From: a virus
Lineage: Duplodnaviria; Caudoviricetes
Direction: 5' to 3' (one strand)
IMG/VR virus record: IMGVR_UViG_3300009184_000003
Span: 1 to 62,278 of that record
Length of the DNA stretch: 62,278 bases
Position 1 is the first letter of the stretch, and each line of letters opens with the position of its first letter. The notes beneath the pieces are model-generated. The model ran no database searches. It was not told the DNA's origin and saw only the letters and a list, made by a program, of their open reading frames with translations. Of this stretch, positions 1 through 62,278 are shown piece by piece. A program made the position numbers and the translations under genes.

Positions 1-120
1 CAGGCGTTACGGGTACAGGCGTTACGGGTACAGGCGTTACGGGTACAGGCGTTACGGGTACAGGCGTTACGGGTACAGGCGTTACGGGTACAGGCGTTAC
101 GGGTACAGGCGTTACGGGTA
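1..120 (+). repeat. 15-bp tandem repeat CAGGCGTTACGGGTA x8 (encodes GVTGT)
   Basis: Read directly; same unit x7 at 62174-62278. Confidence 0.98.
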
Positions 121-890
121 CAGCGGATACAACAACCACAACGGACACGACAGGCACGACAGGCACGACAGGCACGACAGGCACGACAGGCACGACAGGT
201 ACAACGGGTACGACCGGCACGACACAACCTGGCGGGTCAGGTGGGTCGGGTGGGTACAATCGAAGCACGGGTCAAAAATTATTACCTGGAAGTATGACCC
301 CCGACTACTTACCGGCTGCACAATTTAGCTACACAAAAATTGGCGACGAGACTCCCATGCTTAACCCTCTTCTGTTCTCTTTAGCTGGAATGGGTCCATC
401 AATCCCTAACCAATCTCCAACAGAGGAAAAGACGTTGAGTGATTTAAACACAGGCTCATCCAGTTTTGACCCAACGACACAGGCACCTATCTTTGATATG
501 TATGCTAAAGGCAATACGGGGCAATATGATCCGCAAGAAGAAAGCCCGTGGTCTGGTTTTGCTGCGGGTGGTTTAGCAACCACACACCCCGCTGGTGACC
601 CTCAGTTTTACTCTCAGGGTGGTCTTGGCAACATGTACGTTCGTGGTGATGGTGATGGCACATCAGACAGCGTGCCTGCCATGTTGGCCAATAACGAATT
701 TGTTATACCCGCTGACGTTGTATCGGCGTTAGGCAACGGTTCCAGTGAAGCTGGCGCCGGTGTATTAGAGAAGTTTATGTACGAGATTCGTAACCACAAA
801 CAAGCACACAACCCTAAGGACTTGCCTCCGCAAAGTAAAGGTCCCTTAGAATATTTATCATCTGCAATGCAGAAAGGTCACAGAACATGA
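1..890 (+). CDS. C-terminal part of the large virion/ejection protein that starts at 59848
   Basis: Frame 3 is open from base 3 through GVTGT and TTG repeats into ORF 294-890; contains GDGDGTSDSVPAMLANNEFVIPA, resembling the motif seen in tape-measure/internal virion proteins. Confidence 0.8.
   Translation, partial: GVTGTGVTGTGVTGTGVTGTGVTGTGVTGTGVTGTGVTGTADTTTTTDTTGTTGTTGTTGTTGTTGTTGTTGTTQPGGSGGSGGYNRSTGQKLLPGSMTPDYLPAAQFSYTKIGDETPMLNPLLFSLAGMGPSIPNQSPTEEKTLSDLNTGSSSFDPTTQAPIFDMYAKGNTGQYDPQEESPWSGFAAGGLATTHPAGDPQFYSQGGLGNMYVRGDGDGTSDSVPAMLANNEFVIPADVVSALGNGSSEAGAGVLEKFMYEIRNHKQAHNPKDLPPQSKGPLEYLSSAMQKGHRT
146..224 (+). repeat. 9-bp tandem repeat CACGACAGG (Thr-Thr-Gly), 6 exact plus degenerate copies
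   Basis: Read directly. Confidence 0.9.
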
Positions 891-1759
891 GCAACGTATT
901 TGACGTCAGCAGAACCACAACCACCGAATTACCCTCGTGGTATTCGGATGCACAAAAAGCTGCGGCCACGGGTGCTAAAACAGCGTTAGATGCTGCGACT
1001 CCTTATGGTAGCACCGTACTCACAGGGGTCACCGATGCTTTTAGTAAGCCTGACAACGCGTATACTCAAGCAACAAACAACCTGCTAGACATACAGAAGG
1101 GCAACGCAACCGCCTATAATGCAGACGGCACGATAAACACCGCGTCTCCACTTGGTCGCTTGTTTAGTGCGCAGAACGCACAGTTAAATCAAATGCTGCC
1201 TGGCATTACAGGCAAAGAGGGTGCGGTTGGTATTGGCGGCGGTAACTTTGGTTCCTTGCGTGGTCAGACGGCAACTCAAACCGCGCGTGGTGGTGCGTTA
1301 ACTACTATGCAAGAACAGCAGGCCAAGGCGATGTTAGACGCACAAACGCAATCAATTAACGCTGGTCTTGGCGTGGGTAACCTGCAACAACAATACGGTA
1401 CTCAGGGACTTAACTTACACAACGCTCAGTTGGCTGGTGGTCTGCCTGCTTACTCTAAGTATGAAGACATTATGGGCGCGATGGCACCTACATTGAACTC
1501 AACAAAAACTGAGACACAAAGCCAAAGTGATTACCAAAACGTACTCAGTTCTATTGGTGCAATTTCAGACATTGGTAAATCAATTGGATTATCAGGGTTA
1601 GATTTGACTAAATTATTGTCTGGAAAAACAGGATATAGCTGGTACGATGACATGTTTAAATCAAATCCGTCTACCGGATCCATAACTTACTCGCCACCTA
1701 CAAATGCTCCTATAAATCCAGCCCCTGATTCGGACACCGGCTCTACAATCACTATTTAA
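887..1759 (+). CDS. Putative internal virion / DNA ejection (pilot-like) protein
   Basis: 290 aa, rich in Gly/Ala/Gln/Thr, TTTTELPSW N-terminus, located at the end of the structural operon. Confidence 0.55.
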   Translation: MSNVFDVSRTTTTELPSWYSDAQKAAATGAKTALDAATPYGSTVLTGVTDAFSKPDNAYTQATNNLLDIQKGNATAYNADGTINTASPLGRLFSAQNAQLNQMLPGITGKEGAVGIGGGNFGSLRGQTATQTARGGALTTMQEQQAKAMLDAQTQSINAGLGVGNLQQQYGTQGLNLHNAQLAGGLPAYSKYEDIMGAMAPTLNSTKTETQSQSDYQNVLSSIGAISDIGKSIGLSGLDLTKLLSGKTGYSWYDDMFKSNPSTGSITYSPPTNAPINPAPDSDTGSTITI

Positions 1760-1770
1760 TGGAAATGTAA

Positions 1771-3678
1771 ATGGATAAGGATACTCAAATAGTAGGTGGA
1801 CTCCCCGCCGGCACAGAAGAACCGTTACCTGGATCCAATAAAAAAGGCATAACGATTGCAGGCACGAAAGGCGTTTCTTTAGAACCAGAAAATAGTATGG
1901 AGGTTCGCAATCGTCTACTTGAATTGATTAGACAACGTGAGGCGGAGCGTTCAGGTTTCGGTGCGTTACTTGAGCGTTTGTCTATCTATAGTCCGAGCCC
2001 CAACACGTCGTTTCAGGAGCGTGTGGCCGGCTATGCTGATAAGCAACGTCAACGCGATCAAGACATATTCAACATGCAGTTGGGTGTATCGCAGTTGGAC
2101 ACTGAGACGGCGCGTCAGGCTCAAGAACGCGCTAAAATAGCTCAACGTAGGCAGGAGTTTGCACAGTCTATCGGTTTAGGCGGTCAAGGCGGTCAGGGCG
2201 GTCAGGGCGGTCAGGGCGGTCAGGGCGATGGTGGTGTCTCTCCGGCAAAGATGCAGCAAACATTTAACGCTCTCTCGCCTCAGCAGCAGCAGATATTGCG
2301 TAACATGCATGAGCAAAATCCTTTAGAAGCAGAAAAACAGTTAATCGCTTTAACTAAACGAACTGACCTGCAAAGAAACCTCGACTCCGCTGGACTTATA
2401 GAAGGTACAGACCCCTACAAAAACGCAATGTTAGCTCACTTGGCTTCTAACGCCGGTGACTATGTTGAGGTGCCTGATCCTGATAAACCAGGGTTTAACA
2501 AAACGGTGCCGAAAATAGAAGCTATTGGTAGCAACCTTGGCCTTTCACCGCAACAAACTTCAGTGGGTCCTTTGTCTTCTGTTGAATCAAAACCTCCTCA
2601 ATCTTCAGTATATGATAATTTAATATCCCGTGGTCCATTGCCTTCAGCAAAGGAATCGGCATCTGCAGCAGCACGCACAACAACGGCACCGGCACCGGCA
2701 CCTGCAGCAGCACGCACAACAACGGCACCGGCACCTGCAGCAGCACGCACAACAACGGCACCTGCAGCGGCACCTGTTAAAACCACAGTAGGTGGCGTAA
2801 CACTTACTAGCCCAAGGGCACTAGCCGAGCTAAATACAAAAAATCCATATCCTACATCCGATAAGAGATGGAGCGCATTTGAAGGTGATAGAGCAAAGGC
2901 AGCCCTTGATCTTGAGAAAGCGAGTAGAGAGGTACCTATTAAACTTGCAGAAGAGCAAGGCAGGGCTAGTATTGACGTCAATAAGCAAGCTCAGTTGGTG
3001 CCGATTGAAGGACAAAAGACAGAGTCTCAAGAGATGGGTAAAACAGACGCAGCCCAGCAGACTGCTCTTTCTGATTCAGTAGGACGAAATAGAGAAAATG
3101 TAATTTACTCTCATCGCATAAAGAGCACCATAGACAGCATACCTAAAGAAATGCAGAATGACCTCTTCGGTACATTAAATCAAGGTACGGTTAAATCGGC
3201 GGTGCTTAATTTTATTAGTAAAGGTATTAACACACCTTTTGGTTCATTGTCTGCACCAGCGTTTACTGATGTTGCAATTCAGACGACTCCAGCCGTTGTA
3301 AGAAATCAAAGAGCTGACGGATCAAACCCATTACTAGAAAAAAGGCAATTAGTATTATCAGACCTTGGAAGACTTACACTTGCGTTTACTGCGGTTGCCA
3401 ATAAAGGCCAAGGTGCAATTTCTGATAAAGAACGTGTCATGTATGCGGAGGCGATTGCTGATCCTAATCGTTCAACGGCAGGTATCATTAAACTTATGGC
3501 GCTCTCTGTTGAACTTGCTACGTCTCATGCTGAACAAACACAAGGTGCGTGGGAAAATGCAAAGAACGCAGGCCTGAGCTGGCGTGAATTTAAGGGAAGT
3601 ACGGAATATAAGAGAATGGTTGCTGACCAAATTAAAGAGTCTCAAGCGGCGCTCATTCCATATCGTAGAGCGAGATAA
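1771..3678 (+). CDS. Putative internal virion (ejection) protein
   Basis: 635 aa helical protein with GGQ and PAAARTTTA repeats and a GAISDKE motif near the C-terminus; gene position. Confidence 0.55.
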   Translation: MDKDTQIVGGLPAGTEEPLPGSNKKGITIAGTKGVSLEPENSMEVRNRLLELIRQREAERSGFGALLERLSIYSPSPNTSFQERVAGYADKQRQRDQDIFNMQLGVSQLDTETARQAQERAKIAQRRQEFAQSIGLGGQGGQGGQGGQGGQGDGGVSPAKMQQTFNALSPQQQQILRNMHEQNPLEAEKQLIALTKRTDLQRNLDSAGLIEGTDPYKNAMLAHLASNAGDYVEVPDPDKPGFNKTVPKIEAIGSNLGLSPQQTSVGPLSSVESKPPQSSVYDNLISRGPLPSAKESASAAARTTTAPAPAPAAARTTTAPAPAAARTTTAPAAAPVKTTVGGVTLTSPRALAELNTKNPYPTSDKRWSAFEGDRAKAALDLEKASREVPIKLAEEQGRASIDVNKQAQLVPIEGQKTESQEMGKTDAAQQTALSDSVGRNRENVIYSHRIKSTIDSIPKEMQNDLFGTLNQGTVKSAVLNFISKGINTPFGSLSAPAFTDVAIQTTPAVVRNQRADGSNPLLEKRQLVLSDLGRLTLAFTAVANKGQGAISDKERVMYAEAIADPNRSTAGIIKLMALSVELATSHAEQTQGAWENAKNAGLSWREFKGSTEYKRMVADQIKESQAALIPYRRAR

Positions 3679-3708
3679 ACTAAAAGAATGAAAGGGTAAC
3701 CTACTAAT

Positions 3709-6117
3709 ATGGGCGCCGAAAATACAAAAACTTTTGAAGTACCTCAGTCTGCTCCAATACAAGAACTTGACATAGAGGATAACCAAACGGAGTCTGCTCC
3801 TTATACCGGACCACGTTTGCGTGACTCCCGTGACATGGCCGCGTTTGGTGTTGGTACTGCTGCGGGTTTTCTTGCTGATTCTATGCAAAGACACGAAATA
3901 CAAAAAAGAATAAATGATGAAAACAAAACCCAAGCAGACGCTGCGTACATGGCGCAGATGCGTATGGAATTGCAGAGGATGCAAGACGCTGAATATCGAC
4001 GGCAGATTGATGCGCGTAATGAATTAATACGTCAACAACAAGCGCAATATCAACAAGAATTAGAAGCACACGCGCAAGCGGTAGCTGAGGCTAAAGCTAA
4101 TGAGCCTAAGCTATACGGCACAGGCACACAAAATTGGACAGACCAAGAGTACGCCGAGAAAATTGCTCGTCAAATCGATGACCCGCTCAGTAAGGGTATC
4201 GCTTCAAAAGAGGCAGAAAAAAGAATAGCCATGCAGTTAAAGGCGGAAGAGTTGTTCCCAAGTCAAGTGTTAGCAGGTAAAGGTTCGTTATTGACTATAC
4301 CGCTTATCCCTGGCGGTCAAACAGAAGTGCCAATGAGTATGCGTAAGGAAAAACCTGAACCGGCGCCGCTACCACCACCACCAAGTAAACCAGTGCCGCC
4401 ACCAATACCGCAACGAACTCCTATTCCTGAGCCACAACCGCGTGCGCAAGCACCTGAGCTTCCAAGTAAAATGCACTCAGCTGGAAGCGGTTTGATGGGT
4501 GGTTTGGCTGGTGCGGATTTGTTTGACGCATATCAAAATTTTAGACAAGGAAATATAAGAGAGGGTCTTACAAGTGCAGGCACAGGGCTCTCAGCTGCCG
4601 CCGCTTCGTACCTTAAAAATCCTAAACTTAGAGCACTCTTGGCGGCGCCCTCTATTTTGTCAAAAGGTTCTGGTTTGCTGGACTACTTTAGTGCTGGCCA
4701 ACCAGAACAGAAAAAAGCTGAAGGCGGGATGATCCACATGGCGGGTGGTGGTCTTGCACCACACGGTATGCGTCACAGTGGCGAGGGTGCAAAGGGTAAG
4801 GGCTACTTTGGCATGATGCCAAGCCAAGATATCGGCGAGGGTCCAGTGGACTACTCACTGGCAGCACAGCCACGTTCATCCGAGCTATCATTGGAGTCTG
4901 ATGGTATGGGCGAGTACCCCTCGTTAGTGCCAGGGTTGACTAAAGAAGAGATGGATTACATGCTGGCCGGTAACGAGCCAACTGAAAGCATTTTACAAAA
5001 AGCCAAAATGCACGCGATGATGCGTAAAAAAAAAGGCTTGAGCCCCTTCGCACAACCTGATGAGTTGCGTTATCCAGTGCCCAACTACGCAGCCGGAGGG
5101 CTATCTGTAGCTCAGAACGTAGCAAAGGCAGCAGCACCTAGAGCAAAAGCGGCGTACAAATATGGGTCTCAACAAGCAGGTAAATTATCTGACTGGGCTC
5201 AAAATTTTATGGATCAATACCTTGTCCCCACTCAAGCAGATCGTATGGGTGGTGTAGGCGGTCCTAGCTTTAGTGCTAATCAACTAGGCTTACCACAATA
5301 TGCTGATGTTGCTTGGGGTTCTGGTAAACAAGGAATTGCAACTGGTATCGCTAATTTAGCAAAAGATCCGCGTTTTGGGGGAACACAAGGGCAGATTTTT
5401 ACACCATTACTGGGTGAAGAAAGCCAACTCCGGTCAAATCAACTTGTATATGATAAGTTGATGAAGGAGTTTTATAAAAACCAAGGTAAGATGACGCCAG
5501 AGTTAATGGCTAAAATTAATTTATTTATGCAAGCCGGAGGCCCTAAAGCCAGCGGTGAATTGCGTTTTGCACCAATTGAAAAGTTTGACCTTTCTGATCA
5601 AGATATGATGAAAGAGTTGGGTAAAACATTTAAGTCACGTAGAGATATTGTTACACATGCATTGGGTGGTGAAGGCCTTGGAGGCAAGAAATCACAAATT
5701 ATCCCTTATGACGATATATTAAAATCAATGCAAGACCCATTTACTGTGGGTGCTCCTACATACGCATTAGGCCCTCGTGCATTTAGATTGAGTGGTAAAG
5801 TGGGACAAGAACCACGCCCTGATTTAAACAAAGCGTATCCATATATTCTACACGGCCAAGATATGAACGTGACATTCACACCAACACCAGCTGAGTTGGC
5901 GTTGATGGACTTTCAAAACCAATGGCGTAAACAAACAGGTAATACCATGCCATTAAAAAGTGGCGCATTACCACAAGCCCAGTATTATGAACTCACCGCA
6001 GGCTATAAACCGGAAGGTTCATCAGAGCGGGTATACCCAAGACAGAAAATAACTGAGGAATGGATTAAAGAGCTGCAACGTAGTGGTTTTGCGCAAGGTG
6101 GCCTGGCATCACTCTAA
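3709..6117 (+). CDS. Multi-module internal virion protein
   Basis: 802 aa; coiled coil, Pro-rich linker and modules separated by AEGG/MAGGG/YAAGG/FAQGG motifs. Confidence 0.6.
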   Translation: MGAENTKTFEVPQSAPIQELDIEDNQTESAPYTGPRLRDSRDMAAFGVGTAAGFLADSMQRHEIQKRINDENKTQADAAYMAQMRMELQRMQDAEYRRQIDARNELIRQQQAQYQQELEAHAQAVAEAKANEPKLYGTGTQNWTDQEYAEKIARQIDDPLSKGIASKEAEKRIAMQLKAEELFPSQVLAGKGSLLTIPLIPGGQTEVPMSMRKEKPEPAPLPPPPSKPVPPPIPQRTPIPEPQPRAQAPELPSKMHSAGSGLMGGLAGADLFDAYQNFRQGNIREGLTSAGTGLSAAAASYLKNPKLRALLAAPSILSKGSGLLDYFSAGQPEQKKAEGGMIHMAGGGLAPHGMRHSGEGAKGKGYFGMMPSQDIGEGPVDYSLAAQPRSSELSLESDGMGEYPSLVPGLTKEEMDYMLAGNEPTESILQKAKMHAMMRKKKGLSPFAQPDELRYPVPNYAAGGLSVAQNVAKAAAPRAKAAYKYGSQQAGKLSDWAQNFMDQYLVPTQADRMGGVGGPSFSANQLGLPQYADVAWGSGKQGIATGIANLAKDPRFGGTQGQIFTPLLGEESQLRSNQLVYDKLMKEFYKNQGKMTPELMAKINLFMQAGGPKASGELRFAPIEKFDLSDQDMMKELGKTFKSRRDIVTHALGGEGLGGKKSQIIPYDDILKSMQDPFTVGAPTYALGPRAFRLSGKVGQEPRPDLNKAYPYILHGQDMNVTFTPTPAELALMDFQNQWRKQTGNTMPLKSGALPQAQYYELTAGYKPEGSSERVYPRQKITEEWIKELQRSGFAQGGLASL

Positions 6118-6123
6118 TTTAGT

Positions 6124-6168
6124 GCGGGGAGGAAACGGACACAGAAGCCGCCTCCCCCACGCTTTTTT
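6124..6168 (+). terminator. Probable intrinsic terminator between convergent late and replication blocks
   Basis: GGGAGG..CGG/CCG..CCTCCC stem followed by a T6 run. Confidence 0.55.
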
Positions 6169-8113
6169 ATTTGCGGTACCTTGTATCAATCCATGACTCA
6201 GCGGCAAGCGGAAAGTCAGGGGCCCAGTCAGGTGGTGTGGTTAAGAACTGCATCAAGAGGCTCTCAACCTCCTTGGCAAGCTCAACTCTGCTTAACGCCA
6301 GAATCTCATCATGCACAAGATTAATTATCGACACACCCTGACCCTCAAGCCTCAACGCGGGTTCGGCAAGAAAGTCCCTCGCGGTTCCTTGGACGGCACT
6401 CTGGAAAATGCTCGACCCAATCAGTTTGTTCCGCCCCCATTTACGGGTGAACGTGTTCTGACTGACGACGTAAACGACATCGGCGAGCTTACCCCATGGG
6501 GTGTACTCCTGCACGACCTCAGGACGCTGCCAACAGATTAGACGACCGCTAGGTAGCTGCATCCACAGCGCGTCGTTCGTCACCTTCAGCATGACCTTAC
6601 CCGCACGAAACGACTGGCCTGGGCTTCCAATTGCATCGATTGCAGCCTGACCCATCTGGTACCAACAATTCTTCACCTTGGCGTACGACATACGGTACGC
6701 GTTAACGGCCTCCTCGGCCTGCGCCGGTGACAAGACAACCCCCATACCATCGGCGTAGTCAACCAGGCCCTTGGCGCCTTGGCCAAACATGCAGCCCAGT
6801 ACGGCGGACTTGCTGACCTGACGCATGTCCTTGGTCACCTCCTCGTATGGAATCTTGTAGAGGCTGGTTGCTGCGAAGGTCTTGTACTCATCGAGCCCCT
6901 TCCTAAACAGCTCAACCTTGTCGTTCTGACCCGCTATCCACGACGCCACACGGTTCTCAATCGAGGACAGGTCGGCGTCCACAAAGGTAAACCCCTCGGG
7001 TGCCTTGATCGCGTTACGTACCACGGAAGAACATACGTCCATCGTCCTGTTACCGAAACGCTCTTTTAGCGACACGTAGTCGCCCTGAACCAGTCCTAGC
7101 TCAACGGTGTCGGCTATGTCTTCGTCCTTCATCCAGATAGCAGGGCGCGCGATGTTCTGCAGGTTGATCCCTCGACTGGCCCATCGCCCTGTAGAGGCTC
7201 CATGGTACACCAGACCGTTTCTAATGCGTCCCCCTACCTGTACCTCGGCCATCTTCGTAAACTTCGTCACGGACGTTTTAGCGCCTTCTGAACGCAGTTT
7301 CAGCACGGTGTCGATGTCCTTGTTGGCGTGCGTCTTCTTTGCCTCCTTCTCAATGGTCTCTGCCTGCATATTAGGCAGATCTAGCCCGTTGGCTTGGAAC
7401 CACTTTAGCAGCTGGTCGCGCTTGGTGACCTCGATGCCGCCGGTGATCTGCTTGATGTGCTCGTTGATGTGGTTTAGCTCCAAGTCAACGATACGGCAAA
7501 TGTTATCAAGCTCACGGGGATCCACTGGCACACCCCTCTGGTTGATCACCTGAGTCAATACCCATACCGCTTGCTCATGCTGAGTTAATTTACGCAGTCC
7601 CTGCACAATGGATATCTCTGTCTGCACGTCACGCTTGCAGTAGTCAAACATCTCAGCCAATAGCTCTGGGTCCTCGTTAAAGGTGCCGTCACGCTTGGGC
7701 TTAGAGAGTAACTGGATTAGCTTCTTGCCGCGCTTGTCTTTCTGGAACTCTGATCCAGTGACTTCGCCTGCCGTATCCAGGTCTTGGGGCAGGTTGTTGG
7801 CCGCGGCTATGGCCATCGAGTCAACCAACTGGGGCAGCCTCAACTGGGGCCAACCAAGGCAGCTGCCTACGTGATTCCATATGTGATACTCAAACGCCGC
7901 ATTCCATGCGGAGATTACGCCTTTATTCGCCGCATGATCTAATACCCAATTTGGGACGTTTTTGGGCGCCCAGACTCCGACATGCCCAGAATCGAAGCCT
8001 GCTGCGATACAAATTATTTCTGTGGAGTGGTCTCGTGCGTAAACATCAAGGCCGCGATCTTTCAGATCAATACGGCTACGTGTTTCAAAGTCGATGGAAA
8101 GTATTGTAGACAT
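6167..8113 (-). CDS. polA: Family A DNA polymerase with 3'-5' exonuclease domain
   Basis: IDFET ExoI, motif A DLSSIENR, motif B RQVSKSAVLGCMFG, motif C VHDE, ASTGRW. Confidence 0.95.
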   Translation of the reverse strand: MSTILSIDFETRSRIDLKDRGLDVYARDHSTEIICIAAGFDSGHVGVWAPKNVPNWVLDHAANKGVISAWNAAFEYHIWNHVGSCLGWPQLRLPQLVDSMAIAAANNLPQDLDTAGEVTGSEFQKDKRGKKLIQLLSKPKRDGTFNEDPELLAEMFDYCKRDVQTEISIVQGLRKLTQHEQAVWVLTQVINQRGVPVDPRELDNICRIVDLELNHINEHIKQITGGIEVTKRDQLLKWFQANGLDLPNMQAETIEKEAKKTHANKDIDTVLKLRSEGAKTSVTKFTKMAEVQVGGRIRNGLVYHGASTGRWASRGINLQNIARPAIWMKDEDIADTVELGLVQGDYVSLKERFGNRTMDVCSSVVRNAIKAPEGFTFVDADLSSIENRVASWIAGQNDKVELFRKGLDEYKTFAATSLYKIPYEEVTKDMRQVSKSAVLGCMFGQGAKGLVDYADGMGVVLSPAQAEEAVNAYRMSYAKVKNCWYQMGQAAIDAIGSPGQSFRAGKVMLKVTNDALWMQLPSGRLICWQRPEVVQEYTPWGKLADVVYVVSQNTFTRKWGRNKLIGSSIFQSAVQGTARDFLAEPALRLEGQGVSIINLVHDEILALSRVELAKEVESLLMQFLTTPPDWAPDFPLAAESWIDTRYRK

Positions 8114-8147
8114 GAATCGCTCCTAAGGCGGACAGACGTATCTGTGA

Positions 8148-8180
8148 GAAAAAAAAGGCAGGGAGGCGAACCCCCCTGCT
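8148..8180 (-). terminator. Intrinsic terminator upstream of polA
   Basis: GCAGGGGGG-TTCG-CCTCCCTGC hairpin followed by a T run on the minus strand. Confidence 0.75.
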
Positions 8181-8188
8181 AAATGACC

Positions 8189-8404
8189 CTACTGGGTCAC
8201 ACCATGAAAAACTGTAAACTCAATCTCGCGATCAAGGTACCACCTTGCCTTCCTTAGATCCTCAAGTCGCTTGCCCTTGTGATCTGCTCGTGCAATGTAT
8301 TTTACTACATTACCCAAACGATAGTTCAACTGCTTTGCTTCTATAAAGTCGATGGTCTCAATACCACCGGCTGTATAGTGGTCGGGGTGGTTAATTATAT
8401 CCAT
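8189..8404 (-). CDS. DUF3310 / SaV-like (T7 gp1.7-like nucleotide kinase family) protein
   Basis: INHPDHY..GGIETIDFI, GNVVKYIAR..HKG...EDLRKARWY motifs. Confidence 0.85.
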   Translation of the reverse strand: MDIINHPDHYTAGGIETIDFIEAKQLNYRLGNVVKYIARADHKGKRLEDLRKARWYLDREIEFTVFHGVTQ

Positions 8405-8547
8405 AACGAATACCCCGCCAACGCATAATGAATCAATCGAAGCAACAACCCTAGCATGACAATACTAAAACCAATGTAGACCAGTATTGCCCAACCACCT
8501 ACTAATAAATAACCCAAAAACTTACCAGTTTTTTTAAGGTATTCCAT
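8395..8547 (-). CDS. Small membrane protein (50 aa)
   Basis: Manual translation MEYLKKTGKFLGYLLVGGWAILVYIGFSIVMLGLLLRLIHYALAGYSLWI; AGGAG RBS. Confidence 0.6.
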   Translation of the reverse strand: MEYLKKTGKFLGYLLVGGWAILVYIGFSIVMLGLLLRLIHYALAGYSLWI

Positions 8548-8556
8548 AAAACTCCT

Positions 8557-10425
8557 TTAGATATCGCAAATACCCGCTACACACGCCAACAACTGCGCGC
8601 CCTCTACGTTGTCTGTTGTCTCTTTAAACTCCTCCCACTGAATGGTAGGCATCTTAGCCAACAGCGTTTCATACTCTTCCTTGGTGCAGGTCTCGTATGG
8701 TGCTTGACGATACGTACCACCATCATACGGCAAGAACGACACACCAGACATCTCATCAAAGTGCTTCCATACGAACGCACCCACCTCTGGCCACTCGCTC
8801 TCTGACACCGATATGGTAACAGACGGCTTGTGTTCGCACCAGTGGCGCTGATACTGCAACCACAACTCTAAGTGCTCAATCGCGTTCACCTCGTCGCGCG
8901 TGATAGCACCTGCTGGTGCCGCTTGTGGGAAGCTGAACACCGTCGTGGTGTTGGGCTTCATGACGCACGGCTCTGCAGGTATACCCTGGCTGATCAAGAA
9001 CTGTGTCAGTGGATCCTTGTTGTCACCACGCACACGTCGAATGTAATAAGGCGCATGACGTGGGTGGATACCACTCGCGGTGTCTGTCAACTGGCTGACG
9101 GTGCCACTTGGCTTGACTGCGGTGATGGCCGTCGAGTAGGGGATGCCTAATTTTTCAGCAAACTCTTTATTCGTCTCATCAGCCACCACACGCAAGATCG
9201 ACAACCACTGTTCAGCGTGAGTCACACTACCCATGGTCTCGTTGTCATAGATACCAGTCAACGACACACCCAATAAACGCTCTTCCTCAGTGTTTCGCTG
9301 CCAGATCTTGCGCAGGTATGGGAAGTGCGTGAACGTCGCTTGTAGGGTGCCTAAAATGGATGCAAGGTGCACCTTACGCTTTAGGGTCTCCAGTGTGTCG
9401 TCAGCACGCACCATGACCTCGGTCAGGTTACAGAACTGGTACGGGCGCAGGATGATCTCTGAGCATGGGTTAGTGCCGAACTCATGATCTGCATCACGCT
9501 TGCCATACTTGGCCACGACCTTCTGTGCAGCCTCACGGTTGAAGATACCACGCTCGCCTGAGTGGCTGTTGTATAGTGACGTCCACTCCTCCATGAAGGT
9601 GCCGACCGTTGGCTTGGTCTCGTACACCGCGCTGTTGTTTGCCAGTGCACGGTGGCCGCTAGTTTCCCACCAGTTGCCTGACTTAGCGTGACGGATGCGC
9701 TCGTCGTTCAAGTCGGACAGACTGATCATGGCCGAACGACGCACGCCACCCACAACCACCACCTCACCGATCTTGCACATCAGATCATGACACTCCAAGG
9801 TGTTCAGCTTACGACCACGCGCACCTTGGAACGTGCGAATGGTGAAGTGGAACAGGTCTTCCAATGGCTCAGGACCAGACGCACGACCACCGAACGTCTT
9901 CAGTGGTGTGCCTGCAGGGCGCACCTTGCTCACGTCCCACTTCGGGATCTCACCGGCGTACAGGTTGGCTAATAGCAGGCGGTAGGACTTAGCCCAACCC
10001 TCTTTGCTGTCATGCACCGAGATAATGTGCTCAGAGTTAAACAGCTTCTCAGGCACCTCTGGCAGCTTGTTCGTGTACTTGGACTCAACAGAGAAGCCAA
10101 CACCAGTGCCGCACAATAAAATAAACATCGCCTCATCAAATGACTTGACGTCATCAACTGGCAGATACGAACAGTTGTAGATGCATGTGTTGTCGCGATC
10201 TGCTGCCTTGCCTGCGGTCATCATCGCGCGCATTGAGGGCATGATCTCTTGTTTTAAAATGGCTTGATTGATATCCGCCTTCAGTGCCGGATCATTCAAT
10301 TCTGTTTTGCTGAAAATATAATCAACATATCGACGGACTGTTTCGTCCCAGTCTTCTCTGCGATTTTGTGCAGGAAGGAATTTTGCATAGCGGCTTTTGT
10401 GTATGTATGATTGGTATTGGTTCAT
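8557..10425 (-). CDS. nrdJ: Class II (adenosylcobalamin-dependent) ribonucleotide reductase
   Basis: YNCS, GTGVGFS, GGVRRSA, TNPCSEI, VKPSGT, C-terminal CVAGIC; no beta-subunit gene. Confidence 0.92.
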   Translation of the reverse strand: MNQYQSYIHKSRYAKFLPAQNRREDWDETVRRYVDYIFSKTELNDPALKADINQAILKQEIMPSMRAMMTAGKAADRDNTCIYNCSYLPVDDVKSFDEAMFILLCGTGVGFSVESKYTNKLPEVPEKLFNSEHIISVHDSKEGWAKSYRLLLANLYAGEIPKWDVSKVRPAGTPLKTFGGRASGPEPLEDLFHFTIRTFQGARGRKLNTLECHDLMCKIGEVVVVGGVRRSAMISLSDLNDERIRHAKSGNWWETSGHRALANNSAVYETKPTVGTFMEEWTSLYNSHSGERGIFNREAAQKVVAKYGKRDADHEFGTNPCSEIILRPYQFCNLTEVMVRADDTLETLKRKVHLASILGTLQATFTHFPYLRKIWQRNTEEERLLGVSLTGIYDNETMGSVTHAEQWLSILRVVADETNKEFAEKLGIPYSTAITAVKPSGTVSQLTDTASGIHPRHAPYYIRRVRGDNKDPLTQFLISQGIPAEPCVMKPNTTTVFSFPQAAPAGAITRDEVNAIEHLELWLQYQRHWCEHKPSVTISVSESEWPEVGAFVWKHFDEMSGVSFLPYDGGTYRQAPYETCTKEEYETLLAKMPTIQWEEFKETTDNVEGAQLLACVAGICDI

Positions 10426-10445
10426 TTTTATAAATTTTAGGGGTT

Positions 10446-10474
10446 AAAAAAAAGGCCCATGTCGCCATGGGCCT
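10446..10474 (-). terminator. Intrinsic terminator
   Basis: AGGCCCATG-GCGA-CATGGGCCT followed by a T run on the minus strand. Confidence 0.8.
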
Positions 10475-10497
10475 CCAGTTTACTACATTTATTGCTG

Positions 10498-10665
10498 TTA
10501 CTGCTCTTCTACTTCTTTTTCTACCTCTCCTGCTAATGCTAGAGCTTGTGGCTCTGCTTGTACAACAATTTGTGAAATCACATTGTTGGACTGCGCAAAA
10601 GGTAGTTGACCAAGCAATGAAAGAATGTGGTTCAATTCTTCAAGGCTAAACTCTAATTTAATCAC
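10498..10665 (-). CDS. Small hypothetical protein (55 aa)
   Basis: GTG start coupled to the upstream stop; MIKLEFSLEELNHILSLLGQLPFAQS... Confidence 0.6.
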   Translation of the reverse strand: MIKLEFSLEELNHILSLLGQLPFAQSNNVISQIVVQAEPQALALAGEVEKEVEEQ

Positions 10666-10967
10666 TCGTAGTCCTCTTCATCTTCGTCTTCGTCTTCATC
10701 TACTTCGTACCACTCATCATCTTCTTCATCGTAGTAGTAGTAGACGTCCTCATCTTCATCGTACCAGTATGCTACACCGTCTTCGTCGTACTCGATGTCG
10801 TCGTCTTCTTCATCATCGTACTCTTCTTCGTCGTCAAAATCGTTCTCTGACTCTTCGATCTCTTCGATCTCTTCCAACAAACCAATTACGTGTAACAACT
10901 TAACAGGGTCGTCAGTTGATACCAATACTTCCATACCGTCAATATACAATTGTGCTTCGATAATCAT
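10662..10967 (-). CDS. Very acidic protein (possible nucleic-acid mimic)
   Basis: C-terminal ~70 aa mostly D/E punctuated by Y/W; AAGGAG RBS. Confidence 0.75.
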   Translation of the reverse strand: MIIEAQLYIDGMEVLVSTDDPVKLLHVIGLLEEIEEIEESENDFDDEEEYDDEEDDDIEYDEDGVAYWYDEDEDVYYYYDEEDDEWYEVDEDEDEDEEDYE

Positions 10968-10995
10968 GGTGTTCTCCTTATAGTTTTATTGGGTT

Positions 10996-11169
10996 TGTTG
11001 GTGGCCTTGCTAGGCTCAGGGCGCACTGGAATCCTAAACAGGTGTGCCTACTCGTTCCACTTAATCCAGATACTTTTCACCAACACGGCTGAGGACTGAG
11101 AAGATCGTTCTGACCCACTAGTAAGGCACACAATCCTCATGCGTGTTGGGGCTGGGGTTACCCCCAGCC
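10996..11169 (-). ncRNA. Candidate structured RNA in the SSB-acidic protein intergenic region
   Basis: CCAACACG/CGUGUUGG and UGAGGAUUG/CAGUCCUCA stems, alternative UGUUGGUG/CACCAACA stem, GGCUGGGG/CCCCAGCC hairpin. Confidence 0.55.
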
Positions 11170-11176
11170 TTTCTAC

Positions 11177-11692
11177 TTATACTGCGAAGTCTGTTGCTGC
11201 GGACGAACCACCGCCCAAACGCTCACCATCCTCCAACTTCTGAAGGTTACCCAAACCGCAGGCTATGCCCTTACTGCCGTTGGAGTTGTATGGATAAAAC
11301 GTCAGACTGGCACGGCCATAACAACCGCTGTAAAACTCGTCTGGGTCGATGATGGGATTCAAATCCGCATCTACCACGCCAGGTTTTTGAACCGAGTTGG
11401 CGTTGATGAAGACCGCACCTTGGTACGCCTCGTCATCCTTCTCTGCATCGCCATCTCGCAGGCCGCCTTTGAGGCCTTTAGGGACCGCACCGCCAAAGAA
11501 TGGTCCAGATGCTGCCTTGACCTCCTCGAACGCCGCGTTGAGCTTGGCAATGGTCTCCTTGTCACTCTTGTCAATGATAATTGACACAGAATACTTGGGG
11601 GTCTTACCCTCTTCACTGGCTACGGCTTGGAAGACGTTAGCGTAAGAAAAACGGACCTTGCCGGTTACTACCTTCTTGTTTACTTTTGCCAT
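11177..11692 (-). CDS. Single-stranded DNA-binding protein (DUF2815, T7 gp2.5-like)
   Basis: VRFSYA, KYSVSII, LRDGD, FYSGCYGRA, GIACGLGNLQKLEDGERLGG, aromatic C-terminus; start MAKVNKK chosen. Confidence 0.9.
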   Translation of the reverse strand: MAKVNKKVVTGKVRFSYANVFQAVASEEGKTPKYSVSIIIDKSDKETIAKLNAAFEEVKAASGPFFGGAVPKGLKGGLRDGDAEKDDEAYQGAVFINANSVQKPGVVDADLNPIIDPDEFYSGCYGRASLTFYPYNSNGSKGIACGLGNLQKLEDGERLGGGSSAATDFAV

Positions 11693-11716
11693 CTTTTTTC
11701 CTTGTTTGACTTGAAC

Positions 11717-11750
11717 GACTGGACTTGATGCGGGTGCCAGTCTAAACCCG
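11717..11750 (-). promoter_or_regulatory. H-type RNA pseudoknot in the SSB leader
   Basis: CGGGU-UUA-GACUGG-C-ACCCG-CAUCAAGU-CCAGUC: stem1 5 bp, stem2 6 bp. Confidence 0.7.
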
Positions 11751-11773
11751 TACACATAATAACCCAAATTTCA

Positions 11774-12904
11774 CTATCCGAAATCACCGAAGTCACTGGG
11801 CGCCGTAAACTCTACTAGTTTAGCGGAACCTTCAGGTTTCACTATCAGGTCGCCAAGTAAACCTATGAGTTTCTCTTTCCCGACCACCTTCTCCAACTGC
11901 GCGACCGACTTCAATCTCGGGGGCTCAACAATATCCTCCACCTGAAAACCTTGTCTAAATAGCAACATTTTAACGCGGTCCTCGTCGTCAATCTTGCGCT
12001 TGGTTGAGGTGTATCCCAGTGTGAAACCCGCGGGTACATCGCCATCCACCGCACGCTTTAGTAGGTGCTCCTCGACGTCACTGATCCACTTCTTAATCAG
12101 ACCCGCACGCTTTAGTACGGTCACTAGCTCCTCCTCAGACAAGAGTGCCGGTGGTTTGAAGTCGTCTGCTACGGCTGCCTGCATGAAGTCACTACGGGCA
12201 CGACACTGGGACTTCGCACGACAGAACGTGCAGTGATCCCCAGGCATGAAGTCACCCGAGCCTGCCCACGCCTTCTTGGCCTTTGGTTTGACTACATGCT
12301 CCGCCCAGTCTAGTAGCTGAAACAGCTCCATCTTTTCCGTGCTGATGTGCTCCAACCTAGGCTGCGAGATGGTGTACTCAATGTGCGTAATATTGGGGTG
12401 CGCGTCCTTGTACATGTTCCACGTACCCAGCGCGTACAATCGAAGCTGTGGATTCTCTTCGGCGTCAATCTTGTTACCCACACCGAATTTTAAATCTATG
12501 ACACGTATCGTTGTGTTGTTAATGATAACCACGTCAGCCGTACCAAACCCCTCTGGCACCCAGTCACTGAAGTCTACGCGCTGCTCAAAGTATGGCGTGT
12601 CATTCTCGCCAATCTGAGAGCGAACGTATAGCACGTAGTCGTCTACGAACTTCTCAAACTCCTCGTCGTAGAACGGCGTCTCTTTTACCTCGTTGACTTC
12701 CTTGAGATACTCCGCCGCACTGATCTGGCCGTAGTGGCGCTTTAGTTTAGCCTCCGCTAACTTGTGTGCCGTTGTGCCATTGAGACTGTGGTCGAATGAC
12801 CCAGCTTTACGTTTTGGTTCAGGAAGGACAGACTCTAAGCGCGCACTGGGCGAGCAGCTCATCCACCTGTAAGCGCCAGAGGCGCTTAACATTGCGTGTG
12901 CCAT
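11774..12904 (-). CDS. DUF2800 PD-(D/E)XK (Cas4-like) exonuclease
   Basis: HAMLSAS..RW..C, GTTAH, FGTADVVI, IDLKFG, NPQLRLYALG, HCTFCRAKSQC. Confidence 0.9.
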   Translation of the reverse strand: MAHAMLSASGAYRWMSCSPSARLESVLPEPKRKAGSFDHSLNGTTAHKLAEAKLKRHYGQISAAEYLKEVNEVKETPFYDEEFEKFVDDYVLYVRSQIGENDTPYFEQRVDFSDWVPEGFGTADVVIINNTTIRVIDLKFGVGNKIDAEENPQLRLYALGTWNMYKDAHPNITHIEYTISQPRLEHISTEKMELFQLLDWAEHVVKPKAKKAWAGSGDFMPGDHCTFCRAKSQCRARSDFMQAAVADDFKPPALLSEEELVTVLKRAGLIKKWISDVEEHLLKRAVDGDVPAGFTLGYTSTKRKIDDEDRVKMLLFRQGFQVEDIVEPPRLKSVAQLEKVVGKEKLIGLLGDLIVKPEGSAKLVEFTAPSDFGDFG

Positions 12905-12935
12905 AATACCTTTCTACAAAGGTTACAAGTTGTGT

Positions 12936-13343
12936 TTAGACTGACTTTTTAAGTTGCGCTATCAGGTCGTTAACCGCTGAACCAAAGTCTACCTCGACCT
13001 TGGCGTTTAGATCAACCTTCGTGCCGCGCTCTTCTCGATACGTTTCACCGAACTGGCCACGTAAAGCAATCTCAACCAAACGACTGTTAAATGCCTTGTT
13101 CTCCACGTTGGCCAAAATCAAACGCTCCCAGTAGGCCTGCGCCTCAGTAATCGCCTGATCCAGTGCCTCAGCAAAATCTGCGTGCTCTTTCTTAAACCGT
13201 TGCGCCACCGAGGAGGATATCCCCACCGACGAAAACATCATCTTCTGAGAGGCGCCCTCTTTCCCCAGCGCGATAATCTTTTCACAGATCGCCGGATCAT
13301 ACTCGTACTTGTACTTGGTACGGGTTTTCTTTTCTGTTGCCAT
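12936..13343 (-). CDS. terS: Putative terminase small subunit (HTH)
   Basis: YDPAICEKII..G..G.S......GIS.......K.H..F.EA pattern typical of P22/Sf6-like TerS. Confidence 0.65.
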   Translation of the reverse strand: MATEKKTRTKYKYEYDPAICEKIIALGKEGASQKMMFSSVGISSSVAQRFKKEHADFAEALDQAITEAQAYWERLILANVENKAFNSRLVEIALRGQFGETYREERGTKVDLNAKVEVDFGSAVNDLIAQLKKSV

Positions 13344-13380
13344 GGTAGTTTCCTTATAATAGACCGCTCATCGCGGCCTT

Positions 13381-13418
13381 CTATACAGAATTACCCATTT
13401 TCTGGTGGGTTCTTGGCC
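13381..13418 (-). promoter_or_regulatory. Late-type promoter variant GGCCA-N16-TGGGTAATT upstream of the terS-like gene
   Basis: Same spacing and -10 box as the six plus-strand late motifs. Confidence 0.55.
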
Positions 13419-13573
13419 AGAGTCTCGTCACGAATTTGTGCTCGTTGTTTGGCCTCCTTGATCGCGTCGTTGATCACCAAGCGCGTCACCGCACCGGCCA
13501 TCTCCGCAATACGTTGGTCTTTGCTTTTGACTCCCAGTGAGTCAAGTAAGTTGGTTGCTGTGTTCTTTTTCAT
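13391..13573 (-). CDS. Hypothetical protein
   Basis: 60 aa ORF, translationally coupled. Confidence 0.65.
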   Translation of the reverse strand: MKKNTATNLLDSLGVKSKDQRIAEMAGAVTRLVINDAIKEAKQRAQIRDETLAKNPPENG

Positions 13574-13722
13574 TTTTCATTCCTTTTACGAATAATATCG
13601 ATACACCCCTCTACTGCGGTGTACCACCCAATGTGCTGCCCGTCACCGTCCTCTTCCATGAACTCTTGGAGTGCCTCAATAATTTCTTGCCGCTCACGTT
13701 TAAGTAACTCGTCTTCGGTCAC
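13570..13722 (-). CDS. Hypothetical protein (50 aa)
   Basis: Manual translation MTEDELLKRERQEIIEALQEF...; coupled overlaps on both sides. Confidence 0.55.
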   Translation of the reverse strand: MTEDELLKRERQEIIEALQEFMEEDGDGQHIGWYTAVEGCIDIIRKRNEK

Positions 13723-13967
13723 TGCACGCCTCCCCACTTCTTGTAGTCAAACATATTCTTTTCTGCTGAGTCGTCGATCACCTTCTTGTTACCCGCCGCG
13801 ATGACATCGTGCACCGTTGCCAGTGACGTGATGATATTTAAAAGTGTTAGTCGTTGCGCTTCATCCACTAGTGCCTCGACACTGGTAGCGTCTGCGCTGA
13901 ACACGCCTGGGGCTATCTCTTCAAACCCCGCTTCTTTTGCTAACCCACTGTATTTAAATTTACTCAC
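13719..13967 (-). CDS. Hypothetical protein
   Basis: GTG start coupled to the upstream stop (shorter than the track ORF). Confidence 0.6.
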   Translation of the reverse strand: MSKFKYSGLAKEAGFEEIAPGVFSADATSVEALVDEAQRLTLLNIITSLATVHDVIAAGNKKVIDDSAEKNMFDYKKWGGVQ

Positions 13968-14257
13968 AGCTTTAATTCCTTTCGTATGCGTTTGATTGCC
14001 TGCGCCCAGTGGTATCGCCAATACTTTTCAGTGACGGCTAAGTCTTTGTGTGTGTACCCCAGTAGGTGTGCCTCCACGATCTCTTGCTGCTGAGGTGTTA
14101 GCTTACTGGAGATAACATTGTAGACGTCTTGAACGGTATCAGGCCCCCACGGTGCCCAGTGTATCGCCGCCAGTGGTTCTACACTGGGGTCGTCACTCTC
14201 CATAGGATCAACTTCTTCATCAGACAACCGCCGAATCGTTGCGTTAAATTTTCTCAT
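13964..14257 (-). CDS. Stand-alone sigma70 region 4-like HTH protein
   Basis: KLTPQQQEIV...GYTHKDLAVTEKYWRYHWAQAIKRIRK aligns by eye with sigma region 4 (LT.RE..V...VTRERIRQIEAKALRKLR). Confidence 0.6.
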   Translation of the reverse strand: MRKFNATIRRLSDEEVDPMESDDPSVEPLAAIHWAPWGPDTVQDVYNVISSKLTPQQQEIVEAHLLGYTHKDLAVTEKYWRYHWAQAIKRIRKELKL

Positions 14258-15582
14258 TGCAATTTAAGCGCATTCATCAGCGCCTCCTGTGTGTCAATCT
14301 TTCCCTGCAGTACGTCCATCACCTGCGCGTCAATACTCTTGGCCATCGTTAAATGATGCACGATCACGGGTTTGGTTTGCCCCTGTCTAAACACCCTGGC
14401 GTTTGCCTGCAGGTAGTCTTCACCTGACCACGGCAAATCAAACCACACGATCTGCGCCGTATCACCCACGTTACACTGCAGGTTCAATCCGATGCCTACA
14501 CTCTTGGGGTGGCAGAGTAGTGTGCTGATCTTGCCCTCTCTCCATCCCCTGATAGTCGCCTCATCATCTGGATCGAGCACCACCGCATCAGGTAGCGCCT
14601 TCCTCAATCGATTGAGTGCGTGCTTGTAGTTGTAGAATATCAGCGTAGGTGTCTCATCTATCATGTCGAGCAAATAGTCCACCTTGTCTGTGTGGACCTC
14701 GGTGACTTTCTTTTCTTCATTATAAATTTCGCCTGACGTAATCTGCAGTAGCTTGTTGGTCAACACACCCGCTGTGACTGCCGTCACTGTGTCGCCCTTC
14801 ACCTCAGCCACCATGTCCTTCTTCATGCGCTTGTAGATATCTAAGGCCTTCTTACTCCATTCGATTTGGTGCGTGATGTCCTGACGTTCTGGCATCGTCA
14901 AGTAGTCATCAGCGCGCAAAGAAAAACAGACGTCAGATATCTTTGCATCAATTAATTCTTTTGCTCCATGTTTTAATTTCCAACTCCACACGACACCAGT
15001 GCGTCGATCCTTTTGATCTGGCTCAAAGTATTGATCTTTAAACTTCGTCATTGACGAACCAAGCCGATGGCCAAGATCGAGAATAGAAACTTGGGTCCAC
15101 AGGTCCAGATATGACTTGGGCGTGGGTGTTCCTGTCAAAATATACCGATGCTGAAAGTTTTTGAGCATACCCTTTAACGCCTTCCATCTTTTCGACGTTG
15201 GGTTCTTGAAGCGGCTGCTCTCGTCGATCACCAGAGTCGTCCACTGTGGTAGATTCGTCTGTCCCATTAGCCATACAACATTTTCCACATTCACGATGTA
15301 AACATCTGCAGGTGAGTGCAGTGCATCCATTCTTTCCTGCGGTGTGCCCACAATCAATGCAAACTTTAATTGGGTCGTGTGTTCCCATTGTTTAGCCTCC
15401 TGTCGCCATACGTTCTTCGCTACCGCCTTCGGGGCTATGATCAGCGTCTTGCCCTTGATGATGGTCAGCGTCGTGATTGTCTTTCCTAAACCCATGTCCA
15501 TCAGCAGGCCCATGTGCGGGATCTGCTTACTCTTTTCGATCAGTCTCCTCTGGTACTCGTGGAGATTCTCTAAACGCAACAT
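14254..15582 (-). CDS. SNF2-family (SF2) helicase
   Basis: LHEYQ, DMGLGKT, VIDESS, LTGTP, GLNLQ, QANARVFRQGQ. Confidence 0.92.
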   Translation of the reverse strand: MLRLENLHEYQRRLIEKSKQIPHMGLLMDMGLGKTITTLTIIKGKTLIIAPKAVAKNVWRQEAKQWEHTTQLKFALIVGTPQERMDALHSPADVYIVNVENVVWLMGQTNLPQWTTLVIDESSRFKNPTSKRWKALKGMLKNFQHRYILTGTPTPKSYLDLWTQVSILDLGHRLGSSMTKFKDQYFEPDQKDRRTGVVWSWKLKHGAKELIDAKISDVCFSLRADDYLTMPERQDITHQIEWSKKALDIYKRMKKDMVAEVKGDTVTAVTAGVLTNKLLQITSGEIYNEEKKVTEVHTDKVDYLLDMIDETPTLIFYNYKHALNRLRKALPDAVVLDPDDEATIRGWREGKISTLLCHPKSVGIGLNLQCNVGDTAQIVWFDLPWSGEDYLQANARVFRQGQTKPVIVHHLTMAKSIDAQVMDVLQGKIDTQEALMNALKLQ

Positions 15583-16058
15583 CAGTAGCCTCCTCTTTCT
15601 CGCGCTGCTTGGCTATTATCAACCTTTGTATATGCAGGTCTCGTGATGTAGGTGAAGGCGGGATCATTGAAATGTGGGGGATGGGCTCCACCATTTTCTA
15701 CTTCCTTTCGTTTTTTATGAAGCCAGTCTGCAACTGCATACAGCTCCTTCTCAGTTGCCGTTGACTTGATTGTGTTTGCCTTATGGGATATCCACGCAAC
15801 ATTGCCTCTGACGTACCCCATGTCTGGAATGATGCGGTCTAATGAAGGTGAGTCATCTGCCGGTGACCCATTACCACCATACCCCCACTTCAGTGGCACT
15901 TTAAATATCGGACATAAATTTGGGGCGATGGCTGAAAGATATTTTGTATCAACTTCGAACTTAATATCTTTTGCTTTCGCTCGTCTTTTTATGTCATATC
16001 GTAGTCGTGCTATGTGTGTCTGCTTGGCTTGATCAAATGCTTTTTCAGGATTAGTCAC
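15582..16058 (-). CDS. HNH / endonuclease VII-like homing endonuclease
   Basis: CPIF...PSLDRIIPDMGYVRGNVAWIS..AN..K motif. Confidence 0.75.
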   Translation of the reverse strand: MTNPEKAFDQAKQTHIARLRYDIKRRAKAKDIKFEVDTKYLSAIAPNLCPIFKVPLKWGYGGNGSPADDSPSLDRIIPDMGYVRGNVAWISHKANTIKSTATEKELYAVADWLHKKRKEVENGGAHPPHFNDPAFTYITRPAYTKVDNSQAARERGGY

Positions 16059-16327
16059 AGCGTCTCCACAAATTGTTTAACGTCTTCCTCGCTTGCCAGT
16101 ACGTGGACCTTTATGCCTATCCCCTCCAACTGACCAAGAAAAAATATCTGTCGTGCTGATAGCTTTCCTTGTGGGTCTTTTAGTTCCACTAACTTTATCT
16201 GGCTGTTGCACAGAACTATCCGATCCGGCACCCCCGTCATGCTGGGGCTCACCCACTTCAGGCACAGTCCCTTCTTTTCCTTCACCAACTTGACCAGAAG
16301 TTTTTCGATTGCTTTTTCGTTTTGCAT
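16055..16327 (-). CDS. VRR-NUC domain nuclease
   Basis: EKAIE..L......GLCLKW.SP..TGVPDRIV...VELK...G.LS..Q. Confidence 0.88.
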   Translation of the reverse strand: MQNEKAIEKLLVKLVKEKKGLCLKWVSPSMTGVPDRIVLCNSQIKLVELKDPQGKLSARQIFFLGQLEGIGIKVHVLASEEDVKQFVETL

Positions 16328-16715
16328 ACTTGTGTATCTCCATGACGCACGCCTGATAGATCTGCTCTACCAAGTGCTGCATTAGGTAGGCGCGTGTCTC
16401 TTCGCCTACCCCTTCATCCTCGCCGATGTGCTCAAAAATTCTTTCAACGACGTGGATGGTCTCATGCGCCACGATACCCGCCATTCCAGATACATCATGC
16501 GCAATTGATTCGACACCAAAGATAACGACGACAAACGACTCACCTTGATTACTGAATGCGTATGTCTCCGCTATCCCATGCTGCAGTGGTGCCACCTCAG
16601 GGTTAACATACTCCGGCACCCCGTACTTTTTAAGTATCTTAAAAAAGTCTTTGCTTGAAAAGCATACCTCGACAGGCGTTGGAAAAAATCCCGCGTCTAT
16701 GTTGTAGATACTCAT
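16077..16715 (-). CDS. HExxH (zincin-like) protein with a C-terminal tail overlapping the VRR-NUC gene
   Basis: IVAHETIH...EETRAY motif; last ~83 codons overprint VRR-NUC. Confidence 0.65.
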   Translation of the reverse strand: MSIYNIDAGFFPTPVEVCFSSKDFFKILKKYGVPEYVNPEVAPLQHGIAETYAFSNQGESFVVVIFGVESIAHDVSGMAGIVAHETIHVVERIFEHIGEDEGVGEETRAYLMQHLVEQIYQACVMEIHKYAKRKSNRKTSGQVGEGKEGTVPEVGEPQHDGGAGSDSSVQQPDKVSGTKRPTRKAISTTDIFSWSVGGDRHKGPRTGKRGRR

Positions 16716-19018
16716 GCGAATATTTCCTCTTTCTCAAATTGAGATATACCATCGATGTACTTCTTGGCCTTCGCATTCAGCTTCACACCGCGATAGATGT
16801 TACACAACTCACCATCGACGCGCGCACGCTCTGCAACCACTCGATGATCCTGAGTCGCTGCAAGAAAACGACGCTTGAATGTTAAGTCATTACCTGGTGG
16901 TATGTTCTTCGCGGTGCTCCAACGCCTCCAACATGTAAAGACGTCATCCTTCTGTGCGAATCCCTCAAGGTCATACTCCAGTGCGTCAGTCACGAACGAA
17001 CCAATCGGGTTGCCTAACTCTTCCATCAACTCCAACAACTCACGACCTGTTGATGGTTGCTGGAATCGCTGACCCTCACGCGCCATGCGTCGCTGCTGAC
17101 CCTCGATGGACCAGTTAAAAATACCTGGTAGCTCCTTCGCGAGTCTGTCTGCAAGCTGCGTGTCTTCCTTGCCGTAAAAGCTGTTGCTCATCTTAAAGAC
17201 TATCATTCGCCCTGTCAGTGCGTTTGAGTTTTCTGTAAGCTGCAAGGCCTCGTTGGAGTAGATCACGATACGCGTTGGCAAGTAGCCGGACCACGACTCT
17301 TTGTTTTTCCGATTTACCGTGACAGTATCTCCACCAACAATACGCAGTAACTGGCTCACGACAGCACCCCTGTTGCGATCCGGCGCACGGGCATCCGTGA
17401 AAGATGCGAGTAGCTTTCCGATCCAAGGCTGTAGCCCAAAGGTATCGCAGAGTTCTTCTAACTGCGGCGCGACAGTGTTGTGTTGTCCAAGTAGCGATAC
17501 AAGCACCTTATTGATTGTGCCCTTGCCTGAACGACGTGGGCCGATGATATTAAAAAACTTCTGTTGACTGGAGTCACCCGAGAGTATGTAGCCAAACATC
17601 TCCTGCAGGCAGTCTACGCTCTCCTGATCCTCTGGCCACAGGTCATTCAAGAACTTCATCCACGTCGGGCACTCAGCCGTTGGGTCATACGCAAACGGTA
17701 ATGAGTTTAACGTGAAGAAGCCCAGTGAGTGCGGTATCAAAAGATTCTGCTCAGTATGGAATAACCCATTTTTGAGCGATACCAGTTTCGCGGGGTCAGG
17801 CCTGTCGTTGCCGTACCCATCCAACCACACCGGTGGTCGGGTGTTGGACGTGTTGGGCAGGTGGGTCGTAGCCTTCACCGCGTCCAAAATACCAGACACG
17901 GTAGAGGGGCCTGGGTTGAACGGGGTCAGGTTGTTCTTGCGGTCAAACTTCTTGCACTTGTCCAAGAAGTCGTATAGGTGCGACCTGACCGTGGCCTCCT
18001 CGATGTCCTCGTAGTGCGTGCCCTTGAACTGGAACATGTCACCGGCGTAGCTCGTCAGTGTCGTGCCCTCTTCGCAGGTGTAGCGGCTGTCCAAGAACTC
18101 CTTGGCGTGGTTCAAAGGCCCACCATGCAGCACCTTTTCCCCGTTCGCTATGACCTCCGCCTCCTTACCCTGACGCACCTTGAAGACCAGTGACCGGAGT
18201 GTAGTCCCGCCGGTGCCCCCGAACGTAGACCACTTCTTCTCACACTCACCCTCGACGTAGGTGGGGCAGTTGCCGTCAGCATACGACCACCGATCCCATA
18301 GCTCCAAGGCCTCGTAGTCACCCGCGAACTGGTGCTGTAGGGCCATGCCGACCGCCAACCAACCCGCGTACCCACAGTCGGGGTCGATGCTTGCCAGTAG
18401 CTCGGTCTCAACGCGTGCCAGATCCCAACCCTCCAGTGGTGGGCTGTAGTCCGCAAACGAATCGCCGGTGTGCACACGTTGGCGCTCAGGCACCAGACTC
18501 TGTAGGTCCTGCTCCTCGTCTGGTATGGACCCACCTAGGGTGTGGCCTGTGACCGTGAAGTAGCGCCCCCGTGGGTAGATCTCAAGGCCCTTGTCGTGGT
18601 CAACGTGCGCCGTGTTCAGTTGCGCCCGTGTGAATATCTTGATGCCGGTGCCTGATGGACTGATCTCACAGTAGCCACTGATCTGGTCCTTGATAGCCTG
18701 CGCGTGGTCGGCTAGTGTGCCGGCATCCAAGCAGTCATCCAAGTCGATGCCCATGATGCCGTCAGACCCATCAAACACAAACCCAACCCCATCAAACTTA
18801 CCAGACTCGTAAGCCTCCTGCGCATGTAAAAAGTCAGTCCACGTCTCAGGGTTTGTAGAACTGGCTGACGTACCGCTTGACTGCAGCGGCAGCTTCGCCC
18901 AACGCCTGCTTGATCCTTCCCCAACCTGTACGTACCTCCACAGTACCCACCGTGAGATTTTCTTCAGCGCTATCGGTATGTTCTCGAACTTCACTTCTAA
19001 CGTCGTCGGTTTTTCCAT
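16712..19018 (-). CDS. Primase-polymerase / PriCT-2 / D5-like SF3 helicase fusion
   Basis: GIDLDDC, EISPSGTGIKIF, W..VGMAL...WDRWS, GPRRSGKGT Walker A. Confidence 0.92.
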   Translation of the reverse strand: MEKPTTLEVKFENIPIALKKISRWVLWRYVQVGEGSSRRWAKLPLQSSGTSASSTNPETWTDFLHAQEAYESGKFDGVGFVFDGSDGIMGIDLDDCLDAGTLADHAQAIKDQISGYCEISPSGTGIKIFTRAQLNTAHVDHDKGLEIYPRGRYFTVTGHTLGGSIPDEEQDLQSLVPERQRVHTGDSFADYSPPLEGWDLARVETELLASIDPDCGYAGWLAVGMALQHQFAGDYEALELWDRWSYADGNCPTYVEGECEKKWSTFGGTGGTTLRSLVFKVRQGKEAEVIANGEKVLHGGPLNHAKEFLDSRYTCEEGTTLTSYAGDMFQFKGTHYEDIEEATVRSHLYDFLDKCKKFDRKNNLTPFNPGPSTVSGILDAVKATTHLPNTSNTRPPVWLDGYGNDRPDPAKLVSLKNGLFHTEQNLLIPHSLGFFTLNSLPFAYDPTAECPTWMKFLNDLWPEDQESVDCLQEMFGYILSGDSSQQKFFNIIGPRRSGKGTINKVLVSLLGQHNTVAPQLEELCDTFGLQPWIGKLLASFTDARAPDRNRGAVVSQLLRIVGGDTVTVNRKNKESWSGYLPTRIVIYSNEALQLTENSNALTGRMIVFKMSNSFYGKEDTQLADRLAKELPGIFNWSIEGQQRRMAREGQRFQQPSTGRELLELMEELGNPIGSFVTDALEYDLEGFAQKDDVFTCWRRWSTAKNIPPGNDLTFKRRFLAATQDHRVVAERARVDGELCNIYRGVKLNAKAKKYIDGISQFEKEEIFA

Positions 19019-19214
19019 CTATGGCCTCTATACTTATAATAATTCCGAAAGGAGTCACAATGTTAGGTCCGCCGTGGTTCAGCTTGTAGCTGAGTATGCG
19101 TGGTGAGCGCCCACAGGCTGTTGCTGCCTCTTTAATGCTTGAGTAGACAGCCGTGTGATACAACTTGCCGTCATACGCCGCATCATCGCAGCCAAAAGTA
19201 ATTTTGATCTTCAT
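18846..19214 (-). CDS. Small HTH protein (NUMOD1-like)
   Basis: YSSIKEAATACG pattern; tail overlaps the primase start. Confidence 0.5.
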   Translation of the reverse strand: MKIKITFGCDDAAYDGKLYHTAVYSSIKEAATACGRSPRILSYKLNHGGPNIVTPFGIIISIEAIDGKTDDVRSEVREHTDSAEENLTVGTVEVRTGWGRIKQALGEAAAAVKRYVSQFYKP

Positions 19215-19615
19215 TCGTTGTCCTTCGCTTTGAGCACCCTCAGCGCAAACTTCTCACGCTTGGCCTGCGCCTGTTCAGTGACGTCACGCATCACCTTCAG
19301 TCGCTCGTCCATCTCAACAACCACCGACCACCCGTACTTCTTGGCGGCCTCTTCATCAGTCAGATCCTCCGCGACAATCCTATCAATCAGGCTGTTACTG
19401 GGGCCGTTGTTGTATTCATGAAAGCGCACGACACCCTGATCCTCCGCGATGTACATGGCCGCATACGGTATGGCTAACAGTAGCGGCAGTGATAACCACC
19501 ACTCCATGTAGGTAGTGAATAGCAGGCCAAAAAATGCACCCGCCGCGTAAAACAAATAGAAAACTGATTTCATTAGCAATCCTTTAATTTGGCAACTGAA
19601 TAACCCATATTTCAC
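19211..19615 (-). CDS. Hypothetical membrane protein
   Basis: Two hydrophobic segments; start uncertain. Confidence 0.6.
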   Translation of the reverse strand: MKYGLFSCQIKGLLMKSVFYLFYAAGAFFGLLFTTYMEWWLSLPLLLAIPYAAMYIAEDQGVVRFHEYNNGPSNSLIDRIVAEDLTDEEAAKKYGWSVVVEMDERLKVMRDVTEQAQAKREKFALRVLKAKDNE

Positions 19616-19962
19616 GATGTGGAATCTGTCACGTTCCAGTCGTCCTCACCCTCAAAGTCTCCACGCGACATGCGCGCCCTGTTGTCCTTGATGTAATCCG
19701 GTTCATACTCATGCACCCAGACCTGTTGTAGCTCTTGATAACGCAAATAGGGCTCGTTAGGGATAAAGAGAGGCGTTGGCATCCCGTCATCCTTAACTAA
19801 GCCCAGTACGTCAGTCGGCCTGCCGTTCGCCTTCTTCCAATCCGCTCGTGCCTTACGCAGGCGCAGGTGTGCCTCATAAACATCCTGCGTCCACTGTTTC
19901 GCAAACGCCGGTGGCAGCCTCCCCAATTTAATATGAAACTCTTTTTGTTCTTGTTCTGTCAT
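19612..19962 (-). CDS. Hypothetical protein
   Basis: Coupled ORF in the middle operon. Confidence 0.65.
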   Translation of the reverse strand: MTEQEQKEFHIKLGRLPPAFAKQWTQDVYEAHLRLRKARADWKKANGRPTDVLGLVKDDGMPTPLFIPNEPYLRYQELQQVWVHEYEPDYIKDNRARMSRGDFEGEDDWNVTDSTS

Positions 19963-20204
19963 TTACGTTTTCTCCATAACTTACTCTTCGTGTCCTCAGG
20001 CGGGGTGTGCATCTTACCCTCTTCAATCGCACGCTTTAACATTTCAATCACCGCGAAATTAAGCAGGTACTTCACACCCTCCGCATTCAATCGCAGATTA
20101 CAATCCGCACTACCATCGGGGTTGTCTTTGAACTCGGTCAACTGGATCATTACGTCCTCGTTGGTGTCCCAGTCCCTCAGGTCTGCCTCGCCCACTGTGC
20201 TCAT
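19959..20204 (-). CDS. Hypothetical protein
   Basis: Coupled ORF; NPDGSADC motif. Confidence 0.65.
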   Translation of the reverse strand: MSTVGEADLRDWDTNEDVMIQLTEFKDNPDGSADCNLRLNAEGVKYLLNFAVIEMLKRAIEEGKMHTPPEDTKSKLWRKRK

Positions 20205-20407
20205 AGGTCAACTTCCTTCCCGTAATGACTCAGCACCCTCTTGAATGCTTTCCTTAGTTTTAGTATTTGCTTTTTTTCTTCCTTTTTGTCCCAGCTGAAC
20301 TTCGCTTGGTCCTTCTCGTACACTAGCCACTGCATCGCGTCCATCAGTGCTTGGACTACTATCTTGTCGGCCATCTCGTAATCCATCTCTATCATTAACT
20401 TCTGCAT
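20201..20407 (-). CDS. Hypothetical protein
   Basis: GGAG RBS, coupled stop. Confidence 0.65.
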   Translation of the reverse strand: MQKLMIEMDYEMADKIVVQALMDAMQWLVYEKDQAKFSWDKKEEKKQILKLRKAFKRVLSHYGKEVDL

Positions 20408-20552
20408 TGTTATGCTCCTCCGCTAGTGCGTTCAGTATCGCCTGTGTGTATCCCATCAGGTCTAGGTTGTCTACTTTAGGTGCGGCACCCCACACGTAAA
20501 CCATCGTGCCACCGTGCTTCTCTGCTACCTTGATTATCTGTTCTTGGTTCAT
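20208..20552 (-). CDS. Hypothetical protein (tail overlaps the next gene)
   Basis: Coupled start; C-terminal half overlaps 20201-20407. Confidence 0.45.
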   Translation of the reverse strand: MNQEQIIKVAEKHGGTMVYVWGAAPKVDNLDLMGYTQAILNALAEEHNNAEVNDRDGLRDGRQDSSPSTDGRDAVASVREGPSEVQLGQKGRKKANTKTKESIQEGAESLREGS

Positions 20553-20746
20553 CTGCGTGTGTCCCTTATCTCATTGATGACGTCTTGTAGTCGCCTGATC
20601 TCCATACGCAGGCGCTCAATCTCCCACCCCTGACTAGTTACCTTCTTCTTCAGCTCCTCGTAGGGTGATATCGGCGGCAGGTCATCAGCTATCGGATCTA
20701 ACATTATTTTCCTCCACTGGTATGTATAATGAGTTTTCAGTTTCAA
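20549..20746 (-). CDS. Small coiled-coil protein
   Basis: EIERLRMEIRRLQ; true start probably MLDPIADD. Confidence 0.55.
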   Translation of the reverse strand: MKLKTHYTYQWRKIMLDPIADDLPPISPYEELKKKVTSQGWEIERLRMEIRRLQDVINEIRDTRR

Positions 20747-21041
20747 GTATTCCTAAATCAAAATTGACCCATTTTAATCTACTAGTGATCACCTGACCTG
20801 GGGGTAGCTTCGGGTGATCAGTAGCGTTCACAATCGCATAGTACCCCTCACTTGTTTGGCGTATGGTGCAGCCCCCAGTGTAGTGCACCACAAACTTATA
20901 TCCATCGAGTGAAGGATCCTCCTCAAATTCATTTAATAGTTCTGCTATTTCCTCTTTATGCACCTTCTTCTCCTTGTGGCGCCCTTGGTTGCGCTTTGGG
21001 TTGGCTATCATGTCCCTTGCTACGGGGTTGCGCGGTTTCAT
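20685..21041 (-). CDS. Hypothetical protein
   Basis: GGAGGT RBS before MKPRNPVARD; C-terminal ETENSLY motif. Confidence 0.6.
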   Translation of the reverse strand: MKPRNPVARDMIANPKRNQGRHKEKKVHKEEIAELLNEFEEDPSLDGYKFVVHYTGGCTIRQTSEGYYAIVNATDHPKLPPGQVITSRLKWVNFDLGILETENSLYIPVEENNVRSDS

Positions 21042-21259
21042 CGTATCACCTCCACCTCGTGTGGCGTCTCTAGCCACACGCGCGCGCCACATGACAGCGG
21101 TTTGTCGGGTGAGTAGACCACCTTGGACTCGCCCTTGATGGCCACCTCATGCGCATACGTGTTGCTCTTATACGTCTTCACCGTTAACACAGGCAGCGTG
21201 TCGCCCGTCTTAGCATTATGTCGGACATTATGCTGATTTACATGCACTATCGTCTTCAT
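21038..21259 (-). CDS. Conserved phage hypothetical protein
   Basis: IVHVNQH...PVLTVK....N.YAHEV.I.G.S.VVYSPDKPLSCGARVW. Confidence 0.75.
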   Translation of the reverse strand: MKTIVHVNQHNVRHNAKTGDTLPVLTVKTYKSNTYAHEVAIKGESKVVYSPDKPLSCGARVWLETPHEVEVIR

Positions 21260-21396
21260 TGTTTGTTCTCCGCTTCTAGTTCGCGCATGTCCATCGCCAC
21301 ATCAGCGACCCCGTGCCAGTCACACCGCGCGATCATCACATGCAAATACTCAATCAAAATAGCGCGTTGAACTTCATAGCTTGAATAGTCTTTCAT
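21256..21396 (-). CDS. Small hypothetical protein (46 aa)
   Basis: Manual translation MKDYSSYEVQRAILIEYLHVMIARCDWHGVADVAMDMRELEA..; coupled. Confidence 0.6.
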   Translation of the reverse strand: MKDYSSYEVQRAILIEYLHVMIARCDWHGVADVAMDMRELEAENKQ

Positions 21397-21803
21397 ACGT
21401 TGTCATCCTTTAGTTCGGCGCCTGATAGTGCGCGCATTTCTGTTAAAAGTTTACCCAGTGGTTCTAACTTCAGTGCCCTACAACAGTTAATCGTAATCGG
21501 GTTGAACATCCTGCCCGAGTCAGACTCCTCTACCACGTCCAAGTATTTATCAAAAAACTCTTTTACCGCGAGTCGTAGTTGATCGCCTTTCTTCTGACCT
21601 ACGCGATGGCCGTTGATCCATGCGTCTGCTTCACCTGCCGTGTACTCTTGGTTCATTATGTATCCTTTCATCCATGCGGATTCTACTGGAATTGTGTTTG
21701 ATATATCTATATTCCATTCGGTCGTGCTGTTTTTGATCACTGGGTCGCTCATTTGCACCACTCCAATAAAGCCAAAAATTCGCCTGTTAATAAACCAAAA
21801 CAA
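21393..21803 (-). CDS. Hypothetical protein
   Basis: EESDSGRMFNP motif; start uncertain. Confidence 0.55.
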   Translation of the reverse strand: MFWFINRRIFGFIGVVQMSDPVIKNSTTEWNIDISNTIPVESAWMKGYIMNQEYTAGEADAWINGHRVGQKKGDQLRLAVKEFFDKYLDVVEESDSGRMFNPITINCCRALKLEPLGKLLTEMRALSGAELKDDNV

Positions 21804-21834
21804 AATCCAACGCAGATACCCATGAAATAAATTT

Positions 21835-22110
21835 TCATAACTCCTCCCCGTTCTTCTCGGCTTCTTCGTTTAAGCCTCGTATAGCGTCAGCTGCGTGGTC
21901 ATACGCCGCCGTGACCAGTTGACTGTGCCACCTCGCTAGGCTGTTGCATAGCTTGGCGTTCTCCTCCTTCTCTGCCGCACGACCCGCTAACCAACCCTCC
22001 CACGCCCAGTACGCCGGAGTCATTCGCGTGAACGGATTGTCTTCGTCATTAATTTCTCCGTTCCACCACTCATTAAATTTTGGATCTCTTGGCCATTCAG
22101 CTTTAGTCAT
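21835..22110 (-). CDS. Hypothetical protein
   Basis: FNEWW...AWEGW motif common in phage small ORFs. Confidence 0.65.
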   Translation of the reverse strand: MTKAEWPRDPKFNEWWNGEINDEDNPFTRMTPAYWAWEGWLAGRAAEKEENAKLCNSLARWHSQLVTAAYDHAADAIRGLNEEAEKNGEEL

Positions 22111-22346
22111 GACTGCCCCCTTGCGCGGATTTGATCTGCTAGTGTTGTCCTTGGCATGCCGTTACAACACCAATACTCTGCTATATCGGCACAATCTTTG
22201 CGCTCTGCTGCTGCGACTAGATTAATAAATTTCTCAAGTTCATCCATGTGTACGCCATCGCAGTATGGGGATACAATCTGATTAAGATTTTTGCTGTATT
22301 CAATTCCAGCCTCTTCCACTAATCGGATAATGTCACTTTGTGTCAT
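22107..22346 (-). CDS. Hypothetical protein
   Basis: DIIRL..EAG...AAAER..CA...IRARGQ pattern. Confidence 0.65.
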   Translation of the reverse strand: MTQSDIIRLVEEAGIEYSKNLNQIVSPYCDGVHMDELEKFINLVAAAERKDCADIAEYWCCNGMPRTTLADQIRARGQS

Positions 22347-22533
22347 TTTGGTTCCTCGCTATCATCATGGCGTCAGCCGCCTCATAAGCGGCTTTTGCAT
22401 ACACCAGTACGTCTCTGTTCGGTATTGTGTCTGTGCTTAACAAGGCCTGCACTATTGCCGTGGCAAAGTAATCTCGCAGGTCCATGCCCTGTTGGTTTAG
22501 CCCCGTCATATTTGATAATGGAAATGCTTTCAT
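22333..22533 (-). CDS. Conserved phage protein (GMDLRDYFA family)
   Basis: AFP...GMDLRDYFA...AY..ADAM..AR. Confidence 0.75.
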   Translation of the reverse strand: MKAFPLSNMTGLNQQGMDLRDYFATAIVQALLSTDTIPNRDVLVYAKAAYEAADAMMIARNQNDTK

Positions 22534-22718
22534 AGCTCCCTCGCTTTCACTAGTGCCTCAAATGTGTGCCACATGCGCTTGAACTTGTAGTCGTACACTG
22601 ACGCCAGTGCATCAAGGTCGTCAACTGTCGTGCCCATCTCGTACATCACGTGGATGTCGTCCACGATCTGCCAACACTCTAACATCTGCTGCTCTAAGTC
22701 GAATCGGTCTGTTGTCAT
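22530..22718 (-). CDS. Hypothetical protein
   Basis: DRFDLEQQ...CW...DD motif. Confidence 0.65.
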   Translation of the reverse strand: MTTDRFDLEQQMLECWQIVDDIHVMYEMGTTVDDLDALASVYDYKFKRMWHTFEALVKAREL

Positions 22719-22760
22719 TTTGATATCGCTTTATTCGCGCCCTCGTTGGTTGTTAAATAA

Positions 22761-23024
22761 TTAATCATTCGCGTTCTTCTCCCGTAGCTTAGCTTCAATA
22801 TCTTCATAAATTGCCCTTCCTGAAAAGGCACCATGAAAATGAAAATCTGATATTTCTTGTATTTCTTCTGCTGTCAAACTTACCCACTTGGTGCGGTACC
22901 ACTCCTTCTCAGAGTATAGCAGTCTAATGGTGTGCGCGGCCATCTCCCTTGCTAATTTGGAAACGGCTCCAATGTCTTCAAGCTCGTCTGCTCGTCTCAG
23001 TGCTTCAGGCTGTTTGTCAGTCAT
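22761..23024 (-). CDS. Hypothetical protein
   Basis: QPEALR.AD.L...WV.LT.EEI...IEAKLREKN. Confidence 0.65.
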   Translation of the reverse strand: MTDKQPEALRRADELEDIGAVSKLAREMAAHTIRLLYSEKEWYRTKWVSLTAEEIQEISDFHFHGAFSGRAIYEDIEAKLREKNAND

Positions 23025-23556
23025 GGTGGTCTACCTCCTCGGCTAATCTGTCGTTGTTCAATGCATCTAGGCTGATTGGTTGGCGGTGGGATACCAGTAG
23101 CAAGTCGCGGACTTGCGTGTCAGACAGTCCAGAAGCCTCTACAAGCTCTTTTTGGGTGGGCTCCCTACCGAGGCCTTGGGTGAGCTTCGTTTTCGCCTTG
23201 TAGAGCCTCCTGATGCCTTCTTGGACGTTTACTGGGATGGCGATCAGGTGCTCTTGGTTCTCGATTGCGCGAAATACCTTGCTGTAGATCACGCCCCTTG
23301 CATATGTGGCAAGTCGATGTGTCGGCTTCCACGTCCTGATGGCGCCCATCAACGCGATGTTGGCCTCTTGTATCAGGTCCTCCCTGGTCATGGAACCGGA
23401 CAGGTTCCAGTGGGGGAGGCGCTTAACTATGTAGACGGCCAGTCCCAGGTTGGAGAGCACCAACTGCTCAAAGGCCTCCTCGTCACCGTGCTCGACCATC
23501 CTACGGTGTAGCTCCTTCTCTTCATCGAACGTCAATAGCGGTTGCTTTTTTGTCAT
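23017..23556 (-). CDS. Sigma70-family factor, regions 1.2-2-3 only (lacks region 4)
   Basis: PLLTFDEEKEL, LVLSNLGLAVYIVK, EDLIQEANIALM, IAIPV, LGREPTQKEL, ISLD, then stop 15 aa later. Confidence 0.88.
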   Translation of the reverse strand: MTKKQPLLTFDEEKELHRRMVEHGDEEAFEQLVLSNLGLAVYIVKRLPHWNLSGSMTREDLIQEANIALMGAIRTWKPTHRLATYARGVIYSKVFRAIENQEHLIAIPVNVQEGIRRLYKAKTKLTQGLGREPTQKELVEASGLSDTQVRDLLLVSHRQPISLDALNNDRLAEEVDHHD

Positions 23557-23610
23557 GTTTTATTCCAGTAGGCCTTTGTATATTTAAAAGGCTATGTTAA
23601 AAGGGTGTAC

Positions 23611-23755
23611 GGCTGTTCAGGTTGTCGGGGTATGTTCACTCTATTTTATATTTTTAATTTTAAAAAATAAAAAATAAAAAATAAATAGAATAGACCCCGA
23701 CAACCTGAACAGCCAGACAAAATCAATGACTTAGCTAACACTTTGTCAGGAACTT
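23611..23755. repeat. 145-bp element A: 21-bp perfect inverted arms around a 62-bp AT-rich core plus an IHF-like site; inverted copy at 28989-29133
   Basis: GGCTGTTCAGGTTGTCGGGGT (23611-23631) / ACCCCGACAACCTGAACAGCC (23694-23714); AATCAATGACTTA at 23721-23733. Confidence 0.92.
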
Positions 23756-23764
23756 TACAAAATG

Positions 23765-23878
23765 TTAATTGTCAATAAAGCAAAGTAGTATCAAAAGGGT
23801 AACGGCACTCATGCGATAGTTGCCAAAAAACAAAATGGTGCAGAGCGCAAGACCGATGGTTGGTAAATAGCTAATCAT
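23765..23878 (-). CDS. Small hydrophobic peptide (37 aa)
   Basis: Manual translation MISYLPTIGLALCTILFFGNYRMSAVTLLILLCFIDN; AGGA RBS. Confidence 0.4.
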   Translation of the reverse strand: MISYLPTIGLALCTILFFGNYRMSAVTLLILLCFIDN

Positions 23879-23920
23879 GTCGAAATCCTAATAGTTTTAC
23901 CCGCAGGTATGGCACGTAGA

Positions 23921-24028
23921 CAGCGGTCAATAACCTCACCCCGAGTAGGGGCAAGGTAGGTGCGACCAGTCCTCAGTAAGACTAACTGCCAGAGTGATAA
24001 CTCTGGCTCGTACTTCAGGTGGGCGCTG
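23921..24028 (-). ncRNA. Candidate multi-stem structured RNA
   Basis: Three adjacent hairpins with G-U pairs that work only on the minus strand, closed by CAGC/GCUG. Confidence 0.55.
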
Positions 24029-24032
24029 ATGA

Positions 24033-24284
24033 TCATGCTGTGTACTCCTTACCATCGATACGCAGGCTGCGTATAGTGTCGCGGTTGATCGCACGGTAGC
24101 CGTCGTTCTGTACATCAAAAATCGTGATGTACTGGTTGGGGTCCAGTGTGGACGTGCCGCCCTTTAAGCGGCTAGTAACACCGAGACGACCCACCAACAC
24201 ACGCTCACTGCCGTCCTTCTTGATGAAGGTCACGGAAATGAATTTACCATTGGACTGCTCGATTAGATCTGTAAGCTTGCTCAT
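24033..24284 (-). CDS. WYL_2 / DUF2693-like Sm-fold (SH3 beta-barrel) protein
   Basis: GKFISVTFIKKDGSERVLVGRLGV...IFDVQNDGYRAIN; AAGGAG RBS. Confidence 0.7.
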   Translation of the reverse strand: MSKLTDLIEQSNGKFISVTFIKKDGSERVLVGRLGVTSRLKGGTSTLDPNQYITIFDVQNDGYRAINRDTIRSLRIDGKEYTA

Positions 24285-24331
24285 GCTGTTCTCCTTAGTT
24301 GACTGGTTAACTGTTTTGGTGCTGCTATCTA

Positions 24332-24353
24332 TATGGTCAAACGGCACCATTTA
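24332..24353 (-). promoter_or_regulatory. 22-bp early repeat copy 1 (TAAATGGTGCCGTTTGACCATA)
   Basis: Identical in five copies; precedes an A/C-rich leader and RBS. Confidence 0.75.
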
Positions 24354-24533
24354 AAAACCCATTAGCAAATAGATAATGACAAATATGAAACCGGCGATGC
24401 AAAAGCCAGTGACCATTGAGTCGGGGTCCAACCCACTGGACTCATTACCCTGCTGCGTGTGTATGGGGTTGGCCCAACTGTGGTAGGTGCACTCTTCACT
24501 GGTGCGGGGGGTTCTAAAATATGACTGTTTCAT
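24351..24533 (-). CDS. Small membrane-anchored early protein
   Basis: GGAGCACACC-ATG start; C-terminal TM segment; stop lies inside the repeat. Confidence 0.7.
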   Translation of the reverse strand: MKQSYFRTPRTSEECTYHSWANPIHTQQGNESSGLDPDSMVTGFCIAGFIFVIIYLLMGF

Positions 24534-24543
24534 GGTGTGCTCC

Positions 24544-24816
24544 TTAATTGTCGTAGTGGTCGATGTAGTTGGCGATTACACACAAGCAGCCTGCAATCAG
24601 GCCGTTTGATGCGTGATATTGTATGTCAGGCTCGCTCTCGTGCCAAGCCACAAAATTTTCAGGGAACAGCTCAGACTTGGCAAACTTGACCCTATGTTTC
24701 TGTAACAGGCGTAATCCTGGATCTGCCTCACTGGACCATGGTTGTGCCCATGTGCCTTCGATCACCGCGATGATGTAATCAAGCTTGCTCAATACTACTT
24801 TGTTATCGATTACCAT
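24544..24816 (-). CDS. Hypothetical early protein
   Basis: ORF with a GGAG upstream. Confidence 0.6.
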   Translation of the reverse strand: MVIDNKVVLSKLDYIIAVIEGTWAQPWSSEADPGLRLLQKHRVKFAKSELFPENFVAWHESEPDIQYHASNGLIAGCLCVIANYIDHYDN

Positions 24817-25052
24817 CTTGCTTCTCCGATCTGCTCAAATAGTGGTTTGTTGTAGTCAGGCACCACCTTGGTGGGTGGGTGGTACTTGATCAGGCCCTGG
24901 TCGATCATGTCCGTAGCAGTGCGCCCGAACCAACCTTGTAGGCGCCACGCGAGGCCGCTGTCCACTAGGAACTGCCACGCCTCGATGACCTGCTCTTCTG
25001 ATTCGGGGGCCTCGAAGCCCTCCGCGATACCGACTGCTAGGTAGGGTGTCAT
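24810..25052 (-). CDS. Conserved phage early protein
   Basis: AVGIAEGF...IEAWQFLVDSGLAWRLQGWFGRTA; start MTPYL. Confidence 0.7.
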   Translation of the reverse strand: MTPYLAVGIAEGFEAPESEEQVIEAWQFLVDSGLAWRLQGWFGRTATDMIDQGLIKYHPPTKVVPDYNKPLFEQIGEARW

Positions 25053-25210
25053 GCTGTCTCTCCTTTGTATGTGATGTAGCTCTCTGGTGAATTGCACTCG
25101 AAGCAGAGTGATATCGTGTTGTCTGAGTATGGATCGTTGACGTACTCAATCTCGTCCCACTCAATCACGTCCTTGCAGCACTCGCACTGCGCTTTGGTCT
25201 TGGTTTCCAT
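25049..25210 (-). CDS. Small zinc-ribbon protein
   Basis: CECC...CFEC; start METKTK. Confidence 0.6.
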   Translation of the reverse strand: METKTKAQCECCKDVIEWDEIEYVNDPYSDNTISLCFECNSPESYITYKGETA

Positions 25211-25214
25211 GATA

Positions 25215-25478
25215 TTACCTTTCTGCCTTAGCGGCTTTTTCTCGTAGGTTTTCTTCAATGTAATTGCGGCAGTTGTCTGACATGCCTGCCTCGATGTCTG
25301 GTACTGCGTTGCCGTCCATGTCGTACAAGGACCATACGACTTCGGTGTATCCGTAGTAGTCCACGTCGCTGTCCCAACTGTTGCGGTTGGGCCTCTGGTG
25401 TGTGTAGTTGGTGCTGATTGCTTGGTACTCGGTACCGCACGGTGCTTCGTAATGCGCAACTATTGGTTCTTGTTTCAT
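25215..25478 (-). CDS. Hypothetical early protein
   Basis: GGAGCACACC-ATG; WDSDVDYYGYTE motif. Confidence 0.75.
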   Translation of the reverse strand: MKQEPIVAHYEAPCGTEYQAISTNYTHQRPNRNSWDSDVDYYGYTEVVWSLYDMDGNAVPDIEAGMSDNCRNYIEENLREKAAKAER

Positions 25479-25514
25479 GGTGTGCTCCTGTTGTGTTTGT
25501 GTGCACTACATACA

Positions 25515-25536
25515 TATGGTCAAACGGCACCATTTA
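25515..25536 (-). promoter_or_regulatory. 22-bp early repeat copy 2
   Basis: Identical sequence. Confidence 0.75.
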
Positions 25537-25830
25537 GAGATTGTACCCAGTGATTATCTCCAGAACGTACTCGCGTTTTGATACTCGACGCGCGTATCCG
25601 CTGTGGCTTGGGCACCCACAGCAATCGTGCTCATGTTGGCAATATGAGTACGTGAAGTGCCGCCCGATTAAATTGCTGAGATCCTTGCTCTTGGCCGATA
25701 CAGGCGCCACGACTCGCGTCATGTACGACTTACCATCGCACCCGTCATCGCGGGTCACGCGGCCCTTCAGTAGCTTTAGGGTGATTGTATTTTCGCAATC
25801 GTCGTCTGTGTATATTTCTAATGGTGTCAT
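25534..25830 (-). CDS. Cys/His-rich early protein
   Basis: CQHEHDCCGC motif; GGAGCACACC-ATG; stop lies inside the repeat. Confidence 0.75.
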   Translation of the reverse strand: MTPLEIYTDDDCENTITLKLLKGRVTRDDGCDGKSYMTRVVAPVSAKSKDLSNLIGRHFTYSYCQHEHDCCGCPSHSGYARRVSKREYVLEIITGYNL

Positions 25831-25839
25831 GGTGTGCTC

Positions 25840-26121
25840 CTAGTATACGAATTGATCTGCTTCATCGAAAAAGGCGTTTACGCTGCTATCCATCACGGTC
25901 TCGTCAGGTTCCAGGCCATACAGGCTAACCACCGCCTTGCCTACTACCTCGCCGTCCTTATCGCGAATGGTCAGGAACGCCTCTTCAACCGACTCTATGG
26001 CCTCGATGATATCCTTGTAGCTGCTGCTGCGTACAGCCTGCCACTCTTCACCGTCGAACACGCTGACGGTGCACTCTTTGTTTAATGCGAATTTGATAAG
26101 TTGCTTGCATGCGTTTTTCAT
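25840..26121 (-). CDS. Hypothetical early protein
   Basis: VSVFDGEEW motif; GGAGCACACACC-ATG. Confidence 0.75.
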   Translation of the reverse strand: MKNACKQLIKFALNKECTVSVFDGEEWQAVRSSSYKDIIEAIESVEEAFLTIRDKDGEVVGKAVVSLYGLEPDETVMDSSVNAFFDEADQFVY

Positions 26122-26136
26122 GGTGTGTGCTCCTGA

Positions 26137-26415
26137 TTAGATTTGTGTTTCGGTCTTGGTGCCGGTGAATCCTTCATCGCTGTTGTATATCCAACGATGC
26201 GCTTTACTGATTAGCTCGAACGGGTCATAACCCTCGAATCGGTAGAGCAGTTTGCCACGGTAGCAAATATCTAAGACCATGTGTGAGGTCCCGTAGGCTC
26301 TATAGATTTTAATGGTCGCTGTTTTTGTCTTTATCATGGTGTGTGCTCCTATTAGTTGACGATTAAATTCACAATCTGCTAAACCATGCTGTTGCATTTC
26401 TTGTAATAAGCTCAT
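26137..26415 (-). CDS. Hypothetical early protein (alternative internal start at 26337)
   Basis: Two in-frame GGAGCAC RBS/ATG modules. Confidence 0.65.
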   Translation of the reverse strand: MSLLQEMQQHGLADCEFNRQLIGAHTMIKTKTATIKIYRAYGTSHMVLDICYRGKLLYRFEGYDPFELISKAHRWIYNSDEGFTGTKTETQI

Positions 26416-26430
26416 TTGTCTGTGCTCCTA

Positions 26431-26667
26431 TTATTTGAATGATTTATAAAAACTTATGAACTCTGCTTTGTTGGCACGGGCGATCACGAAAAATTCTACG
26501 ATCTCGCCCTCTTTGTCGCCGACCTCAGCGCAGTTGGTACTGGGGTAGCCGCTGCCACTCAGTGCATCTGAGATGGCCTCCACGGCGTCAGCGCCGCCCT
26601 CTATGGCCATCAGCACCGTGCCGCGAGGTATGTCTGCACCGTGCTTGCTAATTTCGTATGCTTTCAT
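26431..26667 (-). CDS. Hypothetical early protein
   Basis: GGAG RBS. Confidence 0.65.
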   Translation of the reverse strand: MKAYEISKHGADIPRGTVLMAIEGGADAVEAISDALSGSGYPSTNCAEVGDKEGEIVEFFVIARANKAEFISFYKSFK

Positions 26668-26669
26668 AA

Positions 26670-26942
26670 TTATCTCCCCAGTGCTTTGTTGATATAGTCG
26701 TCAGCAAATATGCTGAAACCGCCGATGTTCCACTTTATTACGTCCTGTGGCTTGCAGCTCTGCTTCCAGTCATAGACGCTAACCACGGTGCCGTCAGCGA
26801 ACTTCAGGCGCCACTCTGCCTGCGTCTTGTAGTCGTCGCCGCGCTCTGGCTCACCGAAGGCATCTACTAGGTCCCAGTAGCTTGCCTCAATGTAACCCTG
26901 CAGTGATGTGCCGTCGGTGTTTGCGTGTGTTGTGAATTGCAT
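26670..26942 (-). CDS. Conserved phage early protein
   Basis: GTSLQGYI..SY.DLV..FGEP...D.K...EW...F.DGTV..VYDWK. Confidence 0.75.
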   Translation of the reverse strand: MQFTTHANTDGTSLQGYIEASYWDLVDAFGEPERGDDYKTQAEWRLKFADGTVVSVYDWKQSCKPQDVIKWNIGGFSIFADDYINKALGR

Positions 26943-26984
26943 GGTGTGCTCCTGTTATGGTTGTGAAGTTGTGCTGCATATACA

Positions 26985-27006
26985 TATGGTCAAACGGCAC
27001 CATTTA
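26985..27006 (-). promoter_or_regulatory. 22-bp early repeat copy 3
   Basis: Identical sequence. Confidence 0.75.
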
Positions 27007-27328
27007 GCTCTTCGATGAATTTTGTTGCGCTATCGATATCGCGGCGGATACCGCGAATGGTAATTTCCAATGCGATGCGGCTCACGCGCTTTTTACTGAC
27101 CAGTGCGAGCAGGTCGTCAGTGTAGTGCGAATTCAGTGCACCGTAAGCGATATGGGCTCCGGTCTTGGCGTTGCCTGCCTCGACCAGTGCATCGATCTGC
27201 GCGTCAGTGATTTTTTTCTGGGCCCAGATGCCGTTCTGATTGAAGCAGTGGAACAGTGCTCTTTCCTTGTTACTCCACCCGCGTTGTACTTCGGTTGCTG
27301 TATTCAGTATTTTGTCAATTTTGCTCAT
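26990..27328 (-). CDS. Hypothetical early protein
   Basis: GGAGCACACC-ATG (MSKIDK); ends on a TGA inside the repeat. Confidence 0.7.
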   Translation of the reverse strand: MSKIDKILNTATEVQRGWSNKERALFHCFNQNGIWAQKKITDAQIDALVEAGNAKTGAHIAYGALNSHYTDDLLALVSKKRVSRIALEITIRGIRRDIDSATKFIEELNGAV

Positions 27329-27347
27329 GGTGTGCTCCGTGGTTGTT

Positions 27348-27399
27348 GGTCTCATCAGTGGCAGCCTGACTGCCAGACCGGCTCACGCCGGTTTCGACC
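27348..27399 (-). ncRNA. Type II hammerhead ribozyme 1
   Basis: GGUC-GAAA-CCGGC-GUGA-GCCGG-UC^-UGGCAG-UCAGG-CUGCCA-CUGAUGA-GACC; complete catalytic core. Confidence 0.93.
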
Positions 27400-27627
27400 T
27401 TATTTGAACAGGGCCAGTAGCTGCTCGGTGCCTGCCTCCCTAGTAGCAGGCAGGTCAGAGCGCCACAGGTCCGCCGAGTTGCGCAGGTTGCTAATAATGT
27501 ATAGCAGTGCCGCTGCGTTCGTGCGGTCCTTGGAACCGGCAGGCGACAGCGTGATAGCGATGGTGTTAAGCTTCTCGGCTGTGTCTTCAATGCTGCACAG
27601 GTCTTTGTATGTGAATAGTGGGCTCAT
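27400..27627 (-). CDS. Hypothetical early protein flanked by two hammerheads
   Basis: AGGAG RBS; TAA abuts ribozyme 1. Confidence 0.7.
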   Translation of the reverse strand: MSPLFTYKDLCSIEDTAEKLNTIAITLSPAGSKDRTNAAALLYIISNLRNSADLWRSDLPATREAGTEQLLALFK

Positions 27628-27653
27628 TGTAATTCTCCTATGGTGTGTGTATT

Positions 27654-27705
27654 GGTCTCATCAGCACTGGCCTAACCAGTGGACCGGCTCACGCCGGTTT
27701 CGACC
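27654..27705 (-). ncRNA. Type II hammerhead ribozyme 2
   Basis: Same core; stem I replaced by CACUGG/CCAGUG (compensatory changes). Confidence 0.93.
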
Positions 27706-27748
27706 TTACTTTTTTAAAGACTCTGCTGTTAACCCTTGAGCTAATTAT

Positions 27749-27976
27749 TTATTCATGGTGTGCTCCTATGATCTGGTTCCTGCCGCCGCCCTCGCCTGTC
27801 AGCCAGTCGTAGAGGTCGAATGCGTCCTTGTAGTAGATCTCCTGCTTGACCACTGGCTCGTACTCGCCGAACGCTGTCTCGAGTTTCTGGAGCACTTCCT
27901 TTTTAGTCTTACCAATGATGCTGTAAGTCTCACTGTCATCGGTGCGAACTGCAATCCATACTGTTAGCTTTGCCAT
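27749..27976 (-). CDS. Hypothetical early protein
   Basis: AGGAG RBS; YSII.KTKKE...FDL.DW..GEGGGR. Confidence 0.7.
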   Translation of the reverse strand: MAKLTVWIAVRTDDSETYSIIGKTKKEVLQKLETAFGEYEPVVKQEIYYKDAFDLYDWLTGEGGGRNQIIGAHHE

Positions 27977-28019
27977 GGTGATTCTCCTGTTTTGGTTGTG
28001 TTTGTGTGCCTTACATATA

Positions 28020-28041
28020 TATGGTCAAACGGCACCATTTA
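28020..28041 (-). promoter_or_regulatory. 22-bp early repeat copy 4
   Basis: Identical sequence. Confidence 0.75.
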
Positions 28042-28371
28042 GAACTTGATGAAGTAGGCAGGATCGAATCCGCCCCACTGCGCTGCGCGCTGTCCTACCA
28101 GTGCACCGACGCGCTGCTCTGGTGTGTAGACTGCTACGCAGTCCTGCTCCAGTATGTCGCTGATAGCAAGCGCTTCAGCATACACACGCTTCGGTGCTGT
28201 CTGGAACGCTGCGACAAGTGTCTGCTCTGTAGCTGACTGCTCGATCCTATACTCCACGAAGGCGAAGCGGCTGCGCAGTAGTACCAGTGCATACTCAGCG
28301 CGCGCTGTTAGCTGCTCTGGTGTGCTGGTTGTGTTGGGTACTTCTAAACCGATGTTAATTTGGTATTGCAT
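28039..28371 (-). CDS. Putative SAM lyase (T3 SAMase-like), first early gene
   Basis: TEQTLV and EQDCVAVY resemble T3 gp0.3 TEEKTV and EQDCVLVY as I recall them. Confidence 0.5.
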   Translation of the reverse strand: MQYQINIGLEVPNTTSTPEQLTARAEYALVLLRSRFAFVEYRIEQSATEQTLVAAFQTAPKRVYAEALAISDILEQDCVAVYTPEQRVGALVGQRAAQWGGFDPAYFIKF

Positions 28372-28408
28372 GGTGTGCTCCTAGGTTGTTTATCAGGTCT
28401 TACATATG

Positions 28409-28430
28409 TATGGTCAAACGGCACCATTTA
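28409..28430 (-). promoter_or_regulatory. 22-bp early repeat copy 5 (most upstream)
   Basis: Identical sequence; intergenic. Confidence 0.75.
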
Positions 28431-28527
28431 GCCTAGACACGATTCCACTGCTTAAAAATTAGGCAGTGCCGATTTTTTAGTATCTGAGCCCCCCACCACA
28501 CAGTCATATCGCGCACGCGTTGGTCTG

Positions 28528-28562
28528 CTAATGAGTCATAAGCCTGCGTTATGACTCATTAG
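28528..28562. repeat. Perfect 14-bp inverted repeat
   Basis: CTAATGAGTCATAA-N7-TTATGACTCATTAG. Confidence 0.9.
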
Positions 28563-28583
28563 TAATACAGTGACTCACCAGTC

Positions 28584-28820
28584 AGGCACGGTTCTTGCCT
28601 TAGCATATTGCGTGCCAGCCACCGCCCCAGTGAGTGCTCACTTCGCCAACTTGGTGCGCCCCAGTGAGTGCTCACTAACCTGGCCGGCCAAGCTGGCACA
28701 GATCTTGCTTCGAAGTGAGCGCTTACTTCGCCGGCTGCGTGGGCTCGGCACAGATCTTGCCTTAGCAAGAAGCGTGCCATGTTGGCAGGCATAAATCTTG
28801 CCTTAGCAAGTTCCGTGCCA
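28584..28820. promoter_or_regulatory. Array of seven sigma54 (-24/-12)-like boxes interleaved with AGTGAGYGCTYACT palindromes
   Basis: GGCAY-N5-TTGC at 28584, 28694, 28746, 28787 (+) and ending 28617, 28779, 28820 (-). Confidence 0.65.
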
Positions 28821-28988
28821 GACCGGCGGCTTGTTAATTAGGCAACACCCCGATTTGGGTCCCATCGGCGGGGCGGCTAGGGGGGCCCCCACAGAAAGCA
28901 AGTTTTTTACAAACGCCCAGTTTACAAAAAAGCACTTGCCTAATTTTTTTTTTATAATTTTTACAACACACTAAGTTGTTAATATGTT

Positions 28989-29133
28989 AAGTTCCTGACA
29001 AAAGTTGCGCTAAGTCCTTGATTTTGTCTGGCTGTTCAAGTTGTCGGGGTCTATTCTATTTATTTTATTTTTTTAATTCAACGCGAAAAAAATATCTATA
29101 AAGAGCAAACATACCCCGACAACCTGAACACCC
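28989..29133. repeat. 145-bp element B, inverted copy of 23611-23755
   Basis: Arms 29030-29050 / 29113-29133, 62-bp AT core, IHF-like TAAGTCCTTGATT at 29011-29023. Confidence 0.92.
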
Positions 29134-29210
29134 AGACTGTGCTTGGGTATATTTTGCTCTGGTTTGAAATAAATGCAATAGTTGGCGTCTAGCGTGAGTT
29201 ACTGCTATTT

Positions 29211-29237
29211 GGGCGTAATCGGGTGAATAAATGGGTA
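29211..29237 (+). promoter_or_regulatory. Putative late promoter GGGCG-N16-TGGGTA
   Basis: Motif recurs six times with exact spacing before late operons. Confidence 0.75.
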
Positions 29238-29250
29238 TATCAGATTACAC

Positions 29251-30138
29251 ATGGGAATAGACGCGCGACTCCCATTGCCTACGACAGCCGGATGGCTGCC
29301 AGCTGGACAACTCCAGGCAGGCGATGTGGTATTCAGTTACACAGGGTATCCAGTTAAGGTCGTTTCGATCCAGAGATATACGCCGGCGGCGTGTTATAAG
29401 ATCTGGCTCAAAGACGGGCTGACACTGGTGGTAGACGCACGCACTGGAATTCCTGTGTTTGACCGCAAGGCTAGGAACCAGCTGCATTTGTGGACGCGCA
29501 CCACTTACCGCCACGAAGACTCGTATGTCCAACCACTAAGTCCTGAGGCCATCCTCACATGGGAATTTGGTTGGTGCAGGATCCCAGTCTGCCAACCGCT
29601 ACGACCCCCGCACAGAAGCCTACCCGTTGAGCCGTATGAGTTTGCGCGCTGGATGTTTGACCGCAGCGAGAAACGCCGGCGCAATCGAACTGACATCACC
29701 CGCGAACTGATCGAGCGGTATCCTACCATTCCAACCCACATACCCGAAGAGTATTTGTTTGCGTCGTTTGAACAACGACTGGCGTTCTTGCGCGGTATCC
29801 TGAGCGTTAGAACCAAGGCCTTTAGCAAAAGCAATTGTCTTTTCAAAATAGATGTGGCCGACAGGCGGCTGGCTCGGCAAATACAGGGGCTGGTCGAATC
29901 GTTTGGGATTAAGACGTACATTGTCAACGCAAGAACAAACTACCGGTTTAGGGTTTGTTTCAAAACCATACTGCGGCTGTGCGAGGACCAAGACATCCCT
30001 AAGAATGTTAACGAGCTGGAATATCGGCGGATTATGCAAATTGAAAAGATAGCACCAAGAGAGTGCGTGTACATTAAAACGGATGACCCCAACAACACAA
30101 TTTTGGTAAGCGAAGGCTACCTAGGAGTTTCATTATGA
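29251..30138 (+). CDS. Free-standing degenerate intein-like protein (Hint plus LAGLIDADG-type region)
   Basis: LPT..GW...GQLQAGDVVF...G.PVKV block A; EQRLAFLRGI, LARQIQGLVESFG endonuclease blocks; RRI..IEKI...CV.I block F; lacks Cys1 and the terminal His-Asn. Confidence 0.75.
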   Translation: MGIDARLPLPTTAGWLPAGQLQAGDVVFSYTGYPVKVVSIQRYTPAACYKIWLKDGLTLVVDARTGIPVFDRKARNQLHLWTRTTYRHEDSYVQPLSPEAILTWEFGWCRIPVCQPLRPPHRSLPVEPYEFARWMFDRSEKRRRNRTDITRELIERYPTIPTHIPEEYLFASFEQRLAFLRGILSVRTKAFSKSNCLFKIDVADRRLARQIQGLVESFGIKTYIVNARTNYRFRVCFKTILRLCEDQDIPKNVNELEYRRIMQIEKIAPRECVYIKTDDPNNTILVSEGYLGVSL

Positions 30139-31574
30139 CCCCAAACCAAGAGAAGATACTTAAAGAGTTTGCCGAGAAAAATAAGGGCTGGCCTAAGGAG
30201 GCCCTTGACCAAGCCCTATGGAAAGTGCGATGGGCGTTGTCTGCACTACCCCACCAGCAAGAACCAGAGGACGGCGAGTACGACACCTTCTTGCTACTGG
30301 CGGGTCGTGGATCTGGCAAGACGCACACCGCGTCGAATTGGATTGGGTTGCGCGCGGCGGAGTTTCCTAGAACCCGTTGGTTGGTGACGGCGCCAACGTC
30401 AAACGACATCCGAGCCACCTGCTTTGAGGGCGACTCAGGGTTGTTGAATATCATTCCGGCGTCACTGATCAAGGACTACAACAAGTCGCTGTTTGAGTTG
30501 ACGTTGAAAAATGGCTCGTTGATCCGCGGCATCCCTGCCTCAGAGCCAGAGCGTTTCCGTGGTACCCAGTGGCATGGTTGCTGGATGGACGAGTTGTGTG
30601 CGTTCGAATACATTGACGACGCGTATGATCAGATTCAGTTTACGTTGCGTTTGACAGACCCGCGTATTCCGCGTGTTCAGAGCATTATAACCACCACGCC
30701 AAAACCGCTGGAGCTCATCACTGACCTGAATGAGGGAAAAATTGGTGGCGACGTGTACGTATCGCGTGCTTCGTCATACGACAACAGGAAAAATCTTTCT
30801 GGAACCTTCTTTAAACAGCTCGAAGCCTATGAAGGCACAGATTTAGGCAGGCAAGAGATCTACGGCGAGATCTTGGATCCTGAGAATGCGGGTATTGTGA
30901 AGCGAAAATGGTTCCGCATGTGGCCGTCAAAGAAAGAAACGCCGACGTTGGAGTACGTTTTGGCCTCATATGACCCAGCAACGAGCGAAAAAACGCACAA
31001 TGACCCCACCGCGTGCGTAGTTTTGGGTGTTTTTGATCGAGAAGACGCTGGAACGTGCTGTATTTTGCTAGATTCTTGGGATGATCACCTGTCTTACCCA
31101 GAATTACGCCGAAAAGTACGCGATGATTACCGCGAGGTGGTGTACGGTGCCGATAATACGTTCGCAAAAGGCAAAAAAGCCGACTTAATTTTGATGGAAG
31201 ACAAGTCGGCGGGTATTTCGTTGATCCAAGAGCTGCAAGGCGCTGGTTTACCAGTCAGAAGCTACAACCCAGGGCGTGCTGACAAGGTGCAGCGTATGAA
31301 TATTGTGGCTCCGTTGATTGCCAAGGGTAAGGTGTTTGTACCAGAAGACCCTAACGCACCTGGAGAGGTGGCACCGTGGGCCAAGCGGTTCATTCGTCAG
31401 GTGTGTTCGTTCCCAGAAGCCAAAGGACACGACGACTACGTGGACGCACTGTCTCAAGCGTTGCGTGTGTTGCGTGACTCAGGGTGGCTGCAACTGGATC
31501 CGTTACCGGATCGAGACCACGACCACTCAGACGACATTGCAAAGCGTAAGGTGTACAACCCCTACGCCGCGTAA
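30135..31574 (+). CDS. terL: Terminase large subunit
   Basis: AGRGSGKT Walker A, WMDE Walker B, TTTP, YDPA, EDKSAG, HDDYVDA. Confidence 0.95.
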   Translation: MTPNQEKILKEFAEKNKGWPKEALDQALWKVRWALSALPHQQEPEDGEYDTFLLLAGRGSGKTHTASNWIGLRAAEFPRTRWLVTAPTSNDIRATCFEGDSGLLNIIPASLIKDYNKSLFELTLKNGSLIRGIPASEPERFRGTQWHGCWMDELCAFEYIDDAYDQIQFTLRLTDPRIPRVQSIITTTPKPLELITDLNEGKIGGDVYVSRASSYDNRKNLSGTFFKQLEAYEGTDLGRQEIYGEILDPENAGIVKRKWFRMWPSKKETPTLEYVLASYDPATSEKTHNDPTACVVLGVFDREDAGTCCILLDSWDDHLSYPELRRKVRDDYREVVYGADNTFAKGKKADLILMEDKSAGISLIQELQGAGLPVRSYNPGRADKVQRMNIVAPLIAKGKVFVPEDPNAPGEVAPWAKRFIRQVCSFPEAKGHDDYVDALSQALRVLRDSGWLQLDPLPDRDHDHSDDIAKRKVYNPYAA

Positions 31575-31575
31575 G

Positions 31576-31602
31576 GGGCGAAAACACAGACAAAAGTGGG
31601 TA
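31576..31602 (+). promoter_or_regulatory. Putative late promoter GGGCG-N16-TGGGTA
   Basis: Exact motif. Confidence 0.75.
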
Positions 31603-31646
31603 CTTAGCTATAGAGAATAACAAAAACCCCACCTCGGAACCTTTAC

Positions 31647-34418
31647 ATGAATCCAATTAAAACCCCGCAACAGATGCTTATGGAACAGGCAGGCCTACCT
31701 CATTATGTTGGTGGTGGTAAAGTGGCCATGGAACTTGGAAAAGATTTGATGCAGCAGTTTTCAGGTCGCATCCAAGAAGCCATTCGTAAATACGTTCGCG
31801 CAACAGGCAAGATGCCAACAAAAGAAGAAGTTGCGCAACTTGAACAGCACATTCAATCATTAACCAAACCAGCACCATCAACAACCCCAGCACCAACACG
31901 GGCACGAATTGCTGCTGAGACGCCGTTTCCAAATAAATTGGTTGATGCAAATGGTCGTCCTTATTCAGCTGTCCCTGATCCCGTAACTGGTAAGTTGCGT
32001 GCACCAGAAGAGATGAACGACTTCCGTGTCAAAGATAAGTTTGGCATGGGTCCTGGCAACATGGCCGCACGTAAGAAGCTGTATGAGGCACCACACGTAA
32101 ATGCGTTTGGTGAAGATCCATTTTTATCGGTGGCTAACACGGGTCGTACGCCAGAACGTACGTGGTTGAAGTCATTTACGCCATCGACAGAAGAACTAGC
32201 GCAACGTGAGTTGCAGGCTGCGGAAACGGGTGTTGATGATGCGATGGGTGGTCTGTCTCAAATACGAATGACTGAGGGCGACATCCCAACAATTCAACCG
32301 TCACAGATTGCTGAAACGGCGAGCTCTTTAGAGGCGCCTGCAATGGACAAGATTAGCACTGAGATTTTGTTGGGTGAGCATAAAGATTTAGTGCGTCAAG
32401 TTGAGCAAGACTTTAGAGCGCGCGGAATTATTCCGGATCAAGAAGATATCATCAACGCGGTGACTGCGATGATTAATCCGATGCGCCATAACTACACGGG
32501 CATAAACCCAATTGGCCTGCGTCCTACACCTCCTCGTGGTCGCTTGACAAGAGAGGCTGAAGTTGAAATGAACAACTGGCGCGACTTAGCGCGTGCATCA
32601 GGTTTAAATGAAAAAACAATATCTGAACGCCCAGTTAACTGGAGCATGAAAAACAAGCAGGACTATTTGCTCGATACAGAACCTGGTAAGCGTGGGTCGT
32701 TTGCAAAAGATTGGGAGCTAGGTGAGTATGCGTCGGGCGGCATGATACCCTCTAGCAACCCAAATGATTCAAACTTTTCTGATGGTGGCTATTCAGGGCA
32801 AATGACTAACCAGTCGCGCATTACTGGCGCCACACCGCAGATGAACCCGACAAACAATCCGTTTCCTCATGCGCCACAAAATTTGAGCAATCAAATGACG
32901 CAGGCCAATATGTTTCATTCTAGCGGCCCGACCCAAGGTATGTCACCCGCTGATATGCAAGCGCAAATGTTGGTGCGTGGTTATGCTGACGGCAAGATCG
33001 TAAAAAAGTATAACGCCCCCTTTGGCGAATTTGCCCGTGACGTTGGCCGTTCAGCACTACAAGGCCTAACTATGGGTTGGGGCGATGAGGGTGAGGCAGC
33101 GATTCGTGCGTTAATGGATCAAGGCATGGACGCGTTTACAGCAAAACGAAAACTCTCTGAACTTGTCACAGGAAAAAAACCAACTTCCGCGTATGAGCAA
33201 CAGCTTGCGCGAATACAAGGTGAACAAAAGCAATTTCAAGAAGCAATGCCTGGCGTTGATTTAATAGCAAATATAGTTGGTGGTGCACCGCATCTTTTGG
33301 TGCCGGCGTTAAGAGCTGCGACTATCCCAGCGATGGCGGCACAAGGTGCTATTTTTGGTGCAGGTGCAGCACAACCGGGTGAACGACTAGAGGGTGCCGC
33401 AATTGGCGCACCTTTTGGTGTTGCGTTGGGTAAAGGCATGCAACATTTAGGGAAATTTGCTTTGCCTGTTCTTGGTGGAGCAATTGGTGCTAGTCAAGCA
33501 AAACCAGGTGAAGAATTGCAAGGTGCTGGCATAGGTGTGCTTGGCGGTGCCGCAATTGGCAAAGGTGCCAACGCTGCGTATCAAGCGGCAAGACGACGAA
33601 TGATGAACCCCGAGGCCAGACTTGCAGAGGAGGTATCTGGCCGCCCTTTTGATTTTCGCTCAGGGATGAAGGCGACCTCTTCCCCTGAGCGTCAAGAGTG
33701 GATTGGTCGATCACACGAGGCTGGTGTCAAGGCGTTCATGGAAAATGATCCGGCATACAAGGCAGCGGTGTACGCGTCATGGTTGGAGAGACGTCCTGAA
33801 ATTATTAAGCAGTCGGGTGCTCAGAATTATGACCAGCTGATGAAGGCAATTTATGATCAAATGGCTAAAGAGACGGGACAGCAGTTTAAAGCGATACCCA
33901 ACAAGATACGCATGTACGGTGAAGATGAAGCCGCACAAATGGACTACTTGGCAAGAGCCGCACGTTTAGGTCAAAAACCTGCAGAATTTATACGTGAACG
34001 ATTGTCTGAGGGTAAACCATTTAGTATTTTTAAAGATACAGATAATCCGCACGAGTATCTTGCAAAAGTAGACCCCGTTACTGGGATGAATCAAAACGAA
34101 CAATTTAGGGCCGTTCATGATTACTTTGGACACTTGGGCACAAAGAGGCCTAACACATTTGGCCCGAAGGGCGAAGAGAATGCTTGGCTTGCGCATCGTC
34201 AGATGTACTCGCCACTGGCTGAACCTGCTGTAACATCTGAGACGCGCGGAGCTAATAGCTTTGTAAATTACGTTGACCCAAAGAATTTGGCTTTACGTAA
34301 ACAAGGAATGCCCACAACCGAATACGCAAAAAACAAACCCGTGTTGCTTCCCCCAGAGGCATCTGACCCCGCATACATGGGCGGTATGCCCGAATACCTA
34401 AAACGGATTATTAAATAA
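31647..34418 (+). CDS. Large multi-module (polyvalent-like) virion protein
   Basis: 923 aa; YxxGG-delimited modules, QGLTMGWGDE plus Gly-zipper segment, C-terminal FRAVHDYFGH..GEENAW..H domain. Confidence 0.65.
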   Translation: MNPIKTPQQMLMEQAGLPHYVGGGKVAMELGKDLMQQFSGRIQEAIRKYVRATGKMPTKEEVAQLEQHIQSLTKPAPSTTPAPTRARIAAETPFPNKLVDANGRPYSAVPDPVTGKLRAPEEMNDFRVKDKFGMGPGNMAARKKLYEAPHVNAFGEDPFLSVANTGRTPERTWLKSFTPSTEELAQRELQAAETGVDDAMGGLSQIRMTEGDIPTIQPSQIAETASSLEAPAMDKISTEILLGEHKDLVRQVEQDFRARGIIPDQEDIINAVTAMINPMRHNYTGINPIGLRPTPPRGRLTREAEVEMNNWRDLARASGLNEKTISERPVNWSMKNKQDYLLDTEPGKRGSFAKDWELGEYASGGMIPSSNPNDSNFSDGGYSGQMTNQSRITGATPQMNPTNNPFPHAPQNLSNQMTQANMFHSSGPTQGMSPADMQAQMLVRGYADGKIVKKYNAPFGEFARDVGRSALQGLTMGWGDEGEAAIRALMDQGMDAFTAKRKLSELVTGKKPTSAYEQQLARIQGEQKQFQEAMPGVDLIANIVGGAPHLLVPALRAATIPAMAAQGAIFGAGAAQPGERLEGAAIGAPFGVALGKGMQHLGKFALPVLGGAIGASQAKPGEELQGAGIGVLGGAAIGKGANAAYQAARRRMMNPEARLAEEVSGRPFDFRSGMKATSSPERQEWIGRSHEAGVKAFMENDPAYKAAVYASWLERRPEIIKQSGAQNYDQLMKAIYDQMAKETGQQFKAIPNKIRMYGEDEAAQMDYLARAARLGQKPAEFIRERLSEGKPFSIFKDTDNPHEYLAKVDPVTGMNQNEQFRAVHDYFGHLGTKRPNTFGPKGEENAWLAHRQMYSPLAEPAVTSETRGANSFVNYVDPKNLALRKQGMPTTEYAKNKPVLLPPEASDPAYMGGMPEYLKRIIK

Positions 34419-37177
34419 TGGCACAAACTCCAGTCCTACCTATTCAAGCGGGTGGTAACCTGTCTGCTCTTTCGTTTGTCAAAGATCCAGATTCGGATGA
34501 ACCAAACAAAGAAAAAGAGATTGAGAATATAGCAGACGCGCTTGATCTTGACATGGATGACGTAGAGCAAGAGATCATCGAAATGGAAGATGGCTCTGTT
34601 GTTGTCAACATGCAGCAAACCCAAAAGCCATCAGAGAACCCAGACTTTTATGCCAACTTGGCTGAGATTATTGATGAGGCTACACTTGATTCGTTGGCTG
34701 ATGAATACTTAGACCTTATTGAAGTTGACCGCGAGTCTCGTAAAAAGCGTGACGAACAATACGAAGAAGGTTTGCGTCGTACTGGCATGGGTAATGATGC
34801 CCCAGGTGGCGCAAACTTCCAAGGTGCGTCAAAGGTTGTACACCCAATCATGGCAGAAGCCTGCGTTGACTTTGCTGCAAACGCATCGCGCGAGTTGCTT
34901 CCATCGGATGGATTGGTGAAGGGCAACATCGAAGGCGTATCGGATATGAAGAAACTTGACTCTGCTATGCGCAAGGTCAACTTCATGAACTGGCAGTTAA
35001 CAAATCAAATTGAAGAGTACCGCGATGAGATGGAACAGCTGTTTACTCAGTTGCCGTTGGGTGGCTCTCAGTATTTGAAATGGCGCTTTGATCGAGACAT
35101 GTGTCGTCCAGTTCCTGAATGGATCCCCATCGATAATATTTTGTTGCCGTTCGCATCGACAAATTTTTATTCATCACAGCGCGTAACTGAACAACAAGAC
35201 ATCACACAGGACACGTTTGAACAACATGTTGCGACGGGTGAGTATCGCGACATTGAGATATACAAAGCTGACTTAGACATAGACAAACAAACTAAGGCAG
35301 AAAAAGCAAACGATAAAATTGAAGGCCGCGAAGATCCCATTAAAAATGTTGACGGTCTGCGTCGTGTGTATGAGATCACCTGCTACTTAAAATTAGAAGA
35401 CGACAACATTACTGAGGGTGATCGTGCCCCATACATGTTAACGATTGATGAGTTGTCGGGTAAAGTTTTGTCGTTGTACCGTAACTGGGAAGCCGGCGAC
35501 ATCAGGATGAAAAAGCTCGACTGGATCGTTGAGTACAAGTTTATCCCATGGCGTGGCGCATACGGCATCGGTATGCCGCATTTGATTGGTGGCTTGGCTG
35601 CCGCATTGACGGGCTCGTTACGTGCGTTGATGGATACAGCCCACGTCAACAACTCGATCACGATGCTGAAGTTAAAGGGTGGTCGTATTGGTGGTCAGAC
35701 AGATCGCATTGAGCCAACACAGGTTGTTGAGATCGAGGGATCCCCTGGAGTTGACGACGTGCGTAAGTTGGCCATGCCCATGCCGTTTAATCCGCCGTCA
35801 ACTGTTCTGTTCCAACTGCTAGGTTGGTTAACTGATGCGGCTAAGGGTGTGGTTAAGACCAGCGAAGGCCGTATTGCAGAGATGAATGCAAACACGCCGG
35901 TGGGCACAACGCAGGCGATGATTGAGCAGGGGTCTAAGGTATTCTCCAGCATTCACGCACGACTACACCGCTCACAAGCGAAGAGCTTGCAGATCCTGTC
36001 GCGCTTGAACTACTGGTATTTGGAGGATATGGATAACCAGTCAGGTGCGCAAATTGAGGTGGCTGACTTTGAAAACAGTAGTGATGTAACGCCGGTATCT
36101 GATCCTAATATTTTTAGTGAGACTCAGCGTCTAACACAAGCTCAGGCCACACTGCAGTTAGCTGAGAAGTTCCCTGACCTGTATGACAAGCGTGAAGCTA
36201 ACCTGCGCATCTTGCGTTTGATGAAGGTGCCGGATATCGATAAGATATTGCCAGATCCAAAGGGATCGCAAGAAAGTAACCCAGCGTTAGAGAATGTGCA
36301 GATGACTATGGGCGGCATGGCTGCGGCGTTCCCTGATCAAGAGCACATCGAGCACTTGAAGGTGCACTTGGCGTACATGATGGACCCGTCGTATGGTGGC
36401 AGTCCCTTAATATCGTCGAAGTTAACGCCAATAATGTTGGAGCACATCAAGCAGCACCTGACGCTGCACTACCTTGCCTCGATGCGCAACTACGTGAAGT
36501 ATGCAGCGGGTGGCGAGGATACGTTCAAGCTAAACGAAGAGCGTCAACTGGATGGCGCGGCACAAGAGGCACTGGCCGTTGCCGCACAACTGGTGAACCA
36601 AGACTCGCAGCAAGTGTTCCAAGGCATTACGCCAATCGTTCAAAAACTGGTTGAACAGCAACAGCAGGCTGCGCAGAATCAGATGCAGCAGGCGGCTATG
36701 GCAGATCCTACGGCGCAGGCGTTGGTTCAGACACAGGTTGCAGAGACCAAGCGTAAGGCAGAAGAGGCGCAGGCTAGGTTCCAGCTTGAGCGCGAGAAGA
36801 TGCAGGCTGAGATGGCTGATAAGGTACGTGACTTAGAGGCCAAACTTGCAGAGCTTCAAGCCAAGATGAGTCTGGAACAGCAACTGACTGATCAAGATAA
36901 CGCGGCCAAGATTGCGATTGCAGACATCAACAACGCATCGAAGGAGCGTGTGGCGACCATTGCAGCGGGTCAGCAAATGGATCAAATGCAACAGCAACAG
37001 GCACACGAGCAAGGGCTGCTTGCAATGGAAGCACAACAGCAGGCGTATAAAGACATGCAACAGCACGACATGCAGCAACTGCGAGAAGAACAGCAGCGCG
37101 CGCACGAAGAAACGCTACAAGCACAACAGCAATTTTTACAACAACAGCAGCAACTTCAACAACCCCCACAGGAGTAA
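34418..37177 (+). CDS. Portal protein (P22-like, long Gln-rich C-terminal barrel)
   Basis: HPIMAEACVDF, LPLGGS..K, F.PW...YG.G, TPVGTT, coiled-coil tail; position after terL. Confidence 0.88.
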   Translation: MAQTPVLPIQAGGNLSALSFVKDPDSDEPNKEKEIENIADALDLDMDDVEQEIIEMEDGSVVVNMQQTQKPSENPDFYANLAEIIDEATLDSLADEYLDLIEVDRESRKKRDEQYEEGLRRTGMGNDAPGGANFQGASKVVHPIMAEACVDFAANASRELLPSDGLVKGNIEGVSDMKKLDSAMRKVNFMNWQLTNQIEEYRDEMEQLFTQLPLGGSQYLKWRFDRDMCRPVPEWIPIDNILLPFASTNFYSSQRVTEQQDITQDTFEQHVATGEYRDIEIYKADLDIDKQTKAEKANDKIEGREDPIKNVDGLRRVYEITCYLKLEDDNITEGDRAPYMLTIDELSGKVLSLYRNWEAGDIRMKKLDWIVEYKFIPWRGAYGIGMPHLIGGLAAALTGSLRALMDTAHVNNSITMLKLKGGRIGGQTDRIEPTQVVEIEGSPGVDDVRKLAMPMPFNPPSTVLFQLLGWLTDAAKGVVKTSEGRIAEMNANTPVGTTQAMIEQGSKVFSSIHARLHRSQAKSLQILSRLNYWYLEDMDNQSGAQIEVADFENSSDVTPVSDPNIFSETQRLTQAQATLQLAEKFPDLYDKREANLRILRLMKVPDIDKILPDPKGSQESNPALENVQMTMGGMAAAFPDQEHIEHLKVHLAYMMDPSYGGSPLISSKLTPIMLEHIKQHLTLHYLASMRNYVKYAAGGEDTFKLNEERQLDGAAQEALAVAAQLVNQDSQQVFQGITPIVQKLVEQQQQAAQNQMQQAAMADPTAQALVQTQVAETKRKAEEAQARFQLEREKMQAEMADKVRDLEAKLAELQAKMSLEQQLTDQDNAAKIAIADINNASKERVATIAAGQQMDQMQQQQAHEQGLLAMEAQQQAYKDMQQHDMQQLREEQQRAHEETLQAQQQFLQQQQQLQQPPQE

Positions 37178-37180
37178 GAC

Positions 37181-37357
37181 ATGGAAAAAGAATTAGGTTT
37201 TCGTAAGGCATACAAGATGACTGGCACACCAGGCTACGCAGGCGGCCCTGGCCAACCAGTAGAAAAAGGTCCATCGGGCTCAAAGCGCGCTGACAACGCT
37301 AAGGTTGCACTGGCTCAGGTACCAGAAGTCAATAGCAGGGGTTTAAAAACTAAATAG
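37181..37357 (+). CDS. Small basic protein (58 aa)
   Basis: Manual translation MEKELGFRKAYKMTGTPGYAGGPG...; AGGAG RBS. Confidence 0.65.
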   Translation: MEKELGFRKAYKMTGTPGYAGGPGQPVEKGPSGSKRADNAKVALAQVPEVNSRGLKTK

Positions 37358-37383
37358 GGCGGAATTTCAAAAGTAAGTGGGTA
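37357..37383 (+). promoter_or_regulatory. Putative late promoter GGGCG-N16-TGGGTA
   Basis: Exact motif. Confidence 0.75.
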
Positions 37384-37407
37384 CTTACTTATGAAGGAGG
37401 GTTTTTG

Positions 37408-37605
37408 ATGAAAGACCCGTTTTACGCCACGATGTTCAAAATTCAGGCCGAACTGAAGATACTTTCAGAGGCCTGTTTGAACGGAGTAGAAAGCTGGGAC
37501 AAATACAACCAGCTTATAGGAAGAGCCAGAGGTCTGCAAGAGACCCTGGATATTATGAATGAAGTCTTGAGAGAAGACGAGGAAGACGATGAACACAGAA
37601 AGTAA
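37408..37605 (+). CDS. Conserved small head-module protein preceding GroES
   Basis: G.ESWDKY..LIG..RGL; AAGGAGG RBS. Confidence 0.7.
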   Translation: MKDPFYATMFKIQAELKILSEACLNGVESWDKYNQLIGRARGLQETLDIMNEVLREDEEDDEHRK

Positions 37606-38020
37606 ATACCAGGTTGATGGTCGGAGTGAGACTGACTGCTTTCCGGAAGTAGATCCAGGAATAGACCTGAAGGGCAACAGAATCGTAGTCCAGCTTCGTA
37701 AGGCTAAGGACGTCAGCAAGGGGGGCATTATCCTTGTTGGTGATACCAAGGCAACGGAGAAGTGGAACGAGGTAATCGCTAAAGTCATTTCAGTAGGTCC
37801 TTTGGCCTACAAAGATGTCAACACACTTGAGTCATGGCCGGAAGGCGCATGGGCAGAACCAGGCGACTTGGTTCGCGTTATCAAGTACGGCGGTGATCGT
37901 TGGGCTGTACCACACGGCGACGGTGAAGTTGTATTTATTGTTTTGCAGGATCGAGAAGTGATCTGCAAAATTAAAAACTTTGAGGTGGCAAGGACAATGT
38001 TCCCCGCCTTTGTAGAGTAA
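37589..38020 (+). CDS. groES: Phage co-chaperonin GroES (Cpn10)-like
   Basis: GNRIVVQ...SKGGIIL mobile loop, AKVISVGP, GDLV..KYGG, LQDREVI. Confidence 0.85.
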   Translation: MNTESKYQVDGRSETDCFPEVDPGIDLKGNRIVVQLRKAKDVSKGGIILVGDTKATEKWNEVIAKVISVGPLAYKDVNTLESWPEGAWAEPGDLVRVIKYGGDRWAVPHGDGEVVFIVLQDREVICKIKNFEVARTMFPAFVE

Positions 38021-38029
38021 GGATTTCGT

Positions 38030-39010
38030 ATGAAAACCAGTGAGCGGCCCGAAGAGGGCGTGCCCGTCAAAGAACGTGACGACGGCACAGCATTAGCGTC
38101 AATTGATGATAACCTTGATCCGTTTGAAGATGAAGAGGATAACAAAGGTGAGATTGATGGTTTTGCCGAGGGTGGTCGAGCAGACCAAGAAGATGGTGAT
38201 GAATCAGAAGAAGACCGTGAGGCTATCCGAGCCGCACGAAGAGAAGAGCGTAAGCTAAAGAAAGAGCTTACAAAGCAGCGCGAGGTAAGTGCCAAGCACA
38301 AGATCAGCGCGCTAGAACGCCGTAATGAAGATCTGGCCAGGCGACTGGCACAAGTAGAGAACACTGCAACAAGTTTTCAGTTTGCTCAAATGGATCGTTT
38401 CATTGAAGATGAAGCGACACGCGTTGAGTACATGAAAATGAAGATGACCCAAGCAGCAGAGCAAGGGGACGTTGCGGGTCAGATGGAACTACTTGATCAT
38501 TATCATGACGCGAAGAATAAGTTGGCTCAGGCTCAGTACCTGAAACAACAACAACTGGAAGCGGCACGGAACCCACGCAACAATGTTCCAACGCCCAACA
38601 GTGAGTCAGTGCAGCAGAATGCTACGTCTTGGATGAAAGACAATCGTTGGTACGATCCAAGTGGCAAAGATACAGACAGTCGAATTGCAAAAGTAATTGA
38701 CAATGATTTAGCAAGTGAAGGTTGGGACCCAGCGGATCCAGAGTATTGGGACGAGCTGGACAATAGATTGAAAGAACGCCTACCTCATAGGTATTCGGGA
38801 AAATCTGGTGGCGATAGAAATCGTCGAAGCGGAACCTCTAGCAGTCGCTCAGATACAAGTGGAAGCCCAGCGATGGGTAAAAACACTTTTACTTTGAGCC
38901 GTGAAAGAGTACAAGCCTTAAAAGACGCTGGCATGTGGGATGACCCAGATAAGCGTGCGAAGGCAATCCGTAACTATGCAGACTTTGACCGTAAAAATCG
39001 TAGAGGCTAA
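38030..39010 (+). CDS. Putative capsid scaffolding protein
   Basis: Acidic N-terminus, coiled coil, W...N.WY and EYWDELD.RL motifs; lies upstream of the capsid gene. Confidence 0.7.
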   Translation: MKTSERPEEGVPVKERDDGTALASIDDNLDPFEDEEDNKGEIDGFAEGGRADQEDGDESEEDREAIRAARREERKLKKELTKQREVSAKHKISALERRNEDLARRLAQVENTATSFQFAQMDRFIEDEATRVEYMKMKMTQAAEQGDVAGQMELLDHYHDAKNKLAQAQYLKQQQLEAARNPRNNVPTPNSESVQQNATSWMKDNRWYDPSGKDTDSRIAKVIDNDLASEGWDPADPEYWDELDNRLKERLPHRYSGKSGGDRNRRSGTSSSRSDTSGSPAMGKNTFTLSRERVQALKDAGMWDDPDKRAKAIRNYADFDRKNRRG

Positions 39011-39012
39011 AA

Positions 39013-39570
39013 ATGGCAAACAATCGTATATCCCGTGACTTAGATGATCGCCTTCAAGGGCGTGTAGAAGAAATCAAAGATCGGAAGGCTGCGGCCTCCG
39101 TTACTCCTGATGAAGCAGTGAAGCGTGAAAGGCTGGAGGCCTTTCGGGACAAATGGGCCAACAACGCACTGCCGGACATTCCAGAAGGCTTAGTCCCTGG
39201 AATGCACCTCTGCTGGTTATCAACAACTAACCAGTATGATTCAATCGACAAACGTATGGCGTTGGGCTATGAGCCAGTGAAAGCCGCCGCTTTAGGCAAA
39301 GGTTTTGACCACTTAGGCAAGATGAGTTCAGGCAGGTTTGAAGGTTGTATATCTTGTAATGAGATGATCCTCTTTATGATTCCAGATGACATCTTCCAAG
39401 AAGTAGCGCGAATGTTGCACCATGACGATCCGCTGGAACACCAGCGAAATATCACCGCACAGGTGCGTTCAGCAGCAGATCCAGGTAAAGGTGGACGCTC
39501 AATTTTGGAAGGCGGTCTTTTGGAAATGGAAAAAGAGTCGAATAGAGCCGCACACAATATGCGGTTTTAA
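39013..39570 (+). CDS. Conserved head-module hypothetical protein
   Basis: PG.HLCWLST...R..LGYEPV. Confidence 0.7.
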   Translation: MANNRISRDLDDRLQGRVEEIKDRKAAASVTPDEAVKRERLEAFRDKWANNALPDIPEGLVPGMHLCWLSTTNQYDSIDKRMALGYEPVKAAALGKGFDHLGKMSSGRFEGCISCNEMILFMIPDDIFQEVARMLHHDDPLEHQRNITAQVRSAADPGKGGRSILEGGLLEMEKESNRAAHNMRF

Positions 39571-39596
39571 CCCTAAAACTATAAGGAACCAAAAAG

Positions 39597-40196
39597 ATGA
39601 GCGCAACTTATGCTCCATTCGGGCTCAAGCCCGTCTACCACCCAAGTGGTCTGGTCCGCAGTTTGAACTTCACCGGTGCCTATGACACCGCTGCAATTTT
39701 TTACTCCGGCACTCCAGTCGCTTTGGATGAAGCAACAACCGCAGGTACAGCGACCCTCGTTGTTGCCAGCAACACCCCTACAGCCAACATGCGCCTCGCC
39801 GGTGTATTTGGCGGTGTGGAATACACCGATGCATCCGGTCGTCGTACTGTTAGCAAGTGGTTTGGTCCAGATTTGGGCACAGCCACTAACGTCGTAATGT
39901 GGATTTTCATGGACCCAGAAATTGTTTATGAAGTTCAAGCTAACGGTTCATTGACTAACATCGTAGTTGGCCAAGAGTTTAACTTTACTGCAGTCTCGTC
40001 AGGTCAAATTATCGGCAACGGTGGTTTGGGTACTTCAACAGCAGCGTTAAGCACTACCGCAGTTGCCGCAGGCACACAAGCTCAAATGCAAGTAGTCAAT
40101 TTGGGTCGTGCAATCGACAATGCATGGGGTGATGCCTATACTGTTGTTCAAGTCAAACTTGCTAACGATACTTTCGTTGCTCCTAACGTAGAATAA
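39597..40196 (+). CDS. Putative capsid decoration/cement protein
   Basis: APFGLKPV, GVFGGVEYTD, DPEIVYEVQA; immediately before the major capsid gene. Confidence 0.65.
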   Translation: MSATYAPFGLKPVYHPSGLVRSLNFTGAYDTAAIFYSGTPVALDEATTAGTATLVVASNTPTANMRLAGVFGGVEYTDASGRRTVSKWFGPDLGTATNVVMWIFMDPEIVYEVQANGSLTNIVVGQEFNFTAVSSGQIIGNGGLGTSTAALSTTAVAAGTQAQMQVVNLGRAIDNAWGDAYTVVQVKLANDTFVAPNVE

Positions 40197-40215
40197 TTAA
40201 AGAAAGGAAGTAGCT

Positions 40216-41133
40216 ATGGCAACCCCAATGCGTAGTACGGACTTTCGTGCGGTAGTTGAACCTATCCTTAACGAAGTCTTTGATGGTGTCTATCAACAAC
40301 GTGATGATGAGTGGAAAGGTTTCACGACCCAGATCACTGGTATCCCACGTAACTATCACGAAGAGGTCATGCTCTTCGGTATGAATACTGCTCCTGAAAT
40401 GCCTGACGGCACACCCGTCTCGTATGACCAGGGTGGTACTCTGTTTATCACTCGCTTCATCTACAAGATCTATGGCTTGGCATACGCCCTGACCAAAGTT
40501 CTGATGGAAGACGGCGATCACATCCGTATCGGCTCCACATTCTCGAAGCACCTCGCTCAGTCAATGATCGAAACTAAAGAGACACTGTGCGCCAACTTGC
40601 TGAACTTTGCGTTTACTGCCGGCTACGTCGGTGGTGACGGCGTGACACTGATCAACAGTGCTCACCCGATCTCCCAAGGTCGTACATTCAGCAACCAGCT
40701 GTCAACTGCAGCAGCTATGTCTCAGACTTCGGTCGAGCAGATGCTGATTCAGATCCGTTCCGCTGTGGACAACAACGGCAAGCGTATCCGTTTGAAAGCA
40801 GAACAGTTGATCGTTCCTCCTGCCTTGGAATTCCAAGCTGAGGTAATCCTGAAATCGGTACTGCGTTCAGGCAGTGCTGACAATGACCTGAACCCAATCA
40901 AGTCAACTGGTATGCTCCCTAACGGTGCTCACGTTGTGACCCGTTTGAGCTCCAGCAAAGCTTGGTGGATCCAGACCAATGCAGAGAACGGCCTGATGCT
41001 AGTCATGCGTCGTCCTCTGGAGCGCAGCTCAGAAGGCGACTTCGAGACTGACTCAATGCGTTACAAGGCCTCCGAGCGTTATGCGACCGGCTGGCACGAT
41101 CCACGTAACGTGTACGGCACAATCGGTCTGTAA
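40216..41133 (+). CDS. Major capsid protein (HK97 fold)
   Basis: GGDGV.L....HP, LIVPPALE, GDFETDSMRYKASERY..GW.DPR..YG; followed by a terminator. Confidence 0.9.
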   Translation: MATPMRSTDFRAVVEPILNEVFDGVYQQRDDEWKGFTTQITGIPRNYHEEVMLFGMNTAPEMPDGTPVSYDQGGTLFITRFIYKIYGLAYALTKVLMEDGDHIRIGSTFSKHLAQSMIETKETLCANLLNFAFTAGYVGGDGVTLINSAHPISQGRTFSNQLSTAAAMSQTSVEQMLIQIRSAVDNNGKRIRLKAEQLIVPPALEFQAEVILKSVLRSGSADNDLNPIKSTGMLPNGAHVVTRLSSSKAWWIQTNAENGLMLVMRRPLERSSEGDFETDSMRYKASERYATGWHDPRNVYGTIGL

Positions 41134-41166
41134 AGAAAGACTGAGGCCCTTCGGGGTCGTCCCTAG

Positions 41167-41197
41167 ATGCCCCGCCTACAAAGCGGGGCATTTTTTC
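41167..41197 (+). terminator. Intrinsic terminator after the capsid gene
   Basis: ATGCCCCGC-N7-GCGGGGCAT followed by a T run; UUCG hairpin just upstream. Confidence 0.85.
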
Positions 41198-41212
41198 TTA
41201 TAGAAATGGGTA
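41186..41212 (+). promoter_or_regulatory. Putative late promoter GGGCA-N16-TGGGTA overlapping the terminator
   Basis: One mismatch, exact spacing. Confidence 0.65.
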
Positions 41213-41304
41213 CTTATAAGTAGAGCTTCAAATGACGCCGATTACCGAATAGCTCACGGTTTACTTCCAGGAGACGGCGCCGTTAATCTTCCCTAGGAGA
41301 AGTC

Positions 41305-41838
41305 ATGTCAAGTACATTTACCAGTCCAATTCGGATTTTTAAGCGCAACAACCCAACAAACGACGGCACCATCGCCCCAGACAACACTGGTGCAGCAACA
41401 GTAGGACAACAGCAGTTTTTTGCTCCTATTACAGCGGCTCGTACAGCTGGCGCAATCCCAACATTTAAAGTTGGCAGCACAACAGCCACTGCTCTTACGA
41501 TTCCAGCTGGATCACTGATTAACCACGTTTTTCTCTACCAAACTTCAGCGCCATCGGCGTTGACAGGCGGTGTGATTACTGTGGCTATTGATGGCACAGA
41601 CGTAGGCACGCTAACTCCAACTACTACTGGCGGCAGAATCGGACTCACATTCACAGCTACCGCAGCAGTTGCTACATTATTGAACAACGTCGGCACTTCT
41701 GACGTAACGGTCACCTTTACTGCTACTGCTATTACTGCCATCACTGGCACATTGGCAGGTACTTTTGATGTTGAGTACATACCGCGTAATGTAGACGGTT
41801 CTATCACAGCATACGGCTCAGGCTATACAAATAGCTAA
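41305..41838 (+). CDS. Putative minor capsid/structural protein
   Basis: STFTSPIR N-terminus, TIPAGS, beta-rich. Confidence 0.6.
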   Translation: MSSTFTSPIRIFKRNNPTNDGTIAPDNTGAATVGQQQFFAPITAARTAGAIPTFKVGSTTATALTIPAGSLINHVFLYQTSAPSALTGGVITVAIDGTDVGTLTPTTTGGRIGLTFTATAAVATLLNNVGTSDVTVTFTATAITAITGTLAGTFDVEYIPRNVDGSITAYGSGYTNS

Positions 41839-41847
41839 GGAGATACC

Positions 41848-42126
41848 ATGCGCCAAATCACTGTAGGCAACGGCGTACTAGTGCCGATTGATCAGTACCT
41901 GACGCCTATCAACATAGCTTATGTTGCTTCAGGCGGCACGGTACAAGTATCATACTCGGATCCATTTCCGTTGGACGCGCAAGGGTATCCAGTGGCAACC
42001 GCACCAACAATGGTGTGGGTTGCTGCTGCGGCAAGTCCAATCGTAGATAATCCAATCCGTGCTATTAGAATTACTGGCGGTTCTGGTTCAGACACTCTGA
42101 CTGTAATTCAAGCCGGAGTACGTTAA
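41848..42126 (+). CDS. Structural protein
   Basis: P.RAIRI....T.TVIQAG C-terminus. Confidence 0.6.
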   Translation: MRQITVGNGVLVPIDQYLTPINIAYVASGGTVQVSYSDPFPLDAQGYPVATAPTMVWVAAAASPIVDNPIRAIRITGGSGSDTLTVIQAGVR

Positions 42127-42524
42127 TGGGTAACGCCTATTACGGCGGAATCTATTGCGATACGCGCGGGGAGGCTGTCCTCTCCGTCGCGATTTGCGAC
42201 AGGTGTAGCAGGAAAGTTCCTTACACCTTATTGCGTCCGGACCCAAACTCACCGGGCTTAATGGTATGCCCAGCCGACTTGGATCAATACGATCCATGGC
42301 GTCTGGCTGCACGCCAAACAGAAACAATCACACTGCGTCATGCGCGACCAGACGTCTCCGTAGCCATACCTGGAAAAGGCAAGGCTATCCCTAACGCACC
42401 CAACTCTCAAACAATTAATCAAGGCCCCAACATGGTTGGTACTGGATTTGGGGATTCGTTTACGCCTGCGCAGTATGGCAACACCTCTGCTGAACCCACA
42501 CCGGGCAACATACTGGATACATAG
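42126..42524 (+). CDS. Conserved Cys-motif protein
   Basis: AICDRC....GLMVC...D..DP.....RPD. Confidence 0.7.
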
Positions 42525-42526
42525 TC

Positions 42527-44413
42527 ATGGCCGATATAAGTATATTACAGCTGCCTCCCGCAACCACCGTCAGTGCAAATGACGTGACGGTTGTCGTGCA
42601 AAATGGCATAACAAAAAAGGTTGCCGCCTCTGTATTTCAAGGCGGCATTATTGGACCTGTTGGCCCCATAGGCCCAGCTGGTCCTACAGGCCCATTAGGA
42701 CCCACAGGCCCGTTAGGCCCGTTAGGCCCAACAGGAACACCAGGACAACAGGGACCACAGGGAGCCCCTGGACCTGTAGGTAGCGTAGGAGCCACAGGAC
42801 CCACAGGCCCAACAGGCGCAAGCGGCACGGCAGGTGCAACCGGCCCAACAGGCGCAACCGGCCCAACGGGTACAGGCGCAACTGGCCCTACAGGTGCTAC
42901 AGGCCCCACAGGCCCCGCAGGCGGCCCCACAGGCCCTACAGGTAACACAGGTGCAACTGGTCCAACAGGCCCCACAGGTGCGGCGGGTACAGCTGGGACA
43001 ACTGGCCCCCCAGGTGATACAGGCGCAACTGGCCCAACAGGTGCAACCGGCCCATCAGGCACAGGCCCTACAGGCCCGACAGGCGCAGCGGGTGCAACTG
43101 GTCCAACAGGCGCAACTGGCCCATCAGGTACAGGCCCCACAGGCCCTACAGGTCCAACGGGTGCAGCCGGTACTGCAGGCGCAACTGGTCCAACAGGTGC
43201 AACTGGCCCATCAGGTACAGGCCCCATAGGCCCCACAGGCCCAACGGGTGCAGCCGGTACGGCAGGTGCAACAGGCCCCACAGGCCCAACGGGTGCAGCC
43301 GGTACGGCAGGTGCAACTGGTCCAACAGGCCCAACGGGTGCAGCCGGTACGGCAGGTGCAACTGGTCCAACAGGAGCAACTGGCCCATCGGGCACAGGCC
43401 CCACAGGCCCAACAGGCCCAACAGGTGCTGCAGGTACGGCAGGTGCAACAGGCCCAACAGGCCCCACCGGCCCTGCGGGTAGCGGCGGTGGTGACGTAGT
43501 TGGACCAGCTTCAGCAACGGATAACGCTATTGCTCGATTTGATACTACTACAGGCAAGTTAATCCAGAATTCGGGCGTTACTATTGATGACAATAATAAT
43601 GTTAGTGCCAATTCGTTTTTAAATGGTTTTTCAAATACCGCTGCATCAGGCACACAAATCACACTAACAATTGCCTCCGTTACTTCGTACAATATTACTG
43701 GATCAGGCGGCCAAGTTATTCAGTTACCAAATGCTACGACATTGTCAAATGGCGCGCTCTATGAATTTAATAACAATCAATCAAGCGGCGCGATTACAGT
43801 AAACAACAACTCAGGAACATTAATTGTTAGTGTTCCATCGGGTGGCTATGTACAACTCACTTTGCTATCTAACGCGACTGCTGCAGGAAGTTGGGATAGA
43901 CATGACCTAGCACCAGCCAATGTGTCGTGGTCAACTAATACGTTTGATTACCCAGGGTCAATTACATCAGCCACGTGGAATGGAAATGCTGTAGCAACAA
44001 ACCGTGGCGGCACAGGGGCATCTTCACTCGCCGGCGCGTCGATTGTTACCTATACAGGCACTGAGACACTAACGAACAAACGTATTAATCCTCGTGTAGT
44101 TACTGCGGCATCAACTGCGACATTGGCACCAGATATTTCATCAGGTGACCAATATAATTTAACCGCTCAAGCAGCAGCATTAACTGTTTCTGCGCCTATT
44201 GGATCATCGCAATCACCTGTAGATGGTAATAAATTAATATTTAGAGTATTAGACAATGGTACAGCTAGAGCGATAACGTGGAATGCAACGTATACGCCTA
44301 TTGGTGTAACGCTACCGACTACAACAACAGTAAATAAAACCACGTATGTTGGTTGCATATACAACGCAAACAACACCCGTTGGGATGTTATTGCTGTGCT
44401 TACACAGGCTTAA
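42527..44413 (+). CDS. Collagen-like tail fibre
   Basis: [11 protein letters not shown]-terminal anchor, ~90 G-X-Y triplets (mostly GPT/GAT), [18 protein letters not shown] motif. Confidence 0.85.
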
Positions 44414-44416
44414 AAA

Positions 44417-46138
44417 ATGCCAACGACAGTCATTGCTATCCCTATTGGAACTGGTTCATTTACGATACCGGCGGATTTTCCATCGGGGGGCACTTTGCAA
44501 GTCGAATGTGTTGGTGCTGGAGGCATAGCCAATTCAGGTGGTGGCGCGTATTCTAAAACAACTGCAATTTCAGGAATTAGTGCTTTACAAACTGTATATA
44601 TTCAAGTAGGCACTTCTGACACTTGGTTTAACAAGACATCAAACGCTGCGCCAACTTCCACAACTGATGGTTGTTTAGCTAAAGCAGGAACGCCAGCTGG
44701 CACAGACCTTGCCCCCGGAGGGCAGGCATCAGCTGGTATTGGTGATGTTAAATACTCAGGTGGAAATGGTGGTACTTGGACTGAGGGTCCTCCTGATATA
44801 TTTGGTGGTGGAGGTGGTGCTGCTGGCCCAAATGGTGCTGGAGCAAGCGCGGGAGTTTTTCCAAATAATGGTGGTGGCGGCGCAAATGGTGGTAGCACTG
44901 GTAGTGGAAACACTGGCGGTAACGGTCGTGGAGGTTCTGGTGGTGCTACATCTGGTAATGGTTCAAATGGCGGTGGTGGTGCTGCAGCTATTTTTCCGTC
45001 CACTCCCGCTGGCTCTGGTGGCCCAGATTTAATATGGACTGATTTTGCTGGTGTGCAATGGGGGCCATGCGGTGGTGGCGGCGGTAATAATATAGTAAAC
45101 CAAACTGGTGGTCAAGGATACGGCGGTGGTGCTTGTAGAACATCTGATGTAGGAACAAGTGCTAGTTCTCGAGGATTAATTGTCCTTACCTATACTACAG
45201 GAAGCGCATCAGCAAGTTTTGTTGATGCGGCTCCGTTTATCACTGGAGCAAGTAATAATTTATACACTTATCTAGGATATTGGTACATACCCTATGGTGT
45301 TACCAGCTTACAAGTTGAGTGTGTTGGCGCGGCAAATAGTAGCGGAGTAAATACAATTGGCGGCGGGGCTTACGCAACGAGAACATTGACGCTAACTCCA
45401 GGGGGGCCATTATATTTAGGTGCTGGTTCAACCGTAGCTAGTGCTGACCCTGATACATGGGTTAACCCCTCGTCAAACGTCAAACCATCATCAGCAACTA
45501 ATACGGTATTAGCAAAAGGAACTACTACGACAACAGGTGGTGCGTCTGGTTCTTCTTTTGGTTCAACAGTATATTCAGGCGGTAACGCTGCTGCAACAGC
45601 TAACGTCGCGGGCAACGGTGGTTCAGCGGGCCCGAATGGAGCCGGTGCTAATGGAGGCACAGGTGCTACGTCTGGTAGCAATGGTCTTGGTGGCGGTGGT
45701 GGCGCAGCAAACGGCGGGTCAGTTGGTGCTGCTTCAGGAACTTATGCTTCACGAAATGGTGGAGCAGGCGGAGCTAGTAGACTATCTGTTGCTGGCGGGT
45801 CGGGGGCAACTTCCGCAATAAACGCAACTAACGGCTCAAGCGGTTCTGGTGGCGGTGGTGGTTCGCTTAATGCAAATCCTAACGCATTTCGCCTTGCTGG
45901 ATGCGGCGGTGTTGAAAATATTTGGACAACCACAAAAGGTGATGTTTATGGTGTTGCTGCGGGTGCGGGTGGACGGTCGCGTCTTAGCAGCGTTTTAAGC
46001 GGATACGTGTCTGGCGGCGTCCAAGGATTCGGGGCACAAAATGGAGTTGATTCTTCTGGCGGCGGATTAATTGTGTTTACCTATACGTATGTTCCTCCAG
46101 TGGTTACTGACAACGGCAACTTTTTTATGTTCTTCTAA
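44417..46138 (+). CDS. Glycine-rich tail fibre/receptor-binding protein with an internal duplication
   Basis: Two LQVECVGA...GGGAY...GLIV.TYT modules. Confidence 0.7.
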   Translation: MPTTVIAIPIGTGSFTIPADFPSGGTLQVECVGAGGIANSGGGAYSKTTAISGISALQTVYIQVGTSDTWFNKTSNAAPTSTTDGCLAKAGTPAGTDLAPGGQASAGIGDVKYSGGNGGTWTEGPPDIFGGGGGAAGPNGAGASAGVFPNNGGGGANGGSTGSGNTGGNGRGGSGGATSGNGSNGGGGAAAIFPSTPAGSGGPDLIWTDFAGVQWGPCGGGGGNNIVNQTGGQGYGGGACRTSDVGTSASSRGLIVLTYTTGSASASFVDAAPFITGASNNLYTYLGYWYIPYGVTSLQVECVGAANSSGVNTIGGGAYATRTLTLTPGGPLYLGAGSTVASADPDTWVNPSSNVKPSSATNTVLAKGTTTTTGGASGSSFGSTVYSGGNAAATANVAGNGGSAGPNGAGANGGTGATSGSNGLGGGGGAANGGSVGAASGTYASRNGGAGGASRLSVAGGSGATSAINATNGSSGSGGGGGSLNANPNAFRLAGCGGVENIWTTTKGDVYGVAAGAGGRSRLSSVLSGYVSGGVQGFGAQNGVDSSGGGLIVFTYTYVPPVVTDNGNFFMFF

Positions 46139-46141
46139 ACT

Positions 46142-46456
46142 ATGATAACTTTTACTTGGTCAGTCACAAAAATAAATTGTATTTCTAACCAAAATGGAAA
46201 TGCAAACGTGGTTAAGGACGTACACGTAGCCTGTACCGGTGTTGACGGTGAGCACACATTTTCAATCACAGGCTGTTACGGATTAGAGTATAATGAGGGT
46301 AGTTTTATCCCTTATAACGAATTAACCGAGGAGCAGGTTTTAGGATGGGTGTGGGATTCTGGTTGCATAAATAAAGAAGCAATTGAGTCTGCCATTGATC
46401 AAAAAATTCAAGAAATTATTGATCCGCCTATCGTCAGTTTGCCTTTGCCTTGGTAA
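46142..46456 (+). CDS. Small tail-fibre-associated protein
   Basis: FIPYNELTEEQVLGWV...PLPW. Confidence 0.65.
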   Translation: MITFTWSVTKINCISNQNGNANVVKDVHVACTGVDGEHTFSITGCYGLEYNEGSFIPYNELTEEQVLGWVWDSGCINKEAIESAIDQKIQEIIDPPIVSLPLPW

Positions 46457-46473
46457 AAAAGGAAACTAGTTAA

Positions 46474-47526
46474 ATGAAGATAGCAGTCTACGCGATATCT
46501 AAAAATGAAGAGGCCTTTGTAAAAAGGTTTTGTGATTCCGCAAAAGATGCGGATCTCATTCTTATAGCGGACACAGGCTCGACTGACAAAACAGTAGAAC
46601 TAGCCAAAGAGTGTGGTGCTGTGGTGTATAACATCAGCGTTAAACCGTGGCGTTTTGATGTGGCGCGTGAGGCCTCATTGACGTTAGTGCCTGCCGATTA
46701 TGACGTGTGTATTTGCTTAGACTTAGATGAAGTGATGGAGCCAGGTTGGCGAGAAGAAGTCGAAAGACTTTGGAAAGACGACACTACACGATTGAAGTAT
46801 AAATTTGACTGGGGCAGCGGTGTCGTATTTCATTCTGATAAAATTCATTCACGTTCTGGTTATCGTTGGAAGCATCCCTGCCACGAAATTCTTGTACCGA
46901 CCACTGGCTTTACAGAAAGCTATGAGTGGACTGACAAACAACTAGTCACACACCTCCCAGACAATACTAAGTCACGCGGTCAGTACATGGATCTTTTATC
47001 CACGTCGATTAAAGAAGACCCAAATTGTTCTCGTAATACTTTTTACTACGCGCGAGAATTGACATACTATCGTCGGTGGGTGGAAGCAATTAACGAATTA
47101 AAACGCTATTTAGAATTACCTAGCGCAACATGGAACGCTGAAAAATCATACGCCATGAGGTTGTTATCCAAGGCGCACACAGAGATAAACAATAAAGGGG
47201 AAGCCATTAGGTGGGCCCGTTTGTCTGTTGCTGAGGATCCCACAGTGCGCGATAGTTGGGTTGAGCTATCTCAAGCGGCGTATAATCAACATATGTGGAC
47301 AGAGAGTTATTTTGCTGCTATCTCAGCACTTAACATTTCTCAGCGGTCCTACATATATATGGAAGAGCCAATTAACTGGGCAGAAAAGCCGTTTGATCTT
47401 GCATCTATCGCTGCATGGAATTTAGGCTTTAAAGATCAAGCCGTCGAGCTTTGCAAGAAGGCACTTGAATTTAACCCAACCGATAGCAGGCTGATTCAAA
47501 ATTTAAAATCAATGGTAGGGGAGTAA
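46474..47526 (+). CDS. Family 2 glycosyltransferase with TPR-like C-terminus
   Basis: ISKNEE, DTGSTD, RFD.AR, LDLDE, HE, helical repeats. Confidence 0.88.
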   Translation: MKIAVYAISKNEEAFVKRFCDSAKDADLILIADTGSTDKTVELAKECGAVVYNISVKPWRFDVAREASLTLVPADYDVCICLDLDEVMEPGWREEVERLWKDDTTRLKYKFDWGSGVVFHSDKIHSRSGYRWKHPCHEILVPTTGFTESYEWTDKQLVTHLPDNTKSRGQYMDLLSTSIKEDPNCSRNTFYYARELTYYRRWVEAINELKRYLELPSATWNAEKSYAMRLLSKAHTEINNKGEAIRWARLSVAEDPTVRDSWVELSQAAYNQHMWTESYFAAISALNISQRSYIYMEEPINWAEKPFDLASIAAWNLGFKDQAVELCKKALEFNPTDSRLIQNLKSMVGE

Positions 47527-47531
47527 ACGTA

Positions 47532-47774
47532 ATGGATGGTCAGAGTATTTTTAACGCCGTCGTCACCATAGGTAGTGCGGCTGGTGGATGGTTCTTAAAA
47601 ACAGTTTGGGATTCTTTGCGCGATCTTAAATCAGAGATTCGTAGCCTGTCTCTTGAAATGCATCAGGATTTTGCGCGAAGGGATGACTTCAAGGAAGCCA
47701 TTAAAGAAATCAAAGACATGCTAGTTCGCATTTTTGATAAGCTCGATGACAAGGCTGACAAGACTAATCAGTAA
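47532..47774 (+). CDS. Holin-like single-TM coiled-coil protein
   Basis: N-terminal TM, RIFDKLDDKADK tail; precedes lysozyme. Confidence 0.55.
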   Translation: MDGQSIFNAVVTIGSAAGGWFLKTVWDSLRDLKSEIRSLSLEMHQDFARRDDFKEAIKEIKDMLVRIFDKLDDKADKTNQ

Positions 47775-48318
47775 GACTCTCCTGACGCTGGTGTTGATGG
47801 GCTGTTGTAGCGTTATAACAGACCCCCCAGTAGGCAAACAGGAGATTGAGGTAGGACCCAAGGCACACGCGCTGATACAGCGGTTTGAGGGCTTTTCGTC
47901 CGTGGCGTACCCAGATGCAATTACTGGCGGCGCTCCTTGGACGTATGGGTACGGTTTTACGACTCGCGCGAATGGCAGCCCTGTGCAACCTGGTGACACA
48001 ATACCCAGAAAAGAAGCCGACGCACGATTAGCCAAAGAAGCGCAAAAGTATTGTGGCCACGTACTAAAGCGAGTGCCTAAAAAATACGCAACACAGAATC
48101 GAATAGACGCCGCTGCAAGCCTCTGCTGGAACATCGGGGTGCCTAACCTGCAGCGCAGTGTGTTTTTAAAGAAGTGGATCGCAGGCGATATCAATGGCGC
48201 CGCCAAGGCGATGCACTCGTGGGTGTGTTCAGGCACCCCAGTAGAGAAAGTTTTGAGGGCCAGACGTCGGGTTGAGTCTGCCCTTTTTCAGGGCGAAAGA
48301 CCTTATTTTGATGGGTAA
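47746..48318 (+). CDS. GH24 lysozyme with an N-terminal signal/lipobox-like segment
   Basis: FEG......D....WTYGYG, WNIG, RRRVES; MTRLTRLISKTLLTLVLMGC leader. Confidence 0.8.
   Translation: MTRLTRLISKTLLTLVLMGCCSVITDPPVGKQEIEVGPKAHALIQRFEGFSSVAYPDAITGGAPWTYGYGFTTRANGSPVQPGDTIPRKEADARLAKEAQKYCGHVLKRVPKKYATQNRIDAAASLCWNIGVPNLQRSVFLKKWIAGDINGAAKAMHSWVCSGTPVEKVLRARRRVESALFQGERPYFDG
48291..48317 (+). promoter_or_regulatory. Putative late promoter GGGCG-N16-TGGGTA
   Basis: Exact motif within the 3' end of the lysozyme gene. Confidence 0.7.
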
Positions 48319-48341
48319 TTTACAGTAGAGAGGAACTTAAC

Positions 48342-48647
48342 ATGGCAAAATATACACCCCGCATCGATCACTCGAAAAAAGACTACGAGAATGAGTCTGC
48401 AGATATGGCTCAGGACAAAAAGGTAGTCAAGAAGGCGTTCAAGATGCACGACGAACAAAAGCATGACGAGCCTACTACGGACCTCGCCAAGTTGAAAAAA
48501 GGCGGTCGTGCGAAGAGCAAGAAGCCATCCGTGCGCGAACACAAAGCTGGCGGCATGATCGACGTCAAAGAGATCACCAAGAAGCCTGACGCTAAGATGC
48601 CTAAGAAGATGGGCGCAAACAAGTTCAATCGTGGCGGCATGTGTTAA
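48342..48647 (+). CDS. Small Lys-rich protein
   Basis: DMAQDKKVVKKA..MHD...H; three xxxGG motifs. Confidence 0.7.
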   Translation: MAKYTPRIDHSKKDYENESADMAQDKKVVKKAFKMHDEQKHDEPTTDLAKLKKGGRAKSKKPSVREHKAGGMIDVKEITKKPDAKMPKKMGANKFNRGGMC

Positions 48648-48920
48648 ATGAAAAAGCACGACAAGCCTATACCTCGCAAGACAACAGGCAAAGATAAAAC
48701 GTACAATTCTACCGAATCTGGTGCCGGCATGACTGCAAAGGGTCGTGCCGAATATAACGCCAAAAACGGTAGCAATTTAAAGCCTCCTGCACCAAGTCCT
48801 AAAACAAAAGAGGACAAGGGCAGGAAGGCTAGTTTCTGTGCCCGTATGGAAGGCGTTGTTGAAAAAGCTAAAGGCCCAGCAGAACGGGCTAAGGCATCAT
48901 TAAGGAACTGGAACTGTTAA
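48648..48920 (+). CDS. Conserved basic phage protein
   Basis: GMTAKGRAEYN..GSNLKPP...RKASFCARM...SLRNWNC. Confidence 0.75.
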   Translation: MKKHDKPIPRKTTGKDKTYNSTESGAGMTAKGRAEYNAKNGSNLKPPAPSPKTKEDKGRKASFCARMEGVVEKAKGPAERAKASLRNWNC

Positions 48921-49087
48921 TGGCTACTAAACCTGGGCTCTATGCCAACATCCACGCCAAGCAAGAACGCATCGCTCGTCAAAAGGCAGCAGGAAAAACT
49001 CCTGAAAAAATGAGGACACCAGGCTCAAAAGGTGCTCCGACTAATGACGCGTTTAAGCAATCTGCTAAAACAGCAAGGAAAAAATAG
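48920..49087 (+). CDS. Small basic protein (55 aa)
   Basis: Manual translation MATKPGLYANIHAKQERI...GSKGAPT..AFKQSAKTA. Confidence 0.7.
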   Translation: MATKPGLYANIHAKQERIARQKAAGKTPEKMRTPGSKGAPTNDAFKQSAKTARKK

Positions 49088-49089
49088 TC

Positions 49090-49251
49090 ATGCCAATTAA
49101 GTCAAAGTCTCAAGAGCGTTTAATGCAGGGTGTCGCGCATAGCCCAGAGTTTGCTAAAAAAGTAGGCATCAAGCAATCCGTGGGTAAGGAGTTTGTGGCT
49201 GCGGGTCCTGCAAAGAAAAAACTTCCTGAAAAAGTGACTAAGAAGAAATAA
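49090..49251 (+). CDS. Small basic protein (53 aa)
   Basis: Manual translation MPIKSKSQERLMQGVAHSPEFAKKVGIKQSVGKEF... Confidence 0.7.
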   Translation: MPIKSKSQERLMQGVAHSPEFAKKVGIKQSVGKEFVAAGPAKKKLPEKVTKKK

Positions 49252-50291
49252 TGGCCAGCGACTACACTAACACCTCTAACACAACGGCTCAGACCACCGT
49301 CACGGTGGATCAAATGATTCGTTTTGCTTATAAAGAGGCTGGCAAGTTGGCAGAGGAAATGACGCCAGAGTATGTTCAAGACATACGTCTGGCGTTGTGG
49401 TACATCCTGATTAATCTTTCAAATCGTGGTGTTAACCTGTGGTTGCTTGAGTACATCATGCAAGGATCAGAAGCGCAACAGCGCGAGTATCCTATGCCAC
49501 GCGGTACGGTGGACATTCGTATAGCCAACTATCGTTTGTGCACTCGTCCATCAGCTGCGTCAGATAATACGTCCGGCGCGTTCAATACGAACACACTAGA
49601 CTTGAATTATGTCATTGCTGCAGGTGGTTCGGCTAACGCGTATTACGGCGAGGCGTTTAGATTTTTGAGCGCTGGCTTTAACTGCGCCACGCTAAACACT
49701 ACACTGTTAGTTGACTACAGCTACGACAATATTACATGGACTAATTTAGCCAGTGTAACAAATAACGTAAACACTTGGGGCTACACGCAGATTGATGGTT
49801 CGCCTCAAGCAAACTTTTGGAGATTCCGTAATACAACAGCCTCGCCTATTACTGTGCGTGCGTTGTCGTTAGCGTCTCAACAGCAAGATATTCCCATGGC
49901 ACGATTGAATCGTGACAGCTACTTCAATCTACCAAATAAAGATTTCCCAAGTAATCGCGCGCTACAGTATTGGTTTGACCGCCAAGTAACCCCGATTGCT
50001 AACTTGTGGCCAGCACCACAAGACGCATTTCAGACGTTCCAATACATCATTGAAATGCAGCCTCAGGATGTTGGCAGGCTGACAAACGAGATCGCGGTAC
50101 CAGATCGTTGGATGCCTGCGATGCAAAAACAATTATCTGCTGCGGTAGCAAAGCTGCTTCCTGGTATTGATGAAAACAGAATTATGCGGCTATCTGCCGA
50201 AGCAAAAGAGTTGACGGTGACTGCAGAAGAAGAAGATAGAGATAAGTCGCCGATTTACTTTGCACCTAACATTTCGTACTACACAAAATAA
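49251..50291 (+). CDS. Putative head-tail adaptor / tail tubular protein with an inserted beta-sandwich
   Basis: NRGVNLW, RLNRDSY.NLPNK, QYWFDRQ, LWP.P, EEEDRD. Confidence 0.65.
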   Translation: MASDYTNTSNTTAQTTVTVDQMIRFAYKEAGKLAEEMTPEYVQDIRLALWYILINLSNRGVNLWLLEYIMQGSEAQQREYPMPRGTVDIRIANYRLCTRPSAASDNTSGAFNTNTLDLNYVIAAGGSANAYYGEAFRFLSAGFNCATLNTTLLVDYSYDNITWTNLASVTNNVNTWGYTQIDGSPQANFWRFRNTTASPITVRALSLASQQQDIPMARLNRDSYFNLPNKDFPSNRALQYWFDRQVTPIANLWPAPQDAFQTFQYIIEMQPQDVGRLTNEIAVPDRWMPAMQKQLSAAVAKLLPGIDENRIMRLSAEAKELTVTAEEEDRDKSPIYFAPNISYYTK

Positions 50292-50306
50292 AAGGAGCCA
50301 CTAGAT

Positions 50307-51503
50307 ATGGCCGCCGCCAACTTTACGCCAATTAGTCTCTATTACAGTACAACAGCAGCCGCCGCGCCAACGTCTGGTAATTTAGTCAATGGTGAACTAG
50401 CTTTAAATATTACCGATGGCAAACTGTATTACAAGGATAACGCTGGGGTAGTTAAGTTGTTGGCGAGTAACGCTGCGACTACAAATGTCACGTCGCTCTC
50501 GTTTGGTACTACTGGCTTAACACCGAACACGGCCACCACTGGAGCCATAACAGTGGCAGGCACGTTAATTACGTCTAACGGCGGCACCGGTCTATCCACG
50601 TACACCGCAGGCGATTTGCTTTATTACGCTGCAGGGACGTTGCTATCTAAACTTGCTATTGGCACCGCTGGTCAAGTTTTAACATCAAGCGGTACAGCTC
50701 CTCAGTATGTAGCACAAAGCACTCTGTCAGTTGGATCTGCCACAACGGCTACAACGGCAACCAATGTAGCGGGTGGTGCAGCAGGATCCTTGATTTACCA
50801 AACAGCAGCTGCTACCACAACCACATTAGCGATAGGAACTGCCGGTCAAGTTTTAACATCAAGCGGAACAGCTCCTCAGTATGTGGCACAAAGCACTCTG
50901 TCAGTTGGATCTGCCACAACGGCCACAACGGCCACAACGGCCACAACGGCAACCAATGTGGCCGGTGGCACTATTGGTGCAATACTATATCAATCAGGGG
51001 CAGGCGCGTCTGCATTTTTATCTGGTAATACTGGCACTACGCCTCAATTTGTAACTTCTACAGGCACGGGTGTAGCAGCTCAAGCGCCAACATTAACAAG
51101 CTCCACTGGCACGGGCAATGTTGTACTAGCCACTTCACCCACAATTACTACCGGCACCTTTACTGGGTATACAGAAACTTCACCTGCATCAGTAACGGTT
51201 GGAACCGGAACTACTGCCATATCTGACGCTATTATTGATTCAGGCACAGTATTACGTTATACGTTGACTGCATCACAAGCAACTACATTTACTATGCCCA
51301 CTGCCACCGCGGGTAAGTCATTTGTGATGTTGCTGAAGCAGGCTGCGACCACTGGCAACGGTACGGCTACGTTTACTGGCGTTAAATGGGGTACCGCTGG
51401 TGCTCCGACTATTACTGCTACGGCTGGCAAGATGGATATTTTGACGTTTGTGGCTGACGGCGCGAATTGGTATGGATCAATCGCTCAAGGTTACACACCA
51501 TAA
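50307..51503 (+). CDS. Tail fibre protein
   Basis: P....L..GELALNITDGKLY N-terminus, duplicated LAIGTAGQVLTSSGTAPQY, VKW...APT...DIL.F C-terminus. Confidence 0.8.
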   Translation: MAAANFTPISLYYSTTAAAAPTSGNLVNGELALNITDGKLYYKDNAGVVKLLASNAATTNVTSLSFGTTGLTPNTATTGAITVAGTLITSNGGTGLSTYTAGDLLYYAAGTLLSKLAIGTAGQVLTSSGTAPQYVAQSTLSVGSATTATTATNVAGGAAGSLIYQTAAATTTTLAIGTAGQVLTSSGTAPQYVAQSTLSVGSATTATTATTATTATNVAGGTIGAILYQSGAGASAFLSGNTGTTPQFVTSTGTGVAAQAPTLTSSTGTGNVVLATSPTITTGTFTGYTETSPASVTVGTGTTAISDAIIDSGTVLRYTLTASQATTFTMPTATAGKSFVMLLKQAATTGNGTATFTGVKWGTAGAPTITATAGKMDILTFVADGANWYGSIAQGYTP

Positions 51504-51512
51504 GGAATATTG

Positions 51513-53549
51513 ATGTTTGCTTTTACTAAATTGATGCAAACAATGGTAGCGTCTGGTGCGGTAAATGACCCGTATTTTTATTTGAATACGTTATTGCTTA
51601 ATACGACTAGCACTAACCTTGCGCAAAACAATACGTTTCAAGATTCATCTAGTAATGGTTTTGCTGTATCTCGCGCCCCAACTACCGGCCCCCTTGCACC
51701 GACACAAGGCACATTTTCGCCGTACAGTCAGACGGGGTGGAGTAATTATTTTGCTGGTGATGGAAATTTTTTATCGCCAGCTGCAGGTAATGTTATATAT
51801 AACCCCGGAGCTACCGGTGCTTGGACATTTGAAACTTGGGTATATCCAATTGCATCTGGGTATTTTTATGGTGTTGGCACAACGGGCTCGGCAAATAGTA
51901 ATAGTATGGCTTGTGGATACAATGGCACTAGATTTATTTTTGCACAAAGTGGCGGTGGTTCACTTCAAGTAAACATAACGGCTTCAACTACGCAGCCCAT
52001 AAACAATTGGTACCACTATGCAGTTTCCAAAGACTCAAGTAATGTAATTCGTTTGTTTATTAATGGAGTAGAAAGAGGCACTGCAACACACAGCGGCCCA
52101 ATTAACTCTGGTAATCAACCAGTTATCAACGGATTAAATGATAATAATGGTTTAGGTAATAGTGGGGGTAGTTCTTATCTTTCAAATTTAAGATGGGTAA
52201 AGGGTGGCGCTTTATATACCAGTAATTTTACGCCACCAACAAGTCCTTTGACTACTACGGTTAGCGCAGGCACTTGTAACCTATTGTTTGCGCAATCTAA
52301 TAGGTTTGTTGATAACAGTACAACTAATGCTGTTTTTTCTCCAACTGGCACACCATCCGTACAAGTCTTTTCACCATTCGCGCCTACTGTTGCATACAGC
52401 ACAAACACAATTGGTGGCAGTGGATATTTTAATGGTTCGGGGAATTATTTAACTGTCGGTGCTACAGCCCCAACTTTAAATTTTGGAACGGGGGATTTTA
52501 CTGTTGAGTGTTGGATATACCCTACTGCTGATGCGGCAACACAAAAAATTTATGACTTTAGGTCAACAATAGGTGCTGTTGGTTTTAATTTACAGCGAGT
52601 ATCAGGTTCACTAATACAATTCAATAACAGCGTTACTGTTGTTCAATCTACGAATTTAGCTCCACTTAATGCGTGGACTCATATTGTTGCTTCTAGGGTA
52701 TCTGGAAATTCTAGGTTATTTATTAATGGGGTATTGCAAGGAACTGCTGTGGCGGATACGGCAACGTATGTAAATGGCACTAATAGACCAGTTATAGGGG
52801 TTAGAGGAACCAACACAAGCACTGATAGTTTTACTGGGTACATAACAACGGCTAAAGTAGTTATCGGTTCGGGGGTTACATCAGTTACAGTTCCAACGTC
52901 GCCGTCAACATCCTCTGGTTCTAATTTATACTTAGGCTTTACCAACGCTAATATTTATGATGTCACTGCTAAGAATGTTTTAGAGACTGTAGCAGATGCA
53001 AAAGTAAGTACGGCGCAGGCTAAGTTTGGTACTACGTCGATGGCGTTTGATGGAACAGGAGATTATTTATTAATTCCTGATTCTCGTATTCAGCAATTAG
53101 GAACTGGTGATTTTACTATTGATGGTTGGTTCTTTTTAAGTACGGCTGGCGTTGCTTATGGTCTTGTAAGTAAAGGAGCTACTACAACAACAGGCTGGTC
53201 AGTAAACGTAACTTCTGGCAATAGGATTCAATTTAGTTATAGCGCAACTAGTCTTCCTGGGACTGTAACTACTTTGGCTTCAGGTACGTGGTATTACTTT
53301 GCTGTTGTAAGGTCGGGAAGTGCAGTAGGTAACTTAAAATTGTATTTAGGAACAGCAGGGTCAACAACTCTTGAAGCAACAAGTGCTGGAGCTGTAACAG
53401 ATGACTTTACCCAGACAAATCCTATGTATGTTGCTGCTAATAGAACAGGCGGCGCTGTTTTGAGTGGTTATCTTGAAGAAATTCGCATTACAAAAGGTTT
53501 TGCAAGAGACGTAACCACTGTCCCAACCGCACCATTTTCAGTTCAATAG
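51513..53549 (+). CDS. Receptor-binding protein with three ConA/LamG-like lectin domains
   Basis: Repeated (D)FT.E.W.Y...W.H.A..R...LFING...GY..R..KG. Confidence 0.8.
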   Translation: MFAFTKLMQTMVASGAVNDPYFYLNTLLLNTTSTNLAQNNTFQDSSSNGFAVSRAPTTGPLAPTQGTFSPYSQTGWSNYFAGDGNFLSPAAGNVIYNPGATGAWTFETWVYPIASGYFYGVGTTGSANSNSMACGYNGTRFIFAQSGGGSLQVNITASTTQPINNWYHYAVSKDSSNVIRLFINGVERGTATHSGPINSGNQPVINGLNDNNGLGNSGGSSYLSNLRWVKGGALYTSNFTPPTSPLTTTVSAGTCNLLFAQSNRFVDNSTTNAVFSPTGTPSVQVFSPFAPTVAYSTNTIGGSGYFNGSGNYLTVGATAPTLNFGTGDFTVECWIYPTADAATQKIYDFRSTIGAVGFNLQRVSGSLIQFNNSVTVVQSTNLAPLNAWTHIVASRVSGNSRLFINGVLQGTAVADTATYVNGTNRPVIGVRGTNTSTDSFTGYITTAKVVIGSGVTSVTVPTSPSTSSGSNLYLGFTNANIYDVTAKNVLETVADAKVSTAQAKFGTTSMAFDGTGDYLLIPDSRIQQLGTGDFTIDGWFFLSTAGVAYGLVSKGATTTTGWSVNVTSGNRIQFSYSATSLPGTVTTLASGTWYYFAVVRSGSAVGNLKLYLGTAGSTTLEATSAGAVTDDFTQTNPMYVAANRTGGAVLSGYLEEIRITKGFARDVTTVPTAPFSVQ

Positions 53550-53556
53550 GTGACGT

Positions 53557-53772
53557 ATGCTTTACTCTAAAAACGGTTCTATACCTGGTACAGAAACCGA
53601 TGGCACAGAAGGTTGGATTGAGGTTCCTGATGCGCCTACTGCTGCTGAAGGACAAGAAGTTATTTGGTGTTTCCCTCCAGGATGGATTGTTCGTGATGTC
53701 ATGCCCCCACAAAGAGAGGGCTATCGTTGGGCACACTACATAGACGCTGGGTGGGTTGAATACAGTGAGTAA
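53557..53772 (+). CDS. Small tail-fibre-associated (chaperone-like) protein
   Basis: Trp/Pro-rich 71 aa protein after the fibre gene. Confidence 0.55.
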   Translation: MLYSKNGSIPGTETDGTEGWIEVPDAPTAAEGQEVIWCFPPGWIVRDVMPPQREGYRWAHYIDAGWVEYSE

Positions 53773-53777
53773 ACAAA

Positions 53778-54389
53778 ATTGATCCGCTCACCATCCTCGC
53801 CGCTGCAAAATTGGCTGCAAGTGCGATTAAGCAAGGATGCGAATTGTATCAGTCTGCAAAAGCCGATGGCATGGAGCTGGTCGATGCCTACGGTAAAGTC
53901 AAGGACGTTGTTGCCGACATTAGCGGCCACCTCGGAAACTTTTTTAAAGCGCACGAACAGTTAGAGAAGCACGTACACGAAGAAGAATTAAAGACTAAGA
54001 AAGTTCGCGATCCAGAGCTATCTGTTAACCAAGAAGCCTTTAACAGAATCATGGCTCAAAAAGAAATGCAGCGGTTAGAAACAGAACTGCGCGAGACCCT
54101 CGTGTATTCGGCACCGCGAGAATTGGGCGCAATTTGGACAGAATTTGAAGTAATGCGCGACAGGGTTAAAGCAGAACGCGCTGAAGTGCAGCGGCAAGAA
54201 CTACTAAAGCAACAGGCGGCTGAATGGCGACGGGCAAATATAAAAAGAAAAATCGCGGAACAGATGACATCAATTCTCGCGGTTCTGTTCATAATGTTAT
54301 GGTTCGTATGGGTAATGATACTGATAAGAACGAGCGCGACGTACCGTGGAGTTTACTCGTCGCCTTGGTGGTCGTGTGTCTTATGCTAG
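53778..54389 (+). CDS. Hypothetical coiled-coil protein with a C-terminal TM segment
   Basis: Frame open from ATT 53778 (IDPLTILAAAK); track start TTG 53811. Confidence 0.65.
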   Translation: MDPLTILAAAKLAASAIKQGCELYQSAKADGMELVDAYGKVKDVVADISGHLGNFFKAHEQLEKHVHEEELKTKKVRDPELSVNQEAFNRIMAQKEMQRLETELRETLVYSAPRELGAIWTEFEVMRDRVKAERAEVQRQELLKQQAAEWRRANIKRKIAEQMTSILAVLFIMLWFVWVMILIRTSATYRGVYSSPWWSCVLC

Positions 54390-54511
54390 TCCTCGTGTTG
54401 CCTGTGATGGCCATTATGTACGGCGACATGGTTTCAGCAACAGAAGCCGCAATCGTTGAGACACGCAAGATGAAAGAACTACGACTAAAACTTCTAACTG
54501 AAGGACAATAA
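54308..54511 (+). CDS. Small membrane protein
   Basis: TM segment LLVALVVVCLMLVLVLPVMAI; start uncertain. Confidence 0.5.
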   Translation: MGNDTDKNERDVPWSLLVALVVVCLMLVLVLPVMAIMYGDMVSATEAAIVETRKMKELRLKLLTEGQ

Positions 54512-54996
54512 TGCTTACCCTACTATCTACCTTTATCTCTTTCCTGTCCGGTGGCCTTCCTAAGCTACTGGATTTCTTCCAAGACAAGCAGGACAAGAAG
54601 CACGAACTGGCACTAGCCCAGTTGCAGATACAGATGCAGATGGAGCTGCAAAAGGCAGGTTTTCAAGCACAAGAGCACATTGAAGAGATCCATACAGAGC
54701 AGCTACAGATCCAGACCCAAGCAGCCGAACGGCAGGCACTTTACGCCCACGACGTAGCCATCGGTCAGGGCGCCAGTCAGTGGGTAATTGATGCACGTGC
54801 GATGGTCAGACCAACGATTACTTATGGGTTATTCTTTTTATTAGTGGGTGTAGATATCGCTGGTATCTGGTACGCGTGGACGATGAACGTGCCTTTTAAA
54901 GAAATGATCGACCAAATTTGGGATTCTGATACCCAGCTAATTTGGGCATCAGTGATCGCATTCTGGTTTGGAACACAGGCTTTTAGTAAGAAATGA
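54511..54996 (+). CDS. Holin-like membrane protein
   Basis: DKKHEL, WV...RA.VRP.ITY, IAFWFG; precedes lysozyme. Confidence 0.7.
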   Translation: MLTLLSTFISFLSGGLPKLLDFFQDKQDKKHELALAQLQIQMQMELQKAGFQAQEHIEEIHTEQLQIQTQAAERQALYAHDVAIGQGASQWVIDARAMVRPTITYGLFFLLVGVDIAGIWYAWTMNVPFKEMIDQIWDSDTQLIWASVIAFWFGTQAFSKK

Positions 54997-55490
54997 ACAT
55001 CTCACCAAGGGGCCGCAAGGCCCTAGCTCATCATGAGGGTGTACGTAAGAAGCCGTACCTTGATAGCGTACTTCTCTGGACGACTGGTGTTGGCCACTTG
55101 ATAGCACCGATTGAGCACCAGAAGATGACCTTGGATGAGCGTAAGGCTGCGAAGGCCGCAGGCAAACTGCCCTGCCCTCCTGAATGGAATAGGACGCTAA
55201 CTGATGACGAAGTGGATAAGATACTGCAGGACGATCTACGTCGGTTTGAGCGCGGCGTTTTACGTTATTGTCCTGGTGGCCTTACTCAAGGGCGCTTTGA
55301 CGCGCTCTGCTCTTTTGCGTTCAACGTCGGACTGGGAGGACTTCAAAAATCTTCTATTAGACAGTGCCACAATAGGGGCGACTATGAGGGCGCAGCCAAT
55401 GCCTTTTTGAAGTATAGGATGGCTGGCGGTAAAGTTTTTAGGGGCCTAGAAATCAGGCGTAATGATGAACGAGCAATGTACCTAGGATAA
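54993..55490 (+). CDS. GH24 lysozyme (endolysin)
   Basis: HEG....PYLD....WTTGVGH, FDALCSFAFNVG, GL..RR..E. Confidence 0.92.
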   Translation: MNISPRGRKALAHHEGVRKKPYLDSVLLWTTGVGHLIAPIEHQKMTLDERKAAKAAGKLPCPPEWNRTLTDDEVDKILQDDLRRFERGVLRYCPGGLTQGRFDALCSFAFNVGLGGLQKSSIRQCHNRGDYEGAANAFLKYRMAGGKVFRGLEIRRNDERAMYLG

Positions 55491-55493
55491 AAA

Positions 55494-56111
55494 ATGGCAG
55501 CTGAGGCAATGACCTATGACAGCCTTGTAGAGGACGTCATAAAGTATAGCGAAAGGGATGACGAAAACTTCGTCAATCAAATACCCCGCCTGATCATGAT
55601 GGCGGAGCAGGCCATTGCGGCTGAGATTAAAACACTCATGCAGTTGAACGTGGTTAACACTACGGTGCTGGCCAACAACGCGGTGCTACAAAAACCAGCA
55701 CGCTGGCGCAAGACGACCAGCATGAAAATTAATGGTCAGCCGGTGATGTTAAAGTCAATGGACTACGTTTCAATGTACCAATCTGAATCCGTCCCCGGCG
55801 TGCCACTTTACTACGGCGACTATGACTACGACCACTGGGCACTGGCACCAGTTCCGGCTACAACGTATCCGCTACAAATTATTTACTACAGCAGAATTCA
55901 GCCGCTAGACATAACCAATCAGGAAAATCTCTTGACGCGCGAGGCACCACAGGCGCTTTTGTTTGGTACGCTGCTACAAGCTCAGGGCTACTTGAAGAAT
56001 CAAGAGAAGCTCATGGTTTGGAAAAGTTTTTACACTGACGCTATTGCAGCGTTAAAAACTGAAGATCAAAAACGCATGATTGATAGAAATACTGTGAGGC
56101 CAGAACCATGA
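55494..56111 (+). CDS. Putative tail adaptor (podovirus tubular protein A-like)
   Basis: MTYDSL, I..AEQ.I, G.P.YY, AP.P, ALLFGTL.QA. Confidence 0.65.
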   Translation: MAAEAMTYDSLVEDVIKYSERDDENFVNQIPRLIMMAEQAIAAEIKTLMQLNVVNTTVLANNAVLQKPARWRKTTSMKINGQPVMLKSMDYVSMYQSESVPGVPLYYGDYDYDHWALAPVPATTYPLQIIYYSRIQPLDITNQENLLTREAPQALLFGTLLQAQGYLKNQEKLMVWKSFYTDAIAALKTEDQKRMIDRNTVRPEP

Positions 56112-57388
56112 CAATTTTCGTATCCCCCTTTACAGGGGACGTAATCCAACCGACAGATGTAAGCTACGCATCGGTTTCATTTAGTGCCAACGTGCAACTG
56201 TACTGGCCGCAGTACATCGCTACTAGTGGTCAGCAGGTGGCCGCGCGTATCATGGAGTTCACGGCGACAGCGGCGGGGCTCTCTGTCTTTCTGCCTAACG
56301 CACAACAGACCTCGGTGGGACAAGATATTTTGATCCGCAACACTGGAGCCAATTCGTTTGTCGTCAATCGTTTTGGTGGTGGCGGATCATTTACTGTAGC
56401 CGCAGGCCAATCGTTTTACACCTACCTGATAGACAACACGACAACCGCAGGCATATGGGCCGTGTTGCAGTTTGGCACTGGCACCTCTTCAGCTGATGCC
56501 AACACACTAGCGGGTGTGAGTACAGCAGCCATTGCAGGCAAACTTGAGGCGGCGTTTGTCACTTCCGAGTACAGCTCATCAGCACCCACAATTACTGATA
56601 GTCAACGCGGCAACTGCTTGGTGTGGACTGGCGGTTTATCTACCTGGACACTTCCACCAGTAACACAGCTTTCTACTGGGTGGTTCATTCTTGTTCGTAA
56701 TAACGGAACGGGTGCGTTAACTATCGCAACCTCTGCAGTCGGTTCAACAATTGACGGACTAGTAAATATTGTGTTGCCCTTGGGTGACTCGTGTTTTATT
56801 TGCGTCAATCGTGATTTAGCAAAACAAGACTTTTTTACAGTGGGTCGTGCAAGACCAAACAGCTTGACGTTTACCTCCGCAACGTATGACGTGGATACCA
56901 TTGTTGGTGCTACGTATAGTTTGGTAAGTAACACGCCAATCATTCAGCGATACACCGCGTTGAGTGGGAGTCGCACTACTTCGCTACTAATTCAATTGCC
57001 TGCGGTTACGCAAGTTTACTACCTTATAAATAACACCAATCAAAGCGGGTACAACATTAATTTTCAAGTTCAAGGCAGTAGTCAGGCTCCAATTGCACTG
57101 ACTAACGCAAGTCAAGTTATTATGTTGAGTGATGGTAACTATCTTTACCCGTTAAACCAGTCTTCTACAGGACAGCAAACTGTTGCAGATGGAACTGTGG
57201 CGGCACCAGCCTACTCATTTTTATCCGACAGCACAACGGGTATGTACTTAGCCAACCCCACACAGCTAGGGTTTTCTACCGGTGGCGTAAACATTTTGAC
57301 GTTGGATGCGTCAGGGGGTGCAGGTAATTTTGTATCTCGTTTTGTGGGTCGAGTGCAGGCCACATTAATTGCAGGCGGGACATTCTAA
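56108..57388 (+). CDS. Tail structural protein
   Basis: Beta-rich; DGT.AAP.YSF..D..TGMY motif; IAGGTF end. Confidence 0.65.
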   Translation: MTIFVSPFTGDVIQPTDVSYASVSFSANVQLYWPQYIATSGQQVAARIMEFTATAAGLSVFLPNAQQTSVGQDILIRNTGANSFVVNRFGGGGSFTVAAGQSFYTYLIDNTTTAGIWAVLQFGTGTSSADANTLAGVSTAAIAGKLEAAFVTSEYSSSAPTITDSQRGNCLVWTGGLSTWTLPPVTQLSTGWFILVRNNGTGALTIATSAVGSTIDGLVNIVLPLGDSCFICVNRDLAKQDFFTVGRARPNSLTFTSATYDVDTIVGATYSLVSNTPIIQRYTALSGSRTTSLLIQLPAVTQVYYLINNTNQSGYNINFQVQGSSQAPIALTNASQVIMLSDGNYLYPLNQSSTGQQTVADGTVAAPAYSFLSDSTTGMYLANPTQLGFSTGGVNILTLDASGGAGNFVSRFVGRVQATLIAGGTF

Positions 57389-59542
57389 ATGGCTGATCAG
57401 GGTCAAGATACTTCAAAAATATTTACCCTCTACGTCAAACCTGGCATTAAACGAGACGGTACACAGTTTGAGGGTGATGAGTATGCCGATGGTCTATGGG
57501 CTAGGTTTCAACGTGGGCGTGCTAAAAAAATAGGCGGCTATCGTCAGATGTTTGCCTCCCCCACAGGCGTACCCCGTGGCATTATCACCAACGCACAGAA
57601 CGGCGTTAACTACATTTTTACTGGAAACAGTAATGGCATTGAGGTGTTTAACACCGGCACCGATCAGGGTGTTGGTGTGGGTCCGTTTACGGTGGAGTTT
57701 AATACGACGTATGTGGTGACTGCGGTAAACACCGGCCCCTCTACCATTGAGGTTGTTGGCAACTACACCGCGCTATTTGTAACTGGTTTTATTTTTTGGG
57801 CGTACAACACCAGCCGCGTAAGGACCAACTACACCGTGTCCGCAACTGCGTCAACGTACAACTCAGGAACCAATCGCACAACGGTGACGTTAACCAACGT
57901 GACAGGTATGCCATCCGTGCCAGCTGGTCAGACCACGATGGAGATATATAACCCAAATGGTATAGCGGCAAACAGTAAATACCTCTGGCAGTTTGACATT
58001 GCGTATGATTCGACAGGTGGTGGTAATTCAAAACTTTTAGCTCACCCTGGGCAGAATCTACAAAACATTGACTCAGGTGTTTTGACTTCCTTGTATGCCG
58101 GCGACTTCTTACCAGATCCTACCGTTAACAGGTACGTGTTGACGCAGGTCTTGGATTCAACGGGTGCAAACCCAACGTATCAGGCAATCAACGCGAGTGG
58201 TGGTGTGGTTGTCTTGCAGCCGTTTGTTTTTGTCTACAGCAACTACGGGCAGATAACAAATAACAACATAGACTTCACAACAATCTCCACAAACAAGCAG
58301 ACGTTTAGTGACTGGAACGGCACACTAGCCAATGATGTCAATACAGCCGCAGGTAAAATTGTAAAAGGGTTTCCAATACGTGGTGGTACGGCGTCACCCT
58401 CTGGTTTATTTTGGGCCACCAACGCATTAGTTCGTGTGTCATTTACTTCGACGTCGCCCTACTACTGGCGCTACGACACCGTAGCGGATCAGATATCGGT
58501 CATGTCATCAAGCGCCATTACAGAGATGGACGGCGTGTTTTTCTGGATGGGCGTTGATAGATTCTATCTGTATAACGGATCAGTTAAGGTTCTGCCGAAT
58601 GACAAGAACGTAAACTACCTGTTTGATAACTTGAACTTCTCGCAGCGTCAAAAGGTGTGGGCGACCAAAATACCACGCTACAATGAAGTCTGGTTCTTCT
58701 ACCCACGTGGTACCGCAACAGAGTGCACCGACGCCATTATCTACAATGTTAAGGATCAGATTTGGTACGACGCCGGACAAGCAGAGGGTGCCCGTAGATC
58801 ATGCGGCTACATGACTGAGCTGTTCCCTCGTCCGATATGGTGTGATTGGCAATTCTCTGGGAGCATAGGACAGACGTATACCTTGCTTTACGGACCCTCA
58901 CGCGCCACAGCGCCAGTCACTAACGCAAAGCAGGTGATTGTGGCTGGAGACATAACAACCAACCCACCAGGGTCGTACATGGTGTTCAGTGTGAATGGGG
59001 AGCCTTCTTTCGCTACGGCAAATCAGATAGCCTCAGCGGTGTTTACAAATAACGCATCGGGCGGATACACCACCGTGACCTTTGTTAACACTGTCCCCAA
59101 TACAATAGTCGCTGGCAGCTTTATGTCACAGGCAACAGGCGGGTACGTGATCTGGGAGCAGGAGTTTGGATCTAATAAGATCACGGCCACGACTGAGTAC
59201 GCCATTGATTCGTATGTGGAGACCTGCGACATCAGCTTTATTGGTGGTACCCCCGCTGAGGATACGACGATCACATCCAATCGAAGAATGCACTTAACGC
59301 GTGTTGAGCCTGACTTTAAGCAGTCAGGCGCGATGACCATGACGGTGGTAGGCAGGCCCTTTGCGCAGTCTTCAGACATCCAATACAACGGCCCATACGA
59401 GTTCTTTGATGATACGGGCAAGATTGACTTGAGGGTGGAACACAGGTTAATTAACCTCATATTCCGCAGCAATGAAGTTAACGGCGACTATGAGGCGGGT
59501 CGTATTATGATCACCGCCGAGTTGGGCGACGAGAGGCCGTAG
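57389..59542 (+). CDS. Tail nozzle / stabilisation protein (P22 gp10 / tubular B-like)
   Basis: PGIKRDGT, RF.RGR.KKIGG, FWMG...FY.YNG.V..LP, EVWFFYP. Confidence 0.75.
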   Translation: MADQGQDTSKIFTLYVKPGIKRDGTQFEGDEYADGLWARFQRGRAKKIGGYRQMFASPTGVPRGIITNAQNGVNYIFTGNSNGIEVFNTGTDQGVGVGPFTVEFNTTYVVTAVNTGPSTIEVVGNYTALFVTGFIFWAYNTSRVRTNYTVSATASTYNSGTNRTTVTLTNVTGMPSVPAGQTTMEIYNPNGIAANSKYLWQFDIAYDSTGGGNSKLLAHPGQNLQNIDSGVLTSLYAGDFLPDPTVNRYVLTQVLDSTGANPTYQAINASGGVVVLQPFVFVYSNYGQITNNNIDFTTISTNKQTFSDWNGTLANDVNTAAGKIVKGFPIRGGTASPSGLFWATNALVRVSFTSTSPYYWRYDTVADQISVMSSSAITEMDGVFFWMGVDRFYLYNGSVKVLPNDKNVNYLFDNLNFSQRQKVWATKIPRYNEVWFFYPRGTATECTDAIIYNVKDQIWYDAGQAEGARRSCGYMTELFPRPIWCDWQFSGSIGQTYTLLYGPSRATAPVTNAKQVIVAGDITTNPPGSYMVFSVNGEPSFATANQIASAVFTNNASGGYTTVTFVNTVPNTIVAGSFMSQATGGYVIWEQEFGSNKITATTEYAIDSYVETCDISFIGGTPAEDTTITSNRRMHLTRVEPDFKQSGAMTMTVVGRPFAQSSDIQYNGPYEFFDDTGKIDLRVEHRLINLIFRSNEVNGDYEAGRIMITAELGDERP

Positions 59543-59781
59543 TGCAGATCGAGTTCTTACCAGACTACAGTACGTGGGAGGACTGGAACGGCAACATACT
59601 CCACTACTATGGTGAGCAAAACTTCCCATTTTTGCCGGAGCCCCAGTGGCGCGATGTGGCGTTTGCGATCACCTTGAACTCGGTGTTTGATACGTATGGC
59701 ATACCGGCACCCGACACCTTCGAAGACTGGCGAGACTGGGCGAGGGCCTTCACGACGTCCGTTAACGGCAAGACATCCTGA
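59542..59781 (+). CDS. Conserved Trp-rich small protein
   Basis: WEDW...W...P.P..FEDWRDWA. Confidence 0.7.
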   Translation: MQIEFLPDYSTWEDWNGNILHYYGEQNFPFLPEPQWRDVAFAITLNSVFDTYGIPAPDTFEDWRDWARAFTTSVNGKTS

Positions 59782-59808
59782 GGGCGCAGAACACCCCTAA
59801 AATGGGTA
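59782..59808 (+). promoter_or_regulatory. Putative late promoter GGGCG-N16-TGGGTA
   Basis: Exact motif. Confidence 0.75.
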
Positions 59809-59847
59809 ATTCCGTATATGAAAAGGCACAATTTTTAAGGCAAATTT

Positions 59848-62278
59848 ATGGGTCTTGGTGACGTAGTTAAAAAAGCGATTGACAAAGAGATAGCTGCGAA
59901 AGCAAAAAATGACGCCGCTGCCGCCGCCGCACCTGTAAGTAATGTCGAGAAGGCAAAGGCAGGGTTGTTTAAAAATGTTGACCCTGATACAGGGATGCCT
60001 ATCCTTGACCGAGCAAAACTCGATGCAATAATTAAAAAACACGGCGACAGCATTAGGGGCAACGGCAACGCCCGTATGTCGTTTGATGATTTTGGCTGGG
60101 GTATGGTATCAGACAACGGGCAAATCCTTCATGGTCCTGCTATTGTTGGGTTGTCCATGGGGAATGTACCAGACCCAAGTAAGTCACAAATGAGCGGCTC
60201 GTCTATGAGAGCTGTTGTGAATTCTAACGGCACCGCGGCCACCCAAAAAGACTATGAGGCTGCTGCCAAAAAAGCGGGAATTGATTTTAACACCTACATT
60301 AAGCCCGAAAAGTTTGTTCCAAAAGTTACAGCCGCTCAATTTGGTCTCCCAGAAAGTATAGAAAAGGCCACCGCTAAAAATTCTGCGCAATACACGGATC
60401 CCATAACAGGGGAATCCTACTTAGCGCGGATTGATGGTAAGGGCAAATTTCAAACTTCGATGGATACGTCAAAGTTGTTTGAAGACATATCCGCTAAAAC
60501 CAATGACTTGTATTTGGTTGCCAACGCAGTAGACGCTAAGGGTGCCAATAAGTCTTCACCCCACGCGGCCATATTGTTTAAGGCAGACGAAGACGGCAAT
60601 CTTAAAACAGTAATTGGCCCTGACAACAAACCGGTAGTTAGTTACTACGATGGCACAACGGTTAGCCATGCTGGGTGGAAAGGACAACTTGCAGAGTTAG
60701 CTCCTGTCATTTCGATGGCACTTCCTTTTGTTTTACCTGGAATTGGTAGCGCATTATCTGGGGCATTAGGCAGCACCGTGGTCTCAGCAGCAGTGGCACC
60801 GACGGCGTTTACTGTAGGTGTCCCTGCAGTGACATTGAGCACAGCAATTGGTGCAACAGCAGTTGGCGCGTTATCCAACGCAATAACTAATGCTGCTGTT
60901 ACCAAGCTATTGAATCCCAATGCAACAGGAATGGACGTAGCTAAGTCAGCTGGATTAGGTGCGGTTAGTACGCTTTCAGCTGGCAACGCAGCAAAAATTG
61001 TTGAGAATGTTGGAATTGATGCGGCCACGGTTAATAAAATAGCTTCGGCTAGTAATTTAAGCGCAAATCAAGTTAACAGTATACTTGCAAACGGAATCAC
61101 AAAAACCGCAGTAGCACTAGTTACAAAAGATTCTAACGCCGTAACAAACGTAACAGCAAGTGTAGCTGGTCAGTTTGTTGGCTCACAAGCTCAAAATTTA
61201 GCTGCCGATGCACTTAAAAACGCAGACCCAAAAGTATTACAAAGTGCAGTCAGTGTTGCAGGTAACGTAGGCAATATAGCCACACAAACGCTTATTAAAA
61301 AAGGCGATGTAAGTGCTGCGTTAATTAATGCTGCTCCAGATATATTGGCAGACGTAAAAGACGAAATTAAGGGTCTTGATAAAACTAAAAAACCCGCTGA
61401 CAATAAAACAACAACACAACAAGTAGCTGATGCTGGTGATATTGAATGGGACACGTTAACTCCTGAACAAAGAGATTATTTAAATTCATCTACTGCTGCG
61501 CTACAAGGTTCTAATATCAGCGGTAGTCAAGTAATTCCTGGTTCTACGTCTGAAGCAGATGAAAATGATCCCGTGCTTTTTGAAGGCGGTCAAAGACGTC
61601 TTGGGCGTGATCAAAGAGCGGGTGCCGTATACACAGTCACCAATGACAAAGGCGAAACATATCAAGCAAGGGATATAGTTGACGGTAACGGCAATACATT
61701 TACTGCGTATTTTGATCCTGCAACTGGAACATACGGTCAGGGTAAAACTACTTTTGCGGAAAAAACATTAGCAGACTCAGGCACTACACCTACAGGTAAC
61801 GCAAGACCAACGCTTAATCAAACAAAAAGCGATGTTTTAGATACAATTCTAAACGGCGGCGATGTAAACGATGCACAAGTTGAATTGCTTCCTTTAGAAG
61901 AAGATACGCCAAAAATAAACACGCCAAGAATAAATACGCCAGAAATAGATACGCCAGAAATAGACATACCAAAAATAGATACTCAAGAAACACTTCAAGA
62001 GGCAGTAGCCAATGCTACGGCTAAAAAAGCTCTTGCCGATCTTAATTATACAAGAAAACCAACACAGCTAAGAAAACGCGCCGCAGATAGCGCCGCTGAA
62101 ACTTTACTGGTCGCTCAAAAAGCACTTGATGATTTCATAAACCCCAGCGTAATAGATAACTCAACTACAGGCACAGGCGTTACGGGTACAGGCGTTACGG
62201 GTACAGGCGTTACGGGTACAGGCGTTACGGGTACAGGCGTTACGGGTACAGGCGTTACGGGTACAGGCGTTACGGGTA
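59848..62278 (+). CDS. N-terminal part of a large virion/ejection protein (continues at 1-890); absent from the ORF track
   Basis: Manual reading: ATG 59848 MGLGDVVKKAIDKEI..., no stop to the window end, Ala/Gly hydrophobic stretch, TPxID repeats, then GVTGT repeats. Confidence 0.85.
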   Translation, partial: MGLGDVVKKAIDKEIAAKAKNDAAAAAAPVSNVEKAKAGLFKNVDPDTGMPILDRAKLDAIIKKHGDSIRGNGNARMSFDDFGWGMVSDNGQILHGPAIVGLSMGNVPDPSKSQMSGSSMRAVVNSNGTAATQKDYEAAAKKAGIDFNTYIKPEKFVPKVTAAQFGLPESIEKATAKNSAQYTDPITGESYLARIDGKGKFQTSMDTSKLFEDISAKTNDLYLVANAVDAKGANKSSPHAAILFKADEDGNLKTVIGPDNKPVVSYYDGTTVSHAGWKGQLAELAPVISMALPFVLPGIGSALSGALGSTVVSAAVAPTAFTVGVPAVTLSTAIGATAVGALSNAITNAAVTKLLNPNATGMDVAKSAGLGAVSTLSAGNAAKIVENVGIDAATVNKIASASNLSANQVNSILANGITKTAVALVTKDSNAVTNVTASVAGQFVGSQAQNLAADALKNADPKVLQSAVSVAGNVGNIATQTLIKKGDVSAALINAAPDILADVKDEIKGLDKTKKPADNKTTTQQVADAGDIEWDTLTPEQRDYLNSSTAALQGSNISGSQVIPGSTSEADENDPVLFEGGQRRLGRDQRAGAVYTVTNDKGETYQARDIVDGNGNTFTAYFDPATGTYGQGKTTFAEKTLADSGTTPTGNARPTLNQTKSDVLDTILNGGDVNDAQVELLPLEEDTPKINTPRINTPEIDTPEIDIPKIDTQETLQEAVANATAKKALADLNYTRKPTQLRKRAADSAAETLLVAQKALDDFINPSVIDNSTTGTGVTGTGVTGTGVTGTGVTGTGVTGTGVTGTGVTG
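62174..62278 (+). repeat. 15-bp tandem repeat CAGGCGTTACGGGTA x7
   Basis: Read directly. Confidence 0.98.

Follow-up and report, generated by a model that had tools for sequence, protein, structure and literature searches.

Genome, genes and repeats at the locus

The DNA under study, called the window below and meaning the whole stretch of 62,278 nt, is a complete 62,278-bp IMG/VR virus record with direct terminal repeats. Its source is an uncultured freshwater phage of lytic appearance. A block of small ORFs is oriented on the minus strand and is followed by replication genes, encoding a primase/D5-type helicase, an SNF2 helicase, DUF2800, class II RNR-like domains and a family A DNA polymerase; the opposite block, with the terminase gene first, is oriented on the plus strand. 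Two hammerhead ribozyme motifs, HH-B and HH-A, are found among the small genes. The features of the region are as follows:

from 29,251, plus strand: opposite gene block, terminase first
about 28,800 down to about 19,000, minus strand: small-ORF block
28399-28431, 28010-28042 and 26975-27007, minus strand: conserved intergenic element, a 33-nt repeat (repeat family)
25507-25525, minus strand: fourth copy of the intergenic element, 19-nt core (pattern match)
27749..27976, minus strand: P0003 (75 aa), presumed first cistron of a three-gene unit (ORF translation)
27753..27766, minus strand: vestigial copy of the initiation sequence GGAGCACACCATG within the 3' end of P0003 (repeat D4 and sequence read)
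27654..27705, minus strand: HH-B, predicted type II hammerhead ribozyme, 52 nt (sequence, Rfam RF02276, our own model R1, minimum free energy (MFE) fold, descriptor)
27400..27627, minus strand: P0001 (75 aa), gene between the two hammerheads, conserved small protein (ORF translation and homologues)
27348..27399, minus strand: HH-A, predicted type II hammerhead ribozyme, 52 nt (same evidence as for HH-B)
26990..27328, minus strand: P0002 (112 aa), third cistron (ORF translation)

P0001 starts with the ATG at 27627, served by the RBS AGGAG (27639-27635), and P0002 with the ATG at 27328, preceded by GGAG (27338-27335). Homologues of P0001 form four clusters with 71-93% identity, all of them 74-76 aa long, and the alignment of these clusters has a near-invariant C-terminal half; on its sequence, P0001 can be taken as a real gene. 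No PHROG family match was found for P0001 or P0002, and that of P0003 is weak (E = 0.009). Among the viral contigs searched, no close relatives of P0001 with genomic context were found, and a distant-mode query of the INPHARED phage collection with positions 26000-29000 gave no match. An early status of P0003, P0001 and P0002 is plausible, its sole basis being their position beside the divergent intergenic region. Elsewhere in the genome, a probable tail fibre, a 628-aa protein of the structural region (42527-44413, plus strand), contains collagen triple-helix repeats (Pfam PF01391, E = 5e-31). On the minus strand, positions 11690-11750 weakly match the Rfam DUF2815 RNA motif (29.7 bits with a gathering score of 41.2, E = 0.13); the match is just upstream of ORF 11177-11767 and adjoins the DUF2800 gene (11774-12904).

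The intergenic element has the consensus CTAAATGGTGCCGTTTGACCATATGTATGTAGGGCAC, with four pattern matches in place of the 0.05 expected. All four copies sit approximately 25-30 nt ahead of a shared RBS and start sequence, GGAGCACACCATG, which is itself a four-copy repeat (D4), and the copy at 28010-28042 is placed just upstream of P0003. The element could be aligned with two copies, at about 5380-5400 and 5895-5920, in the related contig L006, and in at least P0002 its 5' part also serves as the closing codons (LNGAV-stop). Candidate identities for the element are a phage-specific promoter and a processing site. A sigma-70 reading of the 33-nt repeat was rejected, as no acceptable -10/-35 pair was seen by eye and no promoter match fell at the repeat sites. 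Should the element act in either of these ways, P0003, P0001 and P0002 would form one unit delimited by it, in which both internal junctions are hammerheads. No terminator-like sites were found on the minus strand between 28,400 and 26,900, and it is this, together with the positions of the repeat, that suggests a single transcript for the three genes.

A near-perfect palindrome with 56-nt arms (84% complementary) occupies positions 23606-23719; its RNA fold has an energy of -62.9 kcal/mol (z = -11.7), and both of its strands match plant miRNA models. At 28985-29078, beside sigma-70-like promoter matches, there is a related copy of 94 nt (88%). The two palindromes enclose the whole 5.2-kb small-gene block with the hammerheads and are possible shared promoter/operator, terminator or boundary elements.

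The two hammerheads and their subfamily

Read on the minus strand from 27705 to 27654, HH-B consists of the elements GGUC GAAA CCGGC GUGA GCCGG UC / CACUGGU UAG GCCAGUG CUGAUGA GACC, where the slash is the predicted cut. HH-A (27399-27348) has the same layout except for stem I, which is UGGCAGU CAG GCUGCCA. In both copies stem II is the 4-bp pairing of GGUC with GACC (27705-27702 and 27657-27654 in HH-B). With loops closing stems I and III and stem II left open, HH-A and HH-B are both assigned to type II. The hammerhead core is made up of C3-U4-G5-A6-N7-G8-A9, G12-A13-A14, the A15.1-U16.1 pair and H17 at the cut. It is whole in both copies (CUGAUGA, GAAA, A-U and GUC). N7 is U in each; in the family all four bases occur there. 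A preliminary description of this DNA, made from the letters alone, had claimed two 52-nt type II hammerheads on the coding strand with perfect cores, identical stems II and III, and a stem I that differs and stays paired. All of this was borne out by the direct minus-strand reading of both copies and by their folds: stem I has six differences per strand between HH-A and HH-B with pairing complete (7 bp counting the closing U-G), and for both 52-mers (-23.3 and -24.0 kcal/mol) the MFE and centroid structures are the same three-way junction, with and without flanks.

C17 is predicted at 27682 in HH-B and at 27376 in HH-A, which places the cuts at 27682/27681 and 27376/27375. The predicted product of 306 nt extends from 27681 to 27376 and holds the AGGAG, the ATG and the ORF of P0001 as far as its TAA (27402-27400); for the cut positions and the 306-nt unit the coordinates first proposed are correct as predictions. 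HH-A abuts this TAA, the stop of ORF 27400-27627, and ends 19 nt upstream of the ATG of P0002. At HH-B, the annotated upstream ORF stops 43 nt before the ribozyme (at 27749) and the start is at +26. Each hammerhead had been described as beginning right after a TAA and lying just ahead of an RBS. The RBS is indeed present after both copies (AGGAG after HH-B, GGAG after HH-A) and the TAA before HH-A is a true stop, but the upstream ORF does not end at the TAA that precedes HH-B (27708-27706). The vestigial copy of GGAGCACACCATG at 27753-27766 is followed by ATG AAT AAA TAA, and relatives in two DNA runs have 9 other letters in place of the 65 nt at 27707-27771. This vestigial initiation sequence near the end of P0003 is likely the scar of a lost gene. 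Such a deleted-gene scar at 27707-27771 would explain why HH-B follows a TAA that is no true stop codon.

Both copies match Rfam model RF02276 (Hammerhead_II) over its full length (positions 1-66) at 30.1 bits, with an E-value of 0.0004 in a 551-nt search and 0.045 in the whole window. A search with type II models had been suggested as a check; both copies were recovered in a permissive RF02276 scan and neither in a default scan, which is blank because the gathering score is 37 and both copies fall short of it. A relaxed type II descriptor of our own (at least 4 bp in stems I and III, at least 2 bp in stem II, cores GAAA, UH and CUGANGA) found exactly two sites in the 62,278-nt window, HH-A and HH-B, and none in 200 of 200 dinucleotide shuffles. 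A covariance model, R1, was built from 50 aligned family sequences; HH-B and HH-A, both members of its training set, score 76.5 and 77.4 bits, and they are its only matches in the window, the next best reaching 11.2 bits (E = 0.36).

Most type II hammerheads rely on a pseudoknot of loop I with the 3' tail for rapid cleavage. No complement to loop I of at least 3 nt was found in the first 20 nt of the 3' tail of HH-A or HH-B. In the subfamily a loop I/3'-tail complement of at least 4 bp occurs in 30 of 136 sequences with a mean of 28.4 in 500 permutations, which is no enrichment, and pairing of loop I with the 5' tail was not enriched either. A 4-nt CAGG/CCUG match upstream of HH-A was treated as chance. 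With no recognisable tertiary contact and a stem II of 4 bp, cleavage at physiological Mg2+ could be slow.

In 18 other viral contigs the 24-nt stem II/III segment recurs letter for letter, combined with at least six different, fully paired stem I sequences; among these contigs position 7 is U or C. A looser family pattern, GGUCGAAAC..GUC..CUGANGAGACC, is found in at least 120 viral stretches and in at least 120 stretches of bacterial and archaeal assemblies, the latter spread over many phyla and therefore uninformative on the host. Among the matches listed, 137 of 143 distinct ones have at least 4 bp in both unconstrained stems. The alignment was made from 50 of the 136 well-formed listed matches, a subset selected for the exact geometry of the window. 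In it 99.5% of the 850 cells pair, both sides vary in 10 of the 17 pairs, and 202 cells are compensatory, where shuffled alignments give 59.4 ± 6.1. For pairing percentage, number of compensatory cells and covariation score alike, the observed value was not reached in any of 500 shuffles, and controls with slid partners gave 27-46% pairing. The covariation argues strongly for stems I and III as drawn; the search pattern fixes stem II and the two initial pairs of stem III, which are therefore uninformative. Conservation that the pattern did not impose was also seen in the 50 sequences: U33 and the A ahead of stem II never vary, and G32, G37 and C38 are each present at 90% or more. The string G-U-NNN-G-C is the conserved stem I apex of the subfamily.

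Model R1 gave 217 matches in 132 of the 133 other viral loci (loci drawn from the matches listed), counts which, like the spacings and placements below, are not independent events, because overlapping pieces and near-identical phages are included. One copy is present in 84 of the 132 loci, two in 31, three in 8, four in 6, five in 1 and nine in 2, so that 48 loci hold 2-9 copies, and no locus has copies on both strands. Neighbouring copies are 219-1575 nt apart (85 spacings, median 447 nt), and the 306 nt of the window is thus typical. Downstream, an SD-like site and the start of an ORF (30 codons or more) lie within 60 nt in 168 of 196 distinct instances, most often at 19 nt. Upstream, 177 of the 196 have the stop codon of an ORF, again of 30 codons or more, no further than 45 nt away, and in 152 of them it is at -1 to +5 nt of stem II. 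HH-A (stop distance 0, start at +19) has the textbook placement, and HH-B is the exception. Distant relatives L118, L126 and L114, about 68-70% identical in the terminase region, also carry hammerheads, four of them in L118 and three in L114. The array of L118 resembles the window in lying a few kb from the terminase gene on the opposite strand.

A sub-group of hammerheads (L026, L047, L051, L069, L099, L103, L119, L124, L130, L134 and L135) has AUCAG directly after stem II, mostly together with a 6-bp stem I and a 5-nt loop. AUCAG complements the CUGAU of the core, and the two may pair after cleavage or in an alternative hairpin that inactivates the ribozyme. This element is absent from HH-A and HH-B.

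The motif, its fold, the covariation across the family and the placement between stop codon and RBS are observed features. From the sequence of both copies and their relatives, HH-A and HH-B are judged genuine type II hammerhead motifs, with self-cleavage predicted.

Role of the hammerheads

Two active hammerheads probably cut the P0003-P0001-P0002 transcript into three single-gene mRNAs with protected ends and an independent RBS each. Among the functions considered, this processing of a polycistron has the most support, drawn from the anatomy of the locus and the context of the family; we infer cleavage in vivo, co-transcription of the three genes and an effect on stability or translation. 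Self-cleavage during or soon after transcription would separate the three cistrons. The type II permutation means that each cut should leave a closed hairpin at both new ends. The upstream product would end in the stem III hairpin and C17 with a 2',3'-cyclic phosphate. The downstream product would begin with a 5'-OH directly at the stem I hairpin, continue with 11 nt of core plus stem II, and then with a leader of 19-26 nt carrying the Shine-Dalgarno sequence. Each cistron would thereby receive defined, exonuclease-resistant ends and a ribosome site that does not depend on context. In the decay of bacterial mRNA, a 3'-OH tail must be accessible for 3' exonucleases and poly(A) polymerase to act, and single-stranded ends with a 5'-monophosphate are the preferred substrates of RNase E and RNase J. 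Given these preferences, both ends of a product with terminal hairpins, a 5'-OH and a cyclic phosphate should be protected.

Processing into single-gene mRNAs was already proposed by Perreault et al. (2011, PLoS Comput Biol, PMC3088659), whose article, in the part available, reports three tandem prophage arrangements with transcripts of about 2 kb in which all ribozymes cleaved. A 2019 review states that the purpose of phage hammerheads needs additional work. For the synthetic hammerhead RiboJ in E. coli, the available part of Clifton et al. (2018, PMC6206723) gives an approximately 2-fold rise in transcript abundance and a 2-10-fold rise in protein, for which the terminal hairpin remaining after cleavage is the authors' possible explanation. 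The family statistics presented above (stop codon, ribozyme, about 19 nt, start codon, always on one strand) sharpen the hypothesis of a natural insulator.

The preliminary description went further and proposed that the 306-nt fragment is ligated into a circular P0001 mRNA, by host RtcB or, one may add, by the reverse reaction of the hammerhead. RNA ends with a 5'-OH and a 2',3'-cyclic phosphate are RtcB substrates, those of the excised RNA would suit this enzyme, and RtcB is common in bacteria (a control search matched 10 of 14 reference genomes). The accompanying claim that the ligated circle regenerates an intact hammerhead is correct by the sequence of both copies: stems II and III are identical in HH-A and HH-B, and joining the ends would rebuild a complete chimeric ribozyme. 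The rebuilt ribozyme, however, would re-cut the circle, and the 306-nt RNA has a branched fold (MFE -106.1 kcal/mol, z = -2.9) and not the rod-like one that could lock it off. P0001 has its own stop codon, so a circle offers no obvious coding gain, and in 84 of the 132 loci, where the motif is single, no circle is possible. A six-frame search of the genome revealed no phage-encoded RtcB (PF01139) or Rnl-type RNA ligase (PF09414), and no ligase was present among the 20 ORFs scanned with Pfam of the 28 with at least 200 aa. None of the 24 sequencing runs found is listed as RNA. Circular or spliced products of such arrangements were sought and not detected, according to the available part of Perreault et al. 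(2011, PMC3088659). On the branched fold, the expected re-cleavage, the missing phage ligase and that report, the circular mRNA was set aside as very improbable. A conditional or slow cleavage in place of constitutive processing, gated for instance by the terminating ribosome, by Mg2+ or by unmasking of the SD and setting relative expression or timing, is somewhat less improbable but still unlikely. The short stem II and the want of a recognisable tertiary contact suggest sub-maximal speed, and a ribosome terminating at -1 to +5 nt, as in 152 of 196 instances, would cover stem II; at HH-A with its flanks, CUGU at the end of P0001 pairs in the MFE structure with ACGG overlapping the SD region of P0002. 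Regulated cleavage of phage hammerheads was also raised in the part of Perreault et al. (2011, PMC3088659) available. Nevertheless, this flank helix is weak (structure frequency 0.09, z = -1.1) and absent at HH-B, the tight spacing to the stop codon can be explained by genome compaction alone, and no ligand-binding or switch element is visible at HH-A or HH-B. Least credible of all are inactive relics or chance look-alikes without RNA function: the Rfam scores do fall under the gathering threshold, but the descriptor matched in 0 of 200 shuffles, neither copy has lost a core position, the changes in stem I are compensated in full both from HH-A to HH-B and in the wider family, and placement and strand are stereotyped.

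A role at the DNA level, which is compatible with processing, is put forward tentatively. According to it, the hammerhead with its leader and RBS serves as a conserved linker for the exchange, gain or loss of small-gene cassettes among related phages by homologous recombination. In contigs of relatives from three DNA runs in three studies, position 27340 is joined to 27652 with 8 other letters between; this joined form is a single hammerhead with the stem I of HH-B right before the P0002 start, lacking both HH-A and P0001. The two-hammerhead form of the window itself is present in DNA run X2, and other contigs diverge inside HH-A, at 27358 and 27380, into a different stem I or stem III. As read from these contigs, one hammerhead plus P0001 is a unit of presence or absence in the DNA. 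L006, 82-90% identical to the window in neighbouring regions, has one chimeric hammerhead (86-94.5% identity) with an HH-B-like stem I and the exact 3' leader and RBS of HH-A; it is conserved there between genes unrelated to P0003, P0001 and P0002. Taken together, the relatives with one hammerhead and no P0001 and the unrelated flanking genes of L006 suggest that the ribozyme marks the edge of a swappable gene cassette. Yet any conserved intergenic sequence appears as an island of homology between swapped genes, and the 33-nt element and the shared RBS sequence behave alike here. Logan contigs break where related genomes branch, so ends inside a repeat are expected, and the joined forms stem from diverged relatives and not from a precise deletion of the present genome. 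No literature tying hammerheads to phage mosaicism or recombination was found by title and abstract.

Processing of the transcript remains the favoured function, and the two roles might be served at once. In such a combination, to which we give about the same modest credence as to the linker itself, hammerhead, leader and RBS would be a recombination linker for small early genes and simultaneously an RNA insulator freeing new arrivals from their neighbours, the 306-bp unit being one cassette. A complete genome with exactly two ribozymes and one conserved 75-aa gene is of some use as a test case. The natural relatives with one ribozyme and no gene, set against the two-ribozyme form, offer a ready comparison for the effect of cleavage on the flanking cistrons, and with this locus one can test ribozymes as possible markers of the joints at which phage gene cassettes recombine.

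Comparison with known systems

Hammerheads in phages had been said to be known already, and the clusters of Perreault et al. (2011, PMC3088659), in which hammerheads lie on either side of one prophage gene or a short block of genes, confirm this. As far as the available part of that article describes them, those clusters are similar to the present locus in having same-strand tandem hammerheads, type II among them, in phage DNA, bracketing small genes of varying identity. Processing of a long transcript to single-gene mRNAs was proposed there too, and circular or spliced products were considered. In the same source the clusters belong to prophages of cultured bacteria, whereas here the genome is that of a complete 62-kb freshwater phage. 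The arrangement is reproduced in the window by two minus-strand copies, 306 nt apart and the only two in the genome, which flank one 75-aa ORF. The majority of type II hammerheads have a pseudoknot between loop I and the 3' tail according to the available part of Perreault et al. (2011, PMC3088659), and HH-A and HH-B differ from those published ribozymes in lacking it. The GGUC/GACC subfamily may already be listed in that study.

Relative to RF02276, the core, the permutation, the 5'-A before stem II and the capped stems I and III are the same. Stem II has 2 bp in the RF02276 consensus and 4 bp here, the consensus is pseudoknotted whereas HH-A and HH-B have no partner in the 3' tail, and the G-U-NNN-G-C apex of stem I is a feature of the present subfamily (50 sequences). 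RiboJ, as presented in the available part of Clifton et al. (2018, PMC6206723), is alike in that a hammerhead right upstream of the RBS removes the upstream RNA and leaves a hairpin at the 5' end. It is unlike in being synthetic, derived from the sTRSV plant satellite RNA and supplied with an added hairpin, so the analogy is functional and implies no kinship. In retrozymes and viroid-like circular RNAs, too, a unit of a few hundred nucleotides with ligatable ends lies between same-strand hammerheads (de la Pena et al. 2020, PMC7761336, in the part available). In contrast, theirs are non-coding or replicative, form stable rods and accumulate as circles, while the 306-nt unit is a protein-coding cistron with a branched fold (z = -2.9).

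In phages, the layout of hammerheads around a single gene has been on record since 2011, and the case described here is a clean new example of it, not a new type of system.

Follow-up and report, generated by a model that had tools for sequence, protein, structure and literature searches.

A clustered array of sigma-54-type boxes in the divergent control region of an uncultured freshwater phage, with counterparts in otherwise dissimilar phages

Genome organization and the control region

The window, i.e. the whole stretch of DNA analysed here, is a complete virus record of 62,278 bp with a GC content of 49%, a circular-type assembly with direct terminal repeats that is rated 100% complete. Its DNA is present in freshwater metagenomes from 14 studies, in every case as contigs and with no RNA run among those listed, and the nearest cultured relatives by terminase infect Proteobacteria, which is only a weak hint on the host. 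An 880-bp intergenic gap separates a leftward early/replication block (genes from 28371 to 6167) from a rightward terminase/structural block and is the site of the array described below. The leftward block encodes a DNA polymerase A, a ribonucleotide reductase, an Enc34-type single-strand binding protein and a DUF2800 nuclease, as well as a SNF2 helicase, a D5-type primase-helicase and a sigma-70-family protein, and the rightward block, which starts at 29251, encodes a Hint/LAGLIDADG-like ORF, the large terminase subunit, a 923-aa protein and the portal. Positions 28000-30200 show no DNA similarity to deposited phages, and a comparison of 28520-28900 with the same phages gave a single 36-nt match, which is at chance level. 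The features of the gap and the genes on either side are as follows.

28039..28371, minus strand: first leftward gene, 110 aa, phrog_11722, no assigned function
28408..28417, minus strand: copy of the early promoter-like repeat TGCCGTTTGACCATAY, separating the array from the first leftward gene
28528..28562: perfect inverted repeat at the module's left edge, with 14-nt arms and a gap of 7 nt
28585..28598, plus strand: left member of face-to-face pair 1, a -24/-12 type box, AGGCACGGTTCTTGCC
28603..28616, minus strand: right member of pair 1, also a -24/-12 type box, CTGGCACGCAATATGCT, with ATGC and not TTGC at its -12 end
28629..28642: palindrome 1, AGTGAGTGCTCACT, centred 19.5 bp upstream of the GG in leftward box 28603-28616
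28663..28676: palindrome 2, AGTGAGTGCTCACT, centred 25.5 bp upstream of the lone box that points rightward
28694..28710, plus strand: lone full-consensus box, CTGGCACAGATCTTGCT, aimed at the terminase side
28714..28727: palindrome 3, AGTGAGCGCTTACT, its centre 26.5 bp upstream of box 28747
28747..28778: face-to-face pair 2, plus-strand box 28747-28760 and minus-strand box 28765-28778 (ATGGCACGCTTCTTGCT)
28788..28819: pair 3, plus-strand box 28788-28801 (GGCAT) and minus-strand box 28806-28819 (CTGGCACGGAACTTGCT)
28866..28893: G/C-rich motif GGGGGGCCCCC (GGGG..CCCC), then CAAGTTTTT
28900..29150: A/T-rich stretch between the array and the first rightward gene
29026-29055 / 29108-29137: 30-nt inverted repeat in the A/T-rich stretch, 87% complementary, with a 52-nt very A/T-rich loop
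29130-29148, plus strand: terminator-like hairpin, located at the right arm of the 30-nt inverted repeat
29251..30138, plus strand: first rightward gene, Hint (intein-like) and weak LAGLIDADG-like protein
30135..31574, plus strand: large terminase subunit (Terminase_6N and Terminase_6C)

No small terminase is recognisable in the window, and the usual position of its gene is taken by the Hint/LAGLIDADG-like gene (29251-30138). Residues 7-68 of the product of this gene match DnaB mini-intein chains (E 3e-5), and its stop codon overlaps the terminase start in a different frame. The arrangement of Hint gene and terminase is kept in 18 loci.

Boxes and palindromes of the array

A scan of both strands for GGCAC-N5-TTGC with at most one mismatch gave 33 matches in the 62,278-bp genome, seven of which fall within 28585-28819 (starts at 28585, 28695, 28747 and 28788 on the plus strand and at 28603, 28765 and 28806 on the minus strand). 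Exact GGCA[CT]-N5-TTGC sites number nine genome-wide, six of them in the array, and the alternative spacers N3, N4, N6 and N7 gave no site there, the GG and GC dinucleotides of the array boxes being held at the fixed 10-bp spacing. The arrangement reported in the first-pass annotation, with seven boxes in three face-to-face pairs plus a lone box, interleaved with three 14-bp palindromes, was found again at 28585-28819. Its positions for the first two palindromes (28629 and 28663) stand, and the third starts at 28714 instead of 28713; all three are of AGTGAGYGCTYACT type. The face-to-face units are 36 nt each with a CTTA centre and start at 28583, 28745 and 28786. In pair 2 the 4 bp of CTTA separate the -12 ends, and pair 3 follows pair 2 at 41 bp. 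The best fit to sigma-54 sites is shown by the three minus-strand boxes and the lone plus-strand box, while the three paired plus-strand boxes have A or C in place of the consensus T before GG.

Clustering of this kind is far above chance. Among 300 genomes simulated with a first-order Markov model the largest cluster was three boxes per 240 bp, against the seven observed, and the Poisson probability of at least seven boxes in one 236-bp window, with the rate taken from the rest of the genome, is 1.7e-11. In the close relative L026 there are four mismatches in 28641-28821, of which two lie in N5 segments (25 positions) and two in other spacer (81 positions), with none in the box cores (45 positions) or palindromes (30 positions), numbers too small for a standalone test. 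They agree with the logo obtained from other phages (see below) and with the earlier statement that the N5 spacers vary while the boxes are conserved.

Elements around the array and the question of a genome end

At the left edge of the module, relatives have a palindrome, AATGAGAAT..ATTCTCATT, that is similar to the inverted repeat at 28528-28562. Its 19-bp form, AATGAGAAT-C-ATTCTCATT, adjoins arrays in two unrelated groups (L007 2787-2805; L011 about 885-905; L047 about 6645-6665; cf. 28528-28562 in the window) and presumably resembles the Fur-box class. On the other side, the G/C-rich motif with CAAGTTTTT is kept in the relatives L009 (about 4560-4640), L038 (about 14230-14290), L011 (about 570-630) and L026, and in loci L004 and L051 the G-rich stretch is another one, which includes a TTATCCACA sequence. 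The RNA fold of the motif at 28866-28893 is no better than that of shuffles. Nothing above threshold was found for known RNA families and tRNAs in the array region, and the 30-nt inverted repeat at 29026-29137 gave only sub-threshold Rfam matches, to miRNA precursors.

The array had also been placed next to the probable genome end. This placement was not supported: the assembly is of circular type with direct terminal repeats, and Logan contigs from three public runs, two of them viral metagenomes, bridge 28866-28893 with no ends seen, although contigs as such cannot exclude an end. Apart from one contig oddity, no joints were found at the array in these contigs.

Recurrence of the array in other uncultured phages

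Viral contigs were scanned with two exact patterns, one with the window's own centre (51 loci) and one with the centre and N5 left free (95 stretches), which combine to 126 loci or, with the window, 127 sources. Defining an array as at least three boxes per 400 bp, we found arrays of up to ten boxes in 78 of the 126 loci (79 of 127 with the window). By shared ORFs within 4 kb the 79 arrays fall into 21 groups, namely one of 40 loci that includes the window, one of 18, one of three and 18 singletons, and no ORF within that distance is common to different groups. The first-pass annotation had named conservation across related phages as a check; comparable arrays are present at 78 other loci, across groups without a shared neighbouring gene.

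The array is usually a single feature of its genome. When nine genomes (G001-G005 and G411-G415) were scanned whole with the strict pattern, eight had one array each, accompanied by no more than three stray boxes in the few kb around it, and the reversed-pattern control gave 0-1 matches. G001 has one stray box about 50 kb from its array, and G004 has one strict match, with three boxes at the locus under a looser pattern.

The carriers have little else in common. We compared the proteins of the window and of G002, G411 and G412 (blastp E <= 1e-3), genomes with GC contents of 49%, 40%, 57% and 63%, respectively, of which G002 is 92% complete and the other three are complete. No ORF family is common to all four at this threshold, and DNA polymerase A is the sole family found in three of them; G002, with the same boxes, has no homologue of the window's D5-type primase-helicase. 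Between the window's group and the second large group, represented by L007, there were no cross-group protein matches except two weak ones, one of them inside repeats.

Two candidates for a common phage-encoded factor were considered and set aside. As to a shared neighbour gene as the source of the binder, only the terminase large subunit and GcrA-like DNA-binding proteins recur among 96 flanking ORFs. The other candidate, a 62-aa acidic protein (window 22530-22718, minus strand; G001 23417-23620; G002 81957-82160), is found in G001 and G002, with a weak partial match in G004 and none in G003 and G005. It has no family match, is one of very few genes common to the window and the L007-group phages, and is 48% identical between the window and these otherwise unrelated 66-98-kb phages.

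Outside this set, no arrays were found in the deposited genomes MW202545, Caulobacter phage RW and YuA, or near the terminase gene of MEP301, BcepC6B and Cronobacter phage Ss1, and we found no account of clustered or face-to-face sigma-54 boxes in phages in the literature.

Sigma-54 character of the boxes

The searches fixed only GGCA(C/T) and TTGC, and the other positions of a logo made from 244 distinct array boxes of viral contigs were free to vary. At these positions T directly precedes GG in 88% of boxes, with C or T one base further upstream in 85%; GGCAC is followed by G (73%) or A (24%), the bases before TTGC are T-rich, and TTGC is followed by A or T in 76% and by G in 1%. PMC2831329 quotes the extended sigma-54 consensus as TGGcacg-N4-5-tGCtat and TGGca-N4-5-ttGCaa, and the free positions match it, which upholds the original assignment of the boxes to the sigma-54 type.

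The two halves of a pair are 3, 4, 5, 7 or 8 bp apart (both searches favoured 4), and boxes also occur head-to-tail at 18 bp. Each box therefore appears to act as its own unit and not as half of a rigid dimer site. Because the same motif occurs in genomes that have no protein family in common, the binder is more simply accounted for by a host factor whose specificity is conserved, and a phage-encoded binder is disfavoured, as it would need a constant DNA specificity despite the loss of all detectable similarity. The array is thus probably bound by a conserved host factor. Sigma-54 is the host factor that best fits the box sequence, although related loci are not independent, and on this basis we consider it likely to be the binder.

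Neither of the sigma-54 domains PF04552 and PF04963 has a match in the window. The earlier remark that the phage has no enhancer-binding ATPase also stands, as PF00158 has no match in the window even at E <= 1, and this family is likewise absent from G001-G005.

Position and direction relative to the genes

In all 27 loci with a terminase within 4 kb (the window included) the array lies upstream of the window-family terminase large subunit, at a distance of 923-2263 bp. The array region is typically divergent, with small genes leading away on the side opposite the terminase. In G411, whose terminase is not blast-similar to that of the window, the array is about 1.2 kb upstream of the terminase, and in G412 it is upstream of a portal-containing operon. 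When the window is compared with the L004 type, the product of the gene that separates array and terminase has no more than 25% identity, the terminase has 78%, and the boxes are the same.

Boxes with the maximal consensus score aim toward the terminase gene in 34 cases and away from it in 15, the related loci among them not being independent. Unlike most relatives, the window and its closest kin L026 and L009 have their better paired boxes aimed at the early genes, and the lone box (28694 in the window) is the only full-consensus box that they aim at the terminase. In these three the G/C-rich motif is on the terminase side, and the whole module is reversed in the L004/L051 type.

In the L007 group the array lies between two genes for GcrA-like helix-turn-helix proteins (PF07750), one of which scores above the cut-off, and most boxes are antisense to neighbouring genes, pointing into the 3' end of a real gene. 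The two genes are at 2041-2349 and 3020-3379 in L007, and the layout is the same in L017, L022, L028, L032, L040 and L042. A strong leftward terminator closes the upstream gene just before the array in this group.

AGT(G/A)AG..CTCACT palindromes are present in both the window's group and the L007 group, and their centres are usually 17.5-26.5 bp from the GG of the box that is aimed away from the palindrome. This would place them about 42-51 bp before the expected start of transcription. The palindrome was also considered as the site of a host regulon and rejected: matches occur in 4 of 401 sampled Pseudomonadota genomes, compared to 4 for the reversed control, so that no host enhancer regulon was found.

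Other promoter-like motifs and the phage sigma factor

The window phage may have other means of transcribing both gene blocks, as judged from the following features.

24340, 25523, 26993, 28028 and 28417, minus strand: the early promoter-like repeat TGCCGTTTGACCATAY, in five copies that are nearly identical
31596, 37377 and 41206, plus strand: motif (A/G)TGGGTACTTA, in three late intergenic gaps
23017-23556, minus strand: sigma-70-family protein, 179 aa, regions 2 and 3 only, region 4 not detected

The five copies of TGCCGTTTGACCATAY lie about 40-55 nt ahead of the start codons of small leftward genes and are probably early promoters of the phage; the TTGACCATAC core of the repeat is kept in L038 and L009. 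The motif (A/G)TGGGTACTTA is a candidate late promoter for the phage-encoded sigma factor, with the reservation that its total count is not above chance and that its intergenic placement alone is suggestive. Weaker copies are found at 48311 and 59802, and homologues of the sigma-70-family protein in L004, L038, L048 and L053. With an early repeat, a late motif and a sigma-70-family factor of its own, the phage has neither gene block in obvious dependence on the array boxes, and this weakens a simple reading of the boxes as late promoters in the window phage.

Possible functions of the array

Unless they are opened by an ATP-driven activator, sigma-54 promoters remain silent. Our leading explanation, a distinct possibility that we put forward tentatively, is that the array is a sigma-54 control hub, most likely an enhancer-dependent promoter fired by a host activator or by an unrecognised phage factor; here we infer sigma-54 binding, transcription starts at the boxes and the identity of the activator. 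Such a hub would offer host sigma-54 RNA polymerase seven -24/-12-class sites in the single 880-bp divergent control region. With the -12 ends 4 bp apart, a polymerase bound one way would cover the opposing box, so that each pair would hold one polymerase at once, in either direction. The three 14-bp palindromes would be operators for another protein, their centres 19-27 bp upstream of a box's GG, and the module would be kept tightly off and then turned strongly on, with the best boxes aimed at the terminase/structural operon in most relatives.

The constant place of the array at the head of the packaging/structural operon favours a promoter hub, as do the preferred direction of the best boxes, the likeness of the palindromes to operators and the precedent of Pseudomonas phage YuA. 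Against it stand the absence of PF00158 from all six genomes, the aim of the window's best-consensus paired boxes away from the terminase gene, the terminator-like hairpin between the array and the first rightward gene, and the antisense boxes of the L007 group. Since the face-to-face pairs and the 18-bp tandem boxes overlap, not all boxes can be independent promoters.

Phage use of sigma-54 promoters is, to our knowledge, rarely reported, and YuA is the one studied case that we know of. YuA is described as sigma-70- and sigma-54-dependent in PMC10914365. Its record (NC_010116) has three annotated -24/-12 promoters in the structural region, and in both YuA and the window phage sigma-54-type sites lie in or before the structural genes of a lytic phage. 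The promoters of YuA are single and dispersed inside the late region, however, whereas the boxes of the window are all in one array, and an exact GGCAY-N5-TTGC scan of YuA gave no site and no cluster. With bacterial sigma-54 promoters (glnAp2/NtrC, nifH/NifA and pspA/PspF) the arrays share the GG and GC 10 bp apart, the extended consensus and the upstream palindromes. Such promoters include divergent pairs that share one enhancer, but the array boxes are face-to-face or overlapping and not back-to-back, and the array phages examined (the window and G001-G005) encode no AAA+ activator. The array palindromes, at about 42-51 bp from the expected start, would also be nearer than looping enhancers, which usually sit farther upstream. 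The coliphage 186 promoters pR and pL are face-to-face sigma-70 promoters tens of bp apart, and they resemble the pairs in being opposed, with the use of one interfering with the other; in the arrays, by contrast, only 4 bp separate one -12 end from the other, and two to four copies of the unit are present.

If the promoter hub is real, it is possible that host sigma-54 and its signal-sensing activators gate the late programme of many environmental phages, and the timing of lysis would then be tied to host physiology. Alternatively, the phages may exploit the stable closed complex or a novel activator in some as yet undescribed manner. The element, which is short, can be synthesised, and standard sigma-54 reagents are applicable though the hosts are uncultured.

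A more radical variant, which we regard as improbable, is that a small phage protein bound to the AGTGAG..CTCACT palindromes about 45 bp upstream opens or re-programmes the sigma-54 polymerase without an AAA+ enhancer-binding protein. Were this true, sigma-54 would, contrary to the rule, not depend on an ATP-driven activator in every case, and the face-to-face pairs would let one factor choose the direction of transcription, early or late. A 2026 preprint on the phage protein Htm describes a T4-like phage protein that resembles activators and does not concern box arrays.

Closed sigma-54 complexes are stable as well as silent, and the boxes might instead be docking or decoy sites, as the first-pass annotation proposed, occupied by sigma-54 polymerase or free sigma-54 in a stable closed complex from which transcription is never fired. 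This complex could soak up host sigma-54 like a sponge, separate the gene blocks as a roadblock or insulator, or be a protein landmark in packaging or DNA entry. We consider docking rather unlikely, although the boxes and their conservation speak for it just as they do for a promoter hub, and several observations suit it well: the failure to find an activator in six phage genomes, the overlapping face-to-face and 18-bp tandem packing, which adds occupancy and not promoter number, the single array in eight of nine genomes scanned whole, the flipping of the module relative to the flanking genes among relatives as though direction were irrelevant, and the antisense boxes of the L007 group. The bias of the top-scoring boxes to the terminase operon (34 vs. 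15) is harder to accommodate, as is the constant place at its head, which suggests that direction matters, and the palindromes, which have a consistent polarity and a narrow range of distances from the boxes, resemble the operators of operator-promoter units. Furthermore, the benefit of titrating sigma-54 is not evident from the genome, and no genome end was seen adjoining the array.

A third explanation, which appears unlikely to us, takes the likeness to sigma-54 sites as superficial and makes the boxes and palindromes replication-origin iterons, multimer-resolution sites or a pac/cos recognition region, whose binder would be either phage-encoded or a host protein different from sigma-54. 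The anatomy is suggestive of this, as the repeats are dyad-symmetric, are set in a 41-bp register and lie beside an A/T-rich stretch with a long inverted repeat, and the cumulative GC-skew minimum of the window falls within the array region. A DnaA-box-like TTATCCACA adjoins the L004 array, the array is confined to a single site in most genomes scanned, it lies upstream of the terminase gene wherever that gene is near (27 of 27 loci; also in G411), as a cos or pac region would, and the window has no recognisable small terminase. In having several short sites in both orientations at one locus per genome, adjoining terminase genes or an A/T-rich stretch, the arrays resemble the R sites of lambda cosB and the ori/crr repeats of P4. 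The lambda and P4 sites are each recognised by a protein of the phage itself, whereas the array motif is identical across phages without shared proteins and equals the sigma-54 consensus. The same nine fixed bases with sigma-54-type flanks recur in 21 groups that share no neighbour gene, and the identical motif occurs in four genomes that share no protein family; we know of no phage-specific initiators or small terminases that keep a single specificity across such distances. Nor do the sites co-vary with a phage-specific small terminase, as shown by the comparison of the window with L004, in which the gene between array and terminase has diverged far more than the terminase and the boxes have stayed the same. 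In addition, the intergenic region of the window has no DnaA-box-like site, its 31 small early ORFs contain no recombinase or other Pfam family, and the variable gap of the pairs (3, 4, 5, 7 or 8 bp) fits two independent sites better than a rigid dimer.

RNA hairpins, terminators or a chance cluster are extremely improbable, since the two halves of a pair in phage arrays have N5 segments without complementarity, the array region has no Rfam match above threshold, the adjacent stretch folds no better than shuffles and simulated genomes reached three boxes at most, even though the 32-nt pattern is mostly a perfect hairpin where it occurs in bacterial genomes.

In one genome per bacterial species, this 32-nt pattern was found at 53 loci, 52 of which have the pair only, and L063 alone has five boxes. 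The bacterial pairs are thus isolated and mostly form perfect hairpins without extra boxes nearby, in contrast to the phage pairs, which stand in arrays, and the hairpin repeats are unrelated to the phage arrays. Some of them are multi-copy repeats, with near-perfect hairpins in Leptospira (L056, L066, L077, L079, L085, L088 and L098), in one Verrucomicrobia MAG (L060, L062, L072, L104, L106 and L107) and in Oscillospiraceae MAGs (L071, L074, L075, L082, L086, L091 and L097).
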